Both the position numbers and the translations under genes were made by a program. Shown here one piece after another: positions 1 to 35,253 of a stretch of DNA of 35,253 nt. The DNA lies in contig JAHHIK010000089.1 of the NCBI GenBank assembly GCA_019358935.1, positions 1 to 35,253 of the forward strand, read 5' to 3'. This DNA is from Tolypothrix carrinoi HA7290-LM1. GTDB lineage: Bacteria; Cyanobacteriota; Cyanobacteriia; Cyanobacteriales; Nostocaceae. The notes below the pieces were generated by a model that was given only the letters and a program-made list of their open reading frames with translations, was not told the DNA's origin and did no database searches. The first letter of the stretch is position 1. The number at the start of each line of letters is the position of its first letter.

Positions 1-121
1 TGATTAAAGAGTGGAGGATGTTTTCAATCTTCTCAAAAACTTTAGTGAAAAAAGAGAGCGTCTCCAAACTCTCCTGGAAATATATGGTTACAATTGCTTA
101 TATTTGCCTATGCTAAAGTTA

Positions 122-484
122 ACTATTCAGTTTTTCTAGAAGTGCATTATGGTTAATGCGGTCGAAGCACTTGGCAATGTCAGCATCCAGCACGTATTTG
201 GCTTTTTGCGCGATTACCGTATGAATTGCCAAAGATTGCATCATCAGATGAGCGACAAGAGTCTAAAACCGTAACTGTTAGGCTCGAATCTTGCTTCCCA
301 TTTTGGTTCTAGGGCTAGCTTAACCAAGCATTGAACAGCCCGGTCGTGCATTGTTGGTATTCCGAGAGGGCGCTTATCCTCCGTTCCTGGTTTGGGTATC
401 CAGACTCGGCGGGTTGGACGCACATGAAGGTTAATGCTCAGGTTTCTGGTAAGTTTCAGCCTTTGTTTGGGTGTTAATGACTTA
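122..484 (-). pseudogene. Group II intron reverse transcriptase/maturase, internal fragment, frameshifted
   Basis: Minus strand reads KSLTPKQRL...RPTRRVWIPKPGTEDKRPLGIPTMHDRAVQCLVKLALEPKWEARFEPNSYGFR, then after frameshifts and stops ...AQKAKYVLDADIAKCFDRINHNALLEKLN. These are the RT1-RT3 motifs of group II intron RTs. No YADD motif or intron domain V is present. Confidence 0.9.
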
Positions 485-933
485 ATACCATTTTGTTAAA
501 TACCTGCTACAGATAATGCTTGGATAATGTAATCCCAAGCTGCCAAAGAAGTGATGACATCAACAGTCAGCGCTTCCAGAATTTTCACTACCCTAGTTTT
601 TAACTCGTTGAGATTGTCAAAAAGCTGCCAAGGAAGCTGGCGCTTGATATATCCCCAAAGTCTTTCAATTGGATTGAGTTCTGGACAGTTAGGAGGCTGA
701 AATAGCAAAATAATATTATTAGGAATTTGTAAATGTTTGGCTTTATGGAAAGACCCATTATCTAATTGTATGATATGTAAGTCTTGGGGAAAAGCCTGAG
801 AAAACTGGTTCAAAAATCTCCCAAAACACTCAGTATCTAAGTGAGAAAATTCATAAAAGAAACTTTCTCCTTTCAATGGTTCTATGACACCATACAAATA
901 ATAGGCTTGTCGCTCCCACTGTACTAACCCTAA
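485..933 (-). mobile_element. IS630-family element, 3' half only (DDE_3 transposase C-terminus, stop at 496)
   Basis: GLVQWERQAYYLYGVIEPLKGESFFYEFSHL...IIQLDNGSFHKA...FQPPNCPELNPIERLW is the IS630 DDE signature. The element ends a few bases after the stop, at a TA inside the RT. The first ~10 residues of ORF 496..963 come from the neighbouring IS5 end. Confidence 0.9.
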
Positions 934-1106
934 GAGGATGTTTGAAAAGTCGAAGCAGGTCAAAAATCATGCGAGTCGTCGAATCATAATACGTATCATC
1001 GCAATATAAATAAAAGTTTCCGAAGTTTCTGGTAGACGTTCATAATCCTTACTTAAACGCCGACACCAATTAAGCCAACCAAAAGTTCGCTCTACAACCC
1101 AGCGCT
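934..1106 (-). mobile_element. IS5-family (IS1031-like) element, right-end remnant
   Basis: Minus strand 1107-967 reads [47 protein letters not shown] terminal IR-like GAGGATGTTTGAAAAGT at 934-950 abuts a TAA/TTA target at 931-933. Confidence 0.9.
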
Positions 1107-1108
1107 TA

Positions 1109-2362
1109 GTACATGTCACCGCAAAAAAGGGTCGGAAATAGAGGAGGATATTTTTTGTAGGGTGGCATAAAAATCAGACATGCAAGGACGTATCTCAAGT
1201 ATCCGGGTTGAAATAACTGGTGAGCAGCAAAATGTACTAAATAGTTGGTTACGTAAGTCAACAACCCCAATGGGGTTGGCAAAACGTGCCCGTGCAATAT
1301 TAATGTTGGCATCAGGAGAAACTTTCAGTAAAACCAGTCAGTATGTTGATATAGGAGAACGTCACTTGAGAAAGTGGGCAAGACGGTTTATAGACCAAGG
1401 AATCGAAGGATTGTATGATGCGAAACGACCGGGGCGACCCCCGGTTTTTTCCCCCTCAAGTCGCATTGTACCTAGTTAAAATTGCTTGTGAGCGACCCGA
1501 TATGATGAAGCGTTCCTTATCGCAGTGGGATTGTACAGAATTAGCGCATCAAGTAGTAGCAGCAAAAATTACAGGTAGCATTTCTGCGTCTACTGTTCGA
1601 CGAATTTTAAATAGTCATAAATTAAAACCTTGGCGACATCATTTGTGGTTATCACCAAAAGCCCCAAGAGATGAAGCGTTTGTTAAAAGCATAAAAGAAA
1701 TTAGTTCTTTATACACTCGACCATTAAATCCGGATGAAATGGTGTTGTGCGTTGACGAGAAAACCAACTTACAACCCCGACCACGTAAATCCAAAACTCT
1801 TCCAGCTAAACCAGAACTACCTGTAAGAGTTGAACATGAATATGAACGTAAGGGGGCACTTAATTTGTTCGCTGCGTTTGATACTCGCACGGGTCAAGTA
1901 TGGGGGCAGACTTATGAGCGTAAACGTCAAGAAGAATTTATTGTATTTCTTGAATATTTGGACAAGCAGATTCCCCCGTCAATTACAACAATTCATGTGG
2001 TATTAGATAATTTGAGCGTACACAAAGGTAAAAAAGTCCAAGCTTGGTTAACCAAACACCAGCGTTTTGTATTTCATCATCCTCCCGTCCATTGTTCATG
2101 GATGAATCAAGTTGAACAATGGTTTAGTATTTTGCAGCGAAAACGTCTAAAAATCTCTGATTTTGCTGATAAAAAAGCTTTAAGCGAACGTTTAGAAGCT
2201 TTTATTTCTGAGTGGAATACGAAAGCACATCCTTTTGATTGGAGTGAAAAATCAACCCTGAAAGCTATCGCAAAGTGCAAAATTCCAGATTCCAATTTTA
2301 CGACCCAAATAGACCTTGCGATCGCAGCTTAATTTCCGCACCTTTTTTATGGTGACCTGTAC
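1109..2362 (+). mobile_element. Complete IS630-family insertion sequence
   Basis: Imperfect 31-bp terminal IRs (GTACATGTCACCGCAAAAAAGGGTCGGAAAT and ATTTCCGCACCTTTTTTATGGTGACCTGTAC) are flanked by TA at 1107-1108 and 2363-2364. Confidence 0.93.
1180..2332 (+). CDS. IS630-family transposase, split into an HTH ORF (1180-1479) and a DDE ORF in the +1 frame (to 2332), joined at T6C5 1445-1455
   Basis: ORF A has RARAILMLASG...LRKWARRF...GLYDAKRPGRP. ORF B has VLCVDEK, VVLDNLSVH and PVHCSWMNQVEQWF. The frames overlap at GTTTTTTCCCCC. Confidence 0.9.
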
Positions 2363-2389
2363 TAAGCGAATCACTTCCGCTTCTCGGCA

Positions 2390-2585
2390 TTGAAGAAAGG
2401 CAGAGGGCAGGAGGCAGCTATGCTGAAGGAGCAATCGGATGGGGATTCAAACCCCAACCGATTGAATCCACCGTGTAGACGGTGGGGTTTTATACCCAGT
2501 TGGCTCCAGCCAGAAGGCTGAATCAAAGACATAATTTATACCTTATGCCCTCTGCCCTCTGCCTTCTGCCTTCCGCCGAAGGCGG
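2390..2585 (-). mobile_element. 196-bp non-autonomous element, copy 1 (IS200/IS605-like boundaries)
   Basis: Identical to 2987-3182. On the minus strand it follows TTTAT, ends TTCAA and has no target duplication. It has imperfect terminal inverted heptamer arms and internal hairpins. Confidence 0.88.
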
Positions 2586-2986
2586 ATAAAAGCTTCTGGA
2601 TTTCGCGTTTGTTGAGACATAAACATGAATCGTTCATTGCTCTGTTGAGGCTGCAACAACGATTCAGGCAATGCCCACATCTGAAGGAACTTTTGATTAA
2701 AGACCGATACGTTAAAGTTCTGATTTACAACTATAATTCCATCAGCTGTAGACTCCAACGTTGCTTGCAGCAAAGATAGAGTTTGGGCTTGTTCCTGTTC
2801 TGCACAGCAGCGTTCTGCTTGTAAGCGTTTTGCTTGGGTGACATCCCGAATCACCATTACTGCCGATTTATCGCCTTTTGGCAGTTCGGCAGAGTTGCCA
2901 GATATTTCTAAAATTAAAGAGCGATCGCCGATTTGAAACTCGTATTCTGCTGCTTCATATTCTCCCTTTAGCACCTTGACATCAGG

Positions 2987-3182
2987 TTGAAGAAAGGCAG
3001 AGGGCAGGAGGCAGCTATGCTGAAGGAGCAATCGGATGGGGATTCAAACCCCAACCGATTGAATCCACCGTGTAGACGGTGGGGTTTTATACCCAGTTGG
3101 CTCCAGCCAGAAGGCTGAATCAAAGACATAATTTATACCTTATGCCCTCTGCCCTCTGCCTTCTGCCTTCCGCCGAAGGCGG
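2987..3182 (-). mobile_element. 196-bp non-autonomous element, copy 2
   Basis: Identical to 2390-2585. Precise removal rejoins TTT TAT | CCT GAT in frame. Confidence 0.88.
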
Positions 3183-3530
3183 ATAAAACTCTGCATCAAC
3201 TGTTATCCCTGCTTGCTTTAGCGGTAACAAGTCAGTTAGTTTGACATTTAGCACCAAAATGTGAGGTTTGTTTACCAGTTTGTCGAAAGCTGCATTGCAC
3301 CATTGCACCTTTCCATCTCGACCTGTCCAGACAATAGCATCAGCGATCGCCCCTAGTGCTAGTTCCATTTTGCCCAGAGTCGCCCGTAACTGCCTGCGAT
3401 TGTCAAGATAAATTATCCGGCAATTATGTAACGCCGAAATAATATTTACAATATTTTGTGATAAAAATTTGAATAATCCACCGCTAGGAGGATGAACGGC
3501 TGCTAAATATTAAACCTGAAATTGCAAAAA

Positions 3531-3641
3531 TTGGGCATTGGGCATTGGGCATTGGTCCGGCAGTGCCCCATGCCCCATGCCCCATGCCCCATGCCCAATG
3601 CCCCATGCCCCAATGCCCCATGCCCCATGCCCCATTACCCA
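3531..3641. repeat. STRR heptamer arrays in inverted arrangement: (TTGGGCA)n then (TGCCCCA)n
   Basis: Tandem 7-mers just downstream of the TPR gene; the gene's stop codon lies at the array edge. Confidence 0.9.
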
Positions 3642-4315
3642 TTTTTAAAAGAGTGATACATTGTATCTTCCGGGGCAAGACGAATAGCTGTGTTATAATC
3701 TGCCATTGCTTTGAACTTATCGCCGATTTCATAGTAAACTTGACTACGCCAAAGGTAAAATAGGGGATTGTCTGGATGAAGATTAATCGCTTGGGTATAA
3801 TCTTCAAGTGCTCCGTTTGTGTCTTGTAGATTTTGCCAACGTAAGTTAGCGCGTTGGCTGTAGAGATAAGCATCGTCAGGAAAAGCACGAATTGCATTAT
3901 CGAATAGAGCGATCGCTTTATTCGTATCTCCCTGCCGATTGAAGGTATGAGCTTGTTTAACGTATGCAGCAATAATACTCTGTTGATTACCAGATATAGT
4001 CGAGGCTACAACCGTCTCAGGCTTTTCTTGTTGTGTATCCTCTGCAATTTTTGCCGCAGATTTACCCAGATTAAGCGCTTTACAAATTAAACTAATAGTC
4101 GAGCCAAAGGCTAAAACTGTTCCAGCTACAATCGCAATAGCTGCCAAATCCCCATTACTGTTAGTACTGTTTTGAAAGCCTTTGATATCAATACCCTGAG
4201 TAGTTGTCGGTTGATGAACTTCTGTGGTGGTTAGCAGTGGTGCGTTGTTAAGAATTTTTTTCTTGATAATTTGCTTACCCGAGGCATTGTATAATCCTTT
4301 GATGTCGCTAATCAT
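3635..4315 (-). CDS. Tetratricopeptide-repeat protein with one predicted transmembrane segment
   Basis: Hydrophobic LAAIAIVAGTVLAFGSTISLIC followed by TPR units (AIALFDNAIRAFPDDA, ALEDYTQAINLHPDNP, AMADYNTAIRLAPED). Confidence 0.88.
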   Translation of the reverse strand: MISDIKGLYNASGKQIIKKKILNNAPLLTTTEVHQPTTTQGIDIKGFQNSTNSNGDLAAIAIVAGTVLAFGSTISLICKALNLGKSAAKIAEDTQQEKPETVVASTISGNQQSIIAAYVKQAHTFNRQGDTNKAIALFDNAIRAFPDDAYLYSQRANLRWQNLQDTNGALEDYTQAINLHPDNPLFYLWRSQVYYEIGDKFKAMADYNTAIRLAPEDTMYHSFKNG

Positions 4316-4396
4316 TTTGAGTTTTCCTGTAATTTTTAAGGGTTTGTTGCAGGCTTAACTGCCTAATATGTTTAAAGTTAGAGAGCAATCGGGAAG

Positions 4397-4470
4397 AACT
4401 AGGGACTGGGGACTCTTTACTGGGGATTAGGGAATAGGGAATAGGAAAAGAATTATTACCAATGCCCAAT
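4397..4470. repeat. STRR heptamers (GGGGACT/GGGAATA)
   Basis: Tandem 7-mers ACTGGGG and TAGGGAA, followed by CCAATGC. Confidence 0.7.
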
Positions 4471-4527
4471 GATGCCAGTTGCCTCAAGGTCGGGTATCTC
4501 ATGAGCGGGTTCGCCACTACGAATAGA

Positions 4528-4740
4528 ACGCCAGTCCGCGATGGCGCGGCGGCAGTCGCTACAACGGGGGGAACCCCAACGCCAGGTGCTTCAAGCCGGG
4601 AAACCCTTGCGGCAGTCGCTCATGGGGGGAACCCCCAAGACCGCGCTGCCTTACCAACGCACTGGCTCCGCAACGCGCTGCCTTGGGAACCCGCGCACGC
4701 GGCAGGCTCCGGTACAGGCAACCGCGCTGCCTTGACTCAC
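4528..4740 (+). repeat. Nest of small (~35-45 bp) GC-rich palindromic dispersed repeats
   Basis: Units bounded by RCGSCAG...CTGSCT, most with a GGG(G/A)AACCC hairpin, are inserted inside each other. A single reverse-orientation unit occurs at 10752-10796. Confidence 0.8.
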
Positions 4741-4926
4741 CGCACGAAACTAGCGCTCCCCAATGCCCAATTTTCAATTCCCAATTGTTTAAGAGATTGT
4801 TAACTACCGAGAATCCCAAGCAAAAATATGAATATCAGTACAAAAGTTTACATATAAGCAAAGACGAACTTTAGTTAAGCGCGATCGCGCTTCGGCGTCT
4901 TGTAGAGAAGGTATCGCTTATTTTCC

Positions 4927-5787
4927 TCAAAACCGCAAAATTTCTTCAATCATGCGATTCGCTTGGGAAGCATAACCACCCCCAAATAAATTAAAATGAT
5001 TGAGAATATGATACAGGTTATAAATAGTCTTTCTTTGCTCATAGCCTGCATCTAAAGGAAAGACTTCGTTGTAACCATTGTAAAACGCCGCTGGAAATCC
5101 GCCAAAAAGTTCGGTCATGGCAATATCAACTTCGCGATCGCCAAAATAAGTTGCCGGATCAAAAATCACCGGTTCTGACACAGTACACCCAGCATTTCCC
5201 CCCCACAAATCGCCGTGTACTAAAGAAGGTTGCGGCTGATGTGATAGTAACTTAGGTATAGCTGCTAGTAATTTTTCTTGTTGAGGAAAATTGCCACCGC
5301 GCCGGTTTGCTTTTTTTAATTGATACAATAGTCGATGTTGAGTATAAAATTCTGCCCAGTCTTGAGTCCAAGTATTAATTTGCGGCGTGGAACCGATGGT
5401 ATTATTAATTTTCCAGCCCATACCTTGACTGCTAGTAGTTTGATGCATCGCGGCTAACTTGCGTCCCATCTCTGACCAAGAATTGTTATTACCTTGATTC
5501 ATTTCCAGCCACTCCAAAACGATGTAGCTGAAATTACCTGCTGTCCCCCAGCAAATTGGTTTCGGGACGCGAATGCTATTTGATTGCCGCATTTCTTGCA
5601 AACCCAGCGCTTCAGCCTCAAACATAGCAATTTGCGCTGCTTGGTTTAGCTTGACAAAGTAAGTGCGTTCGCCGCTACTGACAGCATAACCTTGGTTGAT
5701 GCATCCACCACTAAGCGATCGCCTATTCTGGTTCTCAAATTTCTCGCCAGTCACCTGGCTAATATCAGCATCAATTTTAGTCCACAT
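4927..5787 (-). CDS. Fructosamine/ketosamine kinase family protein
   Basis: Motifs GGCIN, YFVKLN, MFEAEALGL, PSLVHGDLWGGN and PVIFDPATYFGDREVDIAMTELFGGF. The start is placed at MWTK (5787) because the ORF extension to 5886 is translated STRR. Confidence 0.93.
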   Translation of the reverse strand: MWTKIDADISQVTGEKFENQNRRSLSGGCINQGYAVSSGERTYFVKLNQAAQIAMFEAEALGLQEMRQSNSIRVPKPICWGTAGNFSYIVLEWLEMNQGNNNSWSEMGRKLAAMHQTTSSQGMGWKINNTIGSTPQINTWTQDWAEFYTQHRLLYQLKKANRRGGNFPQQEKLLAAIPKLLSHQPQPSLVHGDLWGGNAGCTVSEPVIFDPATYFGDREVDIAMTELFGGFPAAFYNGYNEVFPLDAGYEQRKTIYNLYHILNHFNLFGGGYASQANRMIEEILRF

Positions 5788-5796
5788 CGTTTGATT

Positions 5797-5933
5797 AGGG
5801 AATGGGGAATGGGGAATGGGGAATGGGGAATGGGTAATGGGTAATGGGTAATGGGGAATGGGGAATGGGGAATTAGCAATTAGCAATTACCAATTACCAA
5901 TTACCAATGCCCAATGCCCAATTCCCAATTCCC
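5797..5933. repeat. STRR arrays (GGGAATG/GGTAATG)n followed by inverted (CCAATTA/CCAATGC)n
   Basis: Tandem 7-mers fill the intergenic space. Confidence 0.9.
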
Positions 5934-5938
5934 TATTA

Positions 5939-7213
5939 TTAAGCTGGTTTCATGACAACTACACCGTAAGCATCTGGTGAAAGATACTTTTGGGAAGCTT
6001 GCATTAAATCGGTTGCATTTTGTGCTTGAATGTGATTGGGATAATCAAAGGCTGGTTCTAAGTCTCCTACCATAGATTGATAGTAACCGTACAAACCAGC
6101 GCGATCGCTTGGTGTTTCGTTACCAAAAATAAACCTGTTCGCGACACGCTTTCGCACGCGCTCAATTTCTGAGGCGGTGATAATTTCTGTTTGTAGCCTG
6201 CTAATATGTTGAGCGATCGCACTTTCCACGGCTGGCACATTTTCTACAGCACAATGCGCGGAAATATAAAAAGTACCCTGTAACCGCTGCGTCATATTAC
6301 TCACAGAAACCGAAGAAACCAATCCTCTTTCTTCGCGCAAATCTCGCACTAGCCTTGATGTGCGTCCATGTCCTAAAATTCCCGCCAAAACATCCAGCGC
6401 GTAAGTTTCCGGAAGCTTAATTAACCCCGGAACCCTGAAAACCATTGCCAATCGTGCTTGAGTTAGGCTTTCATCCACATATTCTCGGCGGACAATTTCT
6501 GTAAATGGTAATTCTTGAGTAATTTCTAAATGCTGTTCGGGTGGGGTTATCCCGTCTTTTGCGGTAAATCCCTCGGCGACAATTTCAATTAATTCTTCTA
6601 CCGGCAAATTACCCACAACCGCAGCTGTCATTGACTGTGGTTGATACCACATTGCGTGAAAATCCCGCATTTGCTGCGCTTTTAGTTGAGAAATGACTGT
6701 TTCTGGTCCCAATACCGAACGACGATAGGGTAGTTGATCAAACGCTGTTTCCATCGCTCGTTGAAAGGTGCGTCGGCGAGGATTATCATCACTACGGCGA
6801 ATTTCTTCTAAAACTACCAATCGCTCTCTTTCAAAAGCTTCGTCAGGAATACTAGCATTAGTTACTATATCAATTTGTAGTGGAGCAAGCTCCGCAAAAT
6901 CTTTGGGAGCAGTTGTCACATAATAATGAGTATAATCTTGGCTGGTGGCGGCATTAGTAACAGCACCCCGCTCTTCAATTTGACGTTCAAACTCGCCGCT
7001 AGTTAGTCGCTCACTGCCTTTAAAAATCATATGCTCTAAAAAGTGAGCCATGCCGTTAATCGCATTTGATTCTACGGCTGAACCGACTTTAACCCACAAG
7101 TTGAGGTTAACCGCTTCAATCGGCATTTGCTCTGCTACTATTGTCAACCCGTTGGGCAAGATGTGCAGCTTTGGGGCATTGAGACGAGGAAAATTCAGCA
7201 AAGTTGAAGTCAT
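5939..7213 (-). CDS. M16 (pitrilysin/processing protease) family zinc peptidase
   Basis: Inverted zinc motif HFLEH in GMAHFLEHMIFKGS, plus NAATSQDYTHY and ERERLVVLEE, and a C-terminal M16_C half (TSRLVRDLREERGLV). Confidence 0.95.
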   Translation of the reverse strand: MTSTLLNFPRLNAPKLHILPNGLTIVAEQMPIEAVNLNLWVKVGSAVESNAINGMAHFLEHMIFKGSERLTSGEFERQIEERGAVTNAATSQDYTHYYVTTAPKDFAELAPLQIDIVTNASIPDEAFERERLVVLEEIRRSDDNPRRRTFQRAMETAFDQLPYRRSVLGPETVISQLKAQQMRDFHAMWYQPQSMTAAVVGNLPVEELIEIVAEGFTAKDGITPPEQHLEITQELPFTEIVRREYVDESLTQARLAMVFRVPGLIKLPETYALDVLAGILGHGRTSRLVRDLREERGLVSSVSVSNMTQRLQGTFYISAHCAVENVPAVESAIAQHISRLQTEIITASEIERVRKRVANRFIFGNETPSDRAGLYGYYQSMVGDLEPAFDYPNHIQAQNATDLMQASQKYLSPDAYGVVVMKPA

Positions 7214-7831
7214 TGGTAGTTGTGGGTGAAAAGCTCTGTTACTTCTTTATCTTACCTACGACTTATATAACCCGCATTCGTCAACACTTTTTGACTTTGA
7301 TTTTGCACTTATTAACTGCAAAATCAAAGTCATCCTTCTAAAGGATGATTTGTGACGGAGATAGAATCATGATTGTCTGTGACGCCCGCAAATGCAAGAA
7401 AAAATGGGGATAGCTCACGGAGTGCGAGTCATCTCCCAAGGGGAGACGCTATGCGAACGAGCGTCGGGTTCCTACGACAGTCGTGTAGACAAGGCAGCTT
7501 ACGTTCGGAAGCTTCCACCACCAAACGTGCCGCCCCACAATTAATCATGGGGCTTCAAACAGTCCTCCCCATTTTTTTAAGAGCAAAATTGGTGAGAGTT
7601 GCTATCAGTTGGAACGATCGCTTCACGCCTGACCGTCCGTCAAAATACGTAAATCCTGCCATTAGATATAGTTGATTTTCCCGGAGATTACTGTAAAATG
7701 TAATATATGTTTATTATGAACATAAGTAATTTCATCTAGAAAAGTTTTTCTTTTCTTTCGCACTTTTTGCCAGATTTTTATCTGTTTTCTGTTTTTGGCT
7801 AACTTGTTAAACTCTTTAACCAACATTTGCA

Positions 7832-9004
7832 ATGTTTGTGAACAAAATGAAGGCTAATCTGCCCTTTGTTTCAGTTATTATTCCTGCTTATAACGCAGAG
7901 GCATTTATTGGTCGGACATTAGAATCTGTCCTCGCGCAAACTTACGAAAATATCGAAGTTTTAGTAGTTGATGATGGTTCTAGAGATAGAACTGCGGAAA
8001 TTGTGGCATCTTTTGCCGAAAAAGACAGTCGTGTAATTTTATTGGAACAGCAAAATGCTGGAGTTGCCGCTGCGCGTAATTTAGCAATAGAAAAGTCGAG
8101 AGGGGAATATATCGCACCCCTGGACGCTGATGATATTTGGTATCCCTCTAAGCTTGACAAACAAGTGCAATGCATATTAGAGGGGGGTTCATCTGTAGGA
8201 TTAGTTTATGCCTGGTCGTTATTTATTGACGAAGATGATGTAATTATCGGACAATATACGCCTTATAATTATTTGAACATTCACAGCGTACAGGGAGAAG
8301 TTTACCCAGCTATGCTGTTTACCAATTTTATCGGCAACGCTAGTGCCCCACTGATTCGTCGAACTTGTTTTGAGAAAGTTGGTGGTTACAACTGCGAACT
8401 TAAACAGCAAAATGCTCAAGGTTGCGAAGATTGGGATATGTACCTGCGAATTGCTGAATGTTATCAGTTTCGGGTTGTGCCTGAGTTTTTGATTGGTTAT
8501 CGTCAAGTTAGTGTCAGTATGTCTAACAGTTGTAAGACAATGGCAAAGTCTTACAATTTAGTTATGGCAGATTTCCAAAAACGACATCGGGAAATTCCTA
8601 CTTATATATATAATTGGTCTGCCAGTGCTTTTTACGTCTACCTCTCATGGAAAAGTAGAGCTTGCGGCGATTATTGGACTACTTTAGGATGGATATATAA
8701 TGCTGTAAAATTGGATTATAGTCCGCTTTTGTTAAGACCAATTTATCAATGCGTTATTGAATGTATTTTCAAAATCGCATTTAAACCGATAACGTCTTTG
8801 ATTTGGTCAGATCATCACTCTTGGTTGCAGTTCTTAGAAAAATTTAAACTTGTTCGGAAAGTAGCTGTTAATCGCAACATCACAGTTACTGAAATTCAGG
8901 GACAAATGTATAAACCATACCAATATCCCACCAAACCATATGCAAGAGTGATGGGGCAAAGATGGTTGCAAGTGTTACAAATGTGTCGGACGATATATGA
9001 ATAA
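7832..9004 (+). CDS. Glycosyltransferase family 2 (GT-A)
   Basis: Motifs VSVIIPAYNAE, VVDDGSRD, NAGVAAARN, PLDADD and CEDWDMYLR. The start could be 7847. Confidence 0.95.
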   Translation: MFVNKMKANLPFVSVIIPAYNAEAFIGRTLESVLAQTYENIEVLVVDDGSRDRTAEIVASFAEKDSRVILLEQQNAGVAAARNLAIEKSRGEYIAPLDADDIWYPSKLDKQVQCILEGGSSVGLVYAWSLFIDEDDVIIGQYTPYNYLNIHSVQGEVYPAMLFTNFIGNASAPLIRRTCFEKVGGYNCELKQQNAQGCEDWDMYLRIAECYQFRVVPEFLIGYRQVSVSMSNSCKTMAKSYNLVMADFQKRHREIPTYIYNWSASAFYVYLSWKSRACGDYWTTLGWIYNAVKLDYSPLLLRPIYQCVIECIFKIAFKPITSLIWSDHHSWLQFLEKFKLVRKVAVNRNITVTEIQGQMYKPYQYPTKPYARVMGQRWLQVLQMCRTIYE

Positions 9005-9076
9005 AATTGGGAAAATTTGCGCCGTCAGTTCAGATGCACGGCGCGTGTTGAATGTCAATAAAAAATTGTAGATACT

Positions 9077-9105
9077 GTAGAGACGTGACAATGGAACGTC
9101 TCTAC
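9077..9105. repeat. GTAG-type REP-like palindrome
   Basis: GTAGAGACG-N11-CGTCTCTAC; a second copy lies at 27885-27915. Confidence 0.8.
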
Positions 9106-9216
9106 GATTGTTGGATGGCATCGGTTGCGATCGCCTACAAGAGTGCAAAATTTCCTGCTTTCCTCAAATAATATAAAATTATAAATAGAAATATTAAGAA
9201 ATATGTAAAAGTATCT

Positions 9217-10710
9217 ATGCCAAGCGATCGCGTCATCGTCATCGGTGCAGGAATCGGTGGACTCACTGCTGGGGCTTTATTAGCTCATAGAGGCTACAGC
9301 GTGTTAATTTTGGATCAAGCTCTCGTACCGGGAGGCTGTGCTTCTACCTTCAAACGCAAAGGATTTACCTTTGATGTAGGAGCAACCCAAGTAGCAGGGT
9401 TGGAACCAGGAGGTATTCACCACCGTATTTTCTCGGAATTAGAAATCGAGCTTCCCGAAGCGACACCTTGCGATCCCGCTTGTGCGGTGTATCTTCCGGG
9501 GGAGAAAACACCGATTAACGTTTGGCGCGATCTAGAAAAATGGCAAGAAGAACGTCAACGGCAGTTTCCTGGCAGTGAACCATTCTGGCAATTAATGGCA
9601 GCTTTATTTAAAGCCAGTTGGAAATTTCAAGGACGCGATCCGGTGCTGCCACCGCGCAATATTTGGGACTTGTGGCAGTTGACTAAGGCAGTCCGCTCTG
9701 GTACATTAATTACCGTGCCCTACACTTTGTTTACAGTGGGCGATGCTTTACGAGCTTATAAATTAGGAAGCGATCGCCGTTTAAGGACATTCTTAGATTT
9801 GCAATTAAAGCTGTATTCTCAGGTAAATGCAGAAGAGACAGCATTACTTTATGCAGCGACAGCATTAAGTGTATCACAACTACCGCAAGGATTGTTTCAT
9901 CTGCAAGGTAGTATGCAAGTATTGAGCGATCGCTTAGTTTCAGCCTTGGAAAGAGACGGTGGTAAATTGTTGATGCGCCACACCGTAGAACATATCCACC
10001 TAAAGCATAACAAAGCTGTTGCCGTCGTCATTAAAAATCAGAAAACCGGCGAAGTCTGGACAGAATCAGCCGACCATATAGTTGCAAATGTCACTGTACA
10101 GAACTTAGTGCAACTATTAGGTGAAAAAGCTCCTCGCGGGTATAAAAAGCGAACCGAAAAACTACCCCCCGCATCCGGTGCGTTTGTCATTTATTTGGGT
10201 GTAGACGAAAGCGCTATTCCTCCAGGATGCCCGCCTCATTTACAATTTATGTATGATGCTAATGGTGAGATTGGCGAGAATAATTCGCTATTTGTTTCCG
10301 TCAGCCATCCGGGAGATGGTCGCGCACCTGAAGGGAAAGCAACAATTATTGCTTCATCCTTTGTCGATCCATTACCGTGGTGGCAGACTGAGGATTATGA
10401 AGGCTTAAAACAAAAGTATACAGAAGAAGCGATCGCTCGTCTAGAGCAATACTTCTACTTGAAACCAGAAACGATTATTCATGTAGAAGCAGCAACACCG
10501 CGCACCTTTGCTCATTATACAGCACGCGATCGTGGTATTGTCGGCGGTATTGGTCAAAGAATATCTACTTTCGGTCCCTTTGGTTTCGCCAATCGGACAC
10601 CAATCAAGGATTTATGGTTAGTGGGTGACTCTACCCATCCTGGGGAAGGTACTGCTGGGGTGAGTTATTCGGCTTTGACTGTGGTTAGGCAAATTGAAGC
10701 TGATGGGTAG
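9217..10710 (+). CDS. crtD: Carotenoid C-3',4' desaturase (myxoxanthophyll pathway)
   Basis: FAD-binding VIVIGAGIGGL, FTFDVGATQVAGLEPGGIHHRIF and C-terminal LWLVGDSTHPGEGTAGVSYSA match cyanobacterial CrtD; 497 aa. Confidence 0.85.
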   Translation: MPSDRVIVIGAGIGGLTAGALLAHRGYSVLILDQALVPGGCASTFKRKGFTFDVGATQVAGLEPGGIHHRIFSELEIELPEATPCDPACAVYLPGEKTPINVWRDLEKWQEERQRQFPGSEPFWQLMAALFKASWKFQGRDPVLPPRNIWDLWQLTKAVRSGTLITVPYTLFTVGDALRAYKLGSDRRLRTFLDLQLKLYSQVNAEETALLYAATALSVSQLPQGLFHLQGSMQVLSDRLVSALERDGGKLLMRHTVEHIHLKHNKAVAVVIKNQKTGEVWTESADHIVANVTVQNLVQLLGEKAPRGYKKRTEKLPPASGAFVIYLGVDESAIPPGCPPHLQFMYDANGEIGENNSLFVSVSHPGDGRAPEGKATIIASSFVDPLPWWQTEDYEGLKQKYTEEAIARLEQYFYLKPETIIHVEAATPRTFAHYTARDRGIVGGIGQRISTFGPFGFANRTPIKDLWLVGDSTHPGEGTAGVSYSALTVVRQIEADG

Positions 10711-10718
10711 AAGGTCGG

Positions 10719-10853
10719 ATGAACCACATTATTTTTATCTCACGCAAAGTCAAGCCAGCGCCGTGCGGGGGTTCCCCCCCGTTGAGGCGACTGGCGCGCA
10801 GAGGCGCAAAGGAAGAAATAATGAACCACATTATTTTTATCTCACGCAAAGTC
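10719..10853. repeat. 33-bp perfect direct repeat (10719-10751, 10821-10853) with a small palindromic repeat unit between
   Basis: ATGAACCACATTATTTTTATCTCACGCAAAGTC occurs twice; 10752-10796 belongs to the repeat family seen at 4528-4740. Confidence 0.9.
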
Positions 10854-10862
10854 GTAGTATTT

Positions 10863-10892
10863 GTAGGGTGCGTTACGCATAACGCACCCTAC
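10863..10892. repeat. GTAG-type REP palindrome between convergent genes
   Basis: GTAGGGTGCGTTA-CGCA-TAACGCACCCTAC, a perfect 13-bp stem. Confidence 0.85.
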
Positions 10893-10918
10893 GCATCTAC
10901 AAAATCCGTTACATGTTA

Positions 10919-12397
10919 TTATTTATCGCCAATCGGATTGAGTTCTCCGACAAATTTTAACAAGTCTACCATTGTAAATGTACCGGGATTTTGAGCAGGT
11001 AGTATCGGCTTCCAATCTGGGCAACGCGCCAAAAAGCAGCTGCTATCTGCTTCCAGAAGACCGACAAACACCTCAGCGAGAATGCGACTTCCTACTTGAC
11101 CCAAGCGCTTTCCTTGACCTTGGACTTGCGCTTCTTTGAGGATATAATACCACAGTGGTGACTCAATATGAAAGTTATGCTTGACGGCAACTGCTCCATC
11201 AGCTCCGGTGGAGATTTCAGCCTTAGTCAACGGCTGGAGTTTCATAAACCGAGCTACACTTTGACCGGATGGTAAGCCGAGACTGCGACCGCGCAGCAGG
11301 TTTCTCACAGCCAGCGAATTAGGAGGTGGAACATTCGGCAATTTCTTCAACGGATCAACGAGGAATGGATCTAGCTTGCGGCTAAAACCAACTTGCACAT
11401 TAGGATCGATTTGAAAGAACCTTCTCCAGTCAATGATCCAGTCACTGGGAATAGGAATATCAGCAAAGTCACCCAACTCACCTGATTTGGCAGTGAAAAG
11501 AAACAGCAGTTCTAAAGTAGCAGGTCTGACTCCCCCAGGAAGAAAAGTGAAAACCCGGTTGTAGTCATAAACCGCACGCACCATACTGTGACCGAGACGA
11601 TAGGCAGCTACTGAAAACTCAACAGGGATGAATGGCTCTTCTTTAAATTTGTAGAAGCGTCTGCCTTTAGTCAACACCGTCTCTAGCTGATTTTTGTCAA
11701 GAATGCGAGTCAAAAAATCGTACAGTACAATCCACTGATAGTGCCAAATCACCAATTCTCTGGCTTGTATAAAAACCGATTTGTCAGTAGAATTCTTTGG
11801 TTTAATGCTTCCATCCCTAATGCCTGCAACTATTTTGTTGTGAAACTTCAAAAAAGCTAGGTGCAGTTGTGCAACAATTAAGTTTTCGTCGTTGCGCGAG
11901 TCGCCAAGAATACCCAAAGTACTCTGGGCACGAGGCAGGTCATTGGGCAGTTTAGTCGGAATCGATGGATCTCCTCCTCCTGGCTCTTCGTTGGTTGTCC
12001 CAATTAAAAATAGATCCGGGTCATCGAGTTGGTAGAGATACGGTTGCACATCAGGTCCTGAGCCATAGAGACTATCAAGGTCAAGCCTTGGTGTCCGGAA
12101 ATTTTGCACTGCCAATGGATCGACAAGAGTATCTTGCAGAGCAGTGGTATCAAGGGTTATGTCATGATCGACAAATTGACCCAGATAAGTGAACCCCGCA
12201 GGGACATTTAAATTGTCACCGTCGGGAGTATTTGGGCTTGGATCGTTCATTGCCTCGCCCAATTCAGTCAAACTTTGTTGTGATGGAGTAAAACTCGGCA
12301 ATTTAGGAAACATTCTGCCGAACTTCCCAGTTTCTGTAAATTCACCCAGCGGTTGATTCTCACCTGTGCGAGGGGGAAATCCATGACGTCTACGCAT
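10919..12397 (-). CDS. Heme peroxidase (peroxidase-cyclooxygenase / animal heme peroxidase superfamily)
   Basis: Motifs FTYLGQFVDHDIT (distal His), LDLDSLYG, GDSRNDEN, FLKFHN, EFSVAAYRLGHSM (proximal His) and RNLLRGRSLGLPSG. Confidence 0.92.
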   Translation of the reverse strand: MRRRHGFPPRTGENQPLGEFTETGKFGRMFPKLPSFTPSQQSLTELGEAMNDPSPNTPDGDNLNVPAGFTYLGQFVDHDITLDTTALQDTLVDPLAVQNFRTPRLDLDSLYGSGPDVQPYLYQLDDPDLFLIGTTNEEPGGGDPSIPTKLPNDLPRAQSTLGILGDSRNDENLIVAQLHLAFLKFHNKIVAGIRDGSIKPKNSTDKSVFIQARELVIWHYQWIVLYDFLTRILDKNQLETVLTKGRRFYKFKEEPFIPVEFSVAAYRLGHSMVRAVYDYNRVFTFLPGGVRPATLELLFLFTAKSGELGDFADIPIPSDWIIDWRRFFQIDPNVQVGFSRKLDPFLVDPLKKLPNVPPPNSLAVRNLLRGRSLGLPSGQSVARFMKLQPLTKAEISTGADGAVAVKHNFHIESPLWYYILKEAQVQGQGKRLGQVGSRILAEVFVGLLEADSSCFLARCPDWKPILPAQNPGTFTMVDLLKFVGELNPIGDK

Positions 12398-12492
12398 ATT
12401 TATTACCTTGCGATTGTTGGAGTTCGTTGTCCAATTGAAATGAATTCAATTTGTATCTATCTGTAGTATGGTTAGGACAACTAAGCTCTGGC

Positions 12493-12510
12493 AGTACCCC
12501 TGAGGGTACT
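12493..12510 (-). promoter_or_regulatory. Palindromic candidate activator site upstream of the peroxidase
   Basis: AGTACCC-CTGA-GGGTACT, with a -10-like CATACT on the minus strand at 12470-12465. Confidence 0.35.
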
Positions 12511-12518
12511 ATTTTTAT

Positions 12519-12692
12519 CTAAAAAATATCCTTGCGCTTTTGTAACCAGAAAGCAACAGAATTTGGTAGGGTGCGTTATGGACGGAACGTCCTAACGCAC
12601 CGAAAATCTGGGATGGTGCGATCTTCCTACGGCATAACACACCCTACAAAACTAAAAAATATCCTTGCGCTTTTGTAACCAGAAAGCAACAG
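12519..12692. repeat. 41-bp perfect direct repeat of the ABC gene 3' end (12519-12559, 12652-12692) bracketing a REP doublet (12566-12647)
   Basis: CTAAAAAATATCCTTGCGCTTTTGTAACCAGAAAGCAACAG occurs twice. Between the copies is GTAGGGTGCGTTA...TAACACACCCTAC, an inverted relative of 33324-33399. Confidence 0.9.
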
Positions 12693-15027
12693 TTAAATAA
12701 ATCGCGGTATGCAAACACAAAAGCCCCCAATTTAATTGCAAATTTGTCCAAGTTGCATCATAAACTGGTGTTGGATCAAATGGTCTAGCAACTGTGCTAC
12801 CATCAGGTAATTTCATCGGGTCGGGAATCATTGCATTAATATTAACTAAAGTGCCATAAGCACCTATTGACCAACGACTCAGCATCAACCAGGAAATTTT
12901 ACTAGCAATACCTTCCATTTTGAACAATACACCAGAAAAGATAATTTGAGGTATTAACAATAGAGGTAAAGCACTATTCGCTTGACTGCCATTTTTGACA
13001 ATTGCTGATATTAATAGCCCCAAGCTCATACTAGTTAAAAGTGTGAGAAAAGTAGTAATTGATAATCCTAAATACCAAGATATTAATTTCGGTTCGGGAG
13101 ATTTAAATAATCCAAGTACAACTAAAGAAATTAGCAAAGTTTGCAACAATGCTAAACCTGAAAGAATTGTCAATTTAGAACCAAGATAAGCAAATAAACT
13201 CAAATTTACCAATCTCTCACGCAGGTAAATGGCTGCTTCTTTGACAATTTCTTGTAATGAACTAGAAAGTCCCACCCACAAAGCAGCACAGGTAAATACA
13301 AATAACACTCGCAAGGCTAAAGGTGCGAGTGTTGCATCTGGTTTTGCTGGTAAAATTAAGGGATGGATATCTTTGAGTGCAATGGTGATTAAACTAATGC
13401 CGATAGGTGCGGTTAAAAGCGCTAAAGCAAGATTGATGCGATCGCGTTGCTGAATCTGAAAATATCTTTGGGCAAGAATACCTAATTGTTTTGTAAAAGA
13501 TATACCAGAACCCTGTTTATTACCAGCATTGATTTGTGAAGTTTGATTTCCCGGACTGAGGTGATTGGCAACGTAGCGGCGATAATCATCTGAAGAGTGA
13601 AATTTTTGCGCTTGGTCGATGACAGTTTCCGGTTTTTCTAGCTGGTTGTAGATATCGGCGAAGTCTTCCTTAACGCCAAAAAATCGCAAACATGCATCAG
13701 GGGGACCAAAATAACACAAGCGTCCACCTTGACCGAGAAAAACCACGCGATCGCACAATTTTATATTAGCCGTCGCATGAGTCACCAAAATCACCGTGCG
13801 TCCTTGGTCTGCTAATTTCCGCAATAGTTGCATCATCTTTTTATCCAACCCCGGATCGAGTCCAGATGTTGGTTCATCCAAGAAAAACAACTTCGGATCG
13901 GCTAGTAATTCTACCCCAATACTGACACGTTTGCGCTGTCCTCCACTGAGTTCGCTTACCCTCGCATTGCGACGGTGCGACATTTCCACATCTTGTAAAG
14001 TCTTTTCCACCACCTTTGCGACATCAATATCTGGTGGTAATCGCAACTTTGCAGCGTAGGTAAGTACTTCTGCAACTGTCAATTCTCGGTGAATGATATC
14101 GTCTTGGGGAACATAACCAATCTGCGTGCGATAGATATTGAAGTTTTTTCGCAAGTCTTCCCCATTTAAGTAAATCACACCTTTGGTTATTTGCTCAGTT
14201 CCTAAGAGCGATCGCATCAAAGTTGATTTACCCGCACCGCTTCCCCCCACCAACGCGACAAACTGTCCCGGTTCAATCGCCAAAGAAACATCATCTAATC
14301 GACGCTTACCTTTAGTTTCTAGCACCACATTGCAAGCATCCAGACGAATGCGATCGCCTTGATCGAGTATCTGTAGTTCATCACCACGTACAATTAAGGT
14401 ATATGGTCCAATGCGAATAGTTGCGCCTGGTGATAGTAATGTAGTGCTATTTACTCGCTGTCCGTTAACAAATACACCATTGGTACTGTGGTCGCGTAAA
14501 ATGTAGCGTCCTTGAGCATCTGTATCAATTGTGGCATGATGCCTGGAAATTGTCGGAGCATCTAAAGGTAAAGTAGCGTTAATATCTCGACCAATTAATA
14601 CAGAGCGATTTTTCAGAGAAATTGATTGTAAACCCGGTTTAGTAGCGATCGCTGGGTTAGCAGGATTGTAGTATTTCAACAAAACCTGATTTTGCGGGTT
14701 TTGACCGATATAGATTTCACAACCATTTTTAAGTAAATATCCTGCATCGGTAGTGATGCGACTGTGATTAATATACAGCCCATTTGTACTGGGGTGAATG
14801 CCATCCCCATCATAGATGCGATAGTCTTCCCCTTCTTTGCGTAACACAGCTTGGCAACGTCCGATCACTTGCCAATCTTCGGGAATTACCAGATCGACAG
14901 AATTGCGATCGCGTCCGATTATGTGCTGCGGTTTACTCAGTTCTATGTGTAAAACTTTTCCCTGATTTTTTAACTCTAAGTACTGGTTTGTACTTAGTAA
15001 ATTTTTGTTGCCTATTTTTGTATTCAT
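12652..15027 (-). CDS. FHA-FHA-ABC transporter (fused ATPase and ABC-2 permease, Rv1747-like architecture)
   Basis: Two FHA domains (IIGRD...STNGLYIN; LIGRD...ISRHHA...STNGVFVNG), Walker A GGSGAGKS, signature LSGGQ, Walker B FFLDEPT and six C-terminal hydrophobic segments. Confidence 0.95.
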   Translation of the reverse strand: MNTKIGNKNLLSTNQYLELKNQGKVLHIELSKPQHIIGRDRNSVDLVIPEDWQVIGRCQAVLRKEGEDYRIYDGDGIHPSTNGLYINHSRITTDAGYLLKNGCEIYIGQNPQNQVLLKYYNPANPAIATKPGLQSISLKNRSVLIGRDINATLPLDAPTISRHHATIDTDAQGRYILRDHSTNGVFVNGQRVNSTTLLSPGATIRIGPYTLIVRGDELQILDQGDRIRLDACNVVLETKGKRRLDDVSLAIEPGQFVALVGGSGAGKSTLMRSLLGTEQITKGVIYLNGEDLRKNFNIYRTQIGYVPQDDIIHRELTVAEVLTYAAKLRLPPDIDVAKVVEKTLQDVEMSHRRNARVSELSGGQRKRVSIGVELLADPKLFFLDEPTSGLDPGLDKKMMQLLRKLADQGRTVILVTHATANIKLCDRVVFLGQGGRLCYFGPPDACLRFFGVKEDFADIYNQLEKPETVIDQAQKFHSSDDYRRYVANHLSPGNQTSQINAGNKQGSGISFTKQLGILAQRYFQIQQRDRINLALALLTAPIGISLITIALKDIHPLILPAKPDATLAPLALRVLFVFTCAALWVGLSSSLQEIVKEAAIYLRERLVNLSLFAYLGSKLTILSGLALLQTLLISLVVLGLFKSPEPKLISWYLGLSITTFLTLLTSMSLGLLISAIVKNGSQANSALPLLLIPQIIFSGVLFKMEGIASKISWLMLSRWSIGAYGTLVNINAMIPDPMKLPDGSTVARPFDPTPVYDATWTNLQLNWGLLCLHTAIYLTVAFWLQKRKDIF

Positions 15028-15199
15028 TGAATAATTATGATGATTGATTAAGGTGTGTTTTCATATCTAAATCAACGATAATATGAAAATTTGCCAGAAA
15101 TACGAAGAAAAACAAACAAAATATTTTTAGATATATATATGCAGGGTAATGTATTAAGCATAAAATAAATTTAAGTAACCGTATTGGGGTAAAGAGATA

Positions 15200-16843
15200 A
15201 TGACACCCATACTATTAAAAAATCGCTACCAGGTGATTCGGGTACTGGGTTCGGGTGGGTTTGGTGAAACATTTCTAGCAGAAGATACTCAGATGCCATC
15301 GGGATGCCGATGTGTGATTAAGCAGCTCAAGCCAGTAGCTAATAATGCTCAGGTTTATCAGTTAGTACAAGAACGGTTTCAGCGAGAAGCGGCGATTTTA
15401 GAAGAACTAGGTGGTAACAACAATCAAATTCCTCGGTTAAATGCCTACTTCACAGAAGATGGGCAATTTTATTTAGTACAAGAATATATTGAGGGGCAAA
15501 CTCTAACCCAAAAGTTGCAACAGCAGGGGGTATTGAGTGAGAGTTCAGTCAAAGAAATTTTGATAAATATTTTGCCGGTTCTGGAATACGTCCACAGTAA
15601 GCGGATTGTGCATCGGGATATTAAGCCAGATAACATCATCATTCGCTACACAGACGGGAAACCGATTTTAATCGACTTTGGTGCAGTTAAGGAAACGATG
15701 GGAACAGTAGTGACTGCTTCCGGGAATTCTAACAGGTCGATTGTAATTGGTACACCAGGGTTTATGCCGAGTGAACAAACTGCTGGACGACCTGTATTTG
15801 CCAGTGATTTGTATAGTTTAGGATTAACAGCGATTTATTTGCTCACAGGCAAGATTCCTCAGGAATTGCCAACCGATCCAGCTACTGGTGAGATTGTGTG
15901 GCGACATTTTGCATTATCGTTGAGTCCGAGTTTTGCGGCTGTGTTGGATAAAGCAATTCAATCTCATGCACGCGATCGCTTTTCTGGTGCCAGAGAAATG
16001 CTCGAAGCATTGCAGACTGGTGTAACTCCCATTGCACCTACTATACCTCCATTTGCTGCCACGCAAATATCTGCACCGCCATCCGGAGGATACGTCCAGC
16101 CACCGACAGTGGTATCAGCAGGAGCAATCCCATACCAGCAGCCAGCTTACTATCAGCAAGCAGCACCAGTCAGCAAAGGCATGAGTGATTGGCAAAAAGC
16201 TGTGATTACCGGTGGTGTAATTGGTGCGTGCGTCCTTATTGGTTTAACAGTTATTAACCGCAAAGAAACATCTAACCAACCTCAACCACAACAAACAGTG
16301 GCAGAACAAAACTCCTCTCCAGCACCAGAAAATTCCTCTCCAGCACCAACTTCTTCTGTTTCCGAAAATTCTGGAACATCGCAGCAACCTATCAGCGAGC
16401 CGGAGTCACCAATCGCTACTGCACAAACCTCAGCAATTACCAAAAAAGCAGCATTCGCTTTAATTAATCAGTGGCAACAATCCAAGGCTCAGTTATTTGC
16501 CCCACCATTTAATCGCCAATTAGGAAGTGAATTAACTACAGGTGAAGCATATAGAAAAAATATTGGACAAGGAAGTTCATTAGAATGGCTAGAAGATAAC
16601 AACGCTTATTATCGATATGGTGTACAAAGAATCGATTCTATTGAAAACTTTGTCGCTAATGGCGATCAAGCAACACTTGATATAGTCCTTACAGAAGACC
16701 GCAAACTGTATAAAGATGGAGAAATAGTTAAGGATAAAAATAGCTCATTTGATACAAGTTTAGTTAGATATTCTTTACAACTAGAGAATGGAAAACTAAA
16801 AATTTCTGATTACACAACTGTGAGAGTGATTAATAGTCGTTAA
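15200..16843 (+). CDS. Membrane Ser/Thr protein kinase with a probable C-terminal ARC6-like IMS (DUF4101) domain
   Basis: Kinase motifs GSGGFG, VIKQL, HRDIKPDN, DFG and GTPGFMPSEQ; a transmembrane segment at ~335-352 aa. The tail (ALINQWQQSK...WLEDNNAYYRY...VRYSLQLENGKLKI) resembles an IMS domain. Confidence 0.9.
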   Translation: MTPILLKNRYQVIRVLGSGGFGETFLAEDTQMPSGCRCVIKQLKPVANNAQVYQLVQERFQREAAILEELGGNNNQIPRLNAYFTEDGQFYLVQEYIEGQTLTQKLQQQGVLSESSVKEILINILPVLEYVHSKRIVHRDIKPDNIIIRYTDGKPILIDFGAVKETMGTVVTASGNSNRSIVIGTPGFMPSEQTAGRPVFASDLYSLGLTAIYLLTGKIPQELPTDPATGEIVWRHFALSLSPSFAAVLDKAIQSHARDRFSGAREMLEALQTGVTPIAPTIPPFAATQISAPPSGGYVQPPTVVSAGAIPYQQPAYYQQAAPVSKGMSDWQKAVITGGVIGACVLIGLTVINRKETSNQPQPQQTVAEQNSSPAPENSSPAPTSSVSENSGTSQQPISEPESPIATAQTSAITKKAAFALINQWQQSKAQLFAPPFNRQLGSELTTGEAYRKNIGQGSSLEWLEDNNAYYRYGVQRIDSIENFVANGDQATLDIVLTEDRKLYKDGEIVKDKNSSFDTSLVRYSLQLENGKLKISDYTTVRVINSR

Positions 16844-16856
16844 ATTAGGAAAATAC

Positions 16857-17351
16857 ATGAATAAACTACGTAGAAAAATTTCTCCAGCTTTATTTACCTT
16901 AACTTTAATTTGCTTTTTTCTACCTTTTATTACGGTTTCTTGCAGACAAGAAGAAATCGCAACTTTAAATGGAATTGATTTAGCCATAGGTAAAACGGTT
17001 AGGCAACCAAGCATTTTTGGCAATCAGTCAAAAGAGGAAAAAATTCCGGCAGATCCTTTAGCGACTATCGCTTTAATTTCTGGTGTTATTGGTTTGGGAA
17101 CCAGTTTTATCAAAGCGAAAAAAAGCGCGATCGCTCCAGCAGGTGCTGGTATCGTCGGTTTTATTTTGCTGCTGATGCTCAAGTCCAAAATCGACAGCGA
17201 AATCGTCAAACAAGGGCAAGGTTTACTTTTAGTCAGCTACGGTTTTGGATTTTGGCTAGCATTTATATTTTTTATTTCCGCAACCTTCCTGAATGTTTAT
17301 AGCCTGATCGATTCTCAAAAAGACGACGAACCAACACATCCTGTTGAATAA
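16857..17351 (+). CDS. Hypothetical membrane protein (4 predicted transmembrane segments)
   Basis: 164-aa ORF with four hydrophobic stretches and an FFLPFITVSC motif; 13 bp downstream of the kinase gene. Confidence 0.8.
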   Translation: MNKLRRKISPALFTLTLICFFLPFITVSCRQEEIATLNGIDLAIGKTVRQPSIFGNQSKEEKIPADPLATIALISGVIGLGTSFIKAKKSAIAPAGAGIVGFILLLMLKSKIDSEIVKQGQGLLLVSYGFGFWLAFIFFISATFLNVYSLIDSQKDDEPTHPVE

Positions 17352-17361
17352 GGTATAATTC

Positions 17362-18771
17362 GTGTCTGAACAATCACAAATTAAACAACGCGATCGAAGA
17401 ATTTCTGAATTAGAAGCAGATTTAGCTCGTGCCAATCAACAGCTTCAACAGCAGCAGCAAATAATTATTAAATTACAACAGCAAATAGCACCTGACGAAA
17501 AGCAATTACAGCAACAATTTACACATTTATCTGAAAACAATTTAGACAATACAGGAATAGAAACAACTCAAAATCAACAGCCAAAAATGAAATTGCGGAA
17601 AAAACAACCATCACGATTATCTCGTCTGCAATTTTTCAGTATAGTTGCAGGAGTTGTGCTAGCTATAACACTAATTGGATTAGCAATTAATCGACGACAA
17701 AATTCACCTCCTCCGGAAGCAGTTTCTTCACCACCAACAAATATTCCTCAAACTAAAAATACACCTGTTTCACCACCAGTTTCCTCATTACCTATACCAG
17801 TTTCTCCGCTAAATACTTTGCCTCCATTACAACAAACAAATGTAGAACTGACGTATAACATCACTAATTCTCCAAATTTTCAGAAAAGTCAGAAATTACA
17901 GAGTATTGTCGATCGCGCAGTTAGTCTGGCAACTGATAAAAAACTACCAAAAAAAGCATTGTCAATCACATTAATCGACGCAAAAACAGGGAAGTATGGA
18001 GCATATCAACAAGATGAACTGCGATATCCAGCTAGTATTGTCAAAATGTTTTGGATGGTATATTCGTATTCGCTAATCAAGAATAATCCTTTGAGCGAAG
18101 CCAATTTTACATTATACCTCAACAAAATGATTAAAAACTCTGATAATGATTCTGCCAGCTACGTTGTTGATACAATTACCGGTACTGAATCAGGAAATGA
18201 TTTCCAAGGTGAAGAGTATGAAAATTGGCTACAAAAACGCAATCAATTAAATAAATACTTTCAACAAGCAGGGTATACTAATATTAACTTAAATCAGAAA
18301 GTTTTTCCCATCAATTACCTCAATATTTCTCAACCTCAAGGTGCTGAGTTAAAAATGCGAGGTAATCCAGAAAAGCCTATTCGTAATAAGATGACAACGC
18401 TGCACGCTGCCAGACTTTTATATGAAATTTATAATGTTCAAGCTATATCGCCAGATTATAGTGGAAAAATGATAAATTTATTAAGAATAGATTCGCAAAC
18501 TAGGAATTTGAAAAAATACGATCAAAATCCTAACGAATTTAATCCTGTACGGGGATTCTTCAGCGAACCTTTGCCAAGCAATATTGACTTTGGTGGTAAA
18601 GCTGGTTGGACTTCTAACACCCGTCAAGAAGCAGCATATATAGCAACACCAGATGGAAAAGCAGCTTATATTCTTGTTGTCTTTGCTGAAGACCGCGCTT
18701 ATGCTTACGATTGGAAAATATTTCCCCAAATCTCTAGTATGATATTTGATCGCATGACAAATGATAAATAA
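17362..18771 (+). CDS. Membrane-anchored serine hydrolase, class A beta-lactamase/PBP-like, with N-terminal coiled coil
   Basis: Motifs YPASIVK (SxxK), SDN and KAG; Gln-rich coiled coil, transmembrane segment and Pro-rich linker; GTG start. Confidence 0.88.
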   Translation: MSEQSQIKQRDRRISELEADLARANQQLQQQQQIIIKLQQQIAPDEKQLQQQFTHLSENNLDNTGIETTQNQQPKMKLRKKQPSRLSRLQFFSIVAGVVLAITLIGLAINRRQNSPPPEAVSSPPTNIPQTKNTPVSPPVSSLPIPVSPLNTLPPLQQTNVELTYNITNSPNFQKSQKLQSIVDRAVSLATDKKLPKKALSITLIDAKTGKYGAYQQDELRYPASIVKMFWMVYSYSLIKNNPLSEANFTLYLNKMIKNSDNDSASYVVDTITGTESGNDFQGEEYENWLQKRNQLNKYFQQAGYTNINLNQKVFPINYLNISQPQGAELKMRGNPEKPIRNKMTTLHAARLLYEIYNVQAISPDYSGKMINLLRIDSQTRNLKKYDQNPNEFNPVRGFFSEPLPSNIDFGGKAGWTSNTRQEAAYIATPDGKAAYILVVFAEDRAYAYDWKIFPQISSMIFDRMTNDK

Positions 18772-18791
18772 ATAAAGCATTACCTCTTGCT

Positions 18792-19043
18792 TCATTCTCG
18801 TAATGGTCTGTTAAGATACTCCTTGTTTGTAGATAGATCTCCAGATCCTCCATCCACACACCCTACTAAGTCTGCCGCAGCTTCTAAAGCAGACATTAGC
18901 GTCCCATTAGGATGTTTAAACTCCACTCTTAGTGATTTGCTGTGCAAAAACTCCACGAAGTCAAGCACCTGCTGCTGTTTTTCAAGGGAAAGGGTTCTCA
19001 CCTTTTCTGCAATAAGTTGGTCTATGCCAATTGCTTGAGTCAT
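18792..19043 (-). CDS. DUF2281-like small protein (putative antitoxin), orphan
   Basis: EKVRTLSLEKQQQVLDFVEFL followed by DLVGCVDGGSGDLSTNKEYL; 83 aa. Confidence 0.75.
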   Translation of the reverse strand: MTQAIGIDQLIAEKVRTLSLEKQQQVLDFVEFLHSKSLRVEFKHPNGTLMSALEAAADLVGCVDGGSGDLSTNKEYLNRPLRE

Positions 19044-19272
19044 CAGTCTTTACTTTAGTCTTATCACTTCAAGTGTAAATCCAACTTCGCCAACACCATC
19101 ACCAATATATCTCGGCTTGTCTGTCGATCGCGTGACAAATCGTCAATGAACCACTAAGCTGGATCGGGCGATCGCCAATTTTCCAAGGGCAAGAGCGATC
19201 GCGTTTAAAGTAAGAAATTCCCCACACGGCATATCGCTTTTGATTAGCGTGTGGAGAACAGCCGAATTTTAT

Positions 19273-20040
19273 TTACTTCTCGGTTAAGATAGGACCGACC
19301 AGCGCTATCACCTCGTCTTTTGTGGCAAAGCCATCAAAAGCTTCATTACTGAAGGGAATTGGGGAATTAGACCCTTCCCGATTCTTGTTGAAGAGGACTT
19401 CACTGGCATCTCTAACCCAAGGTCGCACATCTGCACCATAATAAGTTTGCCGTAGATAGCGAACACCAGCAGCATGTCGAGCTTCTATAGTGTGGATTTC
19501 CAAAGCTCCAGCTAAGACAACTTTACCAGCATCACCGGCGGCAAGCAAGTTCTGCACCTGTCCCTTATAAGCTGCTACCCCCGTGTCTTCGACATACTGT
19601 AACGCGAGGAGAAAATCTTGAGGATTATTAAATGGGTCGCGATTGAGTATAACATCGTAGTTGGGGTTCTTTGGGATAGCGATCGCATCTGGATTACCTC
19701 CCAGAGATGTCAATACAGCCGATAGGTCTGTAACGTGCATACCCTCATCCTCTCCGTAGGACCTGATTGCCTTTTTAGCAGGCTCTGGGAGACTCATCAA
19801 TCCACCGCTCTTGATTGCAGTAAACGCACGGCTATACATATCAGCTTCCAGTTTTTCTAAGGTCAAAGCGTATTCAACAACTTCCTTAGGTGTAAGTGTT
19901 GCTTCTTGAGCAGAAGCTGGTGTTACGGGGATTGTGAGCAAGGATAGAAGGAGTAAAGACAAAATCAGCATTCTACCCCAAGTTGCTGCCAAACCGAGGC
20001 TGACAACTAATTGCCCTGCTAGCGAGAAAAGGGTTTTCAT
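19273..20040 (-). CDS. Ferritin-like domain protein (Ferritin_2 type) with Sec-type signal peptide
   Basis: Four-helix di-metal pattern ALTLEKLEADMY, DEGMH, VEDTGVAAY and IEARH; hydrophobic leader ending ASA-Q. Confidence 0.88.
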   Translation of the reverse strand: MKTLFSLAGQLVVSLGLAATWGRMLILSLLLLSLLTIPVTPASAQEATLTPKEVVEYALTLEKLEADMYSRAFTAIKSGGLMSLPEPAKKAIRSYGEDEGMHVTDLSAVLTSLGGNPDAIAIPKNPNYDVILNRDPFNNPQDFLLALQYVEDTGVAAYKGQVQNLLAAGDAGKVVLAGALEIHTIEARHAAGVRYLRQTYYGADVRPWVRDASEVLFNKNREGSNSPIPFSNEAFDGFATKDEVIALVGPILTEK

Positions 20041-20060
20041 ATTCTTTGTAACTCCTGGGG

Positions 20061-20789
20061 TTAAGCGACAAGTGCGCCGTTGATTGGGTTTTTCAATATA
20101 TTCAAAGAGCCGACAATCGCTATAATCTGTTTTGGCGTGTATAGCTCATCGTAGGCACGTCCCTTAAATGGATTGAGTTCAGGAACTAGGTCAGCATCGT
20201 TCACTGCGCGATCGCTATCTGGTTCTGTGGCAGGTCGATTCAGAAGCGCACGTACTCCAGCAGTGTGGCGTGCTTCAATAGACACGATGGAACCAGCTGC
20301 CAGCAAGTATGTGGGGTCTTTCAAGCTTGTTCCGGCGCCATTGTAAGCGTGAACACCCGTATCTTCCAAAGCTACAGCCGTATTCAAGATGGTATCGCGG
20401 TCTGTCAGGACAGCATCTAACCCAGCTTTGTTAAATTTGAGATTTTTCGTCTTAAAAGTAGCATTTTCACCTAGTACTTCCCGGAGAAATTTGACATGGG
20501 TAGCTTCATGAGTAGCTATAGCTCTGATATAGTCATACTCTTTGGGATCTGTAATCTTGCCAGATTTAAGAACAAGTAAATAAAATGCTGCTTCTAGTTC
20601 TTCTAATAACAAAGCGAAGTTAAGGATACCAATATCATCAGCATTAAATGTCAGAGTTTTGCCATACTCACTACTCTGTGCAGTCACTCTCTCAGGTAGA
20701 GTGGTTAAAGCTGCCGCACCAACGCTTAGAAGACCCCATTTCAACAAGCTACGTCGCGAGGTGAAAGATAAATTCTTTTTCATTTTCAT
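20061..20789 (-). CDS. Ferritin-like domain protein (Ferritin_2 type) with twin-arginine signal
   Basis: Tat motif SRRSLLK; ILNFALLLEELEAAFY, HEATH, LEDTGVHAY and IVSIEARH. Confidence 0.9.
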   Translation of the reverse strand: MKMKKNLSFTSRRSLLKWGLLSVGAAALTTLPERVTAQSSEYGKTLTFNADDIGILNFALLLEELEAAFYLLVLKSGKITDPKEYDYIRAIATHEATHVKFLREVLGENATFKTKNLKFNKAGLDAVLTDRDTILNTAVALEDTGVHAYNGAGTSLKDPTYLLAAGSIVSIEARHTAGVRALLNRPATEPDSDRAVNDADLVPELNPFKGRAYDELYTPKQIIAIVGSLNILKNPINGALVA

Positions 20790-20943
20790 ATCTCCTAAAA
20801 AAAGTAAGCGCTTATTGCTGGTAGTTAAGAATTAATTGTCCACGTCGAAATCAATTACCGCGCTTATATATTGCCGGAAAAAGTTGCATCCCCATAAGGA
20901 TGAAACTTTCTACCAGCTAATCAAAACCTCTCCAAAACTCAAG

Positions 20944-21651
20944 TCAGGAAATTCCGTTTATGCTTCTACCCCGCTGTCTTCTACGCAAGGCAATAGCACC
21001 TGTACTCAAAACACCAAACGCTAATAAACCTAGTCCAGATGATGCTTCCGGGATTGCTTTAGCACTCTTCGTTTGAACGCCGGTGAGGGTGATATTATAA
21101 CTCCCACCATTCAATATCAAGCCGTCAAACTCCTCAAGTTGAAATCCATCACCAGTACCAGATGGTTTCAAAACTGTTTGAAAAGGAACATCGGGGAAAT
21201 CTGAGAAAATTTTACCTTTACTACCAACAGGATCGTAGTCAAAGCCAGAGATTGCTAAGTAATAGATACCAGGGTTACTGGGAGAAAATTCACCCTTCGG
21301 CAAAGTAGCCTGTTTTGTATTAGGACTCTCGTCATCGTTTGCGTAAACACCTTTGCCGTTTGAATCGAATAGAAACAACTGTGGATCGACAAGACTACCT
21401 GGATTGATTTTAGTCGTAGCTGAGAATGTCTTTCCGCCAGTTAGGTAGATTTGAAATAAGTTAGCAGGATTCGTTTCTGAGATTGTCCCAGAGATAGACT
21501 CTAAAGATAACGCTCCCGATGGAATAACTTGAGCTGTAGTAAGAGTCTCACCAGCTTCTTTAGTTTGCGTAAAACTAACAGCTTTTACCTGAGTTGGTAT
21601 CAGCACAGCGATAAGTGCAAATATGACTGTTTTCGATGCAAAGTTTTTCAT
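20944..21651 (-). CDS. PEP-CTERM-sorted exported protein (DVUA0089/pre-peptidase-C-like domain)
   Basis: Signal peptide; DPQLFLFDSNGKGVYANDD and GIYYLAIS; C-terminal IPEASSGLGLLAFGVLSTGAIALRRR. Confidence 0.88.
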   Translation of the reverse strand: MKNFASKTVIFALIAVLIPTQVKAVSFTQTKEAGETLTTAQVIPSGALSLESISGTISETNPANLFQIYLTGGKTFSATTKINPGSLVDPQLFLFDSNGKGVYANDDESPNTKQATLPKGEFSPSNPGIYYLAISGFDYDPVGSKGKIFSDFPDVPFQTVLKPSGTGDGFQLEEFDGLILNGGSYNITLTGVQTKSAKAIPEASSGLGLLAFGVLSTGAIALRRRQRGRSINGIS

Positions 21652-21755
21652 TAGCTAAATCCATCTTTATATCCAGGCAGCTATGTCTGGAAAAGCACTT
21701 ATAACGAACACTTATTAGAGTGCCACTCCTTTAGCTCACCTTCCAGTCCAAAAAG

Positions 21756-21788
21756 TGTTCATTTTTTGCTCATTTCTTGCTCATTTTT
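21756..21788 (-). promoter_or_regulatory. Three 11-bp direct repeats, candidate operator
   Basis: TGTTCATTTTT TGCTCATTTCT TGCTCATTTTT, about 105 bp upstream of the PEP-CTERM gene. Confidence 0.5.
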
Positions 21789-22432
21789 TTCTAATGATGA
21801 AAAAAATTTTATATTCATGTTTAGAGCTATTTGTCAAGATAATTATTTTCTTTACTCGAATAAATTAAATACCTAACTAACCAGGTGTAACTAACCAATA
21901 CCTTCGCCAAATAAAGAGGGCTTTCCGTAGTAGAGTTATTGTTTACCACAACTACAACTCAATCGTTACAGAAAGCCTATGCCAGATATATTAACATTGT
22001 TGGTGTGCGTCAGAAATAGCTATTATTTTTTGGTTGTAGCATAATATTACTTTCACTCTTAAAAAAGATGAAATCCTTGTATTTGCTAGAAATCTGCCAG
22101 CCAGATGCCATAAATTCGCTAGTATTGCACCTTTAAGCTTGCCTTGTAAAATTTATAAATTTTGTCAAAGTAGATTTTATAAATCAAAAATATCCTTCAT
22201 ACTTTAAAACAGTAATCCTACGTAAAATTTGAGGAAGGGCTAATCAACAGTGATTGATTTCCTGACAATTGCTAACAATTGCTCATCTTTGAGGACAAGG
22301 ATTAGCATTTTGATTGCTCCGGTCTTTGTTGCCCCTGAACGAGAGCAATCTGTGGACGGGGTGCTGCCGACAGTCTCGGTTGAAACAGGAAGTTTTTGTT
22401 AACAAATGTTAATAAAAAAGGAGCGGATGCCA

Positions 22433-24658
22433 ATGACATCTCTATTACAGCGACTAAGCGCAGAACGAAATCGCAGATTTGTAGGACGTGGGCGGGAACT
22501 GGAGCTATTTCTTGATGCGATCGCGTCTCCAGAATTACCTTTTCACATTTTGCACGTCTTTGGTCCTGGCGGTGTGGGCAAGACAACCCTCATGCAGCAG
22601 TTTTTGCGATTTTGCGAACAGTCAAAAATATCAACTATCTACGTAGAAGGACGTAATATAGAAGCTGCGCCAGAATCTTTTGTTAGCACGTTGCGATCGT
22701 TGATGGGATTGAATGAATCAGATTCTCCTTTGCATGTGCTAGCCCAAAAACAAGAACGTAATGTAATTTTAATTGATACCTATGAAGCTATTACCCAGCT
22801 AGATGAATGGTTGCGGGAAGGATTCTTACCCCATTTGTCTGTTGATACCTTAATTGTGATTGCTGGACGCAATCCCCCCTCATCTTCTTGGTGTAGCGAT
22901 CCAGGTTGGCAAGCTTTGATGCACACCTTGTCCCTACGCAACCTTACCCCAGAAGAAAGTCAAACTTATCTCACCACACGAGATATTCCCACCACACAAC
23001 ACCAGGCGATTCTAGAATTTACCCACGGACATCCTCTAGCATTATCTTTGGTTGCTGAGGTGTTTGCTCAGGAAAAAGAAATCTCTTTTCAAGCAGAATC
23101 TGCTCCCAATGTTGTTAAAACACTCTTGGAAAGATTCATAAAAGAAGTACCAACGCCCGCACACCGTATGGCTTTAGAAGCTTGTGCGGTGATCCGGCTG
23201 ACTACCGAAGCCGCACTAAATCAAATATTGGCTGTGCCTCAAAATACTTTGGCTGGTGAGGCTCACTCTTTAGAGGAAATACTTGATGTTCACGATTTAT
23301 TTGAGTGGTTGCGCGGACTGTCGTTTATCGAATCAGGGCAATTGGGTTTATTTCCCCACGATTTAGCACGCGAAGTTTTAATTGCTGACTTGCGTTGGCG
23401 TAATTCGGAATTTTACACTGAATTACACCACCGAGCGCGTCAATACTATACTAAACGACTAGGACAAACCCAAGGGCAAGAAAAGCATCGAGTGCTACTT
23501 GATTATATTTTTTTGCATCGGGATAACTCGGCTATTCGATCCTGTTTCACCTGGGGTGAGCAAAGTAGTTTATTGACAGACCGGCTACGGGAAACTGACA
23601 AAACTGCACTGCTGGGGATGGTGGCACAATACGAAGGCGAAGAATCAGCAAAAATAGCAGCTCGCTGGTTAAAGCGCCAACCGCAGAATGTAGTAGTATT
23701 TCGTGACTTGCACTCCGAACTTGCGGGATTTGCAATGATGGTGGCATTGCACACAGCAACTGTTGAAGATTTGAGTGCAGATCCGGGCGCTCTTGCATCT
23801 TGGCAATATCTCCAAACCCATGCACCATTACGCCCTGGCGAAGGCGCAACTATTTTCCGCTTCTGGATGGCGCGGGACACCTATCAAGCTGTTTCCCCCA
23901 CCCAAAGTCTAATTTTCATTAATTTTGTGCAGTATTTTCAGAACACACCGGGGTTAGCATACACCTTTCTACCTTGTGCCCAAGCAGATAGTTGGACAGC
24001 AATGTTAAACTACTTCGACTTAACACGACTTAGAGAAACTGATTTTACAGTTGGGGGAAGACACTATGGTGTTTATGGGCATGACTGGCGAATTGTGTCA
24101 CCTGCCACATGGAAGGAAATTTTGGCACGAAAAGAGGTTACAACTGCCGGAGAATCTGTAGATAATACTCCAGTCGGTGAACCTCTGTTAGTTCTTAGTC
24201 AGCCAGAATTTGTGGAGGCGGTGCAGAATGCGTTACGTAACTTTAGTTGTCCTGATGCATTACAGAATAATCCATTAATGCGATCGCGAAGCGTACAGGA
24301 AGTGTTCTGGCGCTTAGTGTCAGAACAAGTTGCCACAAAAGCAAGTATGAGCGAGAGTCCTTTGGACACGCAACTCACAGAGAAGCCGTCCTCTGGGCAC
24401 TTACGCGATGCCTGCGGCAGGCAAAGCCAACGCATTAACGTTTTACAAAATCTGGTGAAACAAGCAGTTGAATCCTTACAATCATCCCCGCGTGATGAAA
24501 AACTCTACCGCGCTGTTTATCGAACTTATTTAAATCCCGCCCCCACGCAAGAACAAGCAGCTGAGTTACTAGATTTGCCTTTCAGTACCTATCGCCGTCA
24601 TCTGAAAGCTGGAGTGACGAGAGTTACAGATATTTTATGGCAAAGAGAAATTAGCTAA
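22433..24658 (+). CDS. AAA/STAND-type ATP-binding protein with C-terminal helix-turn-helix (putative transcriptional regulator)
   Basis: FVGRGREL, Walker A GPGGVGKT, Walker B ILIDTYE, HGHPLAL (GxP), and C-terminal TQEQAAELLDLPFSTYRRHL. The start was chosen from AAGGAG at 22418-22423; alternatives are 22427 and 22406. Confidence 0.88.
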   Translation: MTSLLQRLSAERNRRFVGRGRELELFLDAIASPELPFHILHVFGPGGVGKTTLMQQFLRFCEQSKISTIYVEGRNIEAAPESFVSTLRSLMGLNESDSPLHVLAQKQERNVILIDTYEAITQLDEWLREGFLPHLSVDTLIVIAGRNPPSSSWCSDPGWQALMHTLSLRNLTPEESQTYLTTRDIPTTQHQAILEFTHGHPLALSLVAEVFAQEKEISFQAESAPNVVKTLLERFIKEVPTPAHRMALEACAVIRLTTEAALNQILAVPQNTLAGEAHSLEEILDVHDLFEWLRGLSFIESGQLGLFPHDLAREVLIADLRWRNSEFYTELHHRARQYYTKRLGQTQGQEKHRVLLDYIFLHRDNSAIRSCFTWGEQSSLLTDRLRETDKTALLGMVAQYEGEESAKIAARWLKRQPQNVVVFRDLHSELAGFAMMVALHTATVEDLSADPGALASWQYLQTHAPLRPGEGATIFRFWMARDTYQAVSPTQSLIFINFVQYFQNTPGLAYTFLPCAQADSWTAMLNYFDLTRLRETDFTVGGRHYGVYGHDWRIVSPATWKEILARKEVTTAGESVDNTPVGEPLLVLSQPEFVEAVQNALRNFSCPDALQNNPLMRSRSVQEVFWRLVSEQVATKASMSESPLDTQLTEKPSSGHLRDACGRQSQRINVLQNLVKQAVESLQSSPRDEKLYRAVYRTYLNPAPTQEQAAELLDLPFSTYRRHLKAGVTRVTDILWQREIS

Positions 24659-24933
24659 AGTGCGAAAATTACGAGTGCGGAGTGCGAAATGATTTCTTAA
24701 GCTGCCCTATGCCTAAGAGGGCGGGCGGTGATTTATTTGGAGGTTAGTTGACAGATTTTAGCTTTTTTAGTTTGCGCTTTAGTATTAAGCTGCTTCCAAA
24801 AATACCAAAGATTACTGTGCTGCCGATGACAAAAGTTAGCCACAAATACACGCTTTGGCGACTGTTGACGAGTTGGTATACTTAGAAGGTAAAATACAGG
24901 ACAACACGCCTTGTCCTCAAGCTGCGCTAGTTT

Positions 24934-26598
24934 ATGCAAATGCTGTTAGACGATCGCTATCGAATTATTCAAACTTTGGGAAGCGGTGGATTTGGTGAAA
25001 CTTTCTTGGCAGAAGATACCCAAATGCCATCAGGTCGTAGGTGTGTAATTAAAAAGTTAAAGCCGATTATTAATAATCCCCAAGTTTACCAACTAATACA
25101 AGAACGTTTTCAACGGGAAGCGGCAATTTTAGAAGACTTAGGCGGAAATTCTCACCAGATTCCCAGATTGTATGCATACTTCCAGTTAAATGGACAATTC
25201 TATTTAGTTCAAGAATGGATTGAAGGTGATACGTTAACAGCAAAACTTCGCCAGTCGGGATTATTTAGTGACAGTGTTGTGCGGGAAATCTTAGTGAACT
25301 TGTTACCAGTTTTGGAATACGTACACTCTAAAAGAATTATTCATCGCGATATCAAACCAGATAATATCATTTTGCGTCAACGCGATAGTCAACCCGTGCT
25401 GATTGACTTTGGTGCAGTCAGAGAAGCTATGGCAACGGTGGTAAATTCTCAAGGAAATCCTACCAGTTCAATTGTAATTGGTACACCTGGATATATGCCG
25501 AGCGAGCAAGCAGCGGGTAGACCGGTTTATTCGAGTGATTTATATAGTTTAGGACTGACAGCAATTTATTTACTAACAGGGAAACAGCCACAAGAATTAG
25601 AAACAGATTCGCGTAGCGGGGAAATTGTTTGGCGTTCTTTCGCTTTGAATGTAAGCCCGACATTAGCGGGAGTTATTGATCGAGCGATCGCTTATCATCC
25701 ACGCGATCGCTTCCCCAGCGCTAAAGAAATGTTGTCAGCATTGCACTCTAATTTTGCAATTCCTTCTACCATACACGTCACACAACCACCAACAGTAATT
25801 GCACCGTCAGCAACACCTCAAAACATGATTTCCTCTACTCCAGCAACACCTATCCATCAAGGTAACGGACAAAGAGGAATCCTTCTTGCCAGTTTAATCG
25901 CTGGTGGTTTAATTGGTGCTTCTATTATCATTGGTCTTGCTCTTAACAAACAACCTCAACAAGTAGCACAACCAATAACAGAATCTAACCCACAAACTAC
26001 TACAGTGCCAGATTCTCAGGACGAAGCACAACCTGTAAAATCCCAACTTCCCAAAACTTCAGAACCTTCAACAAATAATGACGAAACCGAAGAAAATGCA
26101 CGACTGATAAAATCGCAAATTTCCAGAACTTCAGAACCTTTAGTCAACAACGACAAAACCCAGGAAAACGAACAACCGATAAAATCCCAACTTCCCAGAC
26201 CAGTATATTCTCAGCCGATTATTACACCAACTCCAACTTCTTTTTCAACACCGACACAAATTGAGAAACCATCACCAAAACAAGCTGTGCAAAATTATTT
26301 TGCAACTATTAATCAAGGTGAATATCAAACTTCTTGGAAACAACTATCTCCCAGCTATCAAAGTGATAAAGCTATTCACCCCGATGGTTATCTTTCCTAC
26401 ATTGATTGGTGGGGTGGAAAAGTTCAAAATGTGGATATTGAACAACTTAGTTTGGTGGAAGAAACTACAAACACAGCTACAGTAAATAGTAAATTAAAAT
26501 ATTTCCTGAAAACTGGTAAAGAAGTTCCTGAATCTGTGCGCTTTTCCCTGATATGGGATGCAGAAAGTAATAATTGGCTAATTTCCGGAGCAAAGTAA
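24934..26598 (+). CDS. Membrane Ser/Thr protein kinase with C-terminal extracytoplasmic (NTF2-like?) domain
   Basis: Full set of Hanks motifs; transmembrane ILLASLIAGGLIGASIIIGLAL; tail PKQAVQNYFATINQGEYQTSWKQLS...WLI. Confidence 0.93.
   Translation: MQMLLDDRYRIIQTLGSGGFGETFLAEDTQMPSGRRCVIKKLKPIINNPQVYQLIQERFQREAAILEDLGGNSHQIPRLYAYFQLNGQFYLVQEWIEGDTLTAKLRQSGLFSDSVVREILVNLLPVLEYVHSKRIIHRDIKPDNIILRQRDSQPVLIDFGAVREAMATVVNSQGNPTSSIVIGTPGYMPSEQAAGRPVYSSDLYSLGLTAIYLLTGKQPQELETDSRSGEIVWRSFALNVSPTLAGVIDRAIAYHPRDRFPSAKEMLSALHSNFAIPSTIHVTQPPTVIAPSATPQNMISSTPATPIHQGNGQRGILLASLIAGGLIGASIIIGLALNKQPQQVAQPITESNPQTTTVPDSQDEAQPVKSQLPKTSEPSTNNDETEENARLIKSQISRTSEPLVNNDKTQENEQPIKSQLPRPVYSQPIITPTPTSFSTPTQIEKPSPKQAVQNYFATINQGEYQTSWKQLSPSYQSDKAIHPDGYLSYIDWWGGKVQNVDIEQLSLVEETTNTATVNSKLKYFLKTGKEVPESVRFSLIWDAESNNWLISGAK
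26035..26199 (+). repeat. 72-bp (24-aa) internal tandem repeat, about 2.3 copies
   Basis: VKSQLPKTSEPSTNNDETEENARL / IKSQISRTSEPLVNNDKTQENEQP / IKSQLPR, starting at 26035, 26107 and 26179. Confidence 0.85.
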
Positions 26599-26811
26599 TT
26601 TTTGCAAAATTGGCAGGTATAAAATTAGAAAATATTTATCTAACTATAAACGAATACGCTTGGTGTTAAGACAATATTGCTCGAGCGATCGCGTGCTTAG
26701 GCAACCGCAGCAAGCGGGTTTGCTTATAGGTTATAAAATTACTTTGTATAATTACAGACACATTCGCGTTTATACTCTAAACACACGACGTGTACTTTAG
26801 CAAGGTCTTTT

Positions 26812-27831
26812 ATGAACAGCTCGGATAAGGCAAAACGAATCGTATCTCCCTGGTGGCGCTGGCCTCTTGAAGCTCTATTCCCGGATAAAAAATTTGATGG
26901 ACAATTTCAAAATCCAGGTAGCGAAGAGGTTTTTGATTTTGACTCGGTGATGGCATCTCCTAACCCAATCGCCATGATTGCATCTGAAATCGCCTATTAT
27001 CCAGAAAACGATAAGCGTGAACTTTTTGCCATATTTGTCTCTGGGCTGGGACAACGTGAGTCAGAATCTTCAAGAAGGAGCCGTAGGTATGCTACTACTC
27101 TCTTAACTGGCATCGCCAATATGAACAACTCTACTTTTCTTAAACAACGTCCAATTATCGCTTTCATTAACCGATCCCTTGACTGGATTAATGCAGCTCT
27201 TGACTATGTTGGTTTATCTGGTAGTCCAGTCATTGAAAACGCGGCAACTTTGATTACTTATGCCGTCAACAACGCGATAATTCTTAATTTATCAGGCGAT
27301 AGTCTTGGAACAATTTTTTTGGCTAGAGCTCTTGAGCTTGCTAAAAGAAACTTTATTTGTAGACACGCTAGGGTGTTTGACTTTCGAGAACGACGAATTC
27401 AAGAACAGAAGTGGAAGCAGCGCACTAGTCAACTGATCAATGTCTTCACCTTCGGAAACGGCTATCGAAAATGGGTACTAGGCCCAAATTACATTATGGT
27501 TTTCATTCAAGGCGATCCATTAGCAGAGAAATATGGAATTACACCCCAAAGAGCTATTAAGCAAAAACGAGACGATATAAAATTTTTGATATTTCCGCGT
27601 TTGTTTCCTAAAGGCAGCTTTGAAGCGCATAACATGATGTTTACAATCGAACTTCTTCGCCAAACCTTTCAAAAAAATCAGATTGAGATTGGTGATTTTG
27701 TGGGCTTATATAACAAACTTAATTCCAGCACCCTAGAAATTGCCACACCCGATGAAGTATCATGGCCCAGCGACATGAAAAAGTACGTATGGAATCAAGA
27801 CAGCCTCAAGTCAATTCCATCTTTATCGTGA
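26812..27831 (+). CDS. Hypothetical protein, possible alpha/beta-hydrolase fold
   Basis: 339-aa ORF with FVSG, GDSLG (GxSxG), VFTFG, GDP and AH in the order expected for a Ser-Asp-His hydrolase. Confidence 0.7.
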   Translation: MNSSDKAKRIVSPWWRWPLEALFPDKKFDGQFQNPGSEEVFDFDSVMASPNPIAMIASEIAYYPENDKRELFAIFVSGLGQRESESSRRSRRYATTLLTGIANMNNSTFLKQRPIIAFINRSLDWINAALDYVGLSGSPVIENAATLITYAVNNAIILNLSGDSLGTIFLARALELAKRNFICRHARVFDFRERRIQEQKWKQRTSQLINVFTFGNGYRKWVLGPNYIMVFIQGDPLAEKYGITPQRAIKQKRDDIKFLIFPRLFPKGSFEAHNMMFTIELLRQTFQKNQIEIGDFVGLYNKLNSSTLEIATPDEVSWPSDMKKYVWNQDSLKSIPSLS

Positions 27832-27859
27832 CATGAATTGCTGCATTTTTTACAACATA

Positions 27860-27958
27860 TCATGTCCGGTTAATTGCCTATATTGTAGAGACGTTCCACA
27901 CTCCCACGTCTCTACGACGCTTGCAATGTTTTTATTAATGTTAATTAAGCGGACATGA
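27860..27958. mobile_element. TA-flanked MITE (~99 bp) carrying an internal GTAG REP
   Basis: Terminal IRs TCATGTCCGGTTAATT and AATTAAGCGGACATGA (15 of 16 match), with TA on both sides; REP at 27885-27915. Confidence 0.8.
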
Positions 27959-28120
27959 TATCATGTCTTGTTCGCAAAGCGTTCCTTGCGTGGAAGCCTC
28001 CCCTCCAACTTCTCTTGAACTTTGGGGAAAGCCAAAAGGAACTTTTGGTAAAAGGTTTAATAATTTGGAACTTTAAGTTTCACAACTCAGTCAAAAACAG
28101 TTGACCCGAATTGCGATTAG

Positions 28121-28753
28121 ATGAGCCGTCCTATGAAGCAACTGTTGGTTATTACTGCTTTGGTTTCACCACTTTGCTTAATTGCATCAACACAAGTGCT
28201 TGCTCAAACGCAGCCAACAGAAGAGCAAATTCAACAAGCCTGTGCCAATCGGCAGATTGACAAACTGCCTGCACCGTTTTCTGATGTCCCAAAAGAACAC
28301 TGGGCATCTCAAGCTGTAGCGAATCTATATTATTGTAAATCGGCGCGGCGAAATGCATCTACTAGCGAACTAAAAACCGCGCCTGACAAAGTGACAATAA
28401 ATGGACGTTCCTATGCAATTGATACTTACTTGTGGCGTAATTTTATGCCAAGTACCACTGCAAATAATAAAGGAATGATGGCTAGTGTCCGCTTGAAAGC
28501 GCAGGATGGAAAACCAGTAGCATCGACATTAACTGCTGATAAATTGTGGCTGATTAAAAGTAATGGCGAAACGATTTGGGAAACTACCTTTTCTGAACAA
28601 CCGAGAATTTCTAACTCCGGAGTCGAGATGGTAGCTAGGGGTGGACCAAATTTAGAACCTGGTAGCGTGGTTGATGTGGTGGTTCGCTTGCAAAATGGCA
28701 ATAAGACTTATTTAGTGCGATCGCATAAGCAAACAATTCAACGCACATATTAA
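28121..28753 (+). CDS. Exported protein with an S-layer homology (SLH)-like motif
   Basis: Signal peptide ending VLA-Q; PFSDVPKEHWASQAVANL. The start may be 28133. Confidence 0.8.
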   Translation: MSRPMKQLLVITALVSPLCLIASTQVLAQTQPTEEQIQQACANRQIDKLPAPFSDVPKEHWASQAVANLYYCKSARRNASTSELKTAPDKVTINGRSYAIDTYLWRNFMPSTTANNKGMMASVRLKAQDGKPVASTLTADKLWLIKSNGETIWETTFSEQPRISNSGVEMVARGGPNLEPGSVVDVVVRLQNGNKTYLVRSHKQTIQRTY

Positions 28754-28755
28754 AA

Positions 28756-28808
28756 GTAGTGAGGGCTTTAGCCCTCATATTTAAGCACACACGAGTGCTT
28801 ACTACTAC
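28756..28808. repeat. Degenerate GTAG-type REP between convergent genes
   Basis: GTAG-TGAGGGCT-TT-AGCCCTCA followed by a second small hairpin and CTAC. Confidence 0.55.
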
Positions 28809-29344
28809 TTAACTCGAACCACTTCAAAGTCGAAAGCAGCAATACGCCGATTATCAATGTAAACTTCTATCTTATGCTTACCACTCGGATCGCCAGGAGC
28901 AATAGTCCAGAAGTTCTCAATCATACCATTTTCAGCCTTCTGTGTACGAGTAGTTACACCTTCAGTACCATTTGCTGATAGTGAGAAGTTTTCACCATTA
29001 TCTGTACCCCAGTTTTCTGGTTGTTTTGGCAATCGCAGAACTTCTCGCCATGTAACTTCACCCTTGTAATCTTTGAGTTGAATTCGCCATCCGTAACGCC
29101 TTTTCTCTTGAAGAGGTACTCTCGTTGTCGGAATGAAGGTAACATTACCTCTTGCGCCTACTCTCTCAACTCCGAATTCAGCTTTCGTGACAGAAATCAG
29201 TTTAGAATTTCGAGATTGAGAAGTCGCGATGGCAAAGCCAACGCCTTCGGCGAACGCCCGATCCGCCAAAACCGAAGTTATCAAGGGAGATGTCAACCAA
29301 AAAGAAGCTAGGACAAGGGTAGTCGCCCAAACTCTCAAAAACAT
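28805..29344 (-). CDS. Hypothetical exported protein
   Basis: 179 aa with a signal-like N-terminus and a beta-rich domain (YGWRIQL, WREVLRLP, WTIAPGDPSGKHKIEVYID). Confidence 0.8.
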   Translation of the reverse strand: MFLRVWATTLVLASFWLTSPLITSVLADRAFAEGVGFAIATSQSRNSKLISVTKAEFGVERVGARGNVTFIPTTRVPLQEKRRYGWRIQLKDYKGEVTWREVLRLPKQPENWGTDNGENFSLSANGTEGVTTRTQKAENGMIENFWTIAPGDPSGKHKIEVYIDNRRIAAFDFEVVRVK

Positions 29345-29416
29345 ACTTTTTCTATGAGATATTCCTAGTTATTAATAGAGGAATATCAACTCTCGTTCCG
29401 GACAGACTCTGTGAAA

Positions 29417-29541
29417 ATTGGGAATGGGTAATTGGGAATAGGTAATTGGGAATGGGTAATTGGGAATGGGTAATTGGGCATCGGGCATTGGGCATAGATT
29501 TGGCTTTATTCCCATTACCGATTACCGATTACCGATTACCC
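29417..29541. repeat. STRR arrays (GGGAATG/GGTAATTG, GGGCATT, CCGATTA)
   Basis: Tandem 7/8-mers in inverted arrangement within a divergent intergenic region. Confidence 0.85.
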
Positions 29542-29622
29542 GCCGGGATATATTCTGTTTCAACAGTCGTCTCGGCATTTGATATACATTTGAAGGGGTG
29601 ATGACTTCTGACGCAACGAAGC

Positions 29623-31500
29623 ATGACAACAACGCTGCTAAATAATCGCTATCAAGTAATCGAGGTACTCGGCGCTGGTGGGTTTGGTGAAACCTTTCTG
29701 GCAGAAGATACCTATATGCCTTCTCGCCGTCGCTGTGCGATTAAGCAACTCAAACCTATCGCCGCAAACGATCCGCAAACCTATAGAATGATTCGATTGC
29801 GGTTTGAACGAGAAGCGGCGACTTTAGAAAATCTTGGCAAAAGTAGTGACCAAATTCCCGAACTCTACGCCTACTTTCCTGAGAATGGGCAGTTTTATTT
29901 GGTTCAAGAATGGATTCACGGTCAAACCCTAACACAGATTGTCGCCGCGAAAGGATTACTCAACGAAACTACTGTCAGAGAAATTCTTTTGCGTCTGCTG
30001 TCAGTTTTGAATTATGTCCATAGCAAAGGCATTATCCACAGGGATATCAAGCCGGATAATATTATTTTGCGCTCTAGCGATCGCAAGCCGATTTTAATTG
30101 ATTTTGGTGCAGTCAAAGAAACGATCCGTTCGGTTGTCGGTACACCTGGATATCCTACTCAATCGCTTGTGATGGGTACACCTGGATATATGCCGAGCGA
30201 ACAAGCTGTCGGACGCCCAGTTTATGCTACTGATATATATAGCTTAGGCTTAACGGCGATTTATTTACTGACTGGCAAACACCCGCAAGAACTAGAAACC
30301 AACCAGCAAACAGGAGAAATACTTTGGCTTGAATATGCCCCAAATGTATCTCCAGGTTTGGCAAACATACTAAATCAGGCGATTAAGCCGCACGCAGGCG
30401 ATCGCTATTCGACTGCTAGCAAAATGCTACATGCTTTACAGTCTGTTAGTTCTATTCCTCCACAATCAGCGCCAAGTGCTGCCACAATCGCGCTCAATCC
30501 CGTAGCTGCCCAAAAGCAAACTCCGCCACCGAAAACGCAAATCACGCATAACCGAAACTGGCGAAAGCCTGCTTGGATTGTCGGTGGTTTGGTTGCGGGT
30601 GGCTTATTTGGTGCAGTAGCGATCGCTAATCTTACTCGTCAACCCCAGCCTGAAGCTTCAATTGCGACATCGCCCGAACCGGAAACTACTCAAAAAGCGA
30701 TCGCCAACATACCAACTCCTTCCCCAGAAACTTCAGTTTCCACCGACGAACCCGCCGATACGCCCATTGCTTCCCAACCTGACCCAGCACCAATTATACC
30801 TACCTCACGGCAGCAACCAACAAATTCTGCACCTGTTGCCCCCCGAATAGCAGCCACTACGCAGCCCGAAACCGAGCAACCACGTACTTCATCAGATGAT
30901 AAATCAGATATACCTGTACCGATAGTACCTGATGAAACCCCCGCAGCATCTACCTCACAGCCACAAATAGAACAACCGCCTCAAATTCCCAACCCTGATA
31001 CCAGTCCACCACCGAAGAAAATCAAAAAACCTCCCAAGGAAGCGATCGCTACTACAAGCATACAAAGCGTCCCCGCATTTCCTACAGGTACGGCAAGAAG
31101 CTCAGTAGAAGCCGCTTTGGGCAAACCAGCCAGAGATTTAAGAGGCGCTTGGGGTAATACCCGTGCTGTCACTTACACCTTAGTACCGAATCAAATTGAC
31201 CTTGGTTACTTATTTGACCGCAATTCCGGAGAACTGCGCCAAACTGAAGCCGCTTTTGCCCAATCTGTAGACCCCCAAGTAATGCAAACAACCTTAGAGG
31301 GAATGTTAGGTGGGCAAGCAACTGAAGAAATCAAGCAAGGACTGCAACAAATCCAACAACGTCAAAAAGATAATGTTAGCTTTACCCAAGGCGGATTAAA
31401 AGGTCAGATTGTGCGTCAAGAGTGTGATTTAATTTACATTAGTATTTGGGATGCCAACTTACATGATTTTGTGAGTGTGTCTCAAAACAGAAAGTGTTAA
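29623..31500 (+). CDS. Membrane Ser/Thr protein kinase with Pro/Thr-rich linker and C-terminal domain
   Basis: Motifs GAGGFG, HRDIKPDN, DFG and GTPGYMPSEQ; transmembrane WIVGGLVAGGLFGAVAI. Confidence 0.93.
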   Translation: MTTTLLNNRYQVIEVLGAGGFGETFLAEDTYMPSRRRCAIKQLKPIAANDPQTYRMIRLRFEREAATLENLGKSSDQIPELYAYFPENGQFYLVQEWIHGQTLTQIVAAKGLLNETTVREILLRLLSVLNYVHSKGIIHRDIKPDNIILRSSDRKPILIDFGAVKETIRSVVGTPGYPTQSLVMGTPGYMPSEQAVGRPVYATDIYSLGLTAIYLLTGKHPQELETNQQTGEILWLEYAPNVSPGLANILNQAIKPHAGDRYSTASKMLHALQSVSSIPPQSAPSAATIALNPVAAQKQTPPPKTQITHNRNWRKPAWIVGGLVAGGLFGAVAIANLTRQPQPEASIATSPEPETTQKAIANIPTPSPETSVSTDEPADTPIASQPDPAPIIPTSRQQPTNSAPVAPRIAATTQPETEQPRTSSDDKSDIPVPIVPDETPAASTSQPQIEQPPQIPNPDTSPPPKKIKKPPKEAIATTSIQSVPAFPTGTARSSVEAALGKPARDLRGAWGNTRAVTYTLVPNQIDLGYLFDRNSGELRQTEAAFAQSVDPQVMQTTLEGMLGGQATEEIKQGLQQIQQRQKDNVSFTQGGLKGQIVRQECDLIYISIWDANLHDFVSVSQNRKC

Positions 31501-31554
31501 ACATATTACTTAGTAAAACATTGCATAAGTTCATAACGAAAATCTGAAGGAAGA

Positions 31555-31595
31555 CTCTGCGTACCTTTGCGCTTACCTTAGCGTTCCTCTGCGTT
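31555..31595. repeat. Short degenerate tandem repeat (CTCTGCG/CTTTGCG type)
   Basis: CTCTGCGTAC CTTTGCGCTTAC CTTAGCGTTC CTCTGCG; related to the complementary CGCAAAG/CGCAGAG units at 10743-10811. Confidence 0.6.
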
Positions 31596-31720
31596 GAAAA
31601 ACACTTTTCAGGAATATTACCCAAAAAGTGTGAGATATATAATTAAGGCTATTTTCTAGCGATACTTCACAGTAGTCGCTTGGTAATAGCGCTGTTGCTC
31701 TTTAAAAATTTAGCTTTCTA

Positions 31721-33319
31721 ATGAGCATATATCATACACATCGGACAATCTTACTTTTATCAGCAAATCCTAAAAAAACCAGCCAACTGCGTCTAGCTGA
31801 GGAAATGCGCGATATTAAGGAAGGATTGAGACGGTCAGAGAATCGTGACCTATTTTCAATTAGTGCAGCAGAAGCTATACGTCCCAGAGACATACGTAGA
31901 GCTATTTTGACATATAAGCCACATATTATTCACTTTTCTGGGCATGGTTCTCAAGAAGAAGGTTTAGTATTTGAAGATGAAACGGGTGCAGTCAAATTTG
32001 TTGATGCGGCAGCTTTAGCGGGTTTATTTGAATTATTTGCAAATCAAGTCGAGTGTGTTGTCCTCAATGCTTGCCATTCCAAATATCAAGCTGCGGAAAT
32101 TGCCCGACATATTAATTATGTAGTGGGTATGAGTCAGGAAATTCAAGATAAAGCTGCAATTGAATTTGCTGTGGGTTTTTATGATGGACTGGGAGCGGGT
32201 AAAGGTTATGATTTTGCTTATAAATTAGGTTGTAATGCTATCTTGACAGCTGGAATCAAACAACATTTAATCCCAGAGTTAATTGAATCTCAGAATTTAA
32301 AATCGCAATTATCATCAACAGTATCCCAGAATATATATATTGAAAGACCTCCAAGTGAAGCAAAATGCTATCAAGAGATTTTACAACCAGGAGCGCTGAT
32401 TCGCATCAAAGCTCCGCAGAAAATGGGTAAAAGTTGGCTTTTGGAGAATTTGCTGTCATCCGCGAGAGAGCAGGGTTATCAAACAGCAAAATTAGATTTA
32501 CAGCAAGCCGAAAACTCAATTTTGGATAACTTGAAAACCTTCTTGCAGTGGGTATGCGTTGATGTTTCTGATAGCTTAGACATTGAACCTCAAGTTAATG
32601 AAACTTGGCAAGACATATATGGTGTAAATAAAAATTGTACTCGTTACTTTCAAAAGCATTTATTATCAGTTAGCGAAAATCCCTTAGTTTTTGCTATAGA
32701 TAATTTTGAGCGACTGTTTCAATATCCAGATATTTTCTCTCAATTTTGCTTACTCTTGCGCGGTTGGTATGAAAATGCCAAAGGAGGAGACAGGGTTGCT
32801 AATATTTGGAAGAAACTGCGGTTAGTGGTAGTTCATTCGACTGAAGTTTATCCTTCTTTGGATAGCAATCATTCACCATTTAATGTTGGTATACCAATTG
32901 AATTACCTGAATTTAATCAGCAGCAGGTAAAAGCTTTTGCAACTGGGTATGAGTTAGATAAACAATTAGGACAAAGTTTAATTAAGTTGATGGAGTTGAT
33001 AGGAGGACACCCTTATTTACTGCAACAAGCATTTGTTAACCTTAAAAGTCAGCAAATTAACTTAGAGCAATTGTTCACCCTTGCACCGACAGAAGAGGGA
33101 ATATTTAGCGATTATCTGCGACAACTATTATGGCATTTACAACATAATTCTCCGCTAGAGGTAGGGTATAAAAAAGTCGTAAGGGCAAATGCACCTGTGC
33201 GACTTGATGCTGAAGTTGCATTTAAGCTGCATAGTTTGGGGTTAGTGAAACTTTCAGGTAATGATTGTCTTCCTAGCTGCGATTTATATCGTCAGTATTT
33301 TTCTGAGCGTTTGCTGTGA
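31721..33319 (+). CDS. CHAT (caspase/HetF-like) domain fused to an AAA_35 ATPase-like domain
   Basis: ILLLSANP, IIHFSGHG and VVLNAC (His/Cys dyad); then YIERP, IKAPQKMGKS, SPFNVG and GGHPYL. Confidence 0.92.
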   Translation: MSIYHTHRTILLLSANPKKTSQLRLAEEMRDIKEGLRRSENRDLFSISAAEAIRPRDIRRAILTYKPHIIHFSGHGSQEEGLVFEDETGAVKFVDAAALAGLFELFANQVECVVLNACHSKYQAAEIARHINYVVGMSQEIQDKAAIEFAVGFYDGLGAGKGYDFAYKLGCNAILTAGIKQHLIPELIESQNLKSQLSSTVSQNIYIERPPSEAKCYQEILQPGALIRIKAPQKMGKSWLLENLLSSAREQGYQTAKLDLQQAENSILDNLKTFLQWVCVDVSDSLDIEPQVNETWQDIYGVNKNCTRYFQKHLLSVSENPLVFAIDNFERLFQYPDIFSQFCLLLRGWYENAKGGDRVANIWKKLRLVVVHSTEVYPSLDSNHSPFNVGIPIELPEFNQQQVKAFATGYELDKQLGQSLIKLMELIGGHPYLLQQAFVNLKSQQINLEQLFTLAPTEEGIFSDYLRQLLWHLQHNSPLEVGYKKVVRANAPVRLDAEVAFKLHSLGLVKLSGNDCLPSCDLYRQYFSERLL

Positions 33320-33323
33320 TTTC

Positions 33324-33399
33324 GTAGGGTGTGTTAGCCTTGCTAACGCACCATCCGATATTTTCGGTGCGTTAGGACATTCGTCCTAACACACCCTAC
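33324..33399. repeat. GTAG REP doublet (REPIN-like)
   Basis: GTAGGGTGTGTTAG...TAACGCACC-spacer-GGTGCGTTAG...CTAACACACCCTAC. Confidence 0.85.
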
Positions 33400-33489
33400 A
33401 AAAATTTGATTTTTCAGTTCCGTTTGGGGTAAATCATGTTTAACGAATACAGATTTTTTGGAAGTCTACCAGAAAACGCCAGCACCTAA
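33375..33489 (+). repeat. Diverged duplicate of 34143-34257 (REP half, upstream region and first 17 codons of the AAA_35 gene)
   Basis: MFNEYRFFGSLPENAST* at 33436-33489 versus MFDEYRFSGSLPENASTY at 34205; both are preceded by TTTTCAGTTCCGTTTGGGGTAAATC. Confidence 0.92.
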
Positions 33490-33558
33490 GATATGTAAAA
33501 TTTCGGCAGAAATCTTTGTTGCTTGCTTTTGAACTTTTAGTAGCTGATAATTTTAACT

Positions 33559-33789
33559 ATGAACTATCGAAATTACATCACAATTGAGCCAAATAAACGC
33601 GGTGGCAAGCCTTGTGTGCGCGGCTTGCGAATTACGGTTTATGAAGTGCTTGAGTATTTAGCTTCCGAGATGACCGAAGCAGAAATACTCGACGACTTTC
33701 CCGATCTGACGCGGGAAGATTTAAAAGCCTGTATTGCCTATGCCGCTGATCGTGAGCGTCGGTTGATGATTGCTCCAACGCCCACATGA
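33559..33789 (+). CDS. DUF433 family protein (putative antitoxin)
   Basis: ITIEPNKRGGKPCVRGLRITV...EILDDFPDLTREDLKACIAYA. Confidence 0.93.
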   Translation: MNYRNYITIEPNKRGGKPCVRGLRITVYEVLEYLASEMTEAEILDDFPDLTREDLKACIAYAADRERRLMIAPTPT

Positions 33790-34118
33790 AACTACTTTTT
33801 GACGAAAACTTGTCTCCCAAGTTGCCGCGTCTTTTGGCTGACCTTTTTCCAGATTCGGTTCACGTCCGAGATGTCGGTATGAAAGCAACTGACGACCCAT
33901 TGGTATGGGATTATGCTAAAGATAATGGCTTCATGATTGTCTCGAAAGACGCGGATATGCACGACCTCAGCTTGGTGTTTGGGAATCCGCCGAAGGTTGT
34001 TTGGCTACGGCTTGGAAACTGCTCAACATCGCAGGTTGAAAATTTGCTGCGTCGAGATGTTGACGTTATCAAATTATTTTATGAAGACGAGTATGTATCG
34101 CTGCTTGCTTTATCATAA
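33786..34118 (+). CDS. DUF5615 PIN-like protein (putative toxin)
   Basis: MKLLFDENLS, DDPLVWDYA, IVSKDADM and PPKVVWLRLGN; ATGA overlap with the DUF433 gene. Confidence 0.92.
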   Translation: MKLLFDENLSPKLPRLLADLFPDSVHVRDVGMKATDDPLVWDYAKDNGFMIVSKDADMHDLSLVFGNPPKVVWLRLGNCSTSQVENLLRRDVDVIKLFYEDEYVSLLALS

Positions 34119-34204
34119 CGCCGCAGCGAACAAGTTGCTTACGGACATTCGTCAATCACGCACTATACAATAATTTTATTTTTCAGTTCCGTTTGGGGTA
34201 AATC

Positions 34205-35123
34205 ATGTTTGACGAATACAGATTTTCCGGCAGTCTACCAGAAAATGCCAGCACCTACGTCACACGGGAAGCTGATAAAGAATTATATGAATCGCTGACA
34301 GCAGGGAAGTTTTGTTATGTTTTAAACTCCAGACAATCGGGAAAATCTAGCATTCGGGTGCGAACTATGCGACGGTTGCGAGATGCTGGGGTGGAATGTG
34401 CTGCGATTGATTTATCTGCGGGTGGTGTGCAAAATGTGACACCCGAACAGTGGTATGTGGATTTGATTGATAATTTAATTGAAACTTTTGCTTTAGATGT
34501 AGATTTAGCAGAGTGGTGGGTCAAGAATCAATTACACTCAGAAGTAACAAGATTTCGCAAGTTTATTGAAGAGGTTTTGTTAGTTGAAGTTCAAGAAAAT
34601 ATTGTTATTTTTATTGATTAAATTGATAGTGTTCTCAGTCTAAAATTTTCCACAGATGATTTTTTTGCTTTAATTCGCGCTTGTCACAATCAACGGGTTG
34701 ATAATTCTGATTATAATCGTCTCACTTTTTGTTTGTTGGGGGTAGCTTCACCGAGCAATTTAATTCAAGATAAGCAACGCACACCTTTTAATATTGGCAG
34801 AGCAATTAATCTCAAAGGTTTTCAATTGCATGAAGTCGAACCTTTAAGGAAGGGTTTAGAGGAGAAATTTGCAGACTCCCAAGAAGTGATGCAGGAGATA
34901 TTAAATTGGACGGGAGGACAACCATTTTTGACGCAGAAATTGTGTCAATTTATGGTGGAATATGATAAAGATAATCTCCGTTCAGTTGAGCAGGTAGCAA
35001 AAGCAAGGATAATTGAAAATTGGGAATTGCAAGATGAGCCGGAGCATTTACGCACGATTCGCAGCCGAATTTTACGGGATGAGGAACGAGCCGGATATTT
35101 ATTAGATTTGTATCAGCAAATTC
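34205..35123 (+). pseudogene. AAA_35 ATPase-domain gene with a nonsense mutation and 3' truncation
   Basis: YVTREAD, NSRQSGKSS, then IVIFID*IDSVLSL (TAA at 34619-34621 where Glu is expected). The same frame continues to TPFNIG and WTGGQPFLTQKLC, then switches to IS sequence at ~35124. Confidence 0.92.
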
Positions 35124-35253
35124 ACTACGCCGCAACAGATAGCGCTACGAGCCAAAATAATTCTGATGGCATCTGATGGTCAAAACCACCGTGAAATCGC
35201 CCGAAGTTTAAAGATCAATCGGCAGATGGCTCGTTTATGGAGAAACCGATGGT
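35124..35253 (+). mobile_element. IS630-family transposase HTH fragment lacking its left end; runs off the window
   Basis: TTPQQIALRAKIILMASDGQNHREIARSLKINRQMARLWRNRW, similar to the HTH ORF at 1180-1479. Confidence 0.85.

Follow-up and report, generated by a model that had tools for sequence, protein, structure and literature searches.

A short, gene-free DNA element that inserts immediately 3' of the tetranucleotide TTAT and ends in TCAA appears to have multiplied recently in the genome of Tolypothrix carrinoi HA7290-LM1. It is likely a palindrome-associated transposable element (PATE) that is moved as single-stranded DNA by the IS200/IS605-type Y1 transposase (TnpA) of another element, a reading to which we assign a probability of roughly 0.87. 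A PATE is the most likely identity because the element's guides match its cut sites by the rule known from IS608 and because its left-end motif is common to a clade of autonomous IS605 elements. The initial annotation of this DNA had proposed a recently active, non-autonomous IS200/IS605-type element with the guides AAAA and GAAT, and the covariation of guides and sites, together with the left-end match to the autonomous clade, upholds that proposal.

The window, meaning the whole 35,253-nt stretch of contig JAHHIK010000089.1 that was analyzed, holds two copies of 196 bp, both on the minus strand. They lie at 2390-2585 (copy 1, its boundaries set by the 37 full copies of the genome and by empty alleles) and at 2987-3182 (copy 2, placed by sequence and empty alleles), and, as had been annotated, they are identical, share one orientation and are offset by 597 bp. 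The TTAT next to each copy (2586-2589 for copy 1, where it is the left cut site, and 3183-3186 for copy 2, both on the minus strand) belongs to the host and not to the element, since it is kept in the empty alleles of three congeneric genomes (L266-L268). In these alleles, TTAT runs straight into the 3' flank at both sites, which bears out the annotated lack of a target duplication.

What received both insertions (2386-3368, minus strand) is a gene remnant, the 5' portion of a gene for a multi-PAS sensor, recognized by matches to PAS_7 and PAS_4, the latter below the cut-off. The junctions annotated for excision, EFY|PDV and AFI|A, match the empty alleles of the three congeners, but the whole gene is not restored by them. 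Homology to the congeners' multi-PAS protein of about 720-790 aa, the orthologues of which (723-786 aa) are open frames within the congener loci examined, ends 4 nt past copy 1; beyond this break lies an IS630-family element, and no remainder of the gene turned up elsewhere in the genome. Because of this break near the IS630-type element, the host gene is dead irrespective of the insertions. The IS630-type element (1103-2368, plus strand), with 37-nt inverted ends and a DDE_3 open reading frame at 1415-2332, is not part of the mini-element; a second DDE_3 fragment (496-963) adjoins it.

Across the genome (7.96 Mb, 184 unordered contigs), there are 37 full copies of 195-196 bp in nine near-identical variants, besides three 141-bp copies and two that are interrupted by contig ends. 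All of the full copies end in TTCAA, and TTAT stands immediately 5' of every one (37/37), with 3' flanks that are unconstrained. The annotation was thus right to expect a fixed T-rich motif 5' of each copy but gave it as TTTAT, which can be ruled out as the target since TTAT is the only invariant part. The base preceding TTAT is T in 21 copies, A in 9, G in 7, and C in none; at this position (-5), C is never seen (0/37, p = 0.004) and T is over-represented (p = 0.03), which points to a weak preference. No 5- or 6-bp target duplication occurs among the 37 copies. TTAT also follows 2/37 copies, at which, without empty alleles, it is indistinguishable from a 4-bp duplication. Another empty state, for the site on contig C119, is seen in three paralogues in the same genome that are 96-98% identical. 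The focal 196-bp family is missing at E <= 1e-15 from all 10 congeneric genomes searched, so the burst looks recent and limited to the strain.

The elements are active mutagens in that 20/37 copies interrupt long open frames; their orientation relative to the host genes is not biased (15 sense, 5 antisense, p = 0.36). With only 196 bp and stops in all six frames, the element is too short to encode a transposase. On contigs C52 and C42, copies are joined head to tail, with TTCAA fused directly to the left end. These junctions point indirectly to transposition through a single-stranded circle, the putative route here.

Read along the minus strand, copy 1 begins with a 13-nt terminal hairpin (2573-2585), the exact pairing of which differs between two predictions. 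It is followed by the left heptamer arm, (GGCAGAR)n (2541-2572), which is predicted to pair with the right arm at 17 positions with P >= 0.8, and by an internal TTAT (2531-2534), a putative alternative left cut site right after which the 141-bp form begins. The left guide motif, GGG-TAT-AAAA-CCC (2485-2497, with the guide AAAA at 2491-2488), has a marginal loop-closing stem (P 0.37-0.52) and abuts the left-end hairpin (2469-2484, P 0.97), the putative TnpA-binding site. Over 68 loci, the outer pair of this hairpin is A-T in 41, G-C in 24, G-T in 1, and unpaired in 2. The right-end hairpin (2432-2464, P 0.98-1.0) carries the guide GAAT (2448-2445) in its 7-nt loop, and this guide covaries with the terminal 4-mer. 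Next comes the right heptamer arm, (YTCTGCC)n-like (2396-2429, from sequence and fold), which makes up most of the 51-nt right linker, and then the terminal TCAA (2390-2393), the right cut site, common to all full copies. In copy 2, identical at an offset of 597, the guides lie at 3085-3088 (AAAA) and 3042-3045 (GAAT), also on the minus strand.

The motifs AAAA-CCCCA (from 2491) and GAAT-CCCCA (from 2448) and both core hairpins are present just as first annotated. The ends had been described as inverted heptamer arms; inverted arms are there, but they are subterminal, with the 13-nt hairpin preceding the left one. Terminal inverted repeats are absent, and the guide hairpins are central. Folded as DNA, the element strand has z = -8.5, and none of 200 shuffles was equally stable. 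An alternative fold that pairs the left CCCC with the right GGGG was dropped (P = 0).

The linkers of the focal element, 94 nt on the left and 51 nt on the right, are filled with heptamer arms; in seven families, the distance from guide to cut site is 69-94 nt on the left and 49-62 nt on the right. The linkers of IS608 measure 19 and 10 nt (PMC3597680). Right linkers peak at 48-52 nt across different arms (34/54 calls), which hints that their length could be under selection. The arms are likely carried as cargo and, as modeled, would pair and set the cut sites side by side. If paired, however, the arms would hold both cut sites some 20 bp away from the core, in contrast to IS608, which speaks against the PATE reading. 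One 141-bp copy stands alone at C2:120237 and two lie in tandem on C52; they start at the internal TTAT, and the C52 pair has the pattern expected from re-insertion at that site. Since these copies have no left arm, the left arm is dispensable. The armless short relatives L042, L057, L078, and L100, which have the usual left spacing (11 nt), also exist without it, so a role of the arms in joining the termini, as annotated, is not supported as a requirement.

In IS608, base 1 of the guide pairs with base 2 of the cut site, base 2 with base 1, and base 4 with base 4. More generally, IS200/IS605 transposition relies on a 4-base guide that pairs with a 4-base cut site (PMC6006769), and the guides of IS608 are AAAG and GAAT (PMC3597680). 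An iterated search with 13 seeds found 115 related loci in the Tolypothrix genome, namely the focal family (41 loci), 11 other multi-copy families, and 36 single loci. The ends of the 12 multi-copy families were placed where the flanks diverge; in the resulting table, read by eye, the IS608 rule predicts the left site from the guide in 11/12 and the right site in 10/12. The pairs seen, which cover seven cut-site words, are AAAA or AAGA with TTAT, AAAG with TTAC, CAAG with TGAC, GAAG with TCAC, GAAT with TCAA, CAAT with TGAA, and AAAT with TTAA. When the sites were permuted across families, fits averaged 2.9 on the left (0/200,000 permutations as good) and 2.4 on the right (1/200,000), but these p-values overstate the case because the families are related and the table was scored leniently, by eye and in knowledge of the rule; we rest the argument on the pattern rather than on these values. 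The lenient fits concern right ends in three families (2/4, 3/4, and 1/3 copies) and left ends in two (2/3 and 1/2).

A boundary caller that is blind to the guides was run on 115 parsed cores, from loci mostly in other genomes and some of them redundant, with the focal family counted once and rows without a call dropped. At the right end, it paired GAAT with TCAA in 31/37, AAAT with TTAA in 6/7, and AAAA with TTAT in 3/4; at the left end, AAAA went with TTAT in 31/40 and AAAT with TTAA in 4/6. The poor classes were AAGA with TTAT (3/10) and AAAG with TTAC (1/2). Taken together, the sequence comparisons support the view that AAAA would guide TTAT and GAAT would guide TCAA in the focal element.

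Some elements break the rule, namely four in which the right loop is inverted and two with CAAT. One family also has the guide CAAA, which predicts TGAT, and its actual end is TGAC. A five-copy family (G000:C6:15052-15252, C70, C151, C67, and C119) runs from TTAT to TTCAA with GAAT absent and the left hairpin decayed, and two of its copies are identical over 200 bp. At L019, L059, L073, L102, and L229, the right hairpin has kept its position but its 7-nt loop is inverted, so that the guide lies on the other strand. Among the elements with inverted or rearranged right loops, L019, C52, and C2 end in the word of the left guide, and L059 and L073 do not. Selection of the right end may be less strict, with a guide supplied in trans or the left guide taking over. 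A canonical right end, in which the guide stands at the hairpin foot, is found in some sister families.

The source of the transposase was sought among Y1 genes. Ends of the element's type are found at none of the seven Y1 genes in this genome, although an IS605 element on C133 has the same two guide words as the focal element. The genome has five TnpAs of the IS200/IS605 type. Comparison of 60 Y1 loci from 10 relatives brought out a clade (L145, L116, L150; support 0.994) with a left end like that of the mini-element: cut site, about 10 nt, GGG, guide, CCCC, and hairpin. Judged by eye, this motif fits 26/30 clade loci; two of the others have a mismatch, and in two it is displaced by insertions. 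The Y1 protein of the clade matches PF01797 and is a relative of ISHp608 TnpA, and L145 itself, with its divergent tnpA and tnpB, is a complete IS605 element. The sister mini-element C73 and a tnpB-only element (C110:14355, minus strand) carry the hairpin of the clade letter for letter. The left end thus likely descends from an IS605 clade of the L145 type, as far as sequence can tell.

The annotation had called for a tnpA/tnpB element with matching ends, and the L145 clade supplies the left one, but the looped right end occurs in no autonomous element in this genome or at the 60 Y1 loci of the 10 relatives. In the clade, the right guide sits at the hairpin foot and the guide-to-cut-site distances are about 16 and 27 nt, compared to a looped guide and 94 and 51 nt in the mini-element. 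The clade is present in 38/150 genomes of the host family and in 3/4 congeners. Its co-occurrence with strong element matches over the 150 genomes is not significant (10/28 vs 28/122, p = 0.23). A TnpA of the clade was not found in this assembly (best identity 45%), which has no contigs under 10 kb, so its absence from the strain does not follow. Viral contigs gave 0 and 1 matches, and the right end at L106 is canonical. We regard the L145 clade as the best candidate helper, with a probability somewhat better than even.

Several loci touched by this search merit mention. One complete mini-element adjoins the Y1 locus L108. At its left end, the tnpB-only element at G000:C110:14355 (minus strand) combines TTAT with AAAA, as the L145 clade does. 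On G000:C148 (about 400-1800, minus strand), an element that shares the left-end motif (here TTCAT and the guide GAAA) and has a canonical right end encloses an antisense open reading frame, the start of which we take to be IscB/IsrB-like. Also, the autonomous IS605 element L150 (G150:C14, about 2146400-2146830) has inserted precisely where a repeat structure with GGGTGTR arms ends in TGAC.

Under the proposed mechanism, TnpA supplied in trans by another element, for which the L145 clade is the best candidate, would bind the two central hairpins. The guide AAAA would fold back and select TTAT, and GAAT would select TCAA. One strand would then be released as a circle, which would insert again on the 3' side of a different TTAT. 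Flexible spacing between guide and cut site has been shown for another TnpA (10.1101/2023.03.14.532601).

The same chemistry could be provided by another kind of Y1 nuclease, either REP-associated (RAYT) or of subclass 1.2, in which case the element would be a REPIN-like unit. Besides one RAYT, the genome encodes two Y1 proteins that have the subclass 1.2 motif Y---Q-HH and lie between REP-like sequences, and the right-guide exceptions suggest looser right-end selection. We nevertheless consider this improbable, as the core profile has no match at the RAYT or the two subclass 1.2 loci, the left end corresponds to that of a class 1.1 IS605 clade, and guide-target covariation over seven 4-mers fits TnpA-IS200. 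In REPs and REPINs, the REP hairpins are paired and inverted, have a GTAG/GTGG guide at their foot, and also flank a RAYT gene; the element has two different hairpins. The two subclass 1.2 genes (G000:C51:17950-18294 and C46:32571-32882) are flanked on both sides by inverted REP-like repeats with copies elsewhere in the genome, and the available portion of PMC6006769 lists no REPs for subclass 1.2 Y1. The stable fold (z = -8.5) could instead point to an RNA module, in which the element would mainly provide TnpB or IscB with a guide RNA acting in trans, its 3' flank being the guide, and a TnpB-type guide-RNA source had indeed been suggested in the annotation. Its terminal TCAA is that of tnpB right ends, the genome has 51 matches to the TnpB domain, and the PATEs of Geobacillus often encode guide RNAs (10.1101/2023.03.14.532601). 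This reading is very improbable and the suggestion is not supported at the sequence level, given that Rfam has no match over the element and that the core profile matches none of the genome's tnpB loci at E <= 1. Only GAATCCCC and TCAA are in common with the 46 tnpB 3' regions listed, and the hairpin downstream in those regions is missing; the unbiased orientation relative to host genes also speaks against it.

Least of all do we credit a classical MITE moved by a DDE transposase through its inverted arms, or a repeat spread by recombination. The arms are inverted, TTAT also follows two copies, and the five-copy family without a right guide, with its identical copies, could reflect gene conversion. 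However, the arms are not terminal, differ wholly among families with related cores, and on the left can be missing, while the empty alleles are without a duplication and the TTAT target is one-sided. The terminal inverted repeats and target duplications of DDE-type MITEs are thus both lacking. A PATE moved by an IS200/IS605-type TnpA is the reading we carry forward.

PATEs were defined in Haloquadratum (PMC3119063), and the term has also been used in PMC4810608 and for Geobacillus (10.1101/2023.03.14.532601). Like the PATEs described in these sources, the element has no transposase and makes no target duplication, inserts after a short motif, has, on the left at least, a hairpin related to IS605-type ends, and forms multi-copy families; its copies appear to move though an intact matching transposase is unseen, and other small repeats are inserted in hairpins. 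It differs from what those sources describe in that its hairpins and guides lie in the middle, at a distance of 50-95 nt from either cut site, its linkers are inverted heptamer arms, its right guide is in a loop, and no guide-RNA scaffold was found. With the IS608/IS605 group, in which the cyanobacterial L145/L116/L150 clade comes closest to it, it shares the pairing of guide and cut site, the right guide GAAT, and the left motif GGG-NNN-guide-CCCC-hairpin (PMC3597680, PMC6006769), but unlike that group it has neither tnpA nor tnpB. Cyanobacterial MITEs such as Nezha, Muzha, MaeMITE, and those of Wolk 2010 and Fewer 2011 (PMC3184786), as well as groups 1-11 of Anabaena sp. 90 (PMC3542288), resemble it in size (130-250 bp), stable folds, insertion into genes, and host group. 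Unlike the mini-element, Nezha is described there as bounded by terminal inverted repeats and as having direct repeats on its flanks. The MITEs of Anabaena sp. 90, compared here by description, are filed as type II with an unknown transposase (PMC3542288). Some members of the present family may already be listed as MITEs, without the PATE mechanism.

The family extends well beyond the focal element. At least 12 multi-copy families occur in this genome, each with heptamer arms, and the core recurs among them with wholly different arms. Some match is present in 119/150 genomes of the host family, though many are to the arms only, and matches at E <= 1e-14 occur in 28. The core pattern was found at 68 loci in the genome collection, nearly all of them, by title, from Nostoc, Scytonema, Brasilonema, Rhizonema, Calothrix, Iphinoe, and their kin; the exceptions are one Crocosphaera bin and three loci in an Acetobacteraceae bin. 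It was not found in 115 genomes of the other families of the order or in the 5 same-family genomes in that sample. Plasmid C of the laboratory strain Trichormus variabilis ATCC 29413 carries a member with TTAT, AAGA, GAAT, and TTCAA. Matches on Klebsiella and Escherichia plasmids were dropped as members since they cover just 34-37 nt of an arm. What emerges is most likely a large family in the Nostocaceae with central guides, linkers built of repeats, and a looped right guide, that is, a new form of PATE. The PATE class itself is known, and it is the heptamer-armed, loop-guided form that is most likely new: the searchable literature holds no description of PATEs with STRR arms, and the accessible text of PMC4390886 and PMC11448079 has nothing on the family. 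These families are a natural data set on TnpA targeting, with seven guide-matched words, linkers several-fold those of IS608, and a looped right guide. Short AT-rich inverted heptamer repeats with a remnant guide motif midway were seen at L216, L221 (G001), G000:C167, C55, C99, and C2:96859, and these are possibly decayed or minimal members.

The arms of the mini-element are heptamers of the STRR type. STRR heptamer repeats and SDR elements were reportedly described in Nostoc by Elhai in 2008; to our knowledge, neither has been tied to a Y1 transposase, and the origin and spread of STRRs in Nostoc-type cyanobacteria are still open. In this one genome, on which all of the STRR counts rest, 44/46 GGCAGAR arrays of at least three units lie beside a guide motif, compared to 4/260 for GGGCAT-type and 7/244 for GGGAAT-type arrays. 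A second method counted arrays inside the 115 loci and found 32/40 for AAGGCAG, 15/24 for ACACCCT, and 12/24 for ACACCCC. Over all heptamer arrays, 197/3903 (5%) are inside these loci, and of the 15 commonest STRR types, each with 43-77 arrays, only 0-1 apiece. Facing array pairs carry a guide motif in 10/168 cases vs 1.6 expected, by a detector that largely missed the focal family. STRRs as a whole, then, are mostly found outside the mini-elements, and a general STRR vehicle is ruled out. The annotated idea of a vehicle for STRR spread fits GGCAGAR and, in part, GGGTGTR types but not the common ones. This would make the elements dispersers of some STRR types and not of STRRs in general, and a testable carrier that accounts for 44/46 of this genome's long GGCAGAR arrays.

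Meers et al. (10.1101/2023.03.14.532601) showed that a TnpA is able to cut at a site farther away and thereby capture outside DNA. By analogy with this reach, it is plausible that the arms originated by capture of flanking repeats. A more tentative proposal, with the odds leaning against it, is that an undescribed PATE superfamily of the Nostocaceae uses inverted STRR arms as working parts. The arms would pre-pair the cut sites, allow linkers of 50-95 nt and a looped guide or one guide for both ends, and disperse GGCAGAR and GGGTGTR repeats. If true, part of the cyanobacterial STRRs would have a first concrete mechanism of dispersal, and single-strand transposition would gain a new type of end architecture.

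Other repeats were seen in passing. At L011, L013, L047, L074, L080, L098, and L273, short SDR-like repeats are nested in the hairpin loops and linkers of family members. The window also has facing or tandem STRR arrays of the GGGCATT and GGGAATG types, without the core of the element, at 3529-3643, 5798-5937, and 29416-29495. Positions 12519-12692, 10719-10853, and 33389-34257 hold exact direct repeats of 41 nt and 33 nt and a 100-nt repeat at 90% identity.
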